Origin: Gemmatimonadota bacterium
Lineage (GTDB): Bacteria; Gemmatimonadota; Gemmatimonadetes; Gemmatimonadales; GWC2-71-9
DNA length: 64,000 bases
Direction: 5' to 3'
Assembly: GCA_003223395.1 (NCBI GenBank)
Contig: QHUZ01000034.1
Coordinates: 78,930-142,929 of the forward strand
Made by a program: the position numbers and the translations under genes. Shown here in pieces: positions 1 through 64,000 of the stretch. Below the pieces are notes generated by a model. The model was not told the DNA's origin. It searched no databases and worked only from the letters and a program-made list of their open reading frames with translations. The number at the start of each line of letters is the position of its first letter. The stretch's first letter is position 1.

Positions 1-474
1 CCCGATCGCGAGGGCGTTGTCGGTGGGTTTCCCATACGCGATGATGGCGAGCGGAATCGCGGTCGCGAAGATCCGGACGCAGTCGGCCAATGCGCGGGTT
101 ATGAGAAAGACGCCCGACGCGGTACGGCGTGCGGCGGTCCCGAAGCGCCGCTCGAGGCGCTGGTACGCGGTATCCTGGGTTCCTTCGAAATACCCTGGGA
201 GTAAGAGCTTGGCGACGCCGATCCGACCTATCAAGTAACCAAATGCGATCTGCAAGAACGTGAGATCTCCGCGCGCGGCGAGACCCGGCACCGAGATCAC
301 CGTAACGGCTGACGTTTCCGTGGCGACAACGGACAGCATCAAGGCCCACCAGGGAAGCCCCCGGTGTCCAAGGAAATAGTCCGTCGCGTCTCGCTGGCGA
401 CCGGCGAGCAGGAGGCCGAACACGATGACCGCGGCGAAGTACGCGACGATGACGGCGATGTCGAGGCTGCGCAT
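1..474 (-). CDS. sodium:solute symporter (SSF) family protein, N-terminal part; gene runs off the window start
   Basis: Absent from the ORF track because it has no stop in the window. The reverse complement from ATG (472-474) reads MRSLDIAVIVAYFAAVIVFGLLLAGRQRDATDYFLGHRGLPWWALMLSVVATETSAVTVISVPGLAARGDLTFLQIAF with no stop through to position 1. This is a typical SSF N-terminus. Confidence 0.75.
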   Translation of the reverse strand, partial: MRSLDIAVIVAYFAAVIVFGLLLAGRQRDATDYFLGHRGLPWWALMLSVVATETSAVTVISVPGLAARGDLTFLQIAFGYLIGRIGVAKLLLPGYFEGTQDTAYQRLERRFGTAARRTASGVFLITRALADCVRIFATAIPLAIIAYGKPTDNALAIG

Positions 475-477
475 GCC

Positions 478-512
478 TAGAAAAGAAAGGGCCCGCGATG
501 TACGCGGGCCCT
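478..512 (-). terminator. rho-independent terminator candidate downstream of the IscA-like gene
   Basis: Hairpin GGGCCCGCG (489-497) / loop ATGTA / CGCGGGCCC (503-511). On the minus strand it is followed by a T-rich run (complement of 478-488, AGAAAAGAAAG). It lies 28 nt after the stop at 540. Confidence 0.6.
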
Positions 513-539
513 GCCTACGGAATCAGGAAGGACCAACGT

Positions 540-893
540 TCAGACCGTGAACGACGATCCGCAGCCGCAGCCGCCGGAGGCGTTCGGGTTCTCGAACGCA
601 AATCCGGATTCCTGGAAATTGCTCTTGTAATCGATCACCGTGCCGTTCAGATACTGCGAGCTGAATTCGTCGACAAACAACCGCACGCCGGCGCTTTCGA
701 TCACCACGTCATCCGCCGCGGGCTGCTCTTCGATGTTCAGGCTGTAGCGGAAGCCGGAGCACCCGCCCGGCAGCACGGCGACGCGCAGGCCGGCCGACTC
801 CTGCGACACCTTCTCCTCGGCCAGGAACTTCTTGACCTCTTCGCCCGCCCGTTCGGTGAGCGTCAGAGTAACCGACCGTTGTGTAGTGCCCAT
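540..893 (-). CDS. iron-sulfur cluster insertion protein (HesB/IscA/ErpA family)
   Basis: 117 aa. Contains LRVAVLPGGCSGFRYSL and the C-terminal NPNASGGCGCGSSF, which together give the three-Cys IscA signature. GGAGGA sits just upstream of the ATG. Confidence 0.9.
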   Translation of the reverse strand: MGTTQRSVTLTLTERAGEEVKKFLAEEKVSQESAGLRVAVLPGGCSGFRYSLNIEEQPAADDVVIESAGVRLFVDEFSSQYLNGTVIDYKSNFQESGFAFENPNASGGCGCGSSFTV

Positions 894-995
894 TCATATC
901 CTCCAGTCTGGCAGCAACTTAGACAGTCACGGCAAGTCTGTCAACGGGGACGGGACGCTTGCCTAACTCCCCGTCGCGCCCCCAATTGGAGGCCC

Positions 996-2750
996 ATGCG
1001 ACTGACAATCATTGACTGGCTAATCATCGGGCTGTACTTCGCATTCAACGTCGGGATCGGGTTCTACTACAAAGCCCGCGCCGGCAAGAGCACGACGGAG
1101 TTCTTCCTCTCGGGACGCAACGTCCCGTGGTGGCTCGCGGGCACATCGATGGTCGCAACGACCTTCGCCGCCGACACGCCGCTCGCGGTCACCGGTTTCG
1201 TGGCAAAGAACGGTATCGCGGGGAACTGGATCTGGTGGTGCTTCCTCGCGAGCGGGATGCTCACGGTGTTTTTCTATGCGCGGCTGTGGCGCCGGGCGCA
1301 GGTGATGACCGACGTTGAGTTCGCGGAAATCCGCTATGCTGGAAAGCCCGCGGCATTTCTGCGCGGGTTTCGCGCCCTGTATCTCGGGATTCCGATCAAC
1401 TGCATCATCCTCGGCTGGGTCAATCTGGCGATGGTGAAGATCCTCCGGCTGATCTTCGGCATCGGCAAGTTCGAGGCGATCGCCATCGTGCTCGGGATGA
1501 TCGCTCTCACTTCGGCGATTTCGACCCTCTCCGGTCTGTGGGGTGTGCTGGTCACCGACATGTTTCAGTTCGTCATCAAGATGTCGATGGTCATCATCCT
1601 CGCGGTGTTCGCGGTCAACGCCGTGGGCGGCATCGAGGCGATGAAGACGAAGTTGGTGGCGGCGGGTCGCGGTGATGCATTGGACATCGTTCCTGCCGTC
1701 GGCTCGGCGTGGATGCCGATGATCGCGTTCTTCGTCTACATCGGCGTCAACTGGTGGGCGACCTGGTATCCCGGCGCCGAGCCCGGTGGAGGCGGCTACA
1801 TCGCCCAACGAATGTTCTCGGCAAAAGACGAGCGGCACTCGTTGCTCGCCACGCTCTGGTTCAACATCGCGCATTACGCGATCCGGCCGTGGCCGTGGAT
1901 TCTGGTTGCGCTCGCCTCGCTCATTCTCTATCCGGGGCTGCAGGATCCCGAGACCGGCTACATCCGCGTGCTAATCGATCACCTGCCGGCGGCGTTGCGT
2001 GGTCTGATGGTTGCCGCATTCGCGGCCGCCTACATGTCGACGATCGCGACGCAGCTCAACTGGGGCGCGAGCTATCTCGTGAACGATTTCTACCGCCGGT
2101 TTTGGAAGCGTGATCGGACCGACGCGCATTATGTGCTGGCATCCAAGGTGGCGACGGTGGTGTTGACGATCATTTCCGCGCTCGTCACGCTCAAACTGGA
2201 ATCCATCGCCGGGGCGTGGAAGCTGCTGATCGTGACGGGCGCGGGAACGGGTGGCGTGCTGCTCCTACGCTGGTACTGGTGGCGCATCAATGCGTGGAGC
2301 GAGGTGTCGGCGATGGTGTCCGCGTTTGTGGTCTCGCTTTTCCTGCAGCTTGCTCTCGGTTTGGACAATGACAAGCCGATCGACTTCGCGCATATCATGC
2401 TCATAACGGTTGCGGTCACGACAGTCGTGTGGCTGGCCGTGACGTTCCTGACAAAGCCTGAGCCGCAAGAGACGTTGGTGGCGTTCTACCGGCGCACGCG
2501 GCCCTCGCGCGCGGGATGGGCCCCCATCGCCGCGCAAGCGCCCGACGTGAAGGTGGCGGGCGGCGGGTTGTCCAATCTGCTCGACTGGATCGCCGGGTTG
2601 GTGTTGGTGTACGGCGTGCTCTTCGGCGTCGGCAAGTTGCTGCTTCACGAAACATTGCCGGGACTAGTCCTGCTTGCGTTCGGTGCGTTGGGTGGCTTCG
2701 TGATCTACCGCGACTTGTCGCGCCGCGGCTGGGCTACTGTGGTGGAGTAA
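996..2750 (+). CDS. sodium:solute symporter (SSF) family transporter
   Basis: The ORF-track ORF 498-2750 was trimmed to the in-frame ATG at 996 (MRLTIIDWLIIGLYFAFNVGIGFYYKARAGKSTTEFFLSGRNVPWWLAGTSMVATTFAADTPL). GGAGG lies 5 nt upstream. The segment upstream of 996 overlaps the IscA-like gene on the opposite strand. The protein is multi-TM throughout. Confidence 0.85.
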   Translation: MRLTIIDWLIIGLYFAFNVGIGFYYKARAGKSTTEFFLSGRNVPWWLAGTSMVATTFAADTPLAVTGFVAKNGIAGNWIWWCFLASGMLTVFFYARLWRRAQVMTDVEFAEIRYAGKPAAFLRGFRALYLGIPINCIILGWVNLAMVKILRLIFGIGKFEAIAIVLGMIALTSAISTLSGLWGVLVTDMFQFVIKMSMVIILAVFAVNAVGGIEAMKTKLVAAGRGDALDIVPAVGSAWMPMIAFFVYIGVNWWATWYPGAEPGGGGYIAQRMFSAKDERHSLLATLWFNIAHYAIRPWPWILVALASLILYPGLQDPETGYIRVLIDHLPAALRGLMVAAFAAAYMSTIATQLNWGASYLVNDFYRRFWKRDRTDAHYVLASKVATVVLTIISALVTLKLESIAGAWKLLIVTGAGTGGVLLLRWYWWRINAWSEVSAMVSAFVVSLFLQLALGLDNDKPIDFAHIMLITVAVTTVVWLAVTFLTKPEPQETLVAFYRRTRPSRAGWAPIAAQAPDVKVAGGGLSNLLDWIAGLVLVYGVLFGVGKLLLHETLPGLVLLAFGALGGFVIYRDLSRRGWATVVE

Positions 2751-3930
2751 GCGCGTCGTTGACGAGGTCGGCCACGCGGCGGCGCACCTGCAGGATCTTC
2801 GTGTTGGCCCGCGTGGGATTCACGCGGTTGGTGAGCAGAATAATGAAGACGTTCTTGTCGGGGTCGAACCAGATGGATGTGCCGGTGAAGCCGGTATGTC
2901 CGAAGGCATTCGGCCCCATTTTCGTCCCGGCACTCGAGTTCTCCGACGGCGTATCCCATCCGAGCGCGCGGGACGACCCCGCGGGGATGTTCTGCCGCGT
3001 CGTGAAGGCGCGGACCGTCTTGGCGCTGATCGCCGGCGCATTCACTCCGGGCTGCCAGCCGGCGCTTAACGCCCCCCGGCGGAGCTCGAGCAGCCACGCG
3101 GCAAATCGCGTCAGGTCGGGCCCGCTGCTGAACAACCCCGCATGTCCCGACACGCCGCCGAGTCGGCCCGCGTTCTCGTCGTGCACCTCGCCGCGGAGCC
3201 AACGATGCCGGAAGGTCGTGTCATTCTCCGTCGGCGCGATGTGGTCGCGCCAGTCCTCTGGCGGCAAAAAGCGCGTTGACTCCATCTCGAGCGGGCCGAA
3301 CACGCGCGCCTGCAGGAAATCGTTCACGCGCTGCCCTGTGATCGCCTCGACCGCCTGCGTCAACACGATGGCGCCGAGATCCGAATAGACGAACGTGTCG
3401 CCGGGTTGGCGGAGCAGGGGCGTCGTGTCGACCAGCGCCAGCGCTTGCTCGCGCGTTGCCGTCTCGGCGTATAGCGGCCGCCACGCCGGCATCCCGGACG
3501 AATGGGTGAGCAGATGGCGAATGGTCACGCGCTCCTTGCCGGCCCCCTGAAACGCGGGGACGTAGCGCTGGACGGGCGCTTCGAGGTCGATCTTCCCGGA
3601 GTCCACCAGGATCATCACCGCGGTCGTGAGTCCGATGACTTTGGTGAGGGAGGCGAGATCGTAGATGGTTTCGTGCGTGACCAGGCGCGGGTCGTCAACC
3701 GCGTAATGCCCGAAGGGAAACACCATGACGTTGCGATGCGCTCCTCCGATGACCAGCACGCCGCCCGGAAATGCGCTGTCCACTTGCGAGCGCAAATAGT
3801 CGCTGACCGGATCGAAGCGATCGAATTCCTGGTGAGAATCGACCGACGTCTCAGGTCGGAGGGGGGGCGCGGAACGAACGCAACCGAGAACCAGGGCCGC
3901 CGCGAGGGGCGCGCCAAGCCGGCGCATCAT
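2734..3930 (-). CDS. secreted beta-lactamase-family serine hydrolase (AmiE/YbbE-like or AmpH-like)
   Basis: ORF 2734-4341 was trimmed to ATGATG at 3925-3930 (MMRRLGAPLAAALVLGCVRS signal). Carries the SxxK motif in YDLASLTKVIG. Its start overlaps the stop of the upstream nagZ-like gene (ATGA-type coupling). Confidence 0.8.
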   Translation of the reverse strand: MMRRLGAPLAAALVLGCVRSAPPLRPETSVDSHQEFDRFDPVSDYLRSQVDSAFPGGVLVIGGAHRNVMVFPFGHYAVDDPRLVTHETIYDLASLTKVIGLTTAVMILVDSGKIDLEAPVQRYVPAFQGAGKERVTIRHLLTHSSGMPAWRPLYAETATREQALALVDTTPLLRQPGDTFVYSDLGAIVLTQAVEAITGQRVNDFLQARVFGPLEMESTRFLPPEDWRDHIAPTENDTTFRHRWLRGEVHDENAGRLGGVSGHAGLFSSGPDLTRFAAWLLELRRGALSAGWQPGVNAPAISAKTVRAFTTRQNIPAGSSRALGWDTPSENSSAGTKMGPNAFGHTGFTGTSIWFDPDKNVFIILLTNRVNPTRANTKILQVRRRVADLVNDALTPPQ

Positions 3931-5687
3931 GGAATGATGACGTGCGCCGGCGGCTTGACCGGCGCCAGCGTCGAATCGGCAATCGTGAGCCCATGGCCGA
4001 TGGGGTACGCCGGCGGAATCCGGATCGGCAGCTTGCCGCGCACGGGGGACCACCCGAGCAGCACGCGCGCCGCGGCGCGCTCGGCGGGGCGCACGCCGCT
4101 CCAGGCGATGAGATAGGACTTCACCGTCGGCGTCTGGTTGAGGAGGTAAGGGCTGCCGAGCGAGACGAGCACGGTCGGCTTCACGGAGTCGGTGACCGTA
4201 ATCAGCCGCGCGAGCGAGTCGGGCAGCGCGATGCTGCCCTTCGCCGCGATCGGGCGCACGTTCATCGCGAAGATCACGGTGGGTGCGCGGCCGATCACCA
4301 CGCGCGCCGAGTCGTAGGATGCGGTGCCCGACATCGGCCAAAGCCGGAAGAAGCCGACCGTGTCGCCGCCGGCGCGCATGAGCTCGAGCATGCGCTGCCC
4401 GACATAGCTGTTCAGCTCGTCGCCGTACGCGATGATGGCCATGCGGCTCCGCGCGCCGCGCAGCCGCGCGACGATGCCGGTCGTATCGCGGACGAGCGTC
4501 AGCGAGCGCTGCGCGATGTCGTCCGCAGCGTCCTGGAAGGGTTTCGCGCCGACGATGCGCGCGATCGAATCGAGCGGCACAGTCCGCCGCTCGAAGAGGC
4601 CAAGCTGCCGCTTAATCGCGAGCACGCGGCCTACGGACGAATCGAGGCGCGCGGTGGTGAGGCGCCTGCTCTGCAGCGCGACCAGCATCGAGGCGATCGC
4701 CGAATCGGGATCGGCGGGCATGAGCAGCAGATCAGACCCGGCCTCGAACGCGCGCACCGCCGCCTCGCCGGCGCCGTACTTGGCGACGATCGCGCCCATT
4801 TGGAGCGCATCGGTCACAACCAAGCCCTTGAACTTGAGCGAGTCGCGCAGGACGCCCGTGAGCATCGCGGCCGACAGCGTCGCGGGAGCGTCGCCGGTGA
4901 ATGCCGGGAAGGCGATGTGCGCGCTCATCACGACCTGAGCGCCGGCGTCGATGCCGGCGCGGAACGGCACCAGCTCCACGGAGTCGAGCCGAGCGTAGTC
5001 GACGCGGATCGAGGGCAGCCCGATGTGTGAGTCCGCATCGGTATCGCCGTGACCGGGGAAGTGTTTCAGCGTCGCGAGCATGCCGTTGTCCTGCAAGCCG
5101 CGCACGTACGCGCGCACGAGGCGCGCGACGGCGCGGGGATCCTCGCCGAACGAACGGGTATTGATGATCGGATTGAGCGGATTGTTGTTGACGTCGGCAT
5201 CCGGCGCGAAGTTCACGTGGATGCCGACGGCGCGGCCCTCGAGGGCGGCGACGCGCCCGATCGTGTACGCGTCCCGCTCGGTGCCCGTCGCGCCGGCGGC
5301 CATGATGTAGGGGAACGCGGTTGCGCCGACGACGCGCATCGCGGCGCCCCATTCGAGATCCGCGGACACGAGCAACGGCAGCTTGGAACGGCGTTGCAGC
5401 GTGTTGAGCTTCGCCGCGATGTCGTAGGGCGAGCCGACGGAGATGACGATGCCGCCGACCTCGAGCGAGTCGACCCAGCGTGTCGCGATCTGGAAGGCGG
5501 AATCGTCCAGCGCCATGTAGTTTCCGCCCAGCCACGGTACCACGAGCTGCGCCACTTTTTGGCGCGTGGTGAGCTTGGGCAGCACGGCATCGGTGACAAC
5601 CGGCTGCGGGGTGCGGGGCGCGGTAGTCCGGCCACCACACGCCGCACCGGCTAGCAGCGTAACGATCAGGAGTCTATGCGCGCGCAT
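3927..5687 (-). CDS. nagZ: glycoside hydrolase family 3 beta-N-acetylhexosaminidase (NagZ-like), lipoprotein-type signal
   Basis: 586 aa. Contains the GH3 motif KHFPGHGDTDADSH and the N-terminus MRAHRLLIVTLLAGAACGG. Confidence 0.85.
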   Translation of the reverse strand: MRAHRLLIVTLLAGAACGGRTTAPRTPQPVVTDAVLPKLTTRQKVAQLVVPWLGGNYMALDDSAFQIATRWVDSLEVGGIVISVGSPYDIAAKLNTLQRRSKLPLLVSADLEWGAAMRVVGATAFPYIMAAGATGTERDAYTIGRVAALEGRAVGIHVNFAPDADVNNNPLNPIINTRSFGEDPRAVARLVRAYVRGLQDNGMLATLKHFPGHGDTDADSHIGLPSIRVDYARLDSVELVPFRAGIDAGAQVVMSAHIAFPAFTGDAPATLSAAMLTGVLRDSLKFKGLVVTDALQMGAIVAKYGAGEAAVRAFEAGSDLLLMPADPDSAIASMLVALQSRRLTTARLDSSVGRVLAIKRQLGLFERRTVPLDSIARIVGAKPFQDAADDIAQRSLTLVRDTTGIVARLRGARSRMAIIAYGDELNSYVGQRMLELMRAGGDTVGFFRLWPMSGTASYDSARVVIGRAPTVIFAMNVRPIAAKGSIALPDSLARLITVTDSVKPTVLVSLGSPYLLNQTPTVKSYLIAWSGVRPAERAAARVLLGWSPVRGKLPIRIPPAYPIGHGLTIADSTLAPVKPPAHVIIP

Positions 5688-6908
5688 CGTCTCGTTTGGA
5701 TTCTGTTGGGGATCGGGTGTTCCTCGGGAACACGCGCTCCGTCACCTGCATCCGCGCAGGTTCGTCCGGGCATCGAGGTCTTGCTCGCCGACTCGGCGCA
5801 CCTCATCGCCGGCAAGCGTATCGGTCTGCTCTCAAACAACACTGGCGTAGATCATTTGGGCCGCCGTGACGTTGACCTCCTGCGCACGGCGCCCGGCGCA
5901 CGGCTTACGGTGTTGTTCAGTCCCGAGCACGGTTTTCTCGGTAAAGAGGATCGCTCCGGACTTCCGGACAGCCGAGATTCCGCCACCGGTCTCCCAATCT
6001 ACAGTCTCTATGGCGGTTCGCGTACCGCCGCACGCGCCGCGGTCGATTCCGTTGACGTGCTCCTGATCGACCTGCAGGACATCGGGGCCCGCTACTACAC
6101 CTACATCGCGACCACCGTCCAGCTGATGCGCGATGCAACGCGCGTCGGCAAGCGGGTGATCGTGCTCGATCGACCCGATCCCGTCGGCGGCGTGGCAATG
6201 CAGGGCAACGTGCGCGCGCGCGCCAGCGATCCCGATTCCCTCTTCTCCGGCTTCATGCCGGTTCCGATGCGATATGGCATGACACTGGGTGAGCTCGCGC
6301 GTCTGGCGAACGACGCCCTGGCAGTCGGCACAGATCTCGTCGTGGTGCCCGCGCTGGGCTGGAATCGCACGATGTTCTACGACCAGACGGGTCTGCCGTG
6401 GGTGAAACCGTCGCCCAACATGCCGGACATCGAGAGCGCCTTGCTGTATCCCGGCACGTGCTTGTTCGAGGGGACGAATGTTTCCGTCGGTCGGGGGACG
6501 GCCACCGCGTTTCGGGTGCTTGGCGCGCCCTGGCTCGATCCGGAGCGTGTGATCGCTCGTCTCGATACCTCGGCGCTTCGCGGCGTCGATGTGCGCGCGA
6601 CGCGCTTTACGCCGATCGCGCCGACCGACGGCAAGTACGCCGGGGTTGCGCTGCAAGGGATTGAGCTGCGGGTCCGAGAACGTCAGGTCTACGATCCCAC
6701 CAAGTTGGCGGTCGCTCTGCTGGCGGCGATCAAGGCGGTGCATCCCGCCGACTTCCAGTTCCGCGCCCAGAGCTTCGATCGTCTCGCAGCCGGACCGGAG
6801 CTCCGTACGGCGATCGAGGCGGGGCAATCGCCGCAGGCAATCTGGAATTCATGGACCAGCGATCTCGCGCGATTTCGCGAAGCGCGCGCGAAGTACTTGA
6901 TTTACTAG
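5676..6908 (+). CDS. namZ: DUF1343 family exo-beta-N-acetylmuramidase-like protein (NamZ/YbbC-like)
   Basis: 410 aa. The lipoprotein-like N-terminus MRAHRLVWILLGIGCSS is followed by GIEVLLAD..GKRIGLLSNNTGVD..LFSPEHGF, which I recognise as the DUF1343 N-terminal pattern. Confidence 0.7.
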   Translation: MRAHRLVWILLGIGCSSGTRAPSPASAQVRPGIEVLLADSAHLIAGKRIGLLSNNTGVDHLGRRDVDLLRTAPGARLTVLFSPEHGFLGKEDRSGLPDSRDSATGLPIYSLYGGSRTAARAAVDSVDVLLIDLQDIGARYYTYIATTVQLMRDATRVGKRVIVLDRPDPVGGVAMQGNVRARASDPDSLFSGFMPVPMRYGMTLGELARLANDALAVGTDLVVVPALGWNRTMFYDQTGLPWVKPSPNMPDIESALLYPGTCLFEGTNVSVGRGTATAFRVLGAPWLDPERVIARLDTSALRGVDVRATRFTPIAPTDGKYAGVALQGIELRVRERQVYDPTKLAVALLAAIKAVHPADFQFRAQSFDRLAAGPELRTAIEAGQSPQAIWNSWTSDLARFREARAKYLIY

Positions 6909-6916
6909 ATTAGGGC

Positions 6917-7312
6917 ATGGCCGAGCGCCGCTACAACGACAAGGAAATCGCCGCGATCTTTCGCGCGGCGGCGGAAGAAGGACCCCAGACTCCCCAGCGT
7001 GAAGTCGCGCGCGACGAAGGATTGACTCTTTCCGAGCTCCAGGCGATCGGCAGCGAGGTCGGCATCTCGTCCGCCGCGGTCGCGCAGGCTGCCCGAGCCG
7101 TAGATGTGCGTCTGGGCGGCGCGTCGCGGACGTTCCTTGGACTCCGTATTGGCGTGGCCCGGACGGTCAATCTCAATCGCCGGCTCACCGATGAAGAGTG
7201 GGAGCGGCTCGTCGTGCAGTTGCGCGAAGTCTTCAACGCGCGCGGCCGCACGCGCTCCGAAGGCTCGCTGCGGCAGTGGACGAATTCCTTGCGCTCGCCG
7301 GCGTCGGGATGA
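6917..7312 (+). CDS. hypothetical protein, possibly frameshifted (coding signal continues in another frame to 7413)
   Basis: 131 aa, beginning MAERRYNDKEIAAIFRAAAEE, with good third-position GC. See the findings for the frame switch near 7275-7285. Confidence 0.5.
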   Translation: MAERRYNDKEIAAIFRAAAEEGPQTPQREVARDEGLTLSELQAIGSEVGISSAAVAQAARAVDVRLGGASRTFLGLRIGVARTVNLNRRLTDEEWERLVVQLREVFNARGRTRSEGSLRQWTNSLRSPASG

Positions 7313-7506
7313 TCGCCAGCGGCGCCCTCCGGCTGCCGCGATGGGCGCGTCTCCGCGAGCGACAAATGGAAGCGCTTGCAGCCCGGATAACATCCTCCAA
7401 GACAGACACTTAAAGCAGCGCGTCCGAGGGTGAACTTGCCGAGTCGGTCGGGCGCCTCCATATATCGTGCCGCGCCCGCGCCCTTGGGATTCAACCCGGA
7501 GTCGCT

Positions 7507-10500
7507 ATGGGAGCCCTCCGCGTCCGCGGGTTGATTCGCGGCGCCATTGTCGTCCTCATCGCTGCCGCGCCCCTGGTCTGGTACGCGTGCTCGGACGGCG
7601 CACCAGATTCTCCTGCCGGTCCGTCGTCCGTCAGCCGCCTAATACCGGATCTCAGCGCCGCCGTCACCGCGCAACGCCATCACACGGATGCGTTGCTCGC
7701 AATTCCCGGCGTCGTCGGCACCGCGGTCATGGTGCAGCCGGACGGACGCCCCGGTCTCGTACTCCTCCTGGAGCGCGCCGGTATCCCCGGTCTTCCGGCA
7801 ATGCTCGAGGGGATTCCCGTGTCCCAGCGGGTGACAGGCCGGCTGATGGCCTTGAGCGATCCCACGAGGCGCCAGCGTCCGGCCCCGATGGGTTTCTCGG
7901 TCGGCCATCCCGCGATCACGGCCGGGACGATCGGCGCCCGGGTGCGTGACGCCCTGGGACACGTGTACATCCTCTCGAACAATCACGTGCTCGCGAACTC
8001 GAATGGCGCGAGCATCGGCGATCCGGAATACCAGCCGGGTCCGTTCGATGGGGGCACGGCCGCCGACCAGATCGCGACGCTGAGTGACTTTCAGGTCATT
8101 TCGTTCGCCGCCAACGGCACCAACACGATCGATGCCGCGATCGCTCTCTCCACGACCGCCGTGCTGGACAACGCGACGCCTGCCGACGACGGCTACAGCA
8201 TGCCGAACTCGACGATCTTCGGCGACGCGAACGGCGACGGCCTGTTCGACGACCGCAACGCCCTGCTCGGCCTCAACGTGCAGAAGTACGGCCGCACCAC
8301 GAAGCTGACGCACGGCCAGATCACGGGTATCAACGCGACGGTCACGATCTGCTATGCTGTTTCGGGATTTACCTGCACGAAGACCGCCCGCTACGTGGAT
8401 CAGTTGCTCATCACGCCGGGCGGGTTCAGCAACGGCGGTGATTCCGGCTCGCTCATCGTCACCGACGACGCGAATCTCAATCCCGTGGCGTTGCTGTTCG
8501 CCGGCAACGCGAACGTCACGATCGCCAACCGGATCGATCTCGTGCTGCAACGCTTCGGCGTCGTGATCGATGGCTTTGCGCCCCCGCCGCCCGGTCCCCT
8601 GACCGACCTGGCCGTGACGAGCGTGAGTGGACCGAGCTCGGCGGTGCAGGGCAGTACGTCCAGCGTCACGGTGTCCGTGAAGAACGTCGGCAACCAGGAC
8701 GTCTCGACGTTCGACGTCACATTGCAGGACACCACCGAGCACGTGACGGTGGGCACGCAGAGCGTCGCCGGTCTGGCCGCGGGCGCCAGCACGACGCTGA
8801 CATTCGCCTGGACGCCGAGTACCACGGGCGATCACGACCTCGTGGCGCGTCAAATGCTGTCCGACGACAGGGGAACGAACGACCAGCGCCTGGTGACGTT
8901 CACGGTCAATCCCCCGGTGACCGACGTCGCAGTCACCGGCTTCACCGGGCCCGGCTCGGTGATCGTGGGCCACAGCGTCAACGTGGGTGTGACCGTGGCG
9001 AACGTCGGCAATCAGAACGTCAACGGGGACATCACCGTCAGCCTGCAGGATTCGACGGCTGGCGTCCCGGTCGGCACGCAAACGATCCACGGGCTCGGCG
9101 CGGGCGCGACCACGACGCTCGTCTTCAGCTGGAACACGACCGGCGCGGCGCTGGGCGGTCATACACTGGTCGCGACGGATGGCCTCGCGGACGACAACGC
9201 CGGCAATAACCGTCGTACCACGGTTATTACCGTCACGCCCAAGCCGCTCGATATCGCCGTCACGGGGATCGCGGGGCCCCGTTCCGTCGCCCAGGGCGAC
9301 ACGGCGCACGTGATCGTGACGCTCCAGAACGTGGGTGAGGTGGATGTCACCACGCCATTCAACGTCGAATTGAGCGACGGGTGGGCGGTCCCCGTAGTCG
9401 CGACCGGGACGGTTCCCAGTCTCGCCGCTGGGGCGACCACCACGCTCGATATCCCTTGGAACACGGCAGGCGCGACGGTCACGGGGCATATCCTCTTTGC
9501 AAACTCCAAGCTCCCGGACGACAACTCGTCGAATAACTCGGCCGGGATCGCGATCAACGTGACGGCCCCGGGGCCACCGGGCCCGCCGCCCCCTCCGCCG
9601 CCCCCACCACCGGGCACGGACGTGGCCATCACGGGCATCACCGCCCCGGCGCGCGTGAAGCAGGGCGACACGGCGCACGTCGTGGTTACCGTGAAGAACG
9701 TGGGTGGGCAGGACGTCACCGGCAACTTCGACGTCGTGTTGGCCGACGGATTCAACGGCCCCATCGTCGCCACGCAGACAATCACCGGGCTCGCCGTGGG
9801 CGTGAGCGTGACGCGTACACTCGACTGGAACACGGCCGGTGCGGAGATCACCGGGCACACCCTGTTTGCGACCCAGAAGCTGGCTGATAGCGATCCGTCA
9901 AATAACACCGCCGGCATCGCGGTCATCGTCGAGGCTCCGCCCGTGACGGACGTCGCCGTCAGCAGCGTCGTCGCGCCGGCCGCCGTGACCCAAGGAAGTA
10001 CGGCAACGATCGGGGTGACGGTGCAGAACGTGGGCGGCTTGAATGTGAGCAGCACCTTTGATGTGACCCTGACCGACTCGACCACCGGCGTGACGCTTGG
10101 TACACAGACAGTGGCGGGACTCGCGGTGGGCACGAGTGCGACGCGCTCGTTCAGCTGGAATACCACGGGCGCGGCGCTGGGTGGTCACCGACTCGTCGCG
10201 ACCCATAGCCTGAGCGACGCCAACGCCGTCAATAACCAGGGCGGAGCGACTGTCACCGTGAACGCGCCGGTAATGGATGTCGCAGTGACCGACGTCAGTG
10301 CGCCGAGCGCGGTGATTCAGGGCAGTGTGGCCACGGTCAGCGTCACCGTGCAGAACGTCGGCGGCCAGAATGTCGCGAGCAGCTTCAACGTCGTGCTCAC
10401 CGACGCCACGGCTGGCGGGACGATCGGCACTCAGACTGTCACGGGGTTGGCTGTTGGGGCGAGCGCGACGCGCTCGTTCACCTGGAGCACCACGGGCGCG

Positions 10501-11256
10501 ACGCTCGGCGGTCACACGCTCGTGGCGTCTCAGACCTTCAGCGATGACAACAGTGCCAACAATCAGCGGTCTGCCTCGGTTACGGTGAATCCGCAACCGG
10601 TTGATCTCGCGCTGACCGCCATAACCGGGCCTGCCCAGGTGACTCAGGGCGACACGGCGCCCGTCGTGGTCACGGTGCAAAACGTCGGCGGAGTGGACGT
10701 GACCACCAGCTTCGACGTGGTGCTGACCGACGGGACAGCGGGCGGCATCACCGTTGGCACGCAGACGATCTCCGGGCTCGCGGCAGGTGCGAGCGCGACG
10801 CGGACCATCAATTGGAACACCGCCGGCGCCGCCACCAACGGGCACATCCTGATAGCGACGCAGAAGCTGGCCGACATCAACACGAGCAACGATGCTGGCG
10901 CGATCGCCATCACCGTCAACCCGCCGAACCTGCATGTGGGGAATCTCGATGGCGTCGCGACCAGCAACGGCAATAACTGGACGGCCACGGTACAGATCAC
11001 CGTACACAATTCCCGGCACAACCTGGTCAGTGGCGCGAGCGTGCGCGGCCTGTGGAACGGCGCCAATCCTGAGGTCGGGTGTGTCTCCGGACCGGCGGGA
11101 ACCTGCAACGTCGTGCTGTCGAACCTCCCGAATTCGACCAAGATGGTCTCGTTCGCCGTAACCGCGATGACCCTGTCGGGGTACGTTTACAAGGCAGCTC
11201 TCAATCATGATCCGGATGGCAGCAGCAACGGGTTCTCGGTTACGGTGAAGCGGTAG
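7507..11256 (+). CDS. secreted trypsin-fold (S1) serine protease with pro-region, seven CARDB-like repeats and a C-terminal beta domain
   Basis: 1249 aa with an N-terminal signal/TM segment. The catalytic residues appear in H-D-S order: SNNHVLAN, TIDAAIA, NGGDSGSLIV. About 110-aa repeats span aa ~365-1140. A poly-Pro linker PGPPGPPPPPPPPPPG is present. Confidence 0.85.
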   Translation: MGALRVRGLIRGAIVVLIAAAPLVWYACSDGAPDSPAGPSSVSRLIPDLSAAVTAQRHHTDALLAIPGVVGTAVMVQPDGRPGLVLLLERAGIPGLPAMLEGIPVSQRVTGRLMALSDPTRRQRPAPMGFSVGHPAITAGTIGARVRDALGHVYILSNNHVLANSNGASIGDPEYQPGPFDGGTAADQIATLSDFQVISFAANGTNTIDAAIALSTTAVLDNATPADDGYSMPNSTIFGDANGDGLFDDRNALLGLNVQKYGRTTKLTHGQITGINATVTICYAVSGFTCTKTARYVDQLLITPGGFSNGGDSGSLIVTDDANLNPVALLFAGNANVTIANRIDLVLQRFGVVIDGFAPPPPGPLTDLAVTSVSGPSSAVQGSTSSVTVSVKNVGNQDVSTFDVTLQDTTEHVTVGTQSVAGLAAGASTTLTFAWTPSTTGDHDLVARQMLSDDRGTNDQRLVTFTVNPPVTDVAVTGFTGPGSVIVGHSVNVGVTVANVGNQNVNGDITVSLQDSTAGVPVGTQTIHGLGAGATTTLVFSWNTTGAALGGHTLVATDGLADDNAGNNRRTTVITVTPKPLDIAVTGIAGPRSVAQGDTAHVIVTLQNVGEVDVTTPFNVELSDGWAVPVVATGTVPSLAAGATTTLDIPWNTAGATVTGHILFANSKLPDDNSSNNSAGIAINVTAPGPPGPPPPPPPPPPGTDVAITGITAPARVKQGDTAHVVVTVKNVGGQDVTGNFDVVLADGFNGPIVATQTITGLAVGVSVTRTLDWNTAGAEITGHTLFATQKLADSDPSNNTAGIAVIVEAPPVTDVAVSSVVAPAAVTQGSTATIGVTVQNVGGLNVSSTFDVTLTDSTTGVTLGTQTVAGLAVGTSATRSFSWNTTGAALGGHRLVATHSLSDANAVNNQGGATVTVNAPVMDVAVTDVSAPSAVIQGSVATVSVTVQNVGGQNVASSFNVVLTDATAGGTIGTQTVTGLAVGASATRSFTWSTTGATLGGHTLVASQTFSDDNSANNQRSASVTVNPQPVDLALTAITGPAQVTQGDTAPVVVTVQNVGGVDVTTSFDVVLTDGTAGGITVGTQTISGLAAGASATRTINWNTAGAATNGHILIATQKLADINTSNDAGAIAITVNPPNLHVGNLDGVATSNGNNWTATVQITVHNSRHNLVSGASVRGLWNGANPEVGCVSGPAGTCNVVLSNLPNSTKMVSFAVTAMTLSGYVYKAALNHDPDGSSNGFSVTVKR
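8599..10926 (+). repeat. seven tandem ~330-bp coding repeats (CARDB-like Ig-fold modules) inside the protease gene
   Basis: Each unit starts D(V/I/L)A(V/I/L)T and contains V.V.N.G, G.Q....L..G....(F/L).W(N/T)T.G...G.H.L and D.N..NN. There are two sequence subtypes arranged A-A-B-(polyPro)-B-A-A-B. Confidence 0.85.
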
Positions 11257-11259
11257 CGC

Positions 11260-11568
11260 ATGGCCGCGCGACTGCTGCTACTGGTCCTGCTGGCCGGAGG
11301 GATGGTGGCATGTTCTTCCGGCGCACCCCGCAGTGGAGGGGGAGCCACTGTGACGGCACGAAGCATCGATGAGGTTCTCGCCGCGCATACTGACTCGCTC
11401 ATGGCGCTGCCGGGCGTGGTGGGAACCGCCATCGGCCTATGCGAGGGTGAGCGGTGTATCAAGGTGTTGGTCGCTGACTCCAATCCCGCAACGAGAAGGA
11501 GAATTCCCGATCGCCTGGAGGGGTACCGCGTCCTCGTCGAGGTGACCGGAACGATCACACCGCGTTAA
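11260..11568 (+). CDS. small lipoprotein homologous to the protease pro-region
   Basis: 102 aa with lipobox LLAGGMVAC. HTDSLMALPGVVGTAIG...LEGYRVLVEVTG aligns with HTDALLAIPGVVGTAVM...LEGIPVSQRVTG of the upstream protease. Confidence 0.7.
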   Translation: MAARLLLLVLLAGGMVACSSGAPRSGGGATVTARSIDEVLAAHTDSLMALPGVVGTAIGLCEGERCIKVLVADSNPATRRRIPDRLEGYRVLVEVTGTITPR

Positions 11569-11569
11569 G

Positions 11570-11659
11570 ATGGCCACGCAAGCAGATGTCCGCCGCATCG
11601 CGCTTTCGCTGCCCGACACCGTGGAGGCGCCCAAGCCGCTGGCGAAAGGTTCGAGATGA
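11570..11659 (+). pseudogene. 29-codon remnant resembling the N-terminus of an MmcQ/YjbR-like protein
   Basis: MATQADVRRIALSLPDTVEAPKPLAKGSR then a stop. The stop overlaps the next gene's ATG (ATGA). Recognition comes from memory of the VRxLALSLPxVEE N-terminal pattern only. Confidence 0.3.
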
Positions 11660-12024
11660 CTGCCCTAGGCTTACGCACGGTGATCTACCACGTTCCCGAT
11701 CTCAAACGCGCGAAGGCGTGGTATAGCGCTGCCTTCGGCGTGAAGCCGTACTTCGATGAGCCGTTCTACGTCGGCTTCACCATCGGTGGTTATGAGCTCG
11801 GCCTGGATCCGGACGTGAAGGGCGTCAGGCCGGGAGCGGGCGGCTCGGTTGCATACTGGGGCGTCGCAAATGTAGAAAGAGCGGTCGAGCACTTCATTCG
11901 CGAAGGCGCAACCCTCAAGTCTCCCATTCAAGATGTGGGGGAGGGGATTCGGGTGGCGACCGTTGCCGATCCATTCGGGAACCTGGTGGGGCTCATCGAG
12001 AATCCCCACTTCGCGGCGGCCTGA
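11656..12024 (+). CDS. VOC (glyoxalase/bleomycin-resistance) family protein
   Basis: 122 aa. LRTVIYHVPDLKRAKAWYSAAFG...PFGNLVGLIE is the typical VOC beta-alpha-beta-beta-beta pattern. Confidence 0.8.
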   Translation: MTALGLRTVIYHVPDLKRAKAWYSAAFGVKPYFDEPFYVGFTIGGYELGLDPDVKGVRPGAGGSVAYWGVANVERAVEHFIREGATLKSPIQDVGEGIRVATVADPFGNLVGLIENPHFAAA

Positions 12025-12239
12025 TGACCAAGATCGATCTTCCCGACCTGTACACCAAGAAGGACGTCGATCGCGCCCGCACGAAGGGCGAGGTGATCGG
12101 CTGGATCAAGGGCGGCGTCGCGGGTGTCGCCGGCGTGTTGCTGCTCGGCGTCATTGGCTGGCTTCCGACCATCGCCGTGATGGGTGTCGGCGGGTTCGTG
12201 CTCTACAAGCTGCTCTCGGGTCCGTCTAAGGACGCGTAG
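12024..12239 (+). CDS. small membrane protein, unknown function
   Basis: 71 aa with two hydrophobic Gly-rich segments (GGVAGVAGVLLLGVIGWLPTIAVMGVGGFVLY). TGATG junction with the upstream gene. Confidence 0.55.
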   Translation: MTKIDLPDLYTKKDVDRARTKGEVIGWIKGGVAGVAGVLLLGVIGWLPTIAVMGVGGFVLYKLLSGPSKDA

Positions 12240-12260
12240 GGTCCAGACCTACCGTCATTT

Positions 12261-12986
12261 GTGCCGGAGATTAGCTTCCCCCCGGCAATGAATGTCATTC
12301 CCCAGCGGGTCAAAGACGGTTTTGTGGCCTTGATCGGACCGCTCGGGCGTGCCCTGATACGGGCCGGCGTGGATCCGAATACGATTACCACCGTGGGGAC
12401 CCTGGTGGTGGTCGGCTCCGGCGTGGCGTTTGGCACCGGCGCCATCCGGCTCGGCGGATTGCTGCTGCTGATCAGCGGGATATGCGACCTGCTCGACGGG
12501 CAGGTGGCGCGCCAGGGCGGCAAGATGACGACGTTCGGCGCGTTTTACGATTCGACGCTCGACCGGGTCGGCGAGGGGGCGGTTTTTGCGGGGCTGATCT
12601 TCTATTTTTTGACTGGCCCGGTGCCGGCCGACCTGAAGCCGCGCGCCATCGCGGCCGGGCTGGTCGCGCTCGTCGCATCATTCTTGGTGTCGTACACGCG
12701 GGCGCGGGCCGAAGCGCTCGGCGTCGAAAACAAGGTCGGCATTGCCCCGCGCGCCGAACGCATTGTGTTCCTCGGAGTGCCTGCGCTGGTATTGGGCGCG
12801 GGGCCGGGGCGCCCCGGTGTCGTGCTGTTCTGGATTGTGGCGGTGCTCGCGCTCGTCTCCGCGATCACAGTAATCCAACGGGTGGTGCACGTCGCGCGCG
12901 TGGCGCGCGGCGCCCCGCCGCCGTCGCCGATTTCCAAACGTGAGACGTTGCCTGGAGTCGCGGCGGCACGCCGCAGAGGACATTGA
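12261..12986 (+). CDS. CDP-alcohol phosphatidyltransferase (phosphatidylinositol-phosphate synthase-like by context)
   Basis: Carries the signature DGQVARQGGKMTTFGAFYDSTLDRVGE, i.e. D-G-x2-A-R-x8-G-x3-D-x3-D. Multi-TM. The start could instead be ATG 12288 (MNVIPQR...). Confidence 0.85.
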   Translation: MPEISFPPAMNVIPQRVKDGFVALIGPLGRALIRAGVDPNTITTVGTLVVVGSGVAFGTGAIRLGGLLLLISGICDLLDGQVARQGGKMTTFGAFYDSTLDRVGEGAVFAGLIFYFLTGPVPADLKPRAIAAGLVALVASFLVSYTRARAEALGVENKVGIAPRAERIVFLGVPALVLGAGPGRPGVVLFWIVAVLALVSAITVIQRVVHVARVARGAPPPSPISKRETLPGVAAARRRGH

Positions 12987-14341
12987 TGGCTCGGGAGCAA
13001 GCGGCGGTGTTGACCGGAGGCGCACGCGAGATCGCGCCCGCGACAGGAAAACTGGGCGTGATGCTGGTCGGCCTCGGCGCCGTGTCCACCACATTCATTG
13101 CCGGCGTCGAAAACGTGCGGCGCGGTCGCGCTCTGCCGATCGGCTCGCTCAGCCAGATGGCGACTATCCGACTCGGCAAGCGCACCGAGAAGCGGGCCCC
13201 GAAGATCAAAGAGTTCGTGCCGCTCGCGGACCTCAAGGACCTCGTATTTGCGGCGTGGGACCCGATTCCGGACGATGCCTTCACGGCCGCCGTGAAGGCC
13301 GGCGTGCTCGACCGGCACGAGCACCTCGAGCCGATCAAGGACTTCCTCCAGGGCATCAAGCCCATGCCCGCCGCCTTCGACCAGTACTACGTCAAGCGGC
13401 TGCAGGGGACGAACGTCAAGCGCGGCAAGAACAAGCGGGAGCTCGCCGAGCAGCTGCGCGAGGACATGCGGAACTTCAAGCAGAGCGCGAAACTCGATCG
13501 CCTCGTCGTGGTGTGGTGTGCATCGACCGAGGTGTTCCTCACGCCCGGGCCCGCGCACCAGTCGTTGGGCGCGTTCGAGAAGGCGATGGAGCAGAACGAC
13601 CAGTCGATCGCGCCGTCTATGCTCTACGCGTATGCCGCGTTGATGGAGAATGTGCCATTCGCCAACGGCGCGCCCAATCTGACCGTCGACCTGCCGGTGA
13701 TGGAGCGGCTGGCGGAGGAGCGGCACGTCCCGATCGGCGGCAAGGACTTCAAGACCGGCCAGACGATGATGAAGAGCGTCCTCGCGCCGGCGTTCAAGGC
13801 GCGGATGCTCGGATTGTCGGGATGGTACTCTACCAACATCCTCGGCAATCGGGACGGCGAGGTGCTGGACGATCCGGAGTCGTTCAAGACCAAAGAGGAG
13901 TCGAAGCTCGGCTTGCTCGAGCACATCCTTCAGCCCGACCTGTATCCCGAGCTGTACGGCAAGGTCTATCACAAGGTCCGGATCAACTACTACCCACCCC
14001 GCGGTGATAATAAGGAAGGGTGGGACAACATCGACATCTTCGGATGGCTCGGCTATCCGATGCAGATCAAAGTCGATTTCCTGTGTCGCGATTCCATCCT
14101 CGCGGCGCCGATCGTGCTCGATCTCGCGCTGTTCTTCGATCTCGCCGGCCGCGCCGGACTGTCGGGGATTCAGGAATGGCTGTCCTTCTACTTTAAGAGC
14201 CCGCAGTTTGCGCAGGGCCTGTACGCCGAGCACGACCTCTTCATCCAGCAGACGAAGCTCAAGAACACGCTGCGCTGGCTGATGGGCGAGGAGCAGATCA
14301 CGCACCTCGGCATCGAGTACTACGAATACGCGGAGAAGTAA
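12986..14341 (+). CDS. ino1: myo-inositol-1-phosphate (inositol-3-phosphate) synthase
   Basis: 451 aa. Has the N-terminal Rossmann segment KLGVMLVGLGAVSTTFIAG. Length and overall pattern match bacterial/archaeal MIPS. ATG 12986 overlaps the preceding stop (TGATG); TTG 12983 is an alternative start. Confidence 0.8.
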   Translation: MAREQAAVLTGGAREIAPATGKLGVMLVGLGAVSTTFIAGVENVRRGRALPIGSLSQMATIRLGKRTEKRAPKIKEFVPLADLKDLVFAAWDPIPDDAFTAAVKAGVLDRHEHLEPIKDFLQGIKPMPAAFDQYYVKRLQGTNVKRGKNKRELAEQLREDMRNFKQSAKLDRLVVVWCASTEVFLTPGPAHQSLGAFEKAMEQNDQSIAPSMLYAYAALMENVPFANGAPNLTVDLPVMERLAEERHVPIGGKDFKTGQTMMKSVLAPAFKARMLGLSGWYSTNILGNRDGEVLDDPESFKTKEESKLGLLEHILQPDLYPELYGKVYHKVRINYYPPRGDNKEGWDNIDIFGWLGYPMQIKVDFLCRDSILAAPIVLDLALFFDLAGRAGLSGIQEWLSFYFKSPQFAQGLYAEHDLFIQQTKLKNTLRWLMGEEQITHLGIEYYEYAEK

Positions 14342-14395
14342 GAACTCCCGCTTCCCCCCCCTTCACGACCAGCAACACCCAGGAGATCGTTGCGC

Positions 14396-16846
<2,451 letters not shown>

Positions 16847-16856
16847 CGAGGGATCC

Positions 16857-17294
16857 GTGACGTCCACCCAGATCGCCGTCACGGCGCTCGGCGCCGTCGC
16901 CATCGTCTGGGTGCTGTGGTACTTCCTCTTCTCGCGCGGCACGGCCGTCGCTGCGACGGCGGGCGCGGGCGGGGTGCAGGAAGTGCACGTCACCGTGAAG
17001 GGCGGCTATACACCCGACACGATCGTCGTCCAGGCTGGAACGCCGGTGCGCCTGCAGTTCTACCGCGACGAGACCGCCGATTGCTCCGAGCGCGTCGTGC
17101 TCGAGCGCTTCGGCATCGATCAGCAGCTGCCCGCATTCCAAACGACCACCGTCGAATTCACCCCGGAACAGCCGGGGGAGTATCCGTTTCGCTGTGGCAT
17201 GAACATGCTGAAGGGGCTGCTCGTCGTCGAACCGCCCGGTGAGCGCCGCGCCGCATCATCGCCGCACAAATTCCACGATGCCCGCCGTGAGTAA
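16857..17294 (+). CDS. membrane-anchored cupredoxin-like domain protein
   Basis: GTG start after GAGGGA. One TM segment, then [28 protein letters not shown]...[17 protein letters not shown]. This is a pattern I associate with small cupredoxin-fold proteins encoded next to copA. Confidence 0.65.
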
Positions 17295-19890
17295 GACCCG
17301 GATCGTCCTGCCGATCGAGGGGATGACGTGCGCCAGCTGCGCCGCCACGGTCCAGGAGGCCTTGGCCGGTGCGACCGGCGTCACGTCCGCCGGCGTCAAC
17401 TTCGCCACGAACAAGGCGGCCATCGAATACGACGCCGCCCAGACCAACGTCAGCCAGCTCATCAAGACGGTGCGCGAGGCCGGGTACAACTGTGGCAAGG
17501 CGACCGTCACCTTCGGGATCGTCGACCTGCACTACGCGCCGAGTGTGGCACCGCTCGAGCGGTCGCTGTCGCGGGTCAACGGTGTCATCCGGGCCGTCGC
17601 CAATCAGGCGACCGAGACCGCGACGGTGGACTACATCCCCGGCGTCGTGAGTGCGGAGGATCTCGAGAAGGCGGTCGATGCCGCGGGCTTTGTGGTCGCC
17701 GCGCCGATCGCCGCGGAGGATCCGCTCGAGCGCGAGCGCATCGCGCGCAGTCGCGAGATCCGGACGCTCACCTGGAAATTCGTGGCGGCGGCTACGGTGG
17801 CGATCGTCGCGATGATCGGCTCGATGTTACTGATGGCCGATCGCCCGATGGGCGACAACGGCACGATGAAGCAGGTGGACCTCCTCGGTCATCTGCTCAT
17901 GCCGCTGGCGATCGGGTTGCGCGATTGGGTGGCGGCGCAGGGATGGGTGCTCAATCTCGACTGGGTCAAATGGGGGCTCGCCATCATCACCCTCCCCGTG
18001 GTCGCCTGGTCGGGCCAACAGTTCTACAAAGGGACGTGGAGCGGGCTGCGGCATCGGACCGCGGACATGAACACCCTCATCGGTGTCGGGACGGGAGCGG
18101 CGTTCATCTATTCGCTCGTGGCAACCGCGGCGCCCACTCTGTTTCTCCGGGCCGGACTGCCTGCCGACGTCTATTACGAGGCCGTCGCCGCGATCATCGC
18201 GCTGGTGCTGCTGGGCCGGGTGCTCGAGGCACGAGCGAAGGGCCGCACGTCCGAAGCGATTCGCCGGCTCGCGGCGCTGCGGGCGAAGTCGGCGCACGTC
18301 ATCCGCGACCGCCAGGAGACCGACGTCCCGGTCGAGGCCGTCGTGATCGGCGACCTGGTCATCGTCAAGCCGGGTGAAAAGGTGCCGGTGGATGGCGTCG
18401 TGACTGAAGGCGGATCGGCGGTGCACGAAGCGATGCTCACGGGCGAGCCCATGCCCGTCGGGAAGAAACCGGGGGACGAAGTCATCGGCGGCACGCTAAA
18501 CACGACCGGTACCATCACATTCCGGGCGACGCGGGTAGGCAAGGAAACCGCACTCGGTCAAATCGTGCAGCTCGTGGAAGACGCGCAGGCAACCAAGGCG
18601 CCGATCCAAAAGCTCGCCGATCGCGTCGCCGGCGTGTTCGTGCCCATCGTCATCGCGATTGCGATTGCCGCGTTCGTGGCCTGGTTCGATCTAGGCCCGA
18701 GTCCCGAGGCCCGAGCCCTTGTCTTCGCGACTGTGGGATTCGTGTCGGTGCTGATCATCGCCTGCCCCTGCGCGCTCGGCCTCGCGACGCCGACGGCGAT
18801 TCTCGTAGGCACGGGGAGGGCGGCCGAGTACGGGATCCTGATCCGCAGCGGCGAGGCGCTGGAGCGGCTCGCCAACGCGCGGACCGTGCTGCTCGACAAG
18901 ACCGGCACCATCACGGAAGGGAAGCCGACCGTCACGCATATCGTGACGGCGAAGAAGCCGGACGGCACTCCGATCAGCCCGGCCGACGTCCTCAAATGGG
19001 CGGCGTCGGTCGAACAACGGTCTGAGCATCCCCTCGCAGTCGCGATTCTCAAGGCGGCAGAGGACAAACAGGTGTCGCTCCTGCCGGTCGAAAAGTTCGC
19101 GGCGATGGAGGGACGCGGTGTGCGGGGAACCGTGGACCGCCGCATCATCGAGGTGATCTCGTTGCGGCATGCGCGCGAGCGCAGCCTCGAGCTGGGCTCG
19201 CTAGGTGCGGACGCCGATCGGTTGGCGGCGCAGGGTCGTTCGCCGGTGATCTGCGTCGTGAACAACACAGTCTACGCCGTCATCGCGATTTCCGATGCGA
19301 TCAAGCCGACGTCCAAGACGGCGGTGGAGCTGCTGAAGCGCCGCGGCATCGCCGTCGTCATGGTCTCGGGCGATTCGCGCAAAGGCGCCGAGGCAGTTGC
19401 GGCGGAGGTGGGGATCGAGGAGATCATCGCCGAGGTGCTGCCTTCCCAGAAGGCGGACCTGGTGAAGAAGCTGCAGCGGCAGGCGGGCGGTGGTCACATC
19501 GTCATGGTGGGCGACGGCATCAACGACGCGCCGGCGCTCGCGCAGGCCAACGTCGGCATCGCGATCGGCACCGGCACCGACATTGCGATGGAAGCGTCCG
19601 ACGTGACGCTGATCCGGGGCGACCTGCGCGCGGTGTTTACGGCGATCGAGCTGGCGCGGCGTACGATGCGGACGATTCGCTGGAACCTGATCTGGGCGTT
19701 CGGCTACAACGTGCTGCTGATTCCGGTCGCCGCTGGTATACTCTATCCCGTCACGGGGTGGTTGCTCTCACCAGTGTTCGCGAGCGCCGCGATGGCGTGG
19801 TCGAGTCTCTCGGTCGTACTGAACAGTCTCACGTTGCGGGCGTTCAAAATCTCAGGAGCGGCAACGCATGCGGTACTTCCACAGAACTAG
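17278..19890 (+). CDS. copA: copper-translocating P1B-type ATPase
   Basis: HMA domain [13 protein letters not shown] motif CPC ([13 protein letters not shown]), DKTGTIT and GDGINDAP. Start taken at ATG 17278 ([18 protein letters not shown]). Confidence 0.92.
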
Positions 19891-20158
19891 CGCGAGTCCC
19901 GAAGCGGTGCTCGAGGTCGCCAAGAGCTTCTTTGGCGGGCGGCTCGCGCCGGCTGAGGAATCACCGCGGCGGCGGGCGTATCAGGGGACATTGGGGCGCA
20001 TCACCATCAGCGTCCGCCCCGAGGGTGGGCACTACACCTACGTCGAAGTAGCGACCGATCAGGTGGGAGAGTCGGAGCTCGACAAGCTCGCCAAGCGGTT
20101 TCTTGCGGAAGTGCACCGGCTCGTGGAGCCGGCACACGTCATGCGCGGCGCCTACTAG
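19868..20158 (+). CDS. hypothetical protein (96 aa)
   Basis: The ORF overlaps the copA 3' end by 23 nt and has moderately high GC3. I recognise no motif. Confidence 0.45.
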
Positions 20159-20370
20159 CCCGCGACCTTCGCGCCGTAGCCGGCTTTGGCGACGGCCGCG
20201 ACCAGCTGATCCGTCGTCACGGAATCATCATCGAAATCCACTTCTGCTTCGCCGTCAGGCAAGTCGATGATGGCGCTGTACACCCCGATCACACCCTTCA
20301 AGGCCTTCTCGACCTTGGCCTGACAGTGGCCGCAGGTCATTCCGGTGACGCGCAGCTTCACGTTCGCCAT
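20155..20370 (-). CDS. copZ: copper chaperone (HMA domain)
   Basis: MANVKLRVTGMTCGHCQAKVEKAL. Trimmed to the ATG preceded by GGGAGGGA. Confidence 0.88.
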   Translation of the reverse strand: MANVKLRVTGMTCGHCQAKVEKALKGVIGVYSAIIDLPDGEAEVDFDDDSVTTDQLVAAVAKAGYGAKVAG

Positions 20371-20387
20371 GGCTCTTCCCTCCCAAC

Positions 20388-20393
20388 TATAAT
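20388..20393 (+). promoter_or_regulatory. TATAAT box 8 nt upstream of the E1-alpha ATG (possible leaderless transcript)
   Basis: Exact TATAAT at 20388-20393 with the ATG at 20402. The whole divergent gap to copZ is only 31 nt. Confidence 0.25.
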
Positions 20394-20401
20394 TTAGGGC
20401 C

Positions 20402-21457
20402 ATGGCTCTTCCTGCGACGCGGCCGACGGCAGCCGTCCCATCCGGGGTGGTGCTGTCACCGGACCAGCTCCTCGAGATCTACTACTATCTCCGGCTCACC
20501 CGGACGCTCGAAGAGCGGCTGGTGGCGCTGTACCGCCAGACCAAGGTCATCGGGGGCCTGTTCCGCTCGCTCGGGCAGGAGGGGGAATCGGTCGCCTCGG
20601 CGTATGCGTTGGAGCGTGGGCGGCACAAGGACGTACTGTCGCCTTTGATCCGTAACCTTGGGTCATTGCTCGTGATGGGCGCTCAGCCCATCGAGATCCT
20701 GCGGCAGTATATGGCCAAGGCCGACAGCCCCACGCACGGTCGCGAGCTGAACGTCCACTTCAACGACCTCGAGAGGGGCTATCTCGGGCAGATTTCCCAC
20801 CTGGGCGACATGATCCCGGTGATGGCGGGGATCGCCTTGAGCTTTAAGCTGCGCGGCGAGCCGCGGGTCGGCCTGGTGTATATCGGCGACGGCGGGACCT
20901 CGACCGGCACGTTCCATGAAGGGTTGAACCTCGCCGCCGTGCAGCGGCTGCCGCTCGTCGTGATCGGCGAATACAACCATTGGGCCTACTCCACGCCGCC
21001 CGAGAAACAATTCGCCGTCAAAGACCTGGCCGAGAAGGCCAAGGGATACGGAGTCCCGGCGGTGACGGTGGACGGCAACGACGTGTTCGCGGTGTACGAA
21101 GCGACGCGGTTTGCGGTGGATCGCGCGCGGCGCGGGAAGGGCGTCCATTTCATCGAAGTGAAGACGTATCGCCGCAAAGGCCACGCCGAGCACGACGATC
21201 AACACTATGTGCCGAAACCCGATCTGGAGCGGTGGGCGAAGGAAAACGATCCCGTCGACCGCTACGTGCAACGCTTGCTCACGGGCGAGATGGTCGCCGA
21301 GGCGGACCTGAAGGACATCGACGATCGCGTGCGGGTGGAAGTGGATCAGGCGACGGACGCCTGCGTCAACGAGCCGTTGCCGACACCAGAGAGCGCGCTG
21401 CCGGGCGTGTACGTCGATCCACCGGCGGCGGACAAGCTCTGGTTCAAGGTCCTGTGA
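20402..21457 (+). CDS. TPP-dependent 2-oxoacid dehydrogenase E1 component, alpha subunit
   Basis: 351 aa. Contains YRQTKVIGGLFRSLGQEG and the TPP motif GDGGTSTGTFHEGLNLAAV. Confidence 0.88.
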   Translation: MALPATRPTAAVPSGVVLSPDQLLEIYYYLRLTRTLEERLVALYRQTKVIGGLFRSLGQEGESVASAYALERGRHKDVLSPLIRNLGSLLVMGAQPIEILRQYMAKADSPTHGRELNVHFNDLERGYLGQISHLGDMIPVMAGIALSFKLRGEPRVGLVYIGDGGTSTGTFHEGLNLAAVQRLPLVVIGEYNHWAYSTPPEKQFAVKDLAEKAKGYGVPAVTVDGNDVFAVYEATRFAVDRARRGKGVHFIEVKTYRRKGHAEHDDQHYVPKPDLERWAKENDPVDRYVQRLLTGEMVAEADLKDIDDRVRVEVDQATDACVNEPLPTPESALPGVYVDPPAADKLWFKVL

Positions 21458-22437
21458 TGGCGGAAGTCACATTCCTCGAAGCGCTGCGCCAGGGCATCTG
21501 GGAAGAGATGGAGCGCGACGATCGCGTCTTCATCCTTGGCGAAGATGTCGGTCTGTACGGCGGCGCGTTCAAGGTGACAGAGGGATTCAGCAAACGGTTC
21601 GGTGAATCTCGTGTGATCGACACGCCGATCTCCGAGGCAGCGATCGTGGGCGCGGCCGCGGGCGCGGCGCACATGGGGTTGCGGCCGGTTGCCGAGATGC
21701 AGTTCATCGACTTCATCTCGTGCGCCTACGACATGCTGACGAATTATGTCGCCACCGCGCGGTACCGGGCGGGTCTGTCCACCCCGATGGTGGTGCGCGG
21801 TCCCTGCGGCGGCTACGTTCGAGGCGGGCCGTTCCATTCGCAGAATCCGGAAGCGGCATTCCTCCACACGCCCGGCCTCAAGATCGTCTACCCGGCGACG
21901 GTGCGGGACGCCAAGGGTCTCATCAAGGCGTCGATCCGCGACGAGGACCCCGTGCTCTTTCTCGAGCACAAATGGCTCTACCGGCGTATCAAGGAGCAGC
22001 TGCCGGAGGGCGAAGAGATTCTGACGCCGATCGGGCAGGCGCGCATCGCGCGCGAAGGGAAGCATCTTTCCATCATCAGCTACGGCGCGACGCTGTGGAA
22101 ATCGCTGGAGGCGGCCGAGCAGCTGGAGAAAGCGGACGGAGTATCGGTGGAAGTAGTGGACCTCCGGACGCTGCTGCCGATGGATGACGCCGCGATCGTC
22201 GCGACCGTGAAGAAGACCAACAAGGCGCTCATCGTCCATGAAGACACGCGGACCGGGGGAATCGCCGGGGAGATCGCGGCGCGGATCAACGAGCAGGCGT
22301 TCGAATGGCTCGACGGGCCGATCATGCGCGTGACCGCGCACGACGTCCCGCTCCCGTATGCGCCGACTCTGGAGGACTTCGTCTTGCCCCAGACTGACGA
22401 TATCGTGAAGGCGGCGCGATGGCTGGCGGCTTACTGA
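21457..22437 (+). CDS. 2-oxoacid dehydrogenase E1 component, beta subunit
   Basis: MAEVTFLEALRQGIWEEMERDDRVFILGEDVGLYGGAFKVTEGF. The ATG overlaps the E1-alpha stop (TGATG). Confidence 0.9.
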   Translation: MAEVTFLEALRQGIWEEMERDDRVFILGEDVGLYGGAFKVTEGFSKRFGESRVIDTPISEAAIVGAAAGAAHMGLRPVAEMQFIDFISCAYDMLTNYVATARYRAGLSTPMVVRGPCGGYVRGGPFHSQNPEAAFLHTPGLKIVYPATVRDAKGLIKASIRDEDPVLFLEHKWLYRRIKEQLPEGEEILTPIGQARIAREGKHLSIISYGATLWKSLEAAEQLEKADGVSVEVVDLRTLLPMDDAAIVATVKKTNKALIVHEDTRTGGIAGEIAARINEQAFEWLDGPIMRVTAHDVPLPYAPTLEDFVLPQTDDIVKAARWLAAY

Positions 22438-22447
22438 TGGAGAGGCT

Positions 22448-23812
22448 ATGGCACGCGTAGACGTCTTGATGCCACAAATGGGTGAGTCGATCGCCGAGGG
22501 GACCTTGAGCAAATGGCTCAAGAAGGTCGGCGACCCGGTCAAGCGGGACGAGCCCCTGTTCGAGATCTCGACCGATAAGGTCGACGCCGAAATCCCTGCG
22601 CCGTCCGCCGGGGTGCTGGCGGAGATCAAGGTACAGGAAGGGCAGACCGTGCCGGTGCAGACGGTCGTTGGGGTCCTGGAAACCGAAGCGGGGGCCGCGG
22701 CATCCGCACCTGCCAAGCCGGAGCCGCCGAAAGCCGCTGCTCCAGCGCCACCCGCACCGAAGGCAGAAGCGCCGAAGACCGCTGCGGCGCCGCCGCCCCC
22801 TCCGGCCGACAGGCCGTCCGGCCGTCCGGCCGCCGCGACATCAGGCCGTCCGGCCGCCGGTGACGGTGGTGGCGTACAGACCGCCGAGCAACGCCTCCGC
22901 ACGAAGTCGACGCCGCTTGTTCGCAAAATCGCTGCCGAGCACAGCGTCGATATCTCGCGAATCCCCGGCAGTGGTTACGCGGGCCGCGTGACCAAACAGG
23001 ACATCCTGGGCTACATCGAACGAGCCCCGACCGCCCCGGGAGCCCCGGCTCCTGGCTCCCGACTCCCGGCTCCTTCCGGTCCGATCGAACATCCGGCCGT
23101 GGACGCGTGGCCGGGCGACCGCGTCGAGCCGTGGTCCAAGATCCGCAAGATCACCGCCGACCACATGGTGATGTCGAAGCGTGTGTCCGCGCACGTGGCG
23201 AGCTTTTTCGAGGTCGATTTCACGCGTGTCGCCCAGCTCCGCGCCCGGGCGAAGCAATCCTACGTCGATCGCGGGGTCAATCTCACGTTCCTCGCGTTCA
23301 TCGCGAAGGCGTGTGGCGAGAACCTCCGGAAGCATCCCATCATCAATGCCGCGGTGTCCGGCGACAGCACGATCTACCGTGCCGACGTCAACATCGGCAT
23401 CGCAGTGGCGCTCGACTGGGGCCTCATCGTGCCGGTGATCAAGCATGCCGACGAGTTGTCGCTGATCGGTATCGCGCGCGCCATCAACGATCTGGGGGAG
23501 CGCGCCCGCACCAAGAAGCTGCTGCCCGACGACATCCAGCGCGGCACGTTCACGATCACCAATCCCGGCGGGTTCGGACCGTTCGCCGGCATTCCCATCA
23601 TCAACCAGCCGCAGGTCGCGATTCTCGGCGTCGGCGCGATCGAGAAACGCCCCAAGGTTGTGACCGCCGACGGCACGGATTCCATCGCGATTCGGACGAT
23701 GGGGATGCTGACGATGTCCTATGATCATCGCGTCGTCGACGGTGCCGACGCCGACAAATTCCTGGCCGACGTGAAGCAGACGCTGCAGGAGTTTCCTGAG
23801 GGAGCGGTGTGA
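22448..23812 (+). CDS. dihydrolipoamide acyltransferase (E2) with lipoyl and E1/E3-binding domains
   Basis: Lipoyl motif EISTDKVDAEIPAP, an Ala/Pro linker, and the catalytic DHRVVDG. Confidence 0.9.
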   Translation: MARVDVLMPQMGESIAEGTLSKWLKKVGDPVKRDEPLFEISTDKVDAEIPAPSAGVLAEIKVQEGQTVPVQTVVGVLETEAGAAASAPAKPEPPKAAAPAPPAPKAEAPKTAAAPPPPPADRPSGRPAAATSGRPAAGDGGGVQTAEQRLRTKSTPLVRKIAAEHSVDISRIPGSGYAGRVTKQDILGYIERAPTAPGAPAPGSRLPAPSGPIEHPAVDAWPGDRVEPWSKIRKITADHMVMSKRVSAHVASFFEVDFTRVAQLRARAKQSYVDRGVNLTFLAFIAKACGENLRKHPIINAAVSGDSTIYRADVNIGIAVALDWGLIVPVIKHADELSLIGIARAINDLGERARTKKLLPDDIQRGTFTITNPGGFGPFAGIPIINQPQVAILGVGAIEKRPKVVTADGTDSIAIRTMGMLTMSYDHRVVDGADADKFLADVKQTLQEFPEGAV

Positions 23813-24129
23813 GCATGCCAAAAGTCCTGACCGCGGCGCGCGTGCGCGTGCCCACGCAGAACGAAACGGAGTACGTCAACACGCTGCGCGAGCTGAGTCA
23901 GTTCGCCGAAGCGCGCGGCCAGCGGATTTGGCTGTACCGCAACGCGAAGGATCCGCGGCTGTTCATCGAGTTTTCCGAGAGCCCGACCGAGATGTCGCAC
24001 CGCGCCCAGGCGTCCCGGCTCCCCGAAGAGATCAAGCTGGAGAAGCGTCTCCAGGCGCTCGCCACCTACGCGCCCGACGCCTGGGAGCTGTGGAGCGAGG
24101 TCCCCGTCGCCACCACCTCGCAGGCATGA
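23809..24129 (+). CDS. hypothetical protein (106 aa)
   Basis: GTGA overlap with the E2 stop; ATG 23815 is an alternative start. GC3 is very high. No motif recognised. Confidence 0.6.
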   Translation: MSMPKVLTAARVRVPTQNETEYVNTLRELSQFAEARGQRIWLYRNAKDPRLFIEFSESPTEMSHRAQASRLPEEIKLEKRLQALATYAPDAWELWSEVPVATTSQA

Positions 24130-24132
24130 GCC

Positions 24133-24402
24133 ATGGCCCGCCGCGAAGTTGACGTGGACGGTGAACGCTGGGAGGTCTACCCCTCGGGCCGCGTGACCGT
24201 GTACGGCCGCGACCAGTTCGGTCTCATCTTCGAGCACGGCACCGGCCCGCAGCGCCGCCGCCGCGTGACGCACTTCTCGCCGCTCGGCGCGCGCTCGCCG
24301 GACCGGGCCTTCCTGGAGCTCTCCGACCGCGAGCTGCTGGAGCTGTTCCGCCAGTCACAGCCGGCGTGGACCGCCCCCGAGGTCGACTACGCCGCACATT
24401 GA
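24133..24402 (+). CDS. hypothetical protein (89 aa)
   Basis: Starts 3 nt after the previous stop and has very high GC3. No motif recognised. Confidence 0.6.
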   Translation: MARREVDVDGERWEVYPSGRVTVYGRDQFGLIFEHGTGPQRRRRVTHFSPLGARSPDRAFLELSDRELLELFRQSQPAWTAPEVDYAAH

Positions 24403-25267
24403 CCTGCATTGCCATTCGACGGCCTCCGACGGTGAGTGTGAGCCGCCGGAAGTCGCGCGCCGCGCCCGCGCGGTAGATCTCGCGGCGATCGCGCTCACCG
24501 ATCACGACACCACGGATGGCGTGGCCGAGGCCGCGCACGAGGGCGCGAAGCTGGGCATCCGGGTGATCCCCGGATGCGAGTTCAGCGTGCGCGCGCCGTG
24601 GGGTGAGCTGCATGTGCTCGCCCTGTTTTTGCCGCACGACAGCGAACGGCTGCAGGGGTTCTTGCGCGACACCCGTGCCGCGCGCCGCCGCCGCGGCGAG
24701 CAGATCGTCGCCAAGCTCCAGGACCTCGGCGTGGCGATCGAGCTCGAGGACGTGCAGGCACAGCTTTTCGGAGGAGATGGCGGCGCCCTGGGACGGCCGC
24801 ATGTCGCGCGGGCACTCGTCGATTGCGGGGCCTGCGACACCATCAGTGACGCGTTCCGGCGGTACCTGGGCCGTGGCCGGGCTGCGTACGTCGAGAAGCC
24901 GCTGCCGAAACTCGGCGACGTCACCGCGCTCGTGCACGACGTGGGAGGGCTGACCGTCGCGGCGCACCTGGGCGATCATGGCACCGAGGCCCAGGTGCGC
25001 ATCTTTCAGGACCAGGGACTGGACTGCGTGGAAGTGCGCCATCCGAGTCATGCCCCCGCCATCGAGCAGCGGCTCACCCGCATCGCCGAGCGCTTGGGAC
25101 TTGGCATCACGGGGGGCTCGGATTGGCATGGAGAAAGCGAGTACGGGGAGTCGCATGCGCCGCTCGGCGGGATGCGCGTTCCCGACAGCTGGCTGGCACC
25201 GCTCGAGCATCGTCTCGAGCTCACAACGAGGCAACGGGATGAGCGAGCCGCTTCCGATCGGCAGTAA
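24398..25267 (+). CDS. PHP-domain metal-dependent phosphoesterase (TrpH/YciV-like); start codon non-canonical and unresolved
   Basis: The in-frame sequence IDLHCHSTASDG...IALTDHDTTDG (24398-24520) holds the PHP HxH and DHD metal motifs. The first ATG/GTG/TTG in this frame is GTG 24521, downstream of both. C-terminal GGSDWHG is present. Confidence 0.75.
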   Translation: MDLHCHSTASDGECEPPEVARRARAVDLAAIALTDHDTTDGVAEAAHEGAKLGIRVIPGCEFSVRAPWGELHVLALFLPHDSERLQGFLRDTRAARRRRGEQIVAKLQDLGVAIELEDVQAQLFGGDGGALGRPHVARALVDCGACDTISDAFRRYLGRGRAAYVEKPLPKLGDVTALVHDVGGLTVAAHLGDHGTEAQVRIFQDQGLDCVEVRHPSHAPAIEQRLTRIAERLGLGITGGSDWHGESEYGESHAPLGGMRVPDSWLAPLEHRLELTTRQRDERAASDRQ

Positions 25268-25676
25268 AGCCCCCGCGTTCAAAGCCCAGGCGTCGGACGG
25301 CCGGACCTACGCGCTCGGCGATCTCTTGAAAAGCGGCCCGGTCGCGCTCGTGTTCTATCCGGGCAACAATACCCCCGGCTGAAACCGCCAACTCTCCGCC
25401 GTGCGCGATGAGATCGCCAAGTTCCAAGCCGCCAGCATGCAGCCGTTCGGCGTCAACCCCGCGAGTGTGGACGGGCATCGCGGGTACGTCGAGAAGATGC
25501 AATTCAACTTCCCGCTGCTGTCCGATCCGGAGCGCACGATCGCCGGCGCGTACAACGCCCTCAAAGAGGACGGCAAAGGGATTCAGCGCACCGTCTATGT
25601 GATCGGCCGCGACGGCACCGTGCGCTTTGCACAGCGCGGCGCACCGCCCGTGGACGACATCGTCCGTGCCCGCTGA
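25239..25676 (+). CDS. Bcp/PrxQ-type peroxiredoxin with in-frame TGA (25380-25382) at the peroxidatic Cys position; candidate selenoprotein, or a pseudogene
   Basis: Same reading frame on both sides of the TGA. Upstream reads MSEPLPIGSKAPAF...VALVFYPGNNTPG; downstream reads NRQLSAVRDEIAKF...FNFPLLSDPERTIAGAYNAL...RTVYVIGRDGTV. Confidence 0.65.
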
Positions 25677-26388
25677 CCTGCGTGGCAAAGTCGCACTCGT
25701 CACCGGGGTCGGCCGGGTCGGACAAATCGGCCATGCCGTGGCGCGCGGCATGGGTCGCGCCGGCGCGAAGCTGCTGCTCGCCGACGTCAACGCCGTGGGG
25801 CTCGCGGATCGTGTCAAAGAGTTCGCGGCGGAAGGGATCACCGCCAAGGTCTCTGCCGGCGACCTGACCCAGCCCGACGCCGCGCGCGCGGCGGCGGCGG
25901 CGGCGCAGACGCAGTACGGCGGGCTCGATATCCTCGTGAATGTCGCCGGGGGGTTCTTCAGCTATGGGCCGTTCACGGAAGTAAAGCCCGAGATCCTCGA
26001 CCGCGAGCTGGCCGTGAACTTCAAGACCGCGTTCTACATGTGCCAGGCCGCCGTGCCATTGCTGCTGGCTCGCGGGGGCGGAGCGATCGTCAATTTCGCA
26101 TCGATCGCCGTCGTCCGCTCGCTCATGCATATGTCGGCGTACACTGCGGCGAAGTCGGCCGTTGCCGGGCTGACGCTCGAGCTGGCGCGCGAATATCGCG
26201 ACGCCGGCATCCGCGTGAACGCCGTCGCCCCGGCGACCGTGCGCACCGCCGATAACGTGGCCCAGATGGGGGAGAAGCAGCCGCTGGTCGAGCTCGACGA
26301 AGTCGTGAATACGGTGGCCTTTCTCGTGAGCGATGAGGCCCGCGCGATCACCGGCCAGATCGTCCCCATTACCGGGAAAGCGTACTAG
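25666..26388 (+). CDS. SDR family oxidoreductase
   Basis: GTG start gives (M)PADLRGKVALVTGVGRVGQIG. Contains a YTAAK catalytic Tyr/Lys pair. TTG 25627 is an alternative start. Confidence 0.8.
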   Translation: MPADLRGKVALVTGVGRVGQIGHAVARGMGRAGAKLLLADVNAVGLADRVKEFAAEGITAKVSAGDLTQPDAARAAAAAAQTQYGGLDILVNVAGGFFSYGPFTEVKPEILDRELAVNFKTAFYMCQAAVPLLLARGGGAIVNFASIAVVRSLMHMSAYTAAKSAVAGLTLELAREYRDAGIRVNAVAPATVRTADNVAQMGEKQPLVELDEVVNTVAFLVSDEARAITGQIVPITGKAY

Positions 26389-27119
26389 TGCGGCTCGAGG
26401 GCGCGGCCGCGCTGGTCACCGGAGCCGGGACGCGGATCGGGCAAGCGATCGCGATTGGGTTGGCGCGCTCCGGCTGCGACGTCGCGATTCACTACCACGG
26501 CTCAGCACAGGGCGCGGAGGAGACGGCGCGCGCGGTGCGGGCGGCAGGTCGGCGGGCCGAGCTGTTGCCGGCGGATCTCGCCGATGCGGCGGCGGCGCGC
26601 GGACTCGCGGATAAGGCCGCCCGCGCCCTGAAGCGACTCGACGTCGTGGTCAACTCTGCCGCGATCATGACGCGCGAACCGGTGGAAGCTGTCACCCCTG
26701 AGAGTTGGGACGCGACGTTCGACCTCAACCTGCGCGCGATGTTTTTCGTCTCGCAGGGGGCGATTCCGCATCTGCGGCGGGCCAAAGGGAAGATCGTCAA
26801 TCTGGCGGACATCGCGGGCATGGAACCATGGCCGGCCTATGTCCCGCATTGCGTCAGCAAAGCGGGCGTCATCATGCTCACCAAGGGGTTAGCCCGGGCG
26901 CTCGCCCCAGACATTGCCGTCAACGCGGTCGCGCCGGGAGCCGTGTTACTCCCTGAGCAGTGGGACGATGAGGCACGCAACCATGTTCGCGACACCACGC
27001 CGCTCCAGCGCCTCGGCTCGCCGGATGATGTCGTCGCAGCCGTGCGGTTCCTGTTGGCGGGCACCGATTACGCCACGGGCACAGTCCTGGTGATCGATGG
27101 TGGGAGACTCATCCGCTGA
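26388..27119 (+). CDS. SDR family oxidoreductase (TGxxxRIG type, pteridine-reductase/FolM-like)
   Basis: ALVTGAGTRIGQAIAIGL and YVPHCVSK (YxxxK). Junction with the previous gene is TAGTG. Confidence 0.75.
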   Translation: MRLEGAAALVTGAGTRIGQAIAIGLARSGCDVAIHYHGSAQGAEETARAVRAAGRRAELLPADLADAAAARGLADKAARALKRLDVVVNSAAIMTREPVEAVTPESWDATFDLNLRAMFFVSQGAIPHLRRAKGKIVNLADIAGMEPWPAYVPHCVSKAGVIMLTKGLARALAPDIAVNAVAPGAVLLPEQWDDEARNHVRDTTPLQRLGSPDDVVAAVRFLLAGTDYATGTVLVIDGGRLIR

Positions 27120-27853
27120 GAGACGTTGTTGTCGTCGGCGGCGGTTGCTACGGCACCTTCTACGCTTCGCAGCTGGCAAAAGCCAAGGCGCGCGGGAAGA
27201 CTGATTACCGGACCGTCATCGTCGTCGATCGAAATGCCAATTGCCAGGCGCGCCGCGAGCTTGGCGACGCGGACGATCGCCATTTTGTGACACGGGATTG
27301 GTCAGAGTTCCTCGACGACTGGCTTTCCGGCGCACAGGGCACGGCGCACGGCGCACAAGAGGATCACATTGTCCCATCCCCCCACATGCCTCATCTCATG
27401 TTCGAGTGGGTCCTGCGCCGTGCGCGCACCCGCTGGCCGAACCGCGCCGTCTCGGTCGAACCCGTTCCCGGAGACTTCCCGGCGCCCTACGACCGTCCCG
27501 GCGCAAATCACACGCGCTTCGTCTCGTTTGCGGATTGGATTTGTCCGACGCACTGCATCGAGCCGGCGCTCTGTCCCGCGATTGGCGCTCCGCGCACGTG
27601 GGAGATGGCCGACGCGGTGCGCGAGCTCGCAGAGCGGCTCCGGGCCGGCGGCCGGCCAGTGAGTGGGCCGGCGTTATTCGTGTGCAAGCATCACGTCTTC
27701 GGCGTCGGAATGTTCGCGGCCGATGCGGTGCGGGCGGGGGACCGCCTGGTCCAGGAAGCTGGCTCGGAAAGCGCCCCGGCCGAGATTCTAGTCGGGACGA
27801 TCTCGAGCTGTCACGGGGCGTTGAACCTGTTGACGCTGGGGCGTGCGCCGTGA
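27116..27853 (+). CDS. uncharacterised Rossmann-fold, Cys-rich protein; probable CTG start overlapping the upstream stop
   Basis: The frame reads (L/M)RDVVVVGGGCYGTFYASQLAKA..., a dinucleotide-binding GxGxxG, yet there is no ATG/GTG/TTG before 27287. CTG 27116-27118 overlaps TGA 27117-27119. Later motifs include WICPTHCIEPALCP. Confidence 0.6.
   Translation: MRDVVVVGGGCYGTFYASQLAKAKARGKTDYRTVIVVDRNANCQARRELGDADDRHFVTRDWSEFLDDWLSGAQGTAHGAQEDHIVPSPHMPHLMFEWVLRRARTRWPNRAVSVEPVPGDFPAPYDRPGANHTRFVSFADWICPTHCIEPALCPAIGAPRTWEMADAVRELAERLRAGGRPVSGPALFVCKHHVFGVGMFAADAVRAGDRLVQEAGSESAPAEILVGTISSCHGALNLLTLGRAP
27329..27356 (+). repeat. four tandem heptamers (GGCGCAC AGGGCAC GGCGCAC GGCGCAC) inside a CDS
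   Basis: Read directly from the sequence. It is translated as GAQGTAHGAQ. Confidence 0.8.
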
Positions 27854-27914
27854 GCCGTACGCCGTGCGCCGGAATTCACGCACTCCTGCGCACGGCGCAC
27901 AGCGCACGGCACAC
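27842..27914. repeat. structured junction element: two CGTGCGCCG direct repeats followed by four tandem inverted heptamers (TGCGCAC GGCGCAC AGCGCAC GGCACAC)
   Basis: CGTGCGCCG occurs at 27842-27850 and 27863-27871. Its reverse complement is embedded in the heptamer array at 27887-27914. The element fills the only sizeable gap (61 nt) in the operon. Confidence 0.75.
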
Positions 27915-28259
27915 GTGAATCTCGAAGATCGCCGCCGATACTTAGAGCACGCCCGGCAGCTGTTCAACACCGGAGAGTATTGGTTAGCGCACGAAGCGCT
28001 GGAAACAGTCTGGCGTTCTATTATTAAGGAAGACGAAGCGCTCGTGTGGCAGGGCCTCATTCAGGCCGCCGCCGCGCTGCTGCACCGGGCCCGCGGGAAC
28101 CGCCATGGCACCGTCGTCGTTGGAGCGGCGGCGCTGGGAAAACTGGCCGGGCCACAACGACCCGACATCGAGTTCGAAACCGTGGATTTTCGCGCGCATC
28201 TGGCGCGTGCCCTGGCGGGGGAGGGTGATCCTCCGCGACTGGAATTCCGGGACGCATGA
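27915..28259 (+). CDS. DUF309 family protein
   Basis: GTG start. ARQLFNTGEYWLAHEALETVW matches the FNxGxYxEAHExLExxW pattern I recall for DUF309. Confidence 0.65.
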   Translation: MNLEDRRRYLEHARQLFNTGEYWLAHEALETVWRSIIKEDEALVWQGLIQAAAALLHRARGNRHGTVVVGAAALGKLAGPQRPDIEFETVDFRAHLARALAGEGDPPRLEFRDA

Positions 28260-29227
28260 CGAACCGCACCGCACGCATGTATGACGTGATCATCGTTGGC
28301 GCAGGGCCGGCCGGGCTCTGCGCCGCGCTGTACGCCGGCCGTGGCATGCTCAACGCGGTCACGATCGAGCGCGGCGCGCCGGGTGGTGAGCTCCTCAATA
28401 CCGATCTCATCGAGGACTACATCGGCTTCGAGAGCATCAAGGGTTGGGAGCTCGCGCAGAAGATGAGCGAGCACGCGACAAAGTTCGGCGCCCAGATCGT
28501 GACCGACACCGTCGAGCGAATCACGAAGGACGCCGATGGCTGGTTCGATGTGCAGACGGCCCGCGGCGACACCTACCGCAGCCAGGCCGTGATCCTCACG
28601 GCGGGCGGCACACCGGTCAAGCTGGGAGTGCCGGGCGAAAAGGAGTTTGCGGGAAAGGGTGTGTCGTACTGCGCGGTGTGCGACGGCGCGTTCTTCAAGG
28701 GTGAGCGCCTCGCCGTCGTGGGGGGCGGCGACGCCGCCGTCGAGGAAGCCGATTATCTCACGCGCTACGCGAGCAAAGTGCACCTCGTGCACCGCCGCGA
28801 TGAATTCCGCGCCTCCAGGCTGCTGCAGGAGCGCGCCTTTGCGAATCCGAAGATCGAGGTCATCCGAAACACCGTGGTGCCCGAGATCGTCGGCAATACG
28901 AAGGGTGTCACGCACGCCGTGCTCGAAGACACCGCCACAGGTGAGCGCTCCAATCTCGATGTCGGCGGAGTGTTCATCTTCGCGGGATTCAAGCCCAATA
29001 CGCAGCTGGTCGAGGGCCACGTGGACCACGACGCCGGTGGGTATCTGATCACCGACAACCGCATGATGACGTCGATGGCGGGCCTGTTCGCCGCGGGTGA
29101 CGTGCGCAGCCAGGTCACCCGGCAGATTACGACCGCGGTCGGGGACGCGACCACCGCGGCGATCGCGGTCGAGAAGTACCTCAAGTCGCTGCACGAACAG
29201 CGGGGCGACGGCAAAGGCAAGCGGTGA
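28256..29227 (+). CDS. trxB: thioredoxin-disulfide reductase
   Basis: YDVIIVGAGPAGLCAALYA, the redox-active CAVCDG, and a second Rossmann segment VVGGGDAAVEEA. ATGA overlap with the upstream gene. Confidence 0.92.
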   Translation: MTNRTARMYDVIIVGAGPAGLCAALYAGRGMLNAVTIERGAPGGELLNTDLIEDYIGFESIKGWELAQKMSEHATKFGAQIVTDTVERITKDADGWFDVQTARGDTYRSQAVILTAGGTPVKLGVPGEKEFAGKGVSYCAVCDGAFFKGERLAVVGGGDAAVEEADYLTRYASKVHLVHRRDEFRASRLLQERAFANPKIEVIRNTVVPEIVGNTKGVTHAVLEDTATGERSNLDVGGVFIFAGFKPNTQLVEGHVDHDAGGYLITDNRMMTSMAGLFAAGDVRSQVTRQITTAVGDATTAAIAVEKYLKSLHEQRGDGKGKR

Positions 29228-29865
29228 AGATCGTTCAGATTCCCAACGGCGTATTCGCGGAGAACTGCTATCTCGTGGTTGACGAGCGAGCCGGCGAGTG
29301 CGCGATTGTCGATCCGGGCGAAGAGGCCGGATTGATCCTCCACAAGGTCAAGGAAACAGGCACGAAGCCGGTTGCCATTTGGCTGACGCACGCGCATCTC
29401 GACCACGTCCTCGGCGTGTCGCGAGTCGCGGCGGACACGGGGGCCCCCGTCTGGCTCCATCCCGCCGACCGGCCGCTCTATGACGCGGTGCCCGACCAGG
29501 CCGCGTGGTTTGGGCTCGCGCCCCCCGAACCGTTGCCGGCGCCTGACCAGGAGCTGGCCCACGGTGCACGCTTGACGGTCGGCGATGTGAGCTTCGAGGT
29601 TCGGCACGCGCCCGGGCACTCGCCGGGGAGCGTCTGCCTGGTGGGGCCGGGCGTCGCGCTGAGCGGTGATGTCCTGTTCGCCGGCTCGATCGGCCGAACC
29701 GACCTTCCTGGCGGTGACTTCGAGACCCTGATCGCCAGTATCGAGCGCGAGTTGCTCCCGCTTCCCGATGATACCATCCTCTACAGTGGACATGGACCCG
29801 AAACGACCATCGGACGGGAGCGCCACACCAATCCCTTCCTCACCGGCGTCTACCGGATCGGCTAA
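29224..29865 (+). CDS. MBL-fold metallo-hydrolase (glyoxalase II-like)
   Basis: WLTHAHLDHV (HxHxDH motif), 213 aa. GTGA overlap with the trxB stop. Confidence 0.85.
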   Translation: MKIVQIPNGVFAENCYLVVDERAGECAIVDPGEEAGLILHKVKETGTKPVAIWLTHAHLDHVLGVSRVAADTGAPVWLHPADRPLYDAVPDQAAWFGLAPPEPLPAPDQELAHGARLTVGDVSFEVRHAPGHSPGSVCLVGPGVALSGDVLFAGSIGRTDLPGGDFETLIASIERELLPLPDDTILYSGHGPETTIGRERHTNPFLTGVYRIG

Positions 29866-29980
29866 GCCGCGGCCGCGGTGCCTGCGGTGCGGCGCCGAGG
29901 TGCAGCCGAAACCGTGGGGCTGCAAGAATCCCTGCGCGAATTGCGGGTTTCTCTATCCGCTCGGCGACTGCTCCGATTGA
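29864..29980 (+). CDS. Cys-rich zinc-ribbon-like mini-protein frame; start codon unresolved
   Basis: The frame reads KPRPRCLRCGAEVQPKPWGCKNPCANCGFLYPLGDCSD. Hand-counted GC3 is 27/33 here versus 20/34 in the alternative frame. Its TGA overlaps TTG 29977 of the next gene (TTGA). The only canonical start is ATG 29792, well inside the MBL gene. Confidence 0.4.
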   Translation, partial: KPRPRCLRCGAEVQPKPWGCKNPCANCGFLYPLGDCSD

Positions 29981-30843
29981 ATCACGTTCTCGCCATTCTG
30001 CTGCTGGCCATTGACTGCGTCGCGCGCGCGTGGCGCATTCAGCTCGCCAGCTGGGCGGCCGGCGGCCGGCTCGAGTTTCGCGACGCCCTGCGGCTGAACC
30101 TGTATGGCGAGGCGGCTTCCACGTTCACGCCCAATCGGCTGGGAGGGGAGCCCGCGCGGTTCCTCGGGATGACGTGGTCTGGGCTCCGCGTGGTGACGGG
30201 GCTGGTGGCGCTCGGCGTGGAGGTCGCGGCCGAATGGCCGGTGTTCGGCATCATCGCACTCGCGCTCGCCGCGTACTACGTGCCCGATTGGAGCGAGGCC
30301 GCAGACCGGTTCCTGTCTCACAGCCTGGCCCGCGACTTGTTGGGGATCGAGCTCATCGTCCTCGTGATGCTGATCGTCATCTGGACGCTGCAGCGCCTGG
30401 TGCGGCCCGGAGCCATCCGGCATCGCGTGCGGCGGCAATGGCGCGTGGCGCTCGCCCACGTCCGGCGCGCGCCGTGGTGGGTCCTGTTCGCGGGCGCGTT
30501 GCTCACCGTCATCAGCCTCGCCGCGCGCGCGCTGATCTTGCCGGCACTCGTCTGGGGTCACCCCAACGCGCCGCCCTTCAGCGTAATGTTCTTCGGTTCG
30601 CTGGCGCTGCTCCATGCGCCTCTCGTCGTACCGCTCCCGTCCGGCGGCGGCGGAATCGAGGTCGCGTTCCTGTCGGGATTCGCCGGCGAATTCGGTGCGG
30701 GTCATCAAGTGATGATGCTGCTCCAGTGGCGTTTCTACACGACGATTCTGTTGACGGTGCTCGGGATGTATCTGCTCGTGCGGACGCACGGCGTGCGGGC
30801 GGCGAAGGACTTGTTTACCGTCGGATGGTTCCGGCGGCGCTAG
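29977..30843 (+). CDS. flippase-like / UPF0104 (lysyl-PG synthase TM region-like) membrane protein
   Basis: LNLYGEAASTFTPNRLGGEPARF resembles the UPF0104 core motif, and the protein is multi-TM. Start taken at TTG 29977 (MNHVLAILLLAI...). GTG 29878 is the ORF-track alternative, but that extension has poor GC3. Confidence 0.6.
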   Translation: MNHVLAILLLAIDCVARAWRIQLASWAAGGRLEFRDALRLNLYGEAASTFTPNRLGGEPARFLGMTWSGLRVVTGLVALGVEVAAEWPVFGIIALALAAYYVPDWSEAADRFLSHSLARDLLGIELIVLVMLIVIWTLQRLVRPGAIRHRVRRQWRVALAHVRRAPWWVLFAGALLTVISLAARALILPALVWGHPNAPPFSVMFFGSLALLHAPLVVPLPSGGGGIEVAFLSGFAGEFGAGHQVMMLLQWRFYTTILLTVLGMYLLVRTHGVRAAKDLFTVGWFRRR

Positions 30844-30932
30844 CGAGGACACACCCGATGGGCGATTCTTGGCTCGATACCGACGGCGGCCGAACTGAGG
30901 GAGGCGTGGTGGCGGCAGTGAATCAGACACGG

Positions 30933-32137
30933 ATGGAACGTGATCCGTTGGGAGAGATGCCCGTGCCGGCCGAGGCGCCGTGGGGCATCCAGACCGAGCG
31001 CGCACGGCAGAGGCCGGTGCCGGTACCTCGCACAACATGAATTGCAACGAGGTGCTCGCGAACCGCGCCAACGAGTTGCTGGGAGGGAAGCGGGGCGAGT
31101 ACAAGCCGGTCCATCCGAACGATCACGTCAACATGGCGCAGTCGACGAACGACGTGATTCCCACTGCGATCCGCCTCGGTGCGCTGTTACAGCTGGCGGC
31201 GCTGACCGAATCGCTCACCCGTCTCGCGCGGGCATTCGCGGCAAAGGGCAAGGAGTTCGACTCGATTGTGAAGTCGGGCCGCACCCACCTCCAGGATGCG
31301 ACGCCGATCCGGCTCGGCCAGGAGTTCGCGGCGTACGGGCACACCGTCGAGCGCAACCGCGATCGGATCGTGCGCACGGCCGACGATCTCCGCGATCTGG
31401 GAATCGGCGGCACGGCGGTCGGCACCGGGCTGAACGCCGAGCCGCAATATCCGGCATTGATGGTCAAGCACCTGCGCGCGATGACGAAACTCGAGCTGCG
31501 GGAAGGAAAGGATCGCGTGCAGCTCATGCAGTCGATGGGTGACGCGACGGCACTCTCGGGCGCCGTCCGCACCTATGCCGCCGACCTCGGCAAGATCGCG
31601 AGTGACCTGCGGCTGCTGGCGTCTGGGCCACGCACCGGTCTCGCGGAGATCGTGTTGCCGGCGGTGCAGCCGGGCTCGAGTATCATGCCCGGGAAAGTGA
31701 ATCCCTCGATTCCCGAAATGGTGAATCAGGTCTGCTTCCAGGTGATTGGGAACGACGTGACCGTAACCGCCGCCGCCGAGGCAGGACAACTCGAGCTGAA
31801 CGTGATGATGCCGGTCATCGCGCACAATCTGCTGTTCTCCATGACCATCCTCACCACTGCGACGCGTGTGTTGGCGGAGCGATCGGTGGACGGCATCACG
31901 GCCGACGCGGCGCAGGCGGCGCACTGGCTCGAGCGCAGTCCGGCGCTCGTGACGGCGCTCGCGCCGAAGATCGGGTACGCCGAAGCGGCGAAACTGGCGA
32001 AGGAAGCCGTGGCGAAGAACGTCACCGTGCGCCAACTGGTGATGGAGAAAGGGCTGTTGAAGGGCAAGGAGCTGGACGAGGTGCTCGACTTGCGGGCAAT
32101 GACGGAGCTGGGGGTGCCGGGCGAGCGGGAGAAGTGA
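30933..32137 (+). pseudogene. aspA: aspartate ammonia-lyase (class II fumarase/aspartase family) with an internal out-of-frame deletion
   Basis: Frame 0 reads MERDPLGEMPVPAEAPWGIQTERA, an AspA N-terminus, then stops at 31040. Frame 2, from about 31005, reads AGAGTSHNMNCNEVLAN...HPNDHVNMAQSTNDV...GSSIMPGKVNPSIPEMVNQVCFQVIGND. About 70 residues that normally lie between these blocks are absent. Confidence 0.7.
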
Positions 32138-32159
32138 CTCTCACATCGGAGACGCACCT

Positions 32160-32579
32160 ATGAACAGCTGGATCGTTGCCGGTCTGATCGCGGGCGTCGT
32201 CATGTACCTGGTGGACTGGGTCGTGTGGAGCAAAGTGTTCAATAGCGCAGGTGTCGCCGCGATGGGCGGGCACATGTCGCCGGAGGAGATGAAGAGCTTC
32301 ATGGGTCCCGCGCTGGCGAAATCGGCGATACTCTCGCTGGCCTTTGGCGTGCTGTTCGCCTGGGTCTACGGCCAATTCCGCGGTGCGCTGTGGGTTCAGG
32401 GCGGAGGGGTTTTTGCGGGAATGGAATTCGCCACGGTGCTGTGGCTCCCAATCTGTTTCGCGATGTTCGGCAGCAGCGTCTGGTACGTGAAGGTGAAGTC
32501 GTTGCAGCAGGCCACCTGCTGGGCCTGGCTGATTCGCATGAATGCGGCGGGCATCGTGGTCGGTTTGCTCATGAGGTGA
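32160..32579 (+). CDS. small integral membrane protein (DUF1761-like)
   Basis: 139 aa with four hydrophobic segments. The family assignment is from memory only. Confidence 0.55.
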   Translation: MNSWIVAGLIAGVVMYLVDWVVWSKVFNSAGVAAMGGHMSPEEMKSFMGPALAKSAILSLAFGVLFAWVYGQFRGALWVQGGGVFAGMEFATVLWLPICFAMFGSSVWYVKVKSLQQATCWAWLIRMNAAGIVVGLLMR

Positions 32580-32624
32580 TCGGAGTCACGGCACCGGCGA
32601 GCGCGACGGCGTAAAAGTTTCCTC

Positions 32625-33668
32625 ATGCGTACCCTGACGCTTGTCTTCCTCGCGCTCGCGACTGCCGGTAATGCGGTCGCGCAGCGCCGCGCCCGCATCG
32701 GCCCCACGGTCTCATCCATTTCGATCGAAGACGGCTCCGGTGGCAGTCAATCCTTCACATCGTTCGGCGGCAGTCTCGCATTTCTCTCCGGCGACGACGG
32801 CGAAATCGGTGTTGGGGTGTCGCGCTACGGCGATCTGTCCAGCAGCAGCTGCGTCCGGCAGATGACGTTCGTTGGGCTCGAGTCGAACTACTATCCCATC
32901 GGCGCGAAAGGCGTCGCACCATTCGCGTCGAGCGCCGTGGGGTTGGCGCGCGTCCTCGACCAGGATCCGACGCTCACGCCGCTGCTGGGGTGCAACACAT
33001 CCGCACAGACCACCAACGAGCTCGGGTTGGGCTTCGGTCTCGGCGTGCGCGTCAATCTCGGCAACCAGGCCACCGCCCTCGTCGAGGGCCGTTTTTTCCA
33101 GGTTCCGAACAGTGCGATCAAGGCACTCGAAGGGCGCGCCAACGTCTCGTTTGCATTCGGGGGTGCGAACAAGAAGACGCAGCTGTTGAACGGCACCCTT
33201 GGGCCCGCGATCGGCGTGCTCATGCCGCTCAGTGGCGCGCTCGAAGGTCGTGGCCCGACGGCAGGCGTACGCTTCCGCCGCGATCAGAAGAAGGGCGGGT
33301 CGCTCGGACTGCAGATCGATTACGCGCCGTTCACCGTGAGGACCGGCTGCTCGACCAATTGTCGTCCGTACGCCATCCTGTTTGCTCCGGGATATGAACC
33401 GTCCCTGCACCCAGCCTGGGGACGCTTCTACGCCGAGCTCGGGGTCTTGCTCGCCGGTTTCCCGCAGATCGGGGGCGATCGCGGCGTCGCCCAGGGTGCC
33501 CACGCGGGACTCGGCGCCGACATCTTCAGCGGCCGGACGCTGATGACGAACGTCAACGCGCGCGTGTTGTGGATGCAGCGCAATGATCCGAACAATCGCA
33601 ATGCGTTCATCCTGCAAGTGGGTGGCAGTCTGAGCCCCAGGCTGGAGCGCCAGCAGCCAAGCCATTGA
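32625..33668 (+). CDS. putative outer-membrane beta-barrel protein
   Basis: Signal peptide MRTLTLVFLALATAGNAVAQ. Alternating Gly/aromatic beta-strand pattern. No family recognised. Confidence 0.6.
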   Translation: MRTLTLVFLALATAGNAVAQRRARIGPTVSSISIEDGSGGSQSFTSFGGSLAFLSGDDGEIGVGVSRYGDLSSSSCVRQMTFVGLESNYYPIGAKGVAPFASSAVGLARVLDQDPTLTPLLGCNTSAQTTNELGLGFGLGVRVNLGNQATALVEGRFFQVPNSAIKALEGRANVSFAFGGANKKTQLLNGTLGPAIGVLMPLSGALEGRGPTAGVRFRRDQKKGGSLGLQIDYAPFTVRTGCSTNCRPYAILFAPGYEPSLHPAWGRFYAELGVLLAGFPQIGGDRGVAQGAHAGLGADIFSGRTLMTNVNARVLWMQRNDPNNRNAFILQVGGSLSPRLERQQPSH

Positions 33669-33699
33669 ATCCCGATAACGTCTCTCGCATATTCCCCCC

Positions 33700-34152
33700 A
33701 TGCGCGTTACGACCTGGGCGGAATACGGCTTAATCGTTTCGATCCATCTCGCCAGGCATGCGGGCAAGGGCCCCGTCGCCGCCCGCGAGCTGTCCGAGCA
33801 GGAACGCCTCCCTCATGACTACGTCGAACAGATCCTGTTGCGGATGCGCCGGGCCGGCTTAGTCGAGTCGGTGCGGGGCGCGCGCGGCGGCTATCTGCTG
33901 GCGCGCGAGCCTCGGGCCGTGAGCGTGAAGGACGTCATCGAGGCGTCCGAGCACGTGACGTTCGAGGTGAACTGCGATCTGCACCGTGTGGACGATGAGC
34001 GCTGCGATCCGGCGAACGCTTGCAGCATTCGTCCCGTCTGGCGTCTGCTGCAGCGGCGCATCGACGAGGTGCTCGCCGGCGTCTCGCTCGCCGATCTGTT
34101 GCACGCCGAGCCAGAGGTCTATCAAATCGCCGGGGTAGCGGCCGGAAATTGA
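33700..34152 (+). CDS. Rrf2 family transcriptional regulator
   Basis: MRVTTWAEYGLIVSIHLA...ELSEQERLPHDYVEQILLRMRRAGLVESVRGARGGYLLA. Three Cys lie in the C-terminal half (C-x11-C-x5-C). Confidence 0.88.
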   Translation: MRVTTWAEYGLIVSIHLARHAGKGPVAARELSEQERLPHDYVEQILLRMRRAGLVESVRGARGGYLLAREPRAVSVKDVIEASEHVTFEVNCDLHRVDDERCDPANACSIRPVWRLLQRRIDEVLAGVSLADLLHAEPEVYQIAGVAAGN

Positions 34153-35291
34153 CGCCGCTGTCGCATGAGGAGCTGCTGCGGTACTCCCGGCACCTCACGC
34201 TTCCTGATGTAGGTCTCGACGGCCAAGCAAAACTGGGCGACGCGCGCGTCCTCCTCATCGGCGCGGGCGGACTGGGATCTCCGGCGGCGTTGTATCTTGC
34301 CGCCGCTGGTGTCGGGACACTGGGGCTGGTCGATTTCGATCTCGTCGATCGCAGCAACCTGCAACGCCAAATCATCCACGGGACGAGTGCGATCGGCACG
34401 CCGAAAATCGAGTCCGCGCGCGCGCGGCTGCGGGACGTCAATCCGCACGTGCAGGTCGAAACGTTCGGCGAGAGGCTGACGTCCGGCAACGCCCTCCAGA
34501 TTCTCCGGGGCTTCGACATCGTCGTCGATGGCTCCGATAATTTTCCCACGCGCTATCTCGTGAATGACGCGTGCGCGCTACTCGGCAAGCCCAACGTCTA
34601 CGGCGCGGTGTTCCGGTTCGACGGACAGGTCTCCGTCTTTCATGCGCGCGAGGGACCGTGCTACCGCTGCCTCTACGCGGAGCCACCGCCGCCCGAGCTG
34701 GTGCCATCGTGCGCCGAGGGCGGCGTACTGGGCGTCCTGCCGGGAGTCATCGGTTCACTGCAGGCATTGGAAGCGATCAAGCTGATCGTCGGATTTGGTG
34801 AGACGCTGATCGGCCGCCTGCTGCTGTTCGATGGCCGGCGCATGCAATTCCGCGAGCTCACGCTCCAGAAAGACCCCGACTGCCCCGTGTGTGGTGCGCA
34901 TCCCACCGTGACCGAGCTGATCGATTACGAAGCGTTCTGCGGCGTCGGGGCAGAGGGACACGGGACGGGAGACGAGGTCGAGATCACAGCGCTGGAGTTA
35001 CGACGCGAGCGCGATCGCAAGCCTGACCTCGTGTTGCTCGACGTTCGCGAGCCCCGTGAAGCGGATATCGCTCACATCGACGGCGCCCGAAACATTCCGT
35101 TGCGCGAGCTCCCGGGGCGACTGGCTGAGCTCTCGGGCCACGGCGAGATCGTCACGCTGTGCCACCACGGTCCCCGATCCCTCAAGGCGCGCGAGATTCT
35201 CCGGGGGGCCGGATTCGCGAACGTGCGCAGCTTGGCGGGAGGGATCGATGCGTGGGCACGGGAAGTAGATCCGGAGGTTCCGCGCTACTGA
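34149..35291 (+). CDS. MoeB/ThiF-type adenylyltransferase fused to a rhodanese domain (MoeZ-like)
   Basis: TTG start overlapping the Rrf2 stop (TTGA). Contains LLRYSRHLTLPDVG, LLIGAGGLGSP, CYRCLY...CPVC, and a C-terminal rhodanese with CHHGPRS. Confidence 0.88.
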   Translation: MTPLSHEELLRYSRHLTLPDVGLDGQAKLGDARVLLIGAGGLGSPAALYLAAAGVGTLGLVDFDLVDRSNLQRQIIHGTSAIGTPKIESARARLRDVNPHVQVETFGERLTSGNALQILRGFDIVVDGSDNFPTRYLVNDACALLGKPNVYGAVFRFDGQVSVFHAREGPCYRCLYAEPPPPELVPSCAEGGVLGVLPGVIGSLQALEAIKLIVGFGETLIGRLLLFDGRRMQFRELTLQKDPDCPVCGAHPTVTELIDYEAFCGVGAEGHGTGDEVEITALELRRERDRKPDLVLLDVREPREADIAHIDGARNIPLRELPGRLAELSGHGEIVTLCHHGPRSLKAREILRGAGFANVRSLAGGIDAWAREVDPEVPRY

Positions 35292-35292
35292 G

Positions 35293-35376
35293 TGCCGAAG
35301 GGGGGACTCGAACCCCCACGGGCTTGCGCCCACTGGCTCCTGAAGCCAGCGCGTCTACCAGTTCCACCACTTCGGC
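35293..35376 (-). tRNA. tRNA-Leu (anticodon CAG)
   Basis: The reverse complement folds by hand. Acceptor stem GCCGAAG/CTTCGGC. Anticodon stem CTGGC/GCCAG with loop TTCAGGA. Long variable arm GGGC-GCAA-GCCC. T arm GGGGG-TTCGAGT-CCCCC. Discriminator A. No encoded CCA. Confidence 0.9.
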
Positions 35377-35448
35377 GCGGCGTTTTGAGGAACGGCAATC
35401 TAGATTGTTGTATAACCCCAAGTCAATGCGTATCTTGCCGACGATAGC

Positions 35449-35904
35449 GTGGAAAAAATCTCGATCGCCAGGAATCCCAAAGCCCGGCATGATTACCATC
35501 TCCTGGAAACGTGGGAGGCGGGTCTCGTCCTCACAGGGACGGAGGTCAAGTCGCTGCGTGATCGCAAGGCGAGCTTGAACGAAGCGTACGCCCACGTGCG
35601 CAACGGCGAAGTCTGGCTGGAAGGGATGACGATTTCGCACTATGGACCCGGCAGCTACAACAATCCGCCGCCCGCTCGCTCCCGCAAACTGCTTCTCCAT
35701 AAGCGCGAAATCCGCAAGCTCCTCGGTGCGACGACCCAAAAAGGACTCACCGTTGTCCCCTTGGAGATCTATTTCAAGGACGGTTTGGCCAAAGTTGCGA
35801 TCGCGCTGGCGAAAGCGAAGAAGGCCCACGACAAGCGTGAAGACTTGAAGCGGCGAGTCGCCGAGCGCGAGATGGCACGCGTTGTGAAGGGCAGACGGTC
35901 ATGA
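35449..35904 (+). CDS. smpB: SsrA-binding protein
   Basis: IARNPKARHDYHLLETWEAGLVLTGTEVKSLR...KLLLHKREI...GLTVVPLEIYFKDG. Confidence 0.92.
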   Translation: MEKISIARNPKARHDYHLLETWEAGLVLTGTEVKSLRDRKASLNEAYAHVRNGEVWLEGMTISHYGPGSYNNPPPARSRKLLLHKREIRKLLGATTQKGLTVVPLEIYFKDGLAKVAIALAKAKKAHDKREDLKRRVAEREMARVVKGRRS

Positions 35905-37067
35905 TCTTGCTCTTCCTGCTGGCCGCGCTGATACCACACCAGGTCCTGATCGCGACGTCGCGCGGCCAGGCGAACATCCCAGTCACCACCGAGTCCGGTA
36001 GTGCGGCGGTGGCGGCCGTCCTGCTCGCGCGGCCCCTCGGCCTCACGGTCTCGCTCGACGGTGCGGCGGCGCGGGTAACGCTCGGCGACGGCGCCTTCGA
36101 CTTTGATGTCGGATCGCCGTTCTTCCGGTACGCGGGTGCGGCCTACCCCATGGTGGGCGCGCCGTACATCGCACGCGACACGCTGTTTCTGCCACTGCAC
36201 TGGCTCGCCGACTATGTGCCCCGCCTGCTCGCCAGCCGCTACCGCTGGGATCCGTGGCTGGCGCGACTCGATGAGCGACCAGCGGCGCCGCCGCCTCCTG
36301 CCGTCGCAGTCGCCACGCCGAACCCGATCACGGGTCTGCGGCTGCCACACACGATCGTCGTCGATCCTGGACACGGCGGCGTCGATCCCGGGAATCCCGG
36401 ACTCACCCTGCCGCGCGGGATCACGGAGAAGGACATCACCCTCGGCATCGGCAAGTTGCTGCGCGCCGAGCTCGTACGGCGCGGCTTGAATGTCGTGCTC
36501 ACCCGGGCCAGCGATACGCTCATCGATTTGGCGAGCCGCCCGCTCTTCTGCCGCGTCGACTGCGACCTCTTTGTGAGCATCCACGTGAATTCCATGCCGG
36601 CGGGGCGGCGGCAAAAACAGGTGAACGGCGTCGAGACCTACTTCGTGTCTGACGCGAAAACCGAAGACCAGAAACGCGTGGCGCAGATGGAAAACGATGC
36701 GCTGCGCTTCGAGCCCTCTCGTGCCGGGAGCGGGGGACCACTCGGATTCATTCTGAACGACTTGCAGCTCAATGAGTATCTGCGCGAATCGGCACGACTG
36801 GCGGAGCTGGTGCAGGGGAAGGTGGCGGCGATCCACCCCGGCGAGGACCGCGGCGTGCAGCAAGGGCCGTTCCTCGTCCTCGCGGCGGCCCGCCGGCCGT
36901 CGATCCTGGTCGAAACGGGATTCGCGACAAACCAGAAAGACGGCGCCTTCCTCGGGTCCACGGAGGGGCAACGCAAGATCGCCCTGGCCATTGCGGACGG
37001 CATCGTCGCCTACCTGCTCGAGTTCGAGAGAAAGATCGCCGGTACCGGAGGTGGTCAGGCACGATGA
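35901..37067 (+). CDS. N-acetylmuramoyl-L-alanine amidase (Amidase_3, AmiC-like)
   Basis: IVVDPGHGGVDPG...SIHVNS...ETGFATN. ATGA overlap with smpB. Confidence 0.85.
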   Translation: MILLFLLAALIPHQVLIATSRGQANIPVTTESGSAAVAAVLLARPLGLTVSLDGAAARVTLGDGAFDFDVGSPFFRYAGAAYPMVGAPYIARDTLFLPLHWLADYVPRLLASRYRWDPWLARLDERPAAPPPPAVAVATPNPITGLRLPHTIVVDPGHGGVDPGNPGLTLPRGITEKDITLGIGKLLRAELVRRGLNVVLTRASDTLIDLASRPLFCRVDCDLFVSIHVNSMPAGRRQKQVNGVETYFVSDAKTEDQKRVAQMENDALRFEPSRAGSGGPLGFILNDLQLNEYLRESARLAELVQGKVAAIHPGEDRGVQQGPFLVLAAARRPSILVETGFATNQKDGAFLGSTEGQRKIALAIADGIVAYLLEFERKIAGTGGGQAR

Positions 37068-38125
37068 CGCGGACGCTGCGCTGGAGCATGGCGGCGGCGC
37101 TGGCTGCCGGGCTCTCATCTGGCTGCACGTACTACAACGCCATGTGGAGTGCCAACCGTCACGCCAGCGATGCCAGGCAGCTCGAGCGGCGTGGCCAACC
37201 ATCGGACGCACGCGCGCAGTGGGCCCAAGCGGCCGCGAGAACCAAGGCGTGGCAGACCGATGATGCGCTCGTACTTCGGGCTGAGGGCCTGGCGTATTCG
37301 GGCGCATGTCGGGACGCTGCCGACCTGCTCACGCGGGCTCGCGCCAGGGTGCAGGACGGGACCCGGCGCGAGCGGATCGATCTGGCGGACGCGGACTGCG
37401 CCCTGGCGGGCGGCGACCCCGTTCACGCGGAGGCAGTACTCGCGGCGCCGCTCGCCTCGAAGAACGCCGACAGGCGTTCACGTGCCGAATTCCTCGCCGG
37501 TCGGGCCGCCGTCCTGCTGCTGAACTATGACGCGGCGGCCACGCACTTCAACCGCTCGCGCGAGCTCGGTGCAGCGGGACGGGGGCTGGTGAGCGAGCAG
37601 CAGTCCCGGGTGGCCCGAGCCACCCGGCGCGCCGATCTCGCGGCCATCGCGAGCGAGCTCACGCGACTGCTGCGCACCGTGAGTGGCACCGAAGAAGCCA
37701 AGCATGTGATCGAGCTGCTCAACGCGGTGATGGGAGACGCGGTTACTCCAGGCACGCGCTTTCGGGTGGCCGAGATCGCGCGCGATTCGTTGCACGCGCC
37801 CGCACTCGCCGGCCAGCTCTTCCTGGACGCGGCGGCCGCCGACTCGGCGTCGCTCTATGCGCCCAAGGCGCTGATCGCCGCCCTCGCCGTGCTCCCAGAG
37901 CGCCGGGATTCCCTCGTCGCGCTCCTCGACGCGCAGTACCCGGGGTCGCCGTACACGCGCGCATTCCACGGCCAGCCGAGCGTCGCATACGCGACGGCGG
38001 AAGAGTCGCTGGCGCGCGAGCTGGGCGTGCAGGGAGGGAGCACGCGGAGCGCCGAGGTCTCCGCCGTGCCGTTTGCTGCCCCCGTGCCGGGCCCGCGCGG
38101 CCCGCGGTTCGATCCGCCCCGGTGA
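37064..38125 (+). CDS. lipoprotein, helical-repeat (TPR-like), unknown function
   Basis: Lipobox LAAGLSSGC and Ala/Arg-rich helical repeats. ATGA overlap with the upstream gene. Confidence 0.6.
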   Translation: MTRTLRWSMAAALAAGLSSGCTYYNAMWSANRHASDARQLERRGQPSDARAQWAQAAARTKAWQTDDALVLRAEGLAYSGACRDAADLLTRARARVQDGTRRERIDLADADCALAGGDPVHAEAVLAAPLASKNADRRSRAEFLAGRAAVLLLNYDAAATHFNRSRELGAAGRGLVSEQQSRVARATRRADLAAIASELTRLLRTVSGTEEAKHVIELLNAVMGDAVTPGTRFRVAEIARDSLHAPALAGQLFLDAAAADSASLYAPKALIAALAVLPERRDSLVALLDAQYPGSPYTRAFHGQPSVAYATAEESLARELGVQGGSTRSAEVSAVPFAAPVPGPRGPRFDPPR

Positions 38126-38961
38126 GCGCGATCGAGCTGTTCGGCACCACCTTCCACAACCCGATACTCCTTGCAGCCGGAACTGCCGGCTTTGGCCGCG
38201 AGCTCGACGATGTCATCGACCTCGATCTCCTTGGCGGCATCGTCACCAAGGCGGTGACCCCCGAGCCGCGCCAGGGTCACCCGGCGCTGCGCGTCGCCGA
38301 GTTTCGCGGCGGGATGCTCAATGCCGTGGGACTCGCGAATCCCGGGGTGGAGCGCGTTGCCGCACACGAGCTGCCCTGGTTGGCCCAACGGCTGCGGCGG
38401 GCGCGGGTCATCGTCAACGTGGCCGGCGCAACCGTCACCGACTACGTGCGCGTGATCGAACGCCTCACGCCGCTCCAGGCAATTACCGCGTTCGAGATCA
38501 ACGCCTCTTGTCCCAACACGAAGGCGGGGGGGCTCGAGTTCGGGGCGGACCCAGTCGGGCTCGCCGACCTGGTGCGCGCGTGCCGGCGCGTTTCGACGCG
38601 GCCGCTGACAGTTAAATTGTCACCGGTGCTCCCCGACATCGCGGCGATGGCGCGTGTGGCGCGCGAGGAAGGCGCGGAAGCCGTAACCCTCGTCAACACG
38701 ATGCCGGGGTTGCTCGACAAGCGACTCGGCAACGGCAGCGGTGGGCTGAGCGGTCCCGCGCTCCTGCCGATTGGATTGCTCGCCACGCGACGCGTGCGCG
38801 AGCGCCTGGACATGCCCGTGATCGGCGTGGGCGGCGTCCGCAATGTCGCCGACGCGCGCGAATACCTGGCTGCCGGCGCAGCACTCGTCGCGATCGGCAC
38901 CGCCGCCCTTGCTGATCCGCGCGTGCCCGTGCGCATCGCCCGCGAGTTGAACCGTGGCTGA
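38122..38961 (+). CDS. pyrD: dihydroorotate dehydrogenase, class 1 (Cys active site)
   Basis: FHNPILLAAGT, NAVGLANPG and EINASCPNT. GTGA overlap with the upstream gene. Confidence 0.88.
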   Translation: MSAIELFGTTFHNPILLAAGTAGFGRELDDVIDLDLLGGIVTKAVTPEPRQGHPALRVAEFRGGMLNAVGLANPGVERVAAHELPWLAQRLRRARVIVNVAGATVTDYVRVIERLTPLQAITAFEINASCPNTKAGGLEFGADPVGLADLVRACRRVSTRPLTVKLSPVLPDIAAMARVAREEGAEAVTLVNTMPGLLDKRLGNGSGGLSGPALLPIGLLATRRVRERLDMPVIGVGGVRNVADAREYLAAGAALVAIGTAALADPRVPVRIARELNRG

Positions 38962-39634
38962 GCTCATCGTGGCCTTCGATCTGCCGAGCGGGCGCGACGC
39001 ACTGGCGCTGGCCGGGCGCCTGCCCGGTCTCCGGTGGGCCAAGGTCGGCCCGGTGCTCTATAACCGGGAAGGTCCGTCGCTTATCAAGGAATTCACACAG
39101 CGCGGCATCCGTGTGTTTCTCGACCTGAAGTGGCACGACATTCCCAACATCGTGGCGAGTGCGGTGACTGCAGCGCGGGAGCTCGGCGTGTCGCTGACGA
39201 CCGTTCACTGCCTCGGGGGACGCGCGATGCTCACGGCGGCCGCCACGGCGGCGGGACAGGATCTTGCGGTCGTGGGCGTAACCGTGCTGACCTCACACGA
39301 CGCCGCGGAGCTCGAAAGCATCCTGGGACGTGGTGTTCCCGATGTCGGGTTCGAAGCGGAACGTTTGGGACGGGCGGCGCTGCACGCGGGCCTCCGCGGC
39401 GTCGTGGCTTCCGGCCAGGAGCTTGGCCTGTTGCGCGAAGCGCTCGGGCCCGAGCCACTGATCGTGGTTCCCGGTGTCCGCGCGCCTGGCGACCCCGCCG
39501 GCGATCAAGTGCGCACGATCGAACCGGCAGAAGCGGTGCGGCGCGGCGCCACGCATTTGGTGGTGGGTCGGCCGATCACAGCCGCGCGCGATCCGGTCGC
39601 CGCCTACCGCCGTTTGGTCGAAGCGCTGGATTGA
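38954..39634 (+). CDS. pyrF: orotidine 5'-phosphate decarboxylase
   Basis: LIVAFDL...[12 protein letters not shown]...LVVGRPI. Confidence 0.88.
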
Positions 39635-39651
39635 GGGTATCAACGAGCCCT

Positions 39652-40071
39652 ATGCACACGCCCCGGCTGTGGCTGTCGCTCGCGCTGTTGGCGCTGCCGA
39701 TCGAGGCAGTGGCGCAGGCGACCCTGTCCGACGCGGCGACCCGGGCGAAAGCCGCCTGGTCTGCCCACGATGCGCTGCGCCTGGTGGGGCGGAGCTCGAC
39801 ACTCATCCTGCAGATCCCGGGCGCCGATCCGTCGTCCCCGCTGGGACGCGCGCAGGCCATCGAGTTGCTGCGCCAGTACTTTCGGCCTGCCGAGGAGCGA
39901 GGCCTCGACGTCACTGCGATCCGCGAGGTCGAGCCGGGAAAGGGGTTCGTAGAGTTAACCCGCCGCTACGTCGTCGCCGGAACGACCGAATTGCGACGCG
40001 AAACCCTGTTTCTCGGGTACCGGTTATTGGATCGCGAATGGCGTCTGGTGGAGCTACGGAGCGCGCCGTAA
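39652..40071 (+). CDS. secreted hypothetical protein (139 aa)
   Basis: ORF 39130-40071 trimmed to ATG 39652, which gives a signal peptide [23 protein letters not shown]. Confidence 0.6.
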
Positions 40072-40090
40072 TCGATTGTCGTGTGGCCCC

Positions 40091-40119
40091 TTGCGTGAAG
40101 TTGGCACCCCGTCTATTGT
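40091..40119 (+). promoter_or_regulatory. sigma70-like promoter candidate for the rpmJ-rplQ operon
   Basis: TTGCGT (40091-40096), a 17-nt spacer, then TATTGT (40114-40119), about 45 nt upstream of the rpmJ start. Confidence 0.3.
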
Positions 40120-40163
40120 TCACGGCTCAGCCAGAACATTTTCACGTTCTCCGGAGCAGCCTG

Positions 40164-40280
40164 TTGAAGGTACGTTCGAGCGTGCGCCCCATCTGCGAGC
40201 ACTGCAAAGTCGTGACGCGGCGGGGCGTGATTCGTGTGATCTGCAAGCGCAACCCCAAGCATAAACAGCGCCAGGGTTAA
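40164..40280 (+). CDS. rpmJ: 50S ribosomal protein L36
   Basis: TTG start. (M)[37 protein letters not shown]. Confidence 0.9.
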
Positions 40281-40288
40281 GGAGACGC

Positions 40289-40672
40289 ATGGCTCGTATC
40301 GCAGGCGTGGATTTGCCGCGCGACAAAAAGATCCAGTACGCACTTCCGTACATCTTCGGCATCGGTCCCAGCAACTCGGTTCGCATCCTCGCGGAGACGG
40401 GCATCAGCCCGGACGCGCGCGTGCGTGACCTGCGGGACGCCGAAGTTGCCCGGCTGCGCCAGGTGATTGAACGGGACTACAAGGTCGAAGGCGCGCTCCG
40501 GACGGAAATCGCGATGAACATCAAGCGTTTGATGGACATCGGAACCTATCGCGGTGGACGTCATCGCAAGAATCTGCCGGTGCGCGGCCAGCGCACGCAC
40601 ACCAATGCGCGCACCAAAAAGGGACCGCGGCGCGCCATCGCGGGCAAGAAGAAGCCCGTGCTGAAAAAGTAG
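40289..40672 (+). CDS. rpsM: 30S ribosomal protein S13
   Basis: [26 protein letters not shown]. Confidence 0.95.
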
Positions 40673-40678
40673 AGGCAC

Positions 40679-41149
40679 ATGGCCGACGCCAAACCAGACG
40701 CGAAGCCGGAAGCAAAGCCGGACGCCAAACCGGACGCCAAACCGGAGGCCAAACCCGCACCCGCTCGTGCGGCCGGTGGCGCCAAGCGCACCAAGAAGAT
40801 CGTCGAGGCCGAGGGTATCGCGCACGTGACCGCGACGTTCAACAACACGCTCATTACGATCACCGATCTGCAGGGGAACGCGATCACCTGGGGCTCGTCC
40901 GGCAAAGCCGGCTTCAAGGGCTCCAAGAAGTCCACGCCGTTCGCCGCCACGGTCGCGGCTGAGCAGGCGGCGCGGGAAGCGTTGAACCTCGGCGTGAAGC
41001 GCGTGCACGTCCGCGTGCAGGGTCCCGGCTCGGGCCGCGAGTCCGCCATTCAGGCGCTCGCCAGTGCCGGGCTGCAGATCCGCTCGATCCGTGACGTGAC
41101 GCCGATTCCGCACAACGGGTGCCGGCCGCCGAAGAAACGGCGGGTCTAG
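40679..41149 (+). CDS. rpsK: 30S ribosomal protein S11 with an N-terminal (AKPD/E)x6 extension
   Basis: The core [30 protein letters not shown] follows about 30 extra residues. Confidence 0.93.
40688..40759 (+). repeat. six tandem 12-nt units encoding AKPD/AKPE
   Basis: GCCAAACCAGAC, GCGAAGCCGGAA, GCAAAGCCGGAC, GCCAAACCGGAC, GCCAAACCGGAG, GCCAAACCCGCA. Confidence 0.85.
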
Positions 41150-41150
41150 C

Positions 41151-41786
41151 ATGGCGCGTTATACGGGACCCGTTTGCCGATTGTGCCGGCGCGAAGGCAC
41201 CAAGCTGTTTCTCAAGGGGACACGCTGCCTGACGGAGAAGTGTGCCGTCGAGCGTCGCGCGTACGCCCCTGGGCAGCATGGGCAGTCGACCGGACGGCGC
41301 CGCAAGGCGTCGGAGTACGCCAAACAGCTGCGCGAAAAGCAGAAGGTGAAGCGGATCTACGGCCTTTCCGAGCGCCAGTTCCGCAACCTCTTCGAGCGGG
41401 CGATCAAGGAACCGGGTGTGACCGGCGAAGCGTTGCTCGTGGCCCTCGAGAGCCGGCTGGACAATCTGGTGTACCGGATGGGCTTCGCGACCTCGCGCAA
41501 GCAGGCGCGGCAGCTCGTGCGCCATCGGCACATCCTCGTGAACGGCCGCGTGCTGGACATCCCGTCCTACCGGGTCCGCATCGGGGAAGAGGTGAAGGTC
41601 GCCGACGCGAGCCGTGAGCTCGTGCTGGTGAAGGTCGCGCTGGAGCAGTTCGGGCGCGGACAACCCGTTTCGTGGATTCAGGTGGACACTGACAAAGTGC
41701 TGGGCAAGATGACCGAGCGGCCGACCCGCGACGCCATCCCGCTCGCCGCACAAGAACAGTTAATCGTCGAGCTCTATTCCAAGTGA
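41151..41786 (+). CDS. rpsD: 30S ribosomal protein S4
   Basis: MARYTGPVCRLCRREGTKLFLKG. Confidence 0.95.
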   Translation: MARYTGPVCRLCRREGTKLFLKGTRCLTEKCAVERRAYAPGQHGQSTGRRRKASEYAKQLREKQKVKRIYGLSERQFRNLFERAIKEPGVTGEALLVALESRLDNLVYRMGFATSRKQARQLVRHRHILVNGRVLDIPSYRVRIGEEVKVADASRELVLVKVALEQFGRGQPVSWIQVDTDKVLGKMTERPTRDAIPLAAQEQLIVELYSK

Positions 41787-42850
41787 TTACGACTCTTGAT
41801 TTGACGGGGTTGGTCCGGCCGCATCTGGTCGAGATGACCAAGCGCGAGGACAACCCGAATTCCGCCGAGTTCCGGCTCCAGCCGCTGGAGCGGGGCTACG
41901 GTTACACGCTGGGCAATTCGCTGCGCCGCCTGCTGCTGTCGTCGCTGCGCGGCGCTGCGGTGTGGGCGTTCCGGATCGATGGCGTGGTGCACGAGCACCA
42001 GACCATCCCGGGCGTCGTCGAAGACGTGCATCAGATCATCCAGCGCCTCAAGCAGCTGACGCTGGTGCTCGTGCCGGAAGTGGACGAAGCGGTCCTCCGC
42101 TTCAAGGTGGAGAAGGCCGGGCCGGTCTACGCGCGCGACCTGGAGCAGCACGCCTCGGTCACGATCGTGAATCCCGAGCAGCTGCTGTTCACCGTGCAGG
42201 ACGACCGCGACATCGGTGGCGAGCTGTACGTGAACAAGGGCCGCGGCTACGTCGAGGCGGAGCAGCATCCCGTCGATCGCACCCTCGCGGTGGACGTCGT
42301 GCGCATCGATTCCATCTACAATCCCGTGCGCCGCGCGAACTTCACCGTGGCGGAGACGCGCGTCGGGCAGCGCACCGACTACGACCGGCTCACGCTCACC
42401 GTCGAGACCAACGGCACGATCTCGCCCGAGGATGCGGTGGCGTATGCCGCGGCGCTCGCGCAGGAGCACTTCCGCTTCTTCGTGGACTTCGGCAAAGTCC
42501 CGATCGTCCCCGGCGAATCGGGCGGCGGAGGCAATGGCGGGTCCGAAGGCGGCAAGCTGCGTGACGTGTTGAGCCGGGCCATCGACGACGCCGGTTTGTC
42601 GGTGCGCTCGGTGAACTCGCTCAAGAACTCGAACATCCGGACCCTGGGCGACCTCGTCCGCTACAAGGAAGACGACCTGCTGAAGGTCAAGAACGTGGGC
42701 GAGAAGGCGCTGGGGGAAATCGCGGAACTGCTGCGTCGCGAGGGCTTGAATTTCGGGATGCAGCTCGAGGAGACGCCCGGCGGCGAGATTCGCATCCTCG
42801 ATCAGGGCACCGCGCCGCAGGCGCAGCTCACGGGGACCGAGGAAGAGTAA
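41783..42850 (+). CDS. rpoA: DNA-directed RNA polymerase subunit alpha
   Basis: FRLQPLERGYGYTLGNSLRRLLLSS and the C-terminal domain LSVRSVNSLKNSNIRTLGDL. Confidence 0.95.
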   Translation: MITTLDLTGLVRPHLVEMTKREDNPNSAEFRLQPLERGYGYTLGNSLRRLLLSSLRGAAVWAFRIDGVVHEHQTIPGVVEDVHQIIQRLKQLTLVLVPEVDEAVLRFKVEKAGPVYARDLEQHASVTIVNPEQLLFTVQDDRDIGGELYVNKGRGYVEAEQHPVDRTLAVDVVRIDSIYNPVRRANFTVAETRVGQRTDYDRLTLTVETNGTISPEDAVAYAAALAQEHFRFFVDFGKVPIVPGESGGGGNGGSEGGKLRDVLSRAIDDAGLSVRSVNSLKNSNIRTLGDLVRYKEDDLLKVKNVGEKALGEIAELLRREGLNFGMQLEETPGGEIRILDQGTAPQAQLTGTEEE

Positions 42851-43206
42851 TGCGTCACCGCGCCAAGGGCCGCCAGCTATCGCGCACGTCGAGCCACAAG
42901 AAGGCGACGCTGAACAACATGGCGACGAGCCTCTTCATGCACGGCGGGATTCAGACGACCGAGGCGAAGGCGAAGGAGCTGCGTCCGTTCGCGGAGCGGC
43001 TCATCACCCTCGCGCGCCGCGGCGATCTGCACGCGCGCCGGCTCGTGGAGCGCCGGATCAAGGACAAGGCGGTCACGACCAAGTTGTTCGCCGAGATCGG
43101 CAAGCGGTTTGCCGCGCGACCCGGCGGCTATACGCGCATCGTCAAACTGGGGCATCGCGTCGGCGATGGTGCCGACGTGGCCCGGATCGAATTATTGAGT
43201 GAGTGA
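42850..43206 (+). CDS. rplQ: 50S ribosomal protein L17
   Basis: MRHRAKGRQLSRTSSHKKATLNNMATSL. Confidence 0.95.
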   Translation: MRHRAKGRQLSRTSSHKKATLNNMATSLFMHGGIQTTEAKAKELRPFAERLITLARRGDLHARRLVERRIKDKAVTTKLFAEIGKRFAARPGGYTRIVKLGHRVGDGADVARIELLSE

Positions 43207-43234
43207 GACGAGACGGCGGAGAGCGGAAAACCTC

Positions 43235-43261
43235 AAGGGGACCCGACGGGTCCCCTTTTTT
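43235..43261. terminator. intrinsic terminator shared by the convergent genes rplQ and rpmB
   Basis: GGGGACCC-GAC-GGGTCCCC (43237-43255) followed by TTTTTT (43256-43261). The rpmB stop abuts the T tract. Confidence 0.75.
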
Positions 43262-43451
43262 ACGAAGCCTTGGCCACCCGGTTCGACTTGATGCACTGCG
43301 CGCAGACGCGGATGCGGCGCACCACGCCGTTCACCACGACGCGGACGCGCTGTAGGTTGGGGTACCAGCGGCGCGGGGTCTTGTTGTTCGCGTGGCTGAC
43401 GTTATGTCCCGTGATGGGACCTTTGCCACAAATCTCACACACTCGAGCCAT
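43260..43451 (-). CDS. rpmB: 50S ribosomal protein L28
   Basis: [34 protein letters not shown]. The ORF track starts 5 codons earlier, at TTG 43466. Confidence 0.9.
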
Positions 43452-43453
43452 AG

Positions 43454-45397
<1,944 letters not shown>

Positions 45398-45414
<17 letters not shown>

Positions 45415-48400
45415 TCTCGCGCGCATCCTGCTGCTCGGTTCCGGGCCGATCGTCATCGGCCAGGCGGCGGAATTCGACTACTCGGGGACGCAGGCGGTGA
45501 AAGCCCTGAAAGAGGAGGGCTATTACGTCATTCTTGTGAACTCGAATCCCGCCACGATCATGACCGATCCGGAGCTCGCGGACCGCACCTACATCGAGCC
45601 GGTGACGCCGGACTGGGTGCGCAAGGTGATCGAGCGCGAGAAGCCGGACGCGCTGCTGCCGACGATGGGCGGTCAGACCGCGCTCAACGTCGCCATGGCG
45701 CTCTTCAACGACGGCACGCTGAAAAAGCACAACGTCGAGCTGATCGGCGCCAACGCGCGGGCCATCACGATGGCCGAAGATCGGGCGGAATTCAGCGCCG
45801 CGATGCGGCGCATTGGTCTCGCGACCCCGGTAGGACACACGGTCACGTCGGTGGCTGCGGCGCTCGACGCCGCCCTCGACGTCGGCTATCCGGCGATCAT
45901 CCGGCCGTCGTACACGCTCGGCGGCACGGGCGGCGGCGTCGCCTACAATCGTGCCGAGTTCGAGGAGATGGTGGAGCGGGCGCTCGAGCTGTCACCGGTG
46001 CACTCGACGCTGATCGAGCGGAGCGTGCTCGGCTGGAAAGAGTTCGAGCTCGAGGTGATGCGCGACCGGCGCGACAACGTCGTGATCGTGTGCTCGATCG
46101 AGAATCTCGATCCGATGGGCGTGCACACCGGCGACTCGATTACCGTCGCGCCGGCGATGACGCTCACCGACCGGGAGTACCAGCGCATGCGCGACGCGGC
46201 GATCGCGATCATCCGCGAGATCGGCGTCGAGGCGGGCGGTTGCAACATCCAGTTCGCGGTCAACCCGGCCGACGGCGAAATGCTCGTGATCGAGATGAAC
46301 CCCCGCGTGTCGCGGTCCTCGGCCCTCGCGTCCAAAGCGACCGGTTTTCCCATCGCGCGCATCGGAACGAAGCTCGCGGTTGGCTATACGCTCGACGAGC
46401 TGCCCAACGACATCACCAAGACGACGCCCGCCTCGTTCGAGCCGGTGCTCGACTACGTCGTCGTGAAAGTGCCGCGCTTCGCGTTCGAGAAATTCCCCCG
46501 GGCCGATTTCCGCCTGACGACGCAAATGAAGTCGGTGGGCGAGGCGATGGCGATCGGGCGCACCTTCAAAGAAGCGTTCCAGAAGGGGCTCCGAGCGCTG
46601 GAAATCGGACGGCCCGGGTGGGTCCTGGGCGCGACGCCGGCGGATGACCGGCTCACCAGCACGTCGCCCGAGGATTTGCGCGTTGCACTCCGGACGGCAA
46701 CGCCCGAGCGCATTTTCCAGATCAAGCGCGCGTTCCTGGCCGGCCTGACGGTGGACGAAATCGCGCAGGCCTCCGGCATCGACCCCTGGTTTCTGTATCA
46801 ACTCGAGGAACTGGTAGACGCCGAGCGCTGGTTCAGCGGACTTTCGGCCGTAGGCGGCGCCGAGCTCAAGCGCATGAAGCGGCTGGGATTCTCCGACCAC
46901 CAGCTCGCCGCGCTGCGCAACACGACCGAGGTGGCGATTCGCGAGCAGCGTTGGAAACTCGGCATTCACCCGGCCTACAAGACGGTGGACACCTGCGCCG
47001 GCGAGTTTCCCTCGTCGACGCCGTATCTCTATTCGTCCTACGACGAGGAGAACGAGTCCCAGCCGTTCGGCCAGCAGGGCATCGTGATCCTCGGGAGTGG
47101 TCCGAACCGCATCGGACAGGGAGTCGAGTTCGACTACTGCTGCGTCCGCGCCGGCCTCGCCTTCCGCGAGCTCGGGTTCAAGACGATCATGATCAACTCG
47201 AACCCCGAGACGGTCTCGACCGACTTCGATATCTCGGACAAGCTGTACTTCGAGCCGCTGACATTCGAAGACGTTCTGGAAATCATGCGCTGGGAAAAGC
47301 CAAAGGGCGTCGTCGTACAGCTCGGTGGCCAGACCCCGCTCCAGCTCACGAAGCCGCTCGAGGCAGCCGGCGTACAGGTGTTGGGCACCTCACCAGACGC
47401 GATCGACATCGCGGAAGATCGCGAGCGCTTCGAGGAGCTGGCCGACACGCTGGGGATCACGCAGCCGCCCAATGGGATCGCCCGCTCGGTCGAGGAGGCC
47501 GTCGGGGTCGCGCAGCGCATCGGGTACCCGGTTCTGGTGCGGCCGTCCTACGTGCTCGGTGGACGCGCGATGGAAATCGTGTATGACGACGACTCGCTGC
47601 GGGATTACTTCGTCAAAGCGGCGCGCGTCGCGCCGGAGCACCCGGTGCTGATCGACCGCTTCCTGGAGGATGCGTTCGAGGCGGACGTGGATGCGATCGC
47701 GGATGGGACACGGTGCGTCATCGGCGGCGTCATGCAGCACATCGAGGATGCCGGTGTGCACTCCGGTGATTCCGCCTGCGTCATGCCGCCCTACCTGATC
47801 GGCGACCGCCAGGTAGACGAAATGCGGCGGTACACCCAGGCGTTCGCCAAAGCACTCGGCGTCGTGGGTTTGCTCAATGTCCAATACGCCATCAAGAACG
47901 GCGTCGTCTACGTCCTGGAGGTCAATCCCCGGGCCTCGCGGACGGTGCCGTTCGTGAGTAAGGCGACGGGGGTCCCCCTCGCAAAGCTTGCAGCGGCGGT
48001 CATCGCCGGGCGGACACTGGACGATTTGGGCCTTCCCGATGAGCTTCCCGTCGCCGGGGTCGCCGTAAAAGAGGCGGTCTTCCCCTTCACGAAGCTGCCC
48101 GGCGTGGATACCGTGTTGGGGCCCGAAATGCGGTCCACCGGGGAGGCGATGGGCCTGGCGGACAGCTTTGGGATGGCGTTTGCCAAGGCGCAGATCGCGG
48201 CGGAAGGCAGCCTGCCCCTCGAGGGCACGATCTTCGTCACCGTGAACGACCACGACAAGCCGACCGTGCTGCCGATCGCCCGGCGGTTCCACGAGCTGGG
48301 GTTCCGCATTCTGGCGACGGAGGGCACGGAGCGCTATCTCCGCGGCCGTGGAGTACCCGCGGAGCGGGTGTTGAAGGTGCACGAAGGACGCCCCAACGCG

Positions 48401-48670
48401 ATCGATCTGATCGTCTCGGGCGAAGTCCAGCTGCTGATCAACACGCCGCTGGGCAAGTTCACGCAGGTGGATGACTACGCCATCCGGCGCGCCGCGCTGG
48501 TGCATCGGGTGCCGTACACGACGACCATGTCCGCGGCGAGTGCCGCGTGTGACGCGATCATTGCGCTCCGCAGCCGCACCGGGAGCGTCAGGAGCTTACA
48601 GGAATGGCACGCAAGAGCGAACGGCGAAAAGGCACCGAGCGGCGGGCAAATCGCGATAGCAAACGCGTAG
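45398..48670 (+). CDS. carB: carbamoyl-phosphate synthase large subunit
   Basis: [33 protein letters not shown] and duplicated ATP-grasp halves. 1090 aa. Confidence 0.95.
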
Positions 48671-49611
48671 CGCCCGCGAAGTCTGCGAAGGCGGCGAAGG
48701 CGGCGAAGGCAGTCGCTCCCGCCCCGCCCCCGCCGAAAATCAAATTCCGCGGCAAGCTGCTCGAGAACGAGCCGCTCGCGCGCTATACCACCTGGCGGAT
48801 CGGCGGACCGGCGCGCTACCTCGCGATGCCCGCCGATAGCGAGGACGTGGTACGCGCCCTGGAGCTCGCGCAGGACCGCGGACTGCCCTGGATCGTGCTC
48901 GGGCTCGGCTCCAACGTGCTCGTCAAAGACGGCGGCTTCCCCGGCGTCGTCATCCGCATGGGGAAGGGACTCGATCGGTTCGAGATGAAGGGCGCGACGG
49001 CGATCGTCGGCGCGGGAATGCCGACGCCGATCCTGGCGCGGCGCACGGCCGAAGCGGGGTTTGTCGGGGTCGAGCGGTTCGTCGGAATCCCGGGCACCGT
49101 GGGCGGCGGGATCTACATGAACGCGGGCTGCCATGGCGCGGAATTCGCCGAGATCGTCACAGAAGTGACGGTGATGGATGCCAAGGGCAAGGTCAAACAG
49201 CTGTCGCGCAAGCAGATCTCATTCAAGTATCGCGCGAGCAACATCGATGGGCTGGTCCTCGAAGCGAAGCTGGGACTGGGCGAGGAGTCGCCCACCAAGC
49301 TGAAGGAGCTGCAGGCGAAGCTGTTTCGCTGGCGCAAGGCCGGCACGCCGTTCGACCAACCCTGCTGCGGCTCGACGTTCACGAACCCGAGCGGCGGCAC
49401 GAAGACCGCCGGCATGCTCATCGACGAGTGCGGTCTCAAAGGCTACACGGTCGGCGGCGCGCAAGTGTCCACGCTGCACGCCAACTACATCATCAACAAG
49501 GGCACGGCCACCGCGAGCGACGTCCTCAAGGTGATCGATCACCTACGTAAGACGGTCGCCAAGAAGACCGGCATCACACTGGAGCTCGAGTGCAAGATCA
49601 TCGGCAACTAA
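48604..49611 (+). CDS. murB: UDP-N-acetylenolpyruvoylglucosamine reductase with a basic N-terminal extension
   Basis: [16 protein letters not shown]...LGLGSNVLV. The only canonical start is ATG 48604, which overlaps carB by 67 nt. Confidence 0.85.
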
Positions 49612-50198
49612 ACTACTTCGCGCACGAGTCCAGCTACGTTGACGACGGGGCAACAATCGGTAACGGCACCAAGATCTGGCACTTTTCGCACGTGATGCCG
49701 GGCGCCGTGATCGGCGAGCGTTGCAATCTCGGCCAGAACGTCGTCATCATGCCCGGCACGAAAATCGGGAACAACGTCAAGATCCAGAACAACGTCTCGA
49801 TTTACGAAGGCGTCGAACTGGAAGACGACGTGTTCTGCGGACCTTCCTGCGTGTTTACCAACGTCATGAATCCGCGCAGCCACGTCTCCCGCAAGAACGA
49901 ATATCGCCGCACGCTGGTCAAGCGGGGCGGCTCGATCGGCGCCAACGCGACGATCGTCTGCGGCGTGACCCTCGGCGAGTACGCGTTTATCGGCGCGGGC
50001 GCGGTCGTCACCTCCGACGTGCCCGCGTACGGCTTGATGGTCGGCGTGCCGGCCCGCCGCGTGGGCTGGATGTGCCAATGCGGCGAGCGGCTGCATCCGG
50101 CCGGAGGTCAGGCGACCTGCGCCGCGTGCGGCGCCAGCTATCAGGAGTCCGGCGGCACCCTCCGCCAAACCACCCCTTCCCGAGTCCGCGCCTCATGA
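49590..50198 (+). CDS. left-handed beta-helix N-acetyltransferase (WbpD-like)
   Basis: Hexapeptide repeats, [14 protein letters not shown], and a C-terminal CQCG...CAACG. Confidence 0.75.
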
Positions 50199-51310
50199 AT
50201 GTTCCGATGTTGGATCTGGTCGCACAATACGCCACGATCAAAGACGAGGTGCTGGCCGCGATGATGAAAGTCGTCGAGGCGCAGGCCTTCATCATGGGTC
50301 CGGCGGTGCCGGAGCTCGAGACGGCAGTCGCCCGCCTGTCGCACGCCACGCACGGCATCGGCTGCGCGAGCGGCACCGACGCGCTGCTCTTGCCGCTCAA
50401 GGCGCTGAATCTGAAGCCGGGCGACGAAGTCATCACCACGCCGTTCACCTTCTTCGCGACCGCCGGCACGATTTACAACGCGGGCGGCACGCCCGTCTTC
50501 GTGGACATCCTGCCCGATACGTTCAACATCGATCCTGCCGCGGTGAAACGGGCGATCACACCGCGCACCCGCGCCATCGTGCCGGTGCACCTGTACGGGC
50601 AGATGGTCGATATGCTCGAGCTGATGGCCGTGGCCAAGGCGCGTGGTGTGAAGATCATCGAGGATGCGGCACAGGCCATCGGTGCCCGTCGCAAGGTCGA
50701 TGGCGAGTGGCGTGTCGCGGGCGAGCTGGGATGGGCGACGGGCTATTCGTTCTTCCCCAGCAAGAACCTCGGCGCGTGGGGTGACGGCGGGATGATCGTC
50801 ACATCGGACGACGCAGCGGCGGACCGTCTCAAGAAGCTACGGCTCCACGGCGGCGCCAAGCAGTACCATCACGAAGAAGTCGGCACCAACTCGCGGCTCG
50901 ACACGCTCCAGGCCGCTGTCCTGCTCGCCAAGCTGCCGCACCTTGCGCAGTGGTCTGCCAAGCGGCGCGAGCACGCGGTCTACTATACCAAGGCGTTGGC
51001 CGACATCCCGGGGGTCAAGCCGCCCGTCGTGGATCCGGCGAACGAGCACATCTTCCACCAATACACGCTGCGTGCCGAGCGGCGCGACGAGCTGCAGGGA
51101 CATCTAAAGAAGGAAGGGATCGGGCACGCGGTGTACTATCCGATCCCGCTCCACCGCCAGCCATGTTTCGCGCACCTCGGCTACAAGGATGGAAGCCTCC
51201 CGCAGGCCGAGCGGGCGGCGCGCGAGGTGATTTCGCTCCCGATTTACCCTGAGCTCACACCCGCACAGCGCGACCGCGTGGCGGATACGATCCGCGGCTT
51301 CTACCGGTGA
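50195..51310 (+). CDS. DegT/DnrJ/EryC1/StrS family sugar aminotransferase (WbpE-like)
   Basis: [19 protein letters not shown]...[18 protein letters not shown] overlap with the upstream gene. Confidence 0.85.
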
Positions 51311-52311
51311 CGCGCCTCAAGATTGGCGTCGTCGGCGCTGGGGCGTGGGGACGCAATCACGTTCGTACGGTCGCTGGACTGGCGGAGGCGGAGCTCGCCG
51401 CGGTGTGCGATCCCGACCCCAAGGTTCGGGAGCGGGTGTCGCGGCAGTACCCCGGCGCGGTGGTCACGGGCGACATCCCCGTGCTGCTCCAGGCCGTGGA
51501 CGCGGTCATTGTCGCGTCCCCCGCTGCCACACATGCGAAGGTCGCTCAACAGGTGGTCGAGGCCGGCAAACCGGTACTGGTCGAGAAGCCATTCGCGCTG
51601 AACGTGCGCGACGCCGAAGCGGTGGCCCGGCAAGGGGCCCAACGGGGCGTGCCGGTGCTGGTCGGCCATCTCCTGGTGTACCATCCTGCCGTCGAACGGC
51701 TGCGCGAGATGGTACAGAAGGGCGAACTCGGCAAGGTCTTCTACCTGTATGGACTTCGCGTCAATTTGGGGCAGGTCCGGAAGGACGAAAACGCCCTCTG
51801 GAGCTTTGGACCGCATGATGTATCAGTGGCACTCTACTTGCTTGGGGAGGAGCCCATACGGGTCGCTGCGCATGGCAAGAGCTATTTGCAGCCCGCGATC
51901 GAGGACGTCGTGTTTCTGACGATGGAGTTCGCGAGCGGCGTGCTGGCTCACGTCCAGCTGTCGTGGCTCGATCCCCATAAAGAACGGAAGCTCACCGTGG
52001 TAGGCGCCAAGAAAATGGTGGTGTTCGACGACATGGAGCCGCGCGAAAAGCTGCGGATCTACGACAAGGGCATCGATCGCCCGCCCGAGTACGGGTCCTT
52101 CGGCGAAAGCCTGGCGATCCGCGAGGGCGATATTTTCATTCCACGGATTCCGAACGTCGAGCCCCTCGCCGCCGAGCTGGCGCATTTTGTGCGCGCCGCG
52201 CAGGGCCGGGAAACGCCGCGCGCGAGCGCGGAGGACGGCGTGCGCGTCGTCCGCGTGCTTGAGGCCGCTTCCCGCTCGCTCGAGCGGGGCGGCGCCCCGG
52301 AGACACCATGA
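51307..52311 (+). CDS. Gfo/Idh/MocA family oxidoreductase (WbpB-like)
   Basis: LKIGVVGAGAWGRNH...VEKPFAL. GTGA overlap with the upstream gene. Confidence 0.8.
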   Translation: MTRLKIGVVGAGAWGRNHVRTVAGLAEAELAAVCDPDPKVRERVSRQYPGAVVTGDIPVLLQAVDAVIVASPAATHAKVAQQVVEAGKPVLVEKPFALNVRDAEAVARQGAQRGVPVLVGHLLVYHPAVERLREMVQKGELGKVFYLYGLRVNLGQVRKDENALWSFGPHDVSVALYLLGEEPIRVAAHGKSYLQPAIEDVVFLTMEFASGVLAHVQLSWLDPHKERKLTVVGAKKMVVFDDMEPREKLRIYDKGIDRPPEYGSFGESLAIREGDIFIPRIPNVEPLAAELAHFVRAAQGRETPRASAEDGVRVVRVLEAASRSLERGGAPETP

Positions 52312-53624
52312 CTGCGACGGCCGCTGCCCCCACGATGGTCGATACGCTCCTCGCGAAGGCCAAGGACCGCACCGCCGTCTTCGGCGTCGTCGGCCTCGGC
52401 TATGTCGGACTCCCACTCGCGATGGAGATCGTCCGCGCGGGGTATCGAGTGATCGGGTTCGACGTCAATTCGCGCGTCGTCGATTCCCTGAACGCGGGGC
52501 GATCCCACATCCTGGACGTCGGGGCCGCGACGGTCACGGACGCGATCCAGGCCAAGCGATTCTCTGCCACAGCCGATCTGACTCGCCTGAACGAGCCCGA
52601 TGTCATCTCGATCAGCGTGCCCACGCCGCTGTCCAAGACTAAAGATCCCGACGTGAGCTACGTGCTCGCGGCCACGGAGTCGGTGAAGCGGGCGTTGCGC
52701 AAGGGCCAGCTGGTGGTGCTGGAGTCCACGACCTATCCGGGCACGACGCGCGAGCTGATGCTGCCGGCACTCGAATCCACCGGCCTCAAGGTCGGGGAGG
52801 ACTTTTTCCTCGCGTTCTCGCCGGAGCGCGTCGACCCCGGCAACGACCGGTTCAACACCCGCAACACGCCCAAAGTGATCGGCGGCATCACGCCCGCCTG
52901 CCTGAAGGTCGCGATCGCCCTGTACCAGGGGGCGATCGACACGCTCGTGCCCGTCTCGTCGCCCGAAGCGGCCGAGCTGGTGAAAATCCTCGAGAACACA
53001 TTCCGCAGCGTCAACATCGGGCTCGCGAACGAAATGGCGATCGTGTGCGACAAGCTCGGCATGGACGTCTGGGAAGTGATCGAGGCCGCGTCGACCAAGC
53101 CGTTCGGGTTCATGAAATTCACGCCCGGTCCGGGCGTGGGCGGCCACTGCATTCCGCTCGATCCGCACTATCTCGCCTGGAAAATGCGGACGCTCAACTA
53201 CAAGACGCGGTTCATCGAGCTGGCCGGCGAGTTGAATGCCGAGATGCCGGAGTTCTGGGTGCGCAAGGTCGTGGACACGCTCAACGACCAGGGGAAAGCG
53301 GTCCGCGGCAGTCATGTCCTGCTCGTGGGTGTGGCGTACAAGAAAAACATCGACGACATCCGCGAAAGCCCGGCGCTGGACGTCATTCGCCTGCTGCATC
53401 AGCGCGGCGCGGTGGTCGCCTACCACGATCCGCACGTGCCGGTCCTGAAGGAAGACGGCATCGCGCTCAGCTCCGTGCCGCTCACCGTGGAGACGCTCAA
53501 GCAGGCCGACTGCGCCATCATCGTGACCGATCACGCCGCGATTGACTACAAATTGATCGCGCGCCACGCGCGTGCCGTGGTGGATACGCGGCATGTGTTG
53601 CCCAGGGCAGGTCCTCGCGCGTGA
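52308..53624 (+). CDS. UDP-N-acetyl-hexosamine 6-dehydrogenase (WbpA/WecC-like nucleotide-sugar dehydrogenase)
   Basis: VFGVVGLGYVGLPLA...GGHCIPLDP. Confidence 0.8.
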   Translation: MTATAAAPTMVDTLLAKAKDRTAVFGVVGLGYVGLPLAMEIVRAGYRVIGFDVNSRVVDSLNAGRSHILDVGAATVTDAIQAKRFSATADLTRLNEPDVISISVPTPLSKTKDPDVSYVLAATESVKRALRKGQLVVLESTTYPGTTRELMLPALESTGLKVGEDFFLAFSPERVDPGNDRFNTRNTPKVIGGITPACLKVAIALYQGAIDTLVPVSSPEAAELVKILENTFRSVNIGLANEMAIVCDKLGMDVWEVIEAASTKPFGFMKFTPGPGVGGHCIPLDPHYLAWKMRTLNYKTRFIELAGELNAEMPEFWVRKVVDTLNDQGKAVRGSHVLLVGVAYKKNIDDIRESPALDVIRLLHQRGAVVAYHDPHVPVLKEDGIALSSVPLTVETLKQADCAIIVTDHAAIDYKLIARHARAVVDTRHVLPRAGPRA

Positions 53625-54937
53625 AGGTCGCCGTGGTCGGCACGGGATACGTAGGGCTGGTCGTGGGTGCCTGTCTCGCCGAGACGGGGAATGACGTGGT
53701 GTGCGCCGACGTCGATGCGCCCAAAATCACCAATCTCAAAGCGAACAAGCTCCCGATTTACGAGCCCGGGCTCGAGCCGATCGTCGTCCGCAATCAGCGC
53801 GAGGGCCGGCTGACGTTTACGACCGACGTCGGCAACGCGGTCGAGCGCTCCGAGGTCGTGTTCATCGCGGTGGGGACGCCGCCGGACGAAGACGGATCGG
53901 CGGATCTGCAGCATGTGCTCGCCGTCGCCACGACGATCGGCAAGCACATGAACGCGCCCAAGGTCATCGTCACGAAGAGCACCGTCCCGGTCGGCACGGC
54001 GGAGAAGGTGCGGGCGCAGATCGCGCGCGAAACGACGACGCGGTTTCACGTCTGCTCGAATCCGGAGTTCCTCAAAGAGGGCGCCGCCGTCGACGACTTC
54101 ATGAAACCCGACCGCGTTGTGGTGGGCGTCGACTCCCCCGATGCGGCGAAAGTGATCGAAGAGCTCTACGCGCCGTTCGTGCGCACCGGCAACCCGCTTA
54201 TCCTGATGGACATCCCGTCGGCGGAGATGACCAAGTACGCGGCCAACGCGATGCTCGCCACGCGCATCTCGTTCATGAACCAAATCGCGCGGCTGTGCGA
54301 GGCGGTGGGCGCGGATGTGACCGAGGTACGTCGGGGCGTCGGCTCCGACCGGCGGATCGGCCCGGCGTTCCTGTTTCCGGGCCCCGGGTATGGCGGGTCC
54401 TGCTTCCCCAAAGACGTGCAGGCGTTGATCCGCACCGGTTCCGAGAAAAACCTGCCGCTGGACATTCTGACCGCGGTGGAGGCGGCGAATCAGCGGCAGA
54501 AAAAGCTGCTGTTTGAAAAGCTCACGCGGCATCTCGGATCGCTCAGCGGCAAGGTGATTGCGGTGTGGGGTCTCGCGTTCAAGGCGGAAACCGATGACGT
54601 CCGCGAGAGCCCGGCACTCGTGCTCATCGAGGAGCTGCTCAAGGCCGGCGCCAAGGTCCAGGCACACGACCCCGCCGCGCTGGAAACCGCGGCGCGGCAC
54701 CTCGGCAAGCGCGTGACGTACGCCGGCCACGGCTTCGACGCGCTGGCCGGCGCCGATGCGCTCGCGATCGTGACGGAATGGCTCGAGTATCGCAATCCTG
54801 ATTTCGCGAGGATGAAGCAGCTCTTGAAGCGGCCGCTGATCGTCGATGGGCGCAACTTGTACGATCCGCAGAAGCTTGGCCGGCTCGGATTCACCTACGA
54901 CAGCATCGGTCGCCCGCTCGGATGCGCGTCCTCGTAA
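53621..54937 (+). CDS. ugd: UDP-glucose 6-dehydrogenase
   Basis: [26 protein letters not shown]...GGSCFPKDV. Confidence 0.88.
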
Positions 54938-55875
54938 CGGGAGCGGCCGGATTCCTGGGATCGCATCTCGTTGACCGGTTCCTCGCGGCCGGACACCGAG
55001 TCCTGGGGATGGACAATCAACTGACCGGCAATCCCGCCAATCTTGCCCACGTCGCGCAGCACCCCAACTTCGAGTTCCACCGCCAGGACGTGACGACCTT
55101 CATCGAGGTCGAAGGTGCCCTCGACGGTGTGCTGCACTTCGCGAGCCCGGCGAGTCCCGTCGATTACCTCGAGCTCCCCATTCAGACGCTCAAGGTCGGC
55201 GCCCTCGGCACGCACAAGGCGCTGGGACTTGCGATGGCGAAACAGGCGCGGTTCCTGCTCGCGTCGACCTCCGAGGTCTACGGCGATCCGCTGGTGCATC
55301 CGCAACCGGAGTCGTACTGGGGCAACGTGAGCCCCGTGGGCCCACGCGGTGTCTACGACGAGGCCAAGCGGTTCGCCGAGGCGCTGACGATGGCCTATCA
55401 TCGCTACCACAAGCTGGACACCCGCATCGTGCGCATCTTCAATACCTACGGGCCGCGGATGCGGCCGAACGACGGGCGGGTGGTGTCGAACTTCATCGTA
55501 CAGGCACTGCGGGGCGAGCCGCTCACCGTCTACGGGGACGGATCGCAGACGCGGTCGTTCTGCTACGTGGATGATCTGATCGAGGGCATCATGCGGCTGT
55601 TCGAGCGCGGCGGCGCCGATCCGACCAATATCGGCAACCCCCACGAGTTCACCGTGCGACAGCTGGCGGAGCGGGTCCTGGCGTTGACGGGCAGCAAGAG
55701 CAAGATCGTCGAGCGGCCACTGCCGGTGGATGATCCGCGCGTGCGCCAGCCCGACATCACGCGCGCCCGCAAGACCCTGGGATGGGAGCCGAAGGTTTCC
55801 CTCGAGGAAGGCCTGCGCCGCACGATTGCGTATTTTCAAGCGATCGTGGCGCACGAAGGAGCCCGCAAGACGTGA
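54922..55875 (+). CDS. uxs: UDP-glucuronate decarboxylase (UDP-xylose synthase)
   Basis: [16 protein letters not shown]...STSEVYGDP...YDEAKR. Confidence 0.85.
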
Positions 55876-56858
55876 CGCACCGGTTTCTGGTCACCGGCGC
55901 CGCCGGATTCATCGGATCGCACCTGAGCGAGACGCTCATACGGAGTGGGCACGAAGTGACCGGGGTCGACAACTTCGACCCGTTCTACGCGCGTGACGTC
56001 AAAGAGCGCAATCTCGCCGGCCTGCGAACGCTTCCCGGGTTTCGATTCGTCGAGGCCGACGTCGCCCGCGATCCCATGCCGCTCGATGGCGTCGAGGCTG
56101 TCATCCATCTGGCGGCAAAAGCGGGCGTCCGTCCCTCGCTCGAGGACCCCGGCGCCTACATGGACGCGAATGTCACGGCGACTGCCCGTCTGATCGATGC
56201 GGTCCGCCGCGCCGGGCTCACACGCATCGTGTTCGGCTCGTCGTCGTCGGTGTACGGGAATGCAACGCCCGCGCCGTTTGCCGAAGACCAGCCCGCCGTC
56301 CTGCCGATCTCGCCGTACGCGGCCAGCAAGCGGGCGGGCGAGCTGCTGGCGCACGCCTTCGCGCACCTCTATCCGCTCAAGATCATCTGCCTGCGGTTCT
56401 TTACGGTGTACGGCCCGCGGCAGCGCCCCGATCTGGCGATCCACAAATTCACGGATCTGATCGCCCGCGGGCGCCCCGTCCAGATGCATGGGGATGGGTC
56501 GAGTGAGCGCGACTATACCTATATTACCGACTGCCTGGACGGCATCCTGGCCGCGCTCGACTGGACCGCCGCGGCGGCTCCCGGCACGGTCGAGACGGTC
56601 AATCTCGGCGGCGGTGAGCGGGTGCGCCTCGACCGCCTGATCGCCCTCATCGCCCGGGCGCTGGGTCAGGACGCGCGCATCGAGCACCATCCCGATCAGC
56701 CGGGCGACGTGCGATTGACGGATGCCGATCTGGTCCACGCCGGCCGGGTCCTGGGCTTCAAGCCCCGCGTCGGCATCGAAGAAGGCATTCGCAAATTCGT
56801 CGACTGGTACGAGGAGGTTCATGGACGTCAGTCCCGAGCGTCTCGTCGAGCAGGCTAA
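55872..56858 (+). CDS. NAD-dependent nucleotide-sugar epimerase (GalE/UDP-glucuronate 4-epimerase-like)
   Basis: GTGA overlap with the upstream gene. (M)[17 protein letters not shown] and YAASK. Confidence 0.78.
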
Positions 56859-57594
56859 CGAGCGGTTTCAGCTGCAGGACTACTACGGCGCGATACATCT
56901 GCTCGAGGAGGTCATCGCGACCGGCCGGGCGTTTGCGGACGCGCATCACCTGCTCGGCCTCTCGTACTCGCTCGCGGGTCAGACGGACAAGGCGCTGGAG
57001 CAGCTCGATCGGGCCCTGGCGCTCAATCCCAATTACATCGAGGCGTTGATTCATCGCGCACTCGTGCTGAACGAGCTGGGTCGTGAAGAAGAAGCAAGCG
57101 CGGTGCTGCGGCGCGCGCGGCAGGTGACGTCGGAGCGGCGGGCGGGCTTCCACGGGCATGTGGCCGCCAAGCTCGCCAACCAGCACGCGGCACTCGCCCA
57201 GGCGTATTACGAAGCGGGTGGATTGAACGAAGCGATCGCGCAATACGAGGCGGCGCTCGAGCTGGGCCCCGCCTTTCACGACTTGCGCTACAAGCTGGGT
57301 CGGATGTTGCTCGAGGCCGGTCGCGCGTTGGAGGCACACGAGCAGTTCCAGATCATTGTGCGTGAGCGTCCCTCTTTCCTCGATGCCGCCGCGATGCTGG
57401 GACTCGCGTGCTACCTGGCGGGTGATGGGTTGGCGGCGCGTGCGGTATGGGAAGAGCTGCGCGCCCGCCGGCCGGAAGATCCGCGCGTAGAGGCGTACCT
57501 GGCGTTGCTGTCCCGCTCGGACGTGATGCCGGTTGGCGCCGGAGCAGCCGAGGGCGGCACCGCGAAACCCGATCGAAAGAAGAAAAAGAAGTGA
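56821..57594 (+). CDS. TPR repeat protein with an oligo-Lys C-terminus
   Basis: Repeated AxxxLGxxYxxxGxxxxA units. Ends KPDRKKKKK. Confidence 0.7.
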   Translation: MDVSPERLVEQANERFQLQDYYGAIHLLEEVIATGRAFADAHHLLGLSYSLAGQTDKALEQLDRALALNPNYIEALIHRALVLNELGREEEASAVLRRARQVTSERRAGFHGHVAAKLANQHAALAQAYYEAGGLNEAIAQYEAALELGPAFHDLRYKLGRMLLEAGRALEAHEQFQIIVRERPSFLDAAAMLGLACYLAGDGLAARAVWEELRARRPEDPRVEAYLALLSRSDVMPVGAGAAEGGTAKPDRKKKKK

Positions 57595-58484
57595 GTCGCC
57601 TTCTGGTGGTGCCGCTGGTCCTCATGCTGGCCTGCACCCGCTCCGCCGCCAATCACGAGGACCTCGGCGATCGGGCGTATGCGACGGGCTCCTATGCCGA
57701 CGCATTGGCGGAATACCAGCTGGGACGCAAGGCGAACGCCGGCAGCGCCGCATTGCTCGCCAAGGTCGGCGCCGCTGCCATGCACTACGAAGACTATGAG
57801 CTGGCAGCCGATGCCTACCGCACGCTTGCCAAGCGGGACCGCTCGCGCGCCGACGAAGCCGCCGACGGCCTAGACCGGGTGGCGCGGGCCGCCCTCACGG
57901 CCAACGACCGCACGGCCCTGGCGAGCGCGCTGACGGGACTGCGGGAGGTGGCGCCGCGGCGGCCGCTCGGACGGTACGTGGTGCTCGCCGCGCTGGACGC
58001 GGTGGACCGGGGTGATACCGCCGAGGCGAGGGCGCTGTTGCCGGTTGCCGCGGCGTCGGCGCTCGACGCGTCCCGAGCCGACTCGCTACTCTTCGTGTAC
58101 GGCATGACGCTGGTTCGGGTCCGCGACTGCAGCACGGCGGTGCGCGTCTTTGAGGGTGTGGTCCGGAGACAGCGGGCGGCGTCCGTGGTCGAGCAGGCGC
58201 GGGAAGGCCTCGGGCTGTGCGCGTTGGTCGAGGGCCAAATCGCGCTCGAGCAGGGCCATCCAGACTCCGCCGAAGGATGGTTCCGGCGGGCGACGGCCCC
58301 AGGGGCGTCGCCGGACGTCGTGCGGGGCGCGTTTCTCGGTCTCGGCGACGTGCGCCTCGCGCAGGGCGACGTGGCGGGTGCGATGGAGAGTTATCAGCAG
58401 GCGCTCACCGGCGGCACGCCCGGAGACACGATCTCGCAGCGCGCGCAGGAAAAGCTCAACCGGCTAGGAAAGGCTGAACCGTGA
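57591..58484 (+). CDS. lipoprotein with TPR-like helical repeats
   Basis: GTGA overlap with the upstream gene. Signal and lipobox LVLMLAC. Confidence 0.6.
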   Translation: MSRLLVVPLVLMLACTRSAANHEDLGDRAYATGSYADALAEYQLGRKANAGSAALLAKVGAAAMHYEDYELAADAYRTLAKRDRSRADEAADGLDRVARAALTANDRTALASALTGLREVAPRRPLGRYVVLAALDAVDRGDTAEARALLPVAAASALDASRADSLLFVYGMTLVRVRDCSTAVRVFEGVVRRQRAASVVEQAREGLGLCALVEGQIALEQGHPDSAEGWFRRATAPGASPDVVRGAFLGLGDVRLAQGDVAGAMESYQQALTGGTPGDTISQRAQEKLNRLGKAEP

Positions 58485-59278
58485 TGGCGAGGCAACAGAC
58501 GATCGGGATCCTGGCGGCGGTGATGGCGTTCGCGGGAACGGCCGCGTGTCACCCGCGGGGCCGTACTCCGCAGGCCCCGCCGGCGGTCGCGCCCGACGTC
58601 GATCGTCGCCGTGCGATGGATCTCTTCCACCGCGGTGATTTTCGCCGTGCGCAAACGATTCTGCAGCGCGTGACCTTCGAGCTTACGCCCGGGACTCCCG
58701 AGCTCGCGGAGGTGCGGTATTACCTCGCCGAGTGCTCGTTCCAGCTCGGTGACTACGTGCAAGCCGCGAGCGATTTCCGGAAGGTCGCCGACGAATTCTC
58801 GACCACCGAGTTCGCGCCGCCGGCCCTGCTCAGGGCGGGCGACGCGAATCTCCGTCTCTGGCGCCGGCCCGAGCTCGACCCGTCGTACGGCGAGACCGCA
58901 TTGGCGATCTATCAGGAGCTCGCAGGCCGCTTTCCCGACAGCGATGCCGCCGCGCGCGGCCGGGTGCACGTGCGCCGTCTCGAGAACCAGTTTGCCGAGA
59001 AGACGTACAAGACGGGCATCTTTTATCTGCGCCGCAAGGCGTTTGACTCCGCGATCATTTATTTCAAGGACGTGATCGCGAACTACCCCACGGCCGACCG
59101 CGCGCCTGACGCCCTGCTGCGATTGGTGGACAGCTATCGCGCCATCGGGTACAAGCAGGAGCTGCAGGAGACGTGCGAGCACCTGCGGCGGTTCTATCCC
59201 AAGGCAGCGGGACTCGACCGCACCTGCCCTGCAACGGCCGATTCCAGCGCGACTCAGGCGACCCCGTCCACCCCCTGA
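58481..59278 (+). CDS. bamD: outer membrane protein assembly factor BamD (YfiO-like lipoprotein)
   Basis: Lipobox FAGTAAC. YYLAECSFQLGDYVQAASDF...KTGIFYLRRKAFDSAIIYF is the BamD TPR pattern. Confidence 0.75.
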   Translation: MMARQQTIGILAAVMAFAGTAACHPRGRTPQAPPAVAPDVDRRRAMDLFHRGDFRRAQTILQRVTFELTPGTPELAEVRYYLAECSFQLGDYVQAASDFRKVADEFSTTEFAPPALLRAGDANLRLWRRPELDPSYGETALAIYQELAGRFPDSDAAARGRVHVRRLENQFAEKTYKTGIFYLRRKAFDSAIIYFKDVIANYPTADRAPDALLRLVDSYRAIGYKQELQETCEHLRRFYPKAAGLDRTCPATADSSATQATPSTP

Positions 59279-59283
59279 CCAGC

Positions 59284-59868
59284 GTGGCCGGCGGCGGTGC
59301 GCTGTTCGGTGGCTCGTTCGACCCCGTGCATGTCGCCCATTTGATCGTGGCAGAAGCAGCGGCGGACGCGTTGGGGTCGAATGTGCGCTTTCTGCCCGCG
59401 CGCGAGCAGCCCTTGAAGCGCGGGGCGCGGGCCGGCCATGTGGCGACGCCGGAGCAGCGCGCGGAGATGCTGGAACTCGCGGTCGCCGGAAACCCGCGAT
59501 TCGGCGTGGAGCGGGTCGAATTGGGGCTGCCGACGCCATCGTATACCGTCCGGACGCTGCGGGCGTTGGGTGAGCGGGAGCGCGGGGAAGGGAACCGGTT
59601 CACGTTATTGCTAGGAGCGGATGCCGCCCGCGATCTGGCCGAGTGGTGGGAAGTCGAAGCGCTTCCAGAACTTGCCGACATTGTCGTTTTCGCCCGGCCC
59701 GGCGCCAGCGTGGTGCGTCATCCGCTGATCAAGCGAGTTATCCCGGTGCCCTCGATCGACCTCTCCGCCACGCAGGTGCGGGAGCGCGTCAAACAGGGGC
59801 GTTCCATTCGATATTTAGTGCCCGATCCGGTGCGCGAATACATCGGAACACACGGGCTGTACCGCTAG
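59284..59868 (+). CDS. nadD: nicotinate-nucleotide adenylyltransferase
   Basis: GTG start. GGGALFGGSFDPVHVAHL and ISATQVRERV. CTG 59275 (a CTGA overlap with the bamD stop) is an alternative start. Confidence 0.85.
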   Translation: MAGGGALFGGSFDPVHVAHLIVAEAAADALGSNVRFLPAREQPLKRGARAGHVATPEQRAEMLELAVAGNPRFGVERVELGLPTPSYTVRTLRALGERERGEGNRFTLLLGADAARDLAEWWEVEALPELADIVVFARPGASVVRHPLIKRVIPVPSIDLSATQVRERVKQGRSIRYLVPDPVREYIGTHGLYR

Positions 59869-59875
59869 GAGTGTA

Positions 59876-63169
<3,294 letters not shown>

Positions 63170-63174
63170 AACAA

Positions 63175-63206
63175 GACGAGGGACGCCGAACAGAGCGTCC
63201 CTCGTC
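63175..63206. terminator. 12-bp perfect hairpin between the convergent secA and lipoprotein genes
   Basis: GACGAGGGACGC (63175-63186), loop CGAACAGA, GCGTCCCTCGTC (63195-63206). There is no U tract on either side. Confidence 0.5.
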
Positions 63207-63223
63207 GCACGCGCCTTATCCTG

Positions 63224-63757
63224 CTACTGGCTGACTACGTACTGATAGCAAGCGCTTTCCAACACCATTGCGCCTGCCGCATCGATGACCCGGAAGTGGA
63301 TGTCGAACGTCGTGCCGATGTTCGATACAGCAAGAGCCCTCCACAGCGCCGCCCGCCCCGTTCCCCCATCATCAGTCACGATCGCCTGCGGGGTGGTTCC
63401 GAGCCCAAGCGTCAGCCATGCAGTGCTGGTGCAGTCGTCGTCCACGTTCGTGTCCACTGCGCGCTGCAACCGGTAACTCGCATTCGGGGCGAGGTCGCGC
63501 ACCCACGTGTCGAGGTAGATAATCACGTCACCGTCCTTCGGCTGGCGAAACGTGACGTGTCCGAATCCCCCCGCGCCCGTGGCATCTCTGAGGATGATTT
63601 CGTCGTTGAAGGGCGGCGTCGCCGGTCCCGACGTGCTTGCGCTGATCGGCACGTTCAAGGAGGATCCGCCGGCGAGATTCGGAGCCACGGGATCGGAGCG
63701 GTCGGTGACGCAGGCCGCCAGCGCAACCGCGCCTAGGATGATGCAATAACCTCTCAT
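63224..63757 (-). CDS. lipoprotein, unknown function
   Basis: 177 aa. Lipobox LGAVALAAC and a beta-rich sequence. Confidence 0.6.
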   Translation of the reverse strand: MRGYCIILGAVALAACVTDRSDPVAPNLAGGSSLNVPISASTSGPATPPFNDEIILRDATGAGGFGHVTFRQPKDGDVIIYLDTWVRDLAPNASYRLQRAVDTNVDDDCTSTAWLTLGLGTTPQAIVTDDGGTGRAALWRALAVSNIGTTFDIHFRVIDAAGAMVLESACYQYVVSQ

Positions 63758-63914
63758 ACAGCCTCCCTATAGGGTGAAAAAAGGACCAGGAGGCGCGTTC
63801 ATCTAGCGACGCTACCCTCGTGGGTTACCTTGGAGCATCGTAAGGTCGGTCCGTGAACCCGCTGTGATTCGGGCGTGAACTGGACGGGCGACCTCGGCAG
63901 GAGTGGTGTCGCGC

Positions 63915-64000
63915 ATGATCCGTTTCCGCACGCTGGGTGGTCTGGAGCTATCGGACTCGCAGGGCCGCGACCTTCACGCGCTCCTGTCAAAGCCAAAACG
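63915..64000 (+). CDS. 5' end of a gene encoding a winged-helix (BTAD/OmpR-like) N-terminal domain; runs off the window
   Basis: MIRFRTLGGLELSDSQGRDLHALLSKPK. From memory, this N-terminus is typical of multidomain regulator/kinase proteins in Gemmatimonadota and Acidobacteriota. Confidence 0.45.
   Translation, partial: MIRFRTLGGLELSDSQGRDLHALLSKPK

Follow-up and report, generated by a model that had tools for sequence, protein, structure and literature searches.

The question raised by this locus is whether a TGA that stands in frame at the peroxidatic position of a peroxiredoxin gene ends the protein or is read through and, if it is read, which residue it encodes. The gene lies on the forward strand of the window (the whole stretch of 64,000 nucleotides that was analysed) at 25239–25676. 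It begins with ATG at 25239–25241, which has a Shine–Dalgarno-like GAGG 7 nt to its 5′ side (25228–25231, + strand; read from the sequence alone), ends with TGA at 25674–25676 and is interrupted only by TGA 25380–25382; the open reading frame at 25401–25676 shares its frame with the segment that starts at ATG 25239. An earlier sequence-only reading of this DNA had given the same coordinates and the same single frame, and had described the read-through product as a 145-residue AhpC/TSA protein. The product matches the Pfam AhpC-TSA family (PF00578) along its full length (model positions 1–123 of 124, E = 5e-32) and contains the motifs FYPGNNTPG, FNFPLL and RTVYVIGRDG that had been listed for it; the coding assignment is based on this match and on the codon-position entropy given below. 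Gene callers had been expected to split such a gene, and the public calls do so, giving one piece of 47 and one of 91 residues; the GTG at 25401, which starts the C-terminal call, is the same in all 81 aligned sequences. Our answer is that the UGA at 25380–25382 (+ strand) in this 145-residue BCP/PrxQ-type peroxiredoxin is very probably translated as selenocysteine (Sec, U), at residue 48. This reading, which had also been put forward earlier, is supported by the orthologues (TGA in 155 of 160) and by a conserved RNA element after the TGA, and we infer that the residue inserted is Sec.

Alignment with solved structures places the TGA codon on the cysteine of the TPGC motif in BCP/PrxQ proteins, in agreement with its earlier placement on the catalytic cysteine of a Bcp/PrxQ protein. 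The best solved relatives of the peroxiredoxin are BCP/PrxQ chains (5enu, 3drn and 2cx3, and also 3gkk). Pro41, Thr45 and Arg117 do not vary in 81 sequences, U48 occupies the cysteine column of the motif P41xxxT45xxU48, and Arg117 aligns with the catalytic arginine (GIERS) of 5enu. The protein resembles E. coli Bcp (PRK09437) and these four structures in length, in the YPxxxTPGC context and in its catalytic arginine; unlike them, it has Sec in place of cysteine, contains no other cysteine and carries a serine at +5 from residue 48, where the resolving cysteine that is a feature of the atypical 2-Cys BCP proteins is absent. Judged by this pattern of residues, it would be a 1-Cys-type BCP and would not use the atypical 2-Cys mechanism. 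The read-through protein scores 64 bits against the NCBIfam Bcp equivalog PRK09437, below the cut-off of 140, and none of the selenoprotein-specific NCBIfam models reaches its own cut-off with it. The peroxiredoxin is, going by its alignments and model scores, of the BCP/PrxQ subfamily type, yet it is no equivalog of E. coli Bcp. The precedent that had been drawn from PrxU of Eubacterium acidaminophilum, in which Sec at the peroxidatic site was shown experimentally (Sohling et al. 2001, as cited in PMC13188914), holds for the site of the Sec, which the two proteins have in common, but not for the subfamily: the score against NF040737 (peroxi_PrxU) is 37 bits, below the cut-off of 270, that model has 233 positions against 145 residues here, and the nearest solved relatives of the present protein are all of the BCP/PrxQ type.

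Two sets of relatives were used to follow codon 48. The genome set holds 80 species representatives (GTDB) with 71–93% amino-acid identity to the window protein, labelled Gemmatimonadales, Gemmatimonadota or similar save for one 'uncultured bacterium'; the metagenome set holds 80 related soil contigs from a scan that was seeded with Cys-form proteins. The codon is TGA, in frame, in all 80 Gemmatimonadales species genomes (81 of 81 with the window) and in 75 of the 80 soil contigs, the other five having TGC or TGT, which makes 155 of 160 related genes when genomes and contigs are pooled. Homologues that are more distant or nested have cysteine (TGC/TGT) in this column. The alignment of orthologues that the sequence-only reading had proposed as a check thus came out on the side of a conserved TGA. 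In all 160 genes the frame is unbroken and one called piece leads into the other without an indel, while DNA identity among the 146 unique Sec-form genes goes down to 66%. In these 146 genes the entropies at the first, second and third codon positions are 0.50/0.39/1.20 over the 47 codons 5′ of the TGA and 0.45/0.33/1.16 over the 3′ part; such equal values on both flanks indicate that both halves are translated in frame under purifying selection. The terminator of the gene is itself TGA in 150 of the 160 copies, so TGA is still a genuine stop in these genomes, and the ORFs next to the gene are long and run without interruption; a reassignment of TGA was ruled out on these grounds. A search of 5.8 billion proteins gave, among the matches listed, full-length homologues with at most 74% identity, 71 of 73 of which have TPGC-NRQ, and listed closer relatives (84–95%) solely as 91-residue C-terminal fragments; the full-length Sec form was absent among the top matches listed from that collection.

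The 30 nt that follow the UGA (25383–25412, + strand; AAC CGC CAA CTC TCC GCC GTG CGC GAY GAG), which we propose as the SECIS element, are frozen at the nucleotide level. The mean third-position entropy of codons 49–58 is 0.15, compared with 1.05 for the 36 codons elsewhere that likewise encode an unvarying amino acid (Mann–Whitney p = 6e-6). The codon for Gln51 is CAA in 78 cases and CAG in 2, whereas the other glutamine codons of the same genes are CAG in 308 cases and CAA in 36. This CAA (window 25389–25391) is fixed although no predicted fold pairs A25391, and the 9-nt spacer between UGA and hairpin is thus constrained for a reason that goes beyond the hairpin model. The peptide NRQLSAVRDE is also kept in the Cys forms, and the amino-acid conservation in this stretch is therefore a feature of the protein. 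The DNA of the Cys forms behaves otherwise: among the metagenome contigs with a Cys codon, L082 and L083 have drifted to CGG CAG CTG TCG TGC GTG CGG, L086 and L087 have further changes (these four showing both synonymous and non-synonymous ones), and L084, which has TGT, retains 20 of the 21 hairpin bases. As synonymous sites drift once the codon is one for cysteine, the constraint goes with the UGA, and it acts on the RNA of the 30 nt that follow. An oddity was seen between L012 and L039 (10001–10477 in each): their peroxiredoxin genes share 100% of the 336 nt that begin with the TGA, have only 67% identity over the 141 nt 5′ of it and are unrelated farther upstream; the L039 contig stops 45 nt past the gene. 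The cause would be a chimeric assembly or else a recombination event that joined the two at the invariant 33-nt element.

Within this stretch lies a small hairpin at 25392–25412 (+ strand), CUC-UC-CGC(CGUGC)GCG-AY-GAG, in which CUC (25392–25394) pairs with GAG (25410–25412) and CGC (25397–25399) with GCG (25405–25407) on either side of a 2×2 internal loop, UC/AY. The apical loop CGUGC (25400–25404, + strand) begins 17 nt past the UGA and has G and then U at loop positions 2 and 3. None of the six pairs changes in any of the 133 unique sequences; the one hairpin base that varies, 25409 (U/C), belongs to the internal loop, and the RNAalifold consensus of 126 unique sequences contains this core hairpin as its sole helix. 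A conserved stem-loop downstream of the TGA was one of the things that the earlier reading had asked for, and it is found here rather than at 25405–25417, where that reading had placed a hairpin, GCGAU/AUCGC. The latter does exist in the window copy (−3.4 kcal/mol) and has its GCG arm in common with the conserved hairpin, but its middle pair is found in only 56 of 133 sequences; it was rejected as a functional element, as its pairs break in many relatives.

The published bSECIS criteria (PMC13188914) are a loop of 3–9 nt with G in the first two loop positions, a spacing of 16–37 nt, a stem of 4–16 bp and an MFE of −7.5 or lower. The 5-nt loop, with G at position 2 followed by U, and the 17-nt spacing fit this model. 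The stem of the core hairpin is 3 + 3 bp around the internal loop, and the core by itself has an energy of −5.4 kcal/mol, which becomes −7.9 to −8.8 kcal/mol only when non-conserved outer pairs are counted. Folding 25375–25460, which had been suggested as a check, gave no signal: the MFE of the single window copy is no better than that of shuffled sequences (z = +0.48). In a simple implementation, the structural criteria are passed by 35% of the 1,611 TGA triplets on both strands of the window (66% GC) and discriminate little on their own in GC-rich genomes. As the hairpin never varies (133 of 133), compensatory changes cannot support the fold. With an MFE not beyond shuffles, a pass rate of 35% and a helix without covariation, the bSECIS match is weak evidence by itself; the weight of the SECIS case rests on the freeze at synonymous sites and its relaxation in the Cys forms. 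Further copies of the hairpin core CGCCGTGCGCG were looked for and gave 30 chance matches, none of them behind a TGA. Other conserved in-frame TGAs, sought in the window and all loci, were just antisense-frame artefacts and junctions between adjacent genes. One pair of small ORFs at window 23809–24402 (106 and 89 residues, no Pfam match) has a single TGA (24127–24129) between its members, which are in the same frame; the public calls give two genes of 104 and 89 residues, and the arrangement suggests two neighbouring genes more than it does a recoding site.

The same alignments bear on how the Sec and Cys forms are related. In a rough neighbour-joining tree an outer clade that is all Cys (∼65% identity) lies outside a large Sec clade, and several Cys leaves are nested within the Sec clade. 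The Cys-codon forms L082, L083, L084, L086 and L087 are found among the closest relatives of Sec forms, with the element after the codon decayed to varying degrees, and they look like recent Sec-to-Cys reversions. The nested Cys leaves and their decaying hairpins suggest, within the limits of a short alignment, an early change from Cys to Sec followed by repeated reversions.

The genes for Sec decoding were sought in the window and at the 80 loci with ARAGORN and with tblastn, using E. coli SelA, SelB and SelD as queries (sequences that were validated against NCBIfam). The window and the 1.29 Mb of related loci (10-kb flanks) yielded no match to selA, selB or selD and no tRNA-Sec. As to the window, this is in line with the absence of selA, selB, selC and selD reported earlier, which Rfam, ARAGORN and tblastn together bear out. 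A search of the 64-kb window at the Rfam gathering threshold, together with ARAGORN, detected no tRNA-Sec, only tRNA-Leu(CAG); this gene, at 35292–35376 on the − strand, is the lone tRNA or Rfam match of the window.

Since the machinery was not found in the window and related loci, it is fair to ask whether the UGA is read as something other than Sec. It might be recoded to cysteine or another residue by a Sec-like tRNA charged with cysteine or by a UGA suppressor tRNA, in which case the hairpin would either signal to a SelB-like factor or stimulate read-through. The conserved UGA, the translated flanks and the constrained RNA demand read-through and not a specific residue, and Mukai and co-workers reportedly described, in 2016, Sec-to-Cys recoding by tRNA-Sec-like tRNAs in some bacteria. 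We nevertheless consider such recoding improbable, since the UGA sits at the peroxidatic cysteine, where Sec and Cys are classically exchanged in the Sec-Prx family (PMC13188914, PMC1794560), the position of the hairpin and its GU loop match SECIS elements of the SelB type, and the nested TGC/TGT revertants with decaying hairpins show that a cysteine codon is available. That a costly UGA is kept in ∼150 lineages when a cysteine codon is available argues for a residue that cysteine cannot replace.

More improbable still is that the two called pieces are the real products, so that an N-terminal peptide of 47 residues and, from GTG 25401, a C-terminal protein of 91 residues would be made and would assemble or act independently. 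The public annotations give exactly these pieces and GTG 25401 is unvarying, but the latter is accounted for by the GUG of the hairpin loop. The pieces lack the peroxidatic residue and residues 49–54 of the active-site helix, which leaves no peroxidase chemistry, and Thr45, Arg117 and the PxxxT motif are nevertheless unvarying; the frame also continues from one piece into the other, without an indel, in 160 of 160 genes. A nonsense pseudogene made by a single TGC-to-TGA knockout, which the sequence-only reading had named as the alternative, has next to no probability left: TGA and TGC are one base apart and the fold of the single window copy is unremarkable, but it is refuted by the presence of TGA in 155 of 160 relatives, whose DNA differs by as much as 34%, by purifying selection on both flanks and the frozen 30-nt element after the codon, and by an intact gene with TGA across 80 species.

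If Sec is inserted, as we prefer, the hairpin at 25392–25412 would be a bacterial SECIS element that brings SelB, loaded with GTP and Sec-tRNA(Sec), to a ribosome that has paused at the UGA, and delivery by SelB would insert Sec in place of chain release. With Thr45 and Arg117 to activate it, the Sec48 selenolate would then reduce peroxides and become a selenenic acid. A protein without any cysteine, with serine at +5, would be a 1-Sec enzyme that needs an external thiol, and thioredoxin, for example, might recycle it, being held reduced in turn by the co-located TrxB.

The thioredoxin-disulfide reductase gene trxB that had been noted downstream is real (28256–29227, + strand; TIGR01292 at 365 bits, above its cut-off of 343). 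TrxB lies 1.9–2.95 kb to the 3′ side of the UGA in 66 of the 80 genome loci and is possibly part of the reductant system of the peroxiredoxin. A short-chain dehydrogenase (SDR; Pfam adh_short) follows the peroxiredoxin gene at 25666–26388 (+ strand); its GTG start, taken from the public calls, overlaps the 3′ end of the peroxiredoxin gene by 11 nt, and this first SDR is directly 3′ of the gene in 78 of the 80 genome loci. The surrounding cluster is co-directional and conserved. On the 5′ side it consists of 2-oxoacid dehydrogenase E1-beta and E2, small unknown ORFs and a PHP-like phosphatase, which has a weak match, under its cut-off, to 3′,5′-nucleoside bisphosphate phosphatase; then come the Sec-Prx, two SDRs, AF_1314_C, DUF309, TrxB and a glyoxalase-II-like MBL hydrolase. 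The part from the PHP-like phosphatase to the MBL hydrolase corresponds to window 24521–29865.

Peroxiredoxins with Sec (Sec-Prx; PF00578, T/SxxU motif) are an established family in the bacterial selenoproteome surveys of Zhang, Gladyshev and co-workers, in which the 'Prx, PF00578, TxxU' family grew from 12 selenoproteins in 2006 to 91 in 78 organisms in 2016, the described members being mostly from anaerobes, namely Deltaproteobacteria and Clostridia (PMC1794560, PMC5029168, PMC13188914). The present protein has in common with them the AhpC/TSA fold, coexisting Cys homologues and, on our reading, Sec for the peroxidatic cysteine in PxxxTxxU and a SECIS in the coding region right after the UGA, a likeness in described features (the listed example of the family is WP_011365628.1); in contrast to that mostly anaerobic family, the present clade is in soil Gemmatimonadales. 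The hairpin has its place within the ORF, a few nucleotides after the UGA, in common with the fdhF-type SECIS of E. coli and the bSECIS model (PMC13188914, Fig. 2A), as well as an apical loop of small size that has a G followed by a U towards its 5′ side, 16–37 nt from the UGA. It is much shorter than an fdhF-type SECIS (3 + 3 bp with a 2×2 internal loop, −5.4 kcal/mol), has no sequence similarity to it and differs in that an unpaired A (25391) on the 5′ side of its stem is under constraint. The element is also unusually rigid, with one variable base in 33 nt (UGA and 30 nt) over 146 genes.

Our literature search found no paper connecting Gemmatimonadota with selenocysteine or selenoproteins, and the phylum is not listed in the supplements of the selenoproteome surveys that were searched. 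BSepDB (2026; 57,630 selenoproteins from 16,621 species; PMC13326102) may already include the genes of this clade. The Gemmatimonadales gene is a new, unannotated addition to the established Sec-peroxiredoxin family. Its importance lies in its breadth across a soil order, in a very small and rigid SECIS candidate and in a natural series of Sec/Cys revertants.

Gemmatimonadales are a lineage that is usually regarded as aerobic. A wider proposal, which we put forward tentatively and hold to be rather doubtful, is that this soil clade, throughout the order, keeps a whole Sec-decoding apparatus largely for one 1-Sec peroxiredoxin, whose UGA it would read by means of a SECIS that is unusually small and rigid (a hairpin of 21 nt and a fixed 9-nt spacer). 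Were it true, such retention across the order would run against the rarity of selenoproteins in aerobes, as aerobic bacteria rarely retain them according to a recent review (PMC13188914), and the hairpin would be a natural minimal SECIS. The gene calls are split, the full-length Sec form is absent from the top matches and no selenoprotein-specific NCBIfam model reaches its cut-off with it, with the result that an abundant soil antioxidant enzyme is invisible in functional profiles; the 33-nt motif TGAAACCGNCARCTCTCCGCCGTGCGCGAYGAG is a ready-made search pattern for its re-annotation. If the reading is confirmed, the clade would be a source of numerous natural Sec/Cys pairs, some of them recent revertants with a decaying SECIS, in which the retention of Sec can be studied, and peroxide defence in a major soil phylum would draw on selenium as a micronutrient.

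Follow-up and report, generated by a model that had tools for sequence, protein, structure and literature searches.

Within the window, by which we mean the whole 64,000-nucleotide stretch of DNA analysed, a trxB-type gene is followed on the same strand by the gene for a metallo-β-lactamase (MBL)-fold hydrolase, a short Cys-rich reading frame and a membrane protein gene. Numbering is that of the window, and the features are as follows.

28256-29227, + strand: trxB-type thioredoxin-disulfide reductase gene (Pfam Pyr_redox_2, E 3.9e-46), with a CAVCDG motif
29224-29865, + strand: gene for an MBL-fold hydrolase of 213 aa (Pfam Lactamase_B, E 3.7e-30), of the YcbL/TTHA1623 glyoxalase-II-like type
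29792-29980, + strand: proposed zinc-ribbon-like small gene of 62 codons plus TGA, product MDPKRPSDGSATPIPSSPASTGSAKPRPRCLRCGAEVQPKPWGCKNPCANCGFLYPLGDCSD
29792-29794, + strand: proposed ATG start codon, whose AT comes from the end of the His190 codon (CAT) and whose G opens the Gly191 codon (GGA)
29792-29865, + strand: proposed dual-coding overlap of 74 nt, read as the MBL C-terminus in frame 0 and as the N-terminal leader of the small protein in frame +1
29866-29878, + strand: 13-nt spacer from the MBL stop to the first Cys codon, read in the Cys frame only (…KPRPR)
29879-29977, + strand: conserved 33-residue core with six cysteines, C-x2-C-x10-C-x3-C-x2-C-x8-C, with two CxxCG knuckles
29977-30843, + strand: gene for an LPG_synthase_TM-family membrane protein (Pfam E 4.7e-20), likely starting at TTG 29977

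The trxB stop overlaps the MBL start as GTGA. The MBL gene, in which codons 29788-29796 encode G189-H190-G191, ends at TAA 29863-29865. Past this stop the Cys frame reads KPRPRCLRCGAEVQPKPWGCKNPCANCGFLYPLGDCSD and terminates at TGA 29978-29980, which overlaps TTG 29977-29979. The first Cys codon (Cys1) lies at 29879-29881 and is preceded in this frame by AAG CCG CGG CCG CGG; read codon by codon in the window, the interval from the MBL stop to Cys1 contains no ATG, GTG or TTG. Upstream of Cys1, the canonical starts in frame are ATG 29792, GTG 29786 and ATG 29768.

An earlier, sequence-only reading of this DNA had drawn attention to the Cys-rich frame. Its coordinates (MBL TAA 29863-29865, ATG 29792 and 29768, TGA 29978-29980, TTG 29977 and GTG 29878) are all right. 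Of the in-frame starts, it listed the two ATGs correctly and omitted GTG 29786. It also counted one cysteine too many, as the peptide has six rather than seven, with two and not three beyond the CxxC…CxxC pair. Elsewhere in the window, fumC carries a frameshifting deletion of ~190 nt that is not present in four relatives.

Conservation of the Cys-rich frame

Two frames compete for the stretch between the MBL gene and the membrane protein gene, namely the Cys-rich frame and the frame opened by GTG 29878. Over 29866-29977, the Cys frame has a third-position GC of 0.84, compared with 0.62 and 0.61 for the other two frames; the neighbouring genes have 0.80-0.87. The encoded core has the pattern C-x2-CG…GCKNPC-x-NCG-x2-YPLGDCSD, with 33 residues and six Cys. 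With one genome taken per species, a pattern scan located it in at least 321 genomes, and a metagenome scan added at least 482 further stretches with the core. All 80 loci kept for examination come from Gemmatimonadota metagenome-assembled genomes (MAGs).

At the protein level, a search returned ten clusters that share this core but differ in their N-termini, 42-72 aa in length; this initial search, with its 10 matches, missed many fused proteins, so that the short list is not evidence of rare gene calling. When 1.84 billion representative proteins were searched exhaustively with phmmer, 56 clusters at 50% identity were recovered.

The relatives show how the core evolves. Across 138 non-identical DNA versions it is exactly 33 codons long with zero indels, and at 20 of 34 positions (the 33 codons plus the stop) a single residue accounts for at least 98% of versions. 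Synonymous codon variation nonetheless persists at 19 of these 20 near-invariant positions. Each of the six Cys is encoded by TGC in some versions and by TGT in others, and the C-L-R-C-G and C-A-N-C-G knuckles are invariant in the 138 sequences. The rival GTG 29878 frame is interrupted by a stop within the core stretch in 74 of the 138 relatives.

The sequence-only reading had preferred the Cys-rich frame to the GTG 29878 frame. It had proposed to settle the matter by conservation and synonymous change in related genomes, and to give the frame up if relatives conserved the 29878 frame and carried indels breaking the Cys-rich one. Relatives do neither. Third-position GC, the conserved core and the broken rival frame all favour the Cys-rich frame, and the fixed length of 33 codons, together with invariant residues whose codons vary synonymously, shows on comparative grounds that it is a real gene under purifying selection. 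The signal greatly exceeds what chance would give.

Annotation of this gene is uneven. The ORF list supplied with the window runs the membrane gene through it, and the possible window products of 62 and 70 aa have no exact record in a very large gene-position collection. Together, these two observations suggest that the Cys-rich gene is often missed by annotation in this clade. One homologue (P0143, MDRRRPLDES…) has already been predicted from the equivalent of ATG 29792 by at least one gene caller. A literature search on the module in Gemmatimonadota yielded nothing relevant, neither on this ribbon family nor on the overlap layout.

At the downstream junction, the proposal that the membrane protein starts at TTG 29977, with MNHVL, is supported by five relatives in which an in-frame stop lies directly before the TTG. 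Other relatives have ATG at this position, giving MNHLL. These comparisons place the likely start of the membrane protein at TTG 29977.

Relationships of the ribbon and its MBL neighbour

The core contains two CxxC(G) knuckles and thus four potential metal ligands, the arrangement by which a zinc ribbon is recognized. Searches of the ribbon against Pfam, NCBIfam, PHROGs and PDB sequences gave sub-threshold matches only, to DUF5637, RpoP, L40e, HVO_2753 and the LapB C-terminus. Membership of DUF5637 was considered and rejected, with scores of 14.7-16.2 bits against a gathering threshold of 31.3 and 10 of 11 members matching only below threshold. No named family fits the ribbon, as the matches are all to weak, generic zinc ribbons.

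In general character the core resembles the small zinc-ribbon or rubredoxin-like knuckle proteins of the L40e, RpoP, HVO_2753 and DUF5637 type, which have two CxxCG knuckles ~16 residues apart within 30-40 residues. It differs from them in adding two invariant Cys and an invariant YPLGDCSD tail. It differs also in its setting, since the Gemmatimonadota core always adjoins or is fused to an MBL gene in the loci examined.

Some relatives encode the hydrolase and the ribbon as one polypeptide, and an AlphaFold model of such a fused orthologue was used to compare folds. The MBL part is modelled with pLDDT above 90, and the ribbon with moderate values of 53-80 and few assigned strands. A PDB fold search with the fused-orthologue model (P0011) matched MBL enzymes only, and so offers no functional clue to the ribbon. 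The nearest structure is TTHA1623 (2zwr, 50% identity), followed by YcbL (2xf4), BLEG-1 and S. aureus GloB. The MBL translation in the window itself holds a THAHLDH motif, corresponding to the HxHxDH metal motif.

By sequence and predicted fold, then, the upstream gene is a YcbL/TTHA1623-type glyoxalase-II-like MBL hydrolase, and the first 210 residues of the fused orthologues show the same likeness. The fused orthologues differ from the solved YcbL/TTHA1623 relatives, none of which has a C-terminal Cys-rich ribbon; the best of these align over ~205-209 of the 247 model residues. His190 of the MBL protein lies in a GHG motif and, from what is known of glyoxalase II, is presumably a metal ligand.

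The ribbon core probably binds metal, judging from its knuckles. It would also work physically with the MBL protein, and the two would act together, because they are fused in many lineages and always adjacent otherwise. A role in thiol or redox chemistry is hinted at by the constant presence of trxB alongside.

Three layouts of the MBL and ribbon modules

In every locus examined, the core lies just downstream of a YcbL/TTHA1623-type MBL gene. What differs between lineages is how the two are joined, and comparison of the loci shows three layouts, all of which keep the order trxB, MBL, ribbon. The gene immediately before the MBL gene carries a CxxCDG motif in 87 of 87 overlap-type, 23 of 23 fused and 4 of 5 separate-type loci. 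The genes after the ribbon vary, and may encode a GT4 glycosyltransferase, an LPG_synthase_TM protein, small unknown ORFs or fumC. It is because these downstream neighbours vary that the MBL gene stands out as the constant partner of the ribbon.

In the fused layout, the MBL reading frame runs on into a C-terminal ribbon (…NPFVKLQPGINA-CLRCG…). The best 120 matches to one fused ORF are all 220-251 aa long with a C-terminal ribbon, and 119 of them cover 99-100% of the query. In the separate layout (L001-L006), the ribbon begins with an ATG or GTG of its own, located at or beyond the MBL stop. A short separate-type version is the 42-aa protein P0001 (MAAAKPVPTC…).

The overlap layout is that of the window. 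It is found in 99-101 non-identical loci, and the ribbon is always in the +1 frame relative to the MBL gene. Measured from the first base of the MBL stop codon, the Cys1 codon lies 4 to 46 nt downstream, in steps of three only, and the spacer lacks a canonical start. This leaves the question of where translation of the ribbon begins.

A conserved probable start codon within the MBL gene

The sequence-only reading had described the Cys-rich frame as having no usable start codon. This is too strong, as an ATG within the MBL gene appears both usable and selected. The only in-frame canonical start common to all overlap loci is the equivalent of ATG 29792, which sits on the His-Gly codons (CAT-GGA) of the MBL GHGP motif. 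Of 99 relatives, only 14 have an equivalent of the second candidate, GTG 29786, and only 24 one of the third, ATG 29768, and for this reason the proposed product is taken as 62 aa and the overlap as 74 nt (29792-29865). In the window itself, GTG 29786 or ATG 29768 could yield 64 or 70 aa.

An ATG arises here only if the His190 codon is CAT, and this choice can be followed on a tree. The tree was built by neighbour joining from 101 overlap-type MBL genes with a median nucleotide distance of 0.35. His190 is encoded by CAT in 101 of 101 overlap loci, and parsimony places 0 changes there, as against 10-21 CAC/CAT changes at each of six other conserved His columns on the same tree. Fused loci use CAC at the equivalent His in 31 of 34 cases. 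Among separate-type loci, 4 of 8 have CAC at this His, and CAT is found in L001 and three window-like loci. The three window-like loci have an extra ATG in the spacer.

Codon choice is equally unusual just past the ATG. The Gly after His190 is GGA in 96 of 99 loci, with 1 change on the tree versus 18-34 for other Gly columns. The Glu three codons past His190 is GAA in 81 of 84; other Glu columns strongly favour GAG. These A-rich GGA and GAA choices run against the GC bias of the genome.

The sequence around the ATG is also predicted to be weakly folded. In overlap loci, the 51-nt segment centred on the ATG has a mean folding energy of -9.9 kcal/mol versus -18.3 kcal/mol across the gene, and GC around the ATG is 0.60 versus about 0.72. 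Fused genes show no such dip at the equivalent codon (-19.5 versus -19.9 kcal/mol, GC 0.73). The predicted RNA structure minimum at the ATG is thus confined to the overlap layout.

We saw no Shine-Dalgarno-like motif before ATG 29792, and likewise none before the trxB, MBL and membrane genes; its absence is uninformative, since the neighbouring genes also lack one. A sigma-70 promoter scan of 29100-30100 gave no match. A candidate internal promoter producing a leaderless mRNA (TTGCTC…TACAGT) was dropped, as its spacer would be 24 nt.

From these patterns, translation of the ribbon is best placed at ATG 29792, which we regard as the probable start, giving a 62-aa product and a 74-nt same-strand overlap. 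We infer that ribosomes initiate at this codon. The overlap-type loci may form one clade, and the layout may accordingly reflect a single event. The argument for the start therefore rests on retention of the ATG amid saturated neighbouring synonymous sites, and not on repeated origin.

Dual-coding constraint on the overlap

If the last part of the MBL gene also encodes the leader of the ribbon, changes that are silent in the MBL frame should be restricted there. Four-fold degenerate sites from the ATG to the NPF motif of overlap genes have 7.8 changes versus 21.9 upstream, a ~2.8-fold reduction (Mann-Whitney p = 4e-5). The same columns of fused genes show no reduction (10.0 versus 7.4 changes, p = 0.8).

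The +1 frame is open from the ATG to Cys1 in 99 of 99 overlap loci. The distance between the two takes 12 values from 75 to 117 nt in the relatives, all in steps of three, and indels come only in multiples of three. Avoidance of +1 stops is also visible at a single codon. The Leu codon that follows NPF is only ever CTC or CTT (97 of 97 overlap loci), and the codon next to it begins with A in 94 of 97, a context in which CTG, CTA, TTG or TTA would create a +1 TGA or TAA; none of these four codons occurs in the 97 loci. Among fused genes, 14 of 34 have GTG-A, and hence a +1 TGA, at the post-NPF site.

Three marks of a genuine overlapping gene pair are found here, namely a conserved internal start, a frame that stays open and in register, and excess synonymous constraint. 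Comparison among relatives in this way shows layout-specific selection on the ATG, its context and the open +1 frame.

Alternative explanations

The sequence-only reading had offered a long overlap, a non-canonical start and a +1 shift out of the MBL frame; the comparative data pick out the long overlap and disfavour the other two. A programmed +1 frameshift near the end or stop of the MBL gene would produce an MBL–ribbon fusion like that of the sister lineages. The ribbon is indeed always exactly +1 to the MBL frame behind a spacer without a start, in-frame fusions are common enough in relatives that a fusion product would be functional, and NPF-Leu (CCC TTC CTC) is nearly invariant in the DNA. 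There is, however, no conserved site at which to shift. The last sense codon varies (GCC, GGC, GTC, CGC, TCC, CCC, AGC and others), the MBL stop differs in identity (TAA, 41 loci; TAG, 27; TGA, 11) and shifts its position by as much as 42 nt, and neither a Shine-Dalgarno-like stimulator nor a GGAGG-like motif lies near it. A shift would also leave unexplained the invariant CAT/ATG ~70 nt upstream with its A-rich codons, the dip in structure and GC centred on the ATG, and the synonymous constraint that begins there. A shift exactly at the MBL stop is disfavoured by the need to keep the +1 frame open upstream of it. We therefore consider frameshifting very unlikely. We give as little credence to dual decoding, in which most ribosomes would make the 62-aa ribbon and a regulated +1 shift in the last MBL codons would give an MBL–ribbon fusion.

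Non-canonical initiation or termination-reinitiation in the 13-nt spacer, giving a product of ~34-38 aa and no overlap, would agree with the short versions made by separate-type relatives, such as P0001, and with the stop-start coupling frequently seen along this operon (GTGA at trxB/MBL, TTGA at ribbon/membrane gene). Yet the spacer of the window offers no near-cognate start, and CTG, ATT, ATC, ATA and ACG are absent from the spacer in 78 of 99 overlap loci. Because Cys1 never changes although its codon alternates between TGC and TGT, translation must begin before it, and selection on the upstream ATG, together with the constraints on frame and stop avoidance within the MBL gene, would go unexplained. 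A start within the spacer is very improbable indeed. Least credible of all, to the point of being negligible, is an artefact or decay, whether an error of sequencing or assembly or a recent pseudogenizing frameshift. The fumC lesion nearby shows that frameshifting deletions do occur in this sequence, and the database protein P0131 is an error-ridden read-through. The same +1 layout, however, recurs in ~100 non-identical loci from independent assemblies, which excludes sequencing error, and the core is under strong purifying selection.

Discussion

The reading we favour is that 29792-29980 encodes a 62-residue protein made up of a 29-residue low-complexity leader and a 33-residue six-cysteine zinc-ribbon-like core. 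Translation would begin at ATG 29792, in the +1 frame of the MBL gene, from the codons for His190-Gly191 (CAT-GGA). As this ATG lies inside the MBL gene, the small gene would share its first 74 nt with the end of the MBL gene. The ribbon would be a partner module of the MBL hydrolase, present as one polypeptide with it in a sister lineage and as an adjacent gene in others. At its other end, the TTGA overlap of the small-gene stop with the next start would fit translational coupling.

The overlap layout most likely arose by loss of a spacer that held the original start codon. An ATG already available within the MBL gene would then have taken over, and would since have been retained by selection. 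This route, in which a gene loses its start and takes up another inside its neighbour, is the standard model of overlap origin (PMC3887535).

Long same-strand overlaps call for caution. Co-directional overlaps of more than 60 nt are usually annotation errors, so the prior goes against one of 74 nt (PMC2478687). Pallejà et al. judged none of 715 such overlaps to be real, and the longest real case was the 56 nt of holD/rimI (PMC2478687). The present pair resembles holD/rimI of Enterobacteria in having a start inside the upstream same-strand gene, conserved across species and explained by start relocation (PMC2478687, PMC3887535). It differs in its length of 74 nt rather than 56 nt, in the position of the start on the codon of a conserved GHG-motif His, and in that the ribbon and MBL modules also occur fused and separate in relatives.

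A second comparison is with the +1 frameshifting of prfB (RF2). There too, a +1 segment without its own start follows directly on an in-frame stop, and unshifted versions exist elsewhere. Unlike prfB, the loci described here have no conserved slippery codon or stop context and no Shine-Dalgarno-like stimulator, and have a selected upstream ATG instead. Were dual decoding to operate after all, one trxB-linked locus would yield free hydrolase, free ribbon and fused enzyme.

The case is unusual in the length of the overlap, in the placing of the start on the GHG-motif His and in the availability of the other layouts as controls. It would provide a cleanly supported and evolutionarily stable same-strand overlap of 74 nt, beyond the 56-nt maximum of the survey (PMC2478687). 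The fused and separate layouts of the relatives act as built-in controls for the overlap layout. A single base choice, CAT and not CAC, at the GHG His of the neighbouring gene would serve both proteins. More broadly, the occurrence of the two modules in fused, separate and overlapping form points to a partnership, physical or functional, between a six-Cys ribbon and a YcbL-type hydrolase, beside thioredoxin reductase, across the Gemmatimonadota.

Possible initiation region of the small gene

The small gene (29792-29980) encodes a six-Cys, zinc-ribbon-like protein, and its proposed start is an ATG (29792) inside the MBL hydrolase gene (29224-29865). In overlap-type loci, the relatives that share this layout with the ribbon in the +1 frame relative to the MBL frame, the approximately 60 nt immediately 5' of this ATG show unusually low synonymous variation. 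Across 101 such sequences, MBL codons 176-177 (GAG TTG; window 29749-29754) have 0 changes each, and an ATC and a TAC 5' of the internal ATG have 1 change each. A promoter-like motif was looked for around this low-variation stretch and none was found. The stretch may belong to the small gene's initiation region.

Two database proteins, both from outside the window, were also inspected. P0143 begins at an ATG homologous to the internal ATG (MDRRRPLDES…), and its 3' end is chimeric (…SEEHTSELQSRLHLVCRLLLEKKK). P0131 (216 aa) follows the MBL frame as far as GHGPETTV and thereafter the +1 frame into the ribbon. Its N-terminus is garbled, and its source is probably an error-ridden contig.

Within the coding sequence of the small gene lies a terminator-like hairpin (window 29931-29957; CCTGCGCGAATTGCGGG then TTTCTCTATC). 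Shuffled sequences gave an expectation of 0.5 such hairpins against the one found, which makes chance the probable explanation.

Ribbon relatives without an MBL gene

More distant members of the ribbon family (pattern C..CG…C..CG..YP.GDCSD; P0181 and P0157) were found at three loci that lack an MBL gene and have phage- or mobile-element-like surroundings.

Distant ribbon members and their neighbours
L167, 3001-3147: runs of small ORFs and an SLT lytic transglycosylase
L168, 3001-3204: a 1770-aa protein and a DUF6011 protein
L169, 695-898: a 1770-aa protein and a DUF6011 protein

A broken fumC gene in the window

The class II fumarase gene fumC (30930-32137) is broken in the window, with a junction near 31011. 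The first ~30 codons (…RMERDPLGEMPVPAEAPWGIQTERARQ) occupy one frame, followed by nonsense, and the remainder, from …EAGAGTSHNMNCNEV, sits in a different frame. At the junction, which carries a CAG microhomology, ~189-190 nt present in four close relatives are absent. Either the window fumC is a pseudogene, or the break is an artefact of the assembly.

Gene starts in the operon

In the window the membrane gene (LPG_synthase_TM) probably starts at TTG 29977, overlapping the TGA of the small gene. In a sub-clade of seven relatives (L034, L037, L043, L048, L056, L059, and L064) the small gene terminates in GAT TAA. The TTG is replaced by ATT (GATTAATCA) in all of these except L056, which has ACT. 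An in-frame TTG occurs at +22 in L043 and L056, and a GTG at +19 in L034. L037, L059, and L064 have no canonical start closer than 64 nt, upstream or downstream. The pattern suggests that the LPG_synthase_TM protein there uses an ATT (or CTG) start or has a shorter N-terminus.

No recognisable Shine-Dalgarno motif was found before trxB (28230-28255), the MBL gene (29198-29223), the small gene (29766-29791), or the membrane gene (29951-29976). Two operon junctions are 4-nt stop-start overlaps, GTGA and TTGA. Together, the four starts and two overlaps suggest that translation in this organism is coupled or begins independently of an SD motif.
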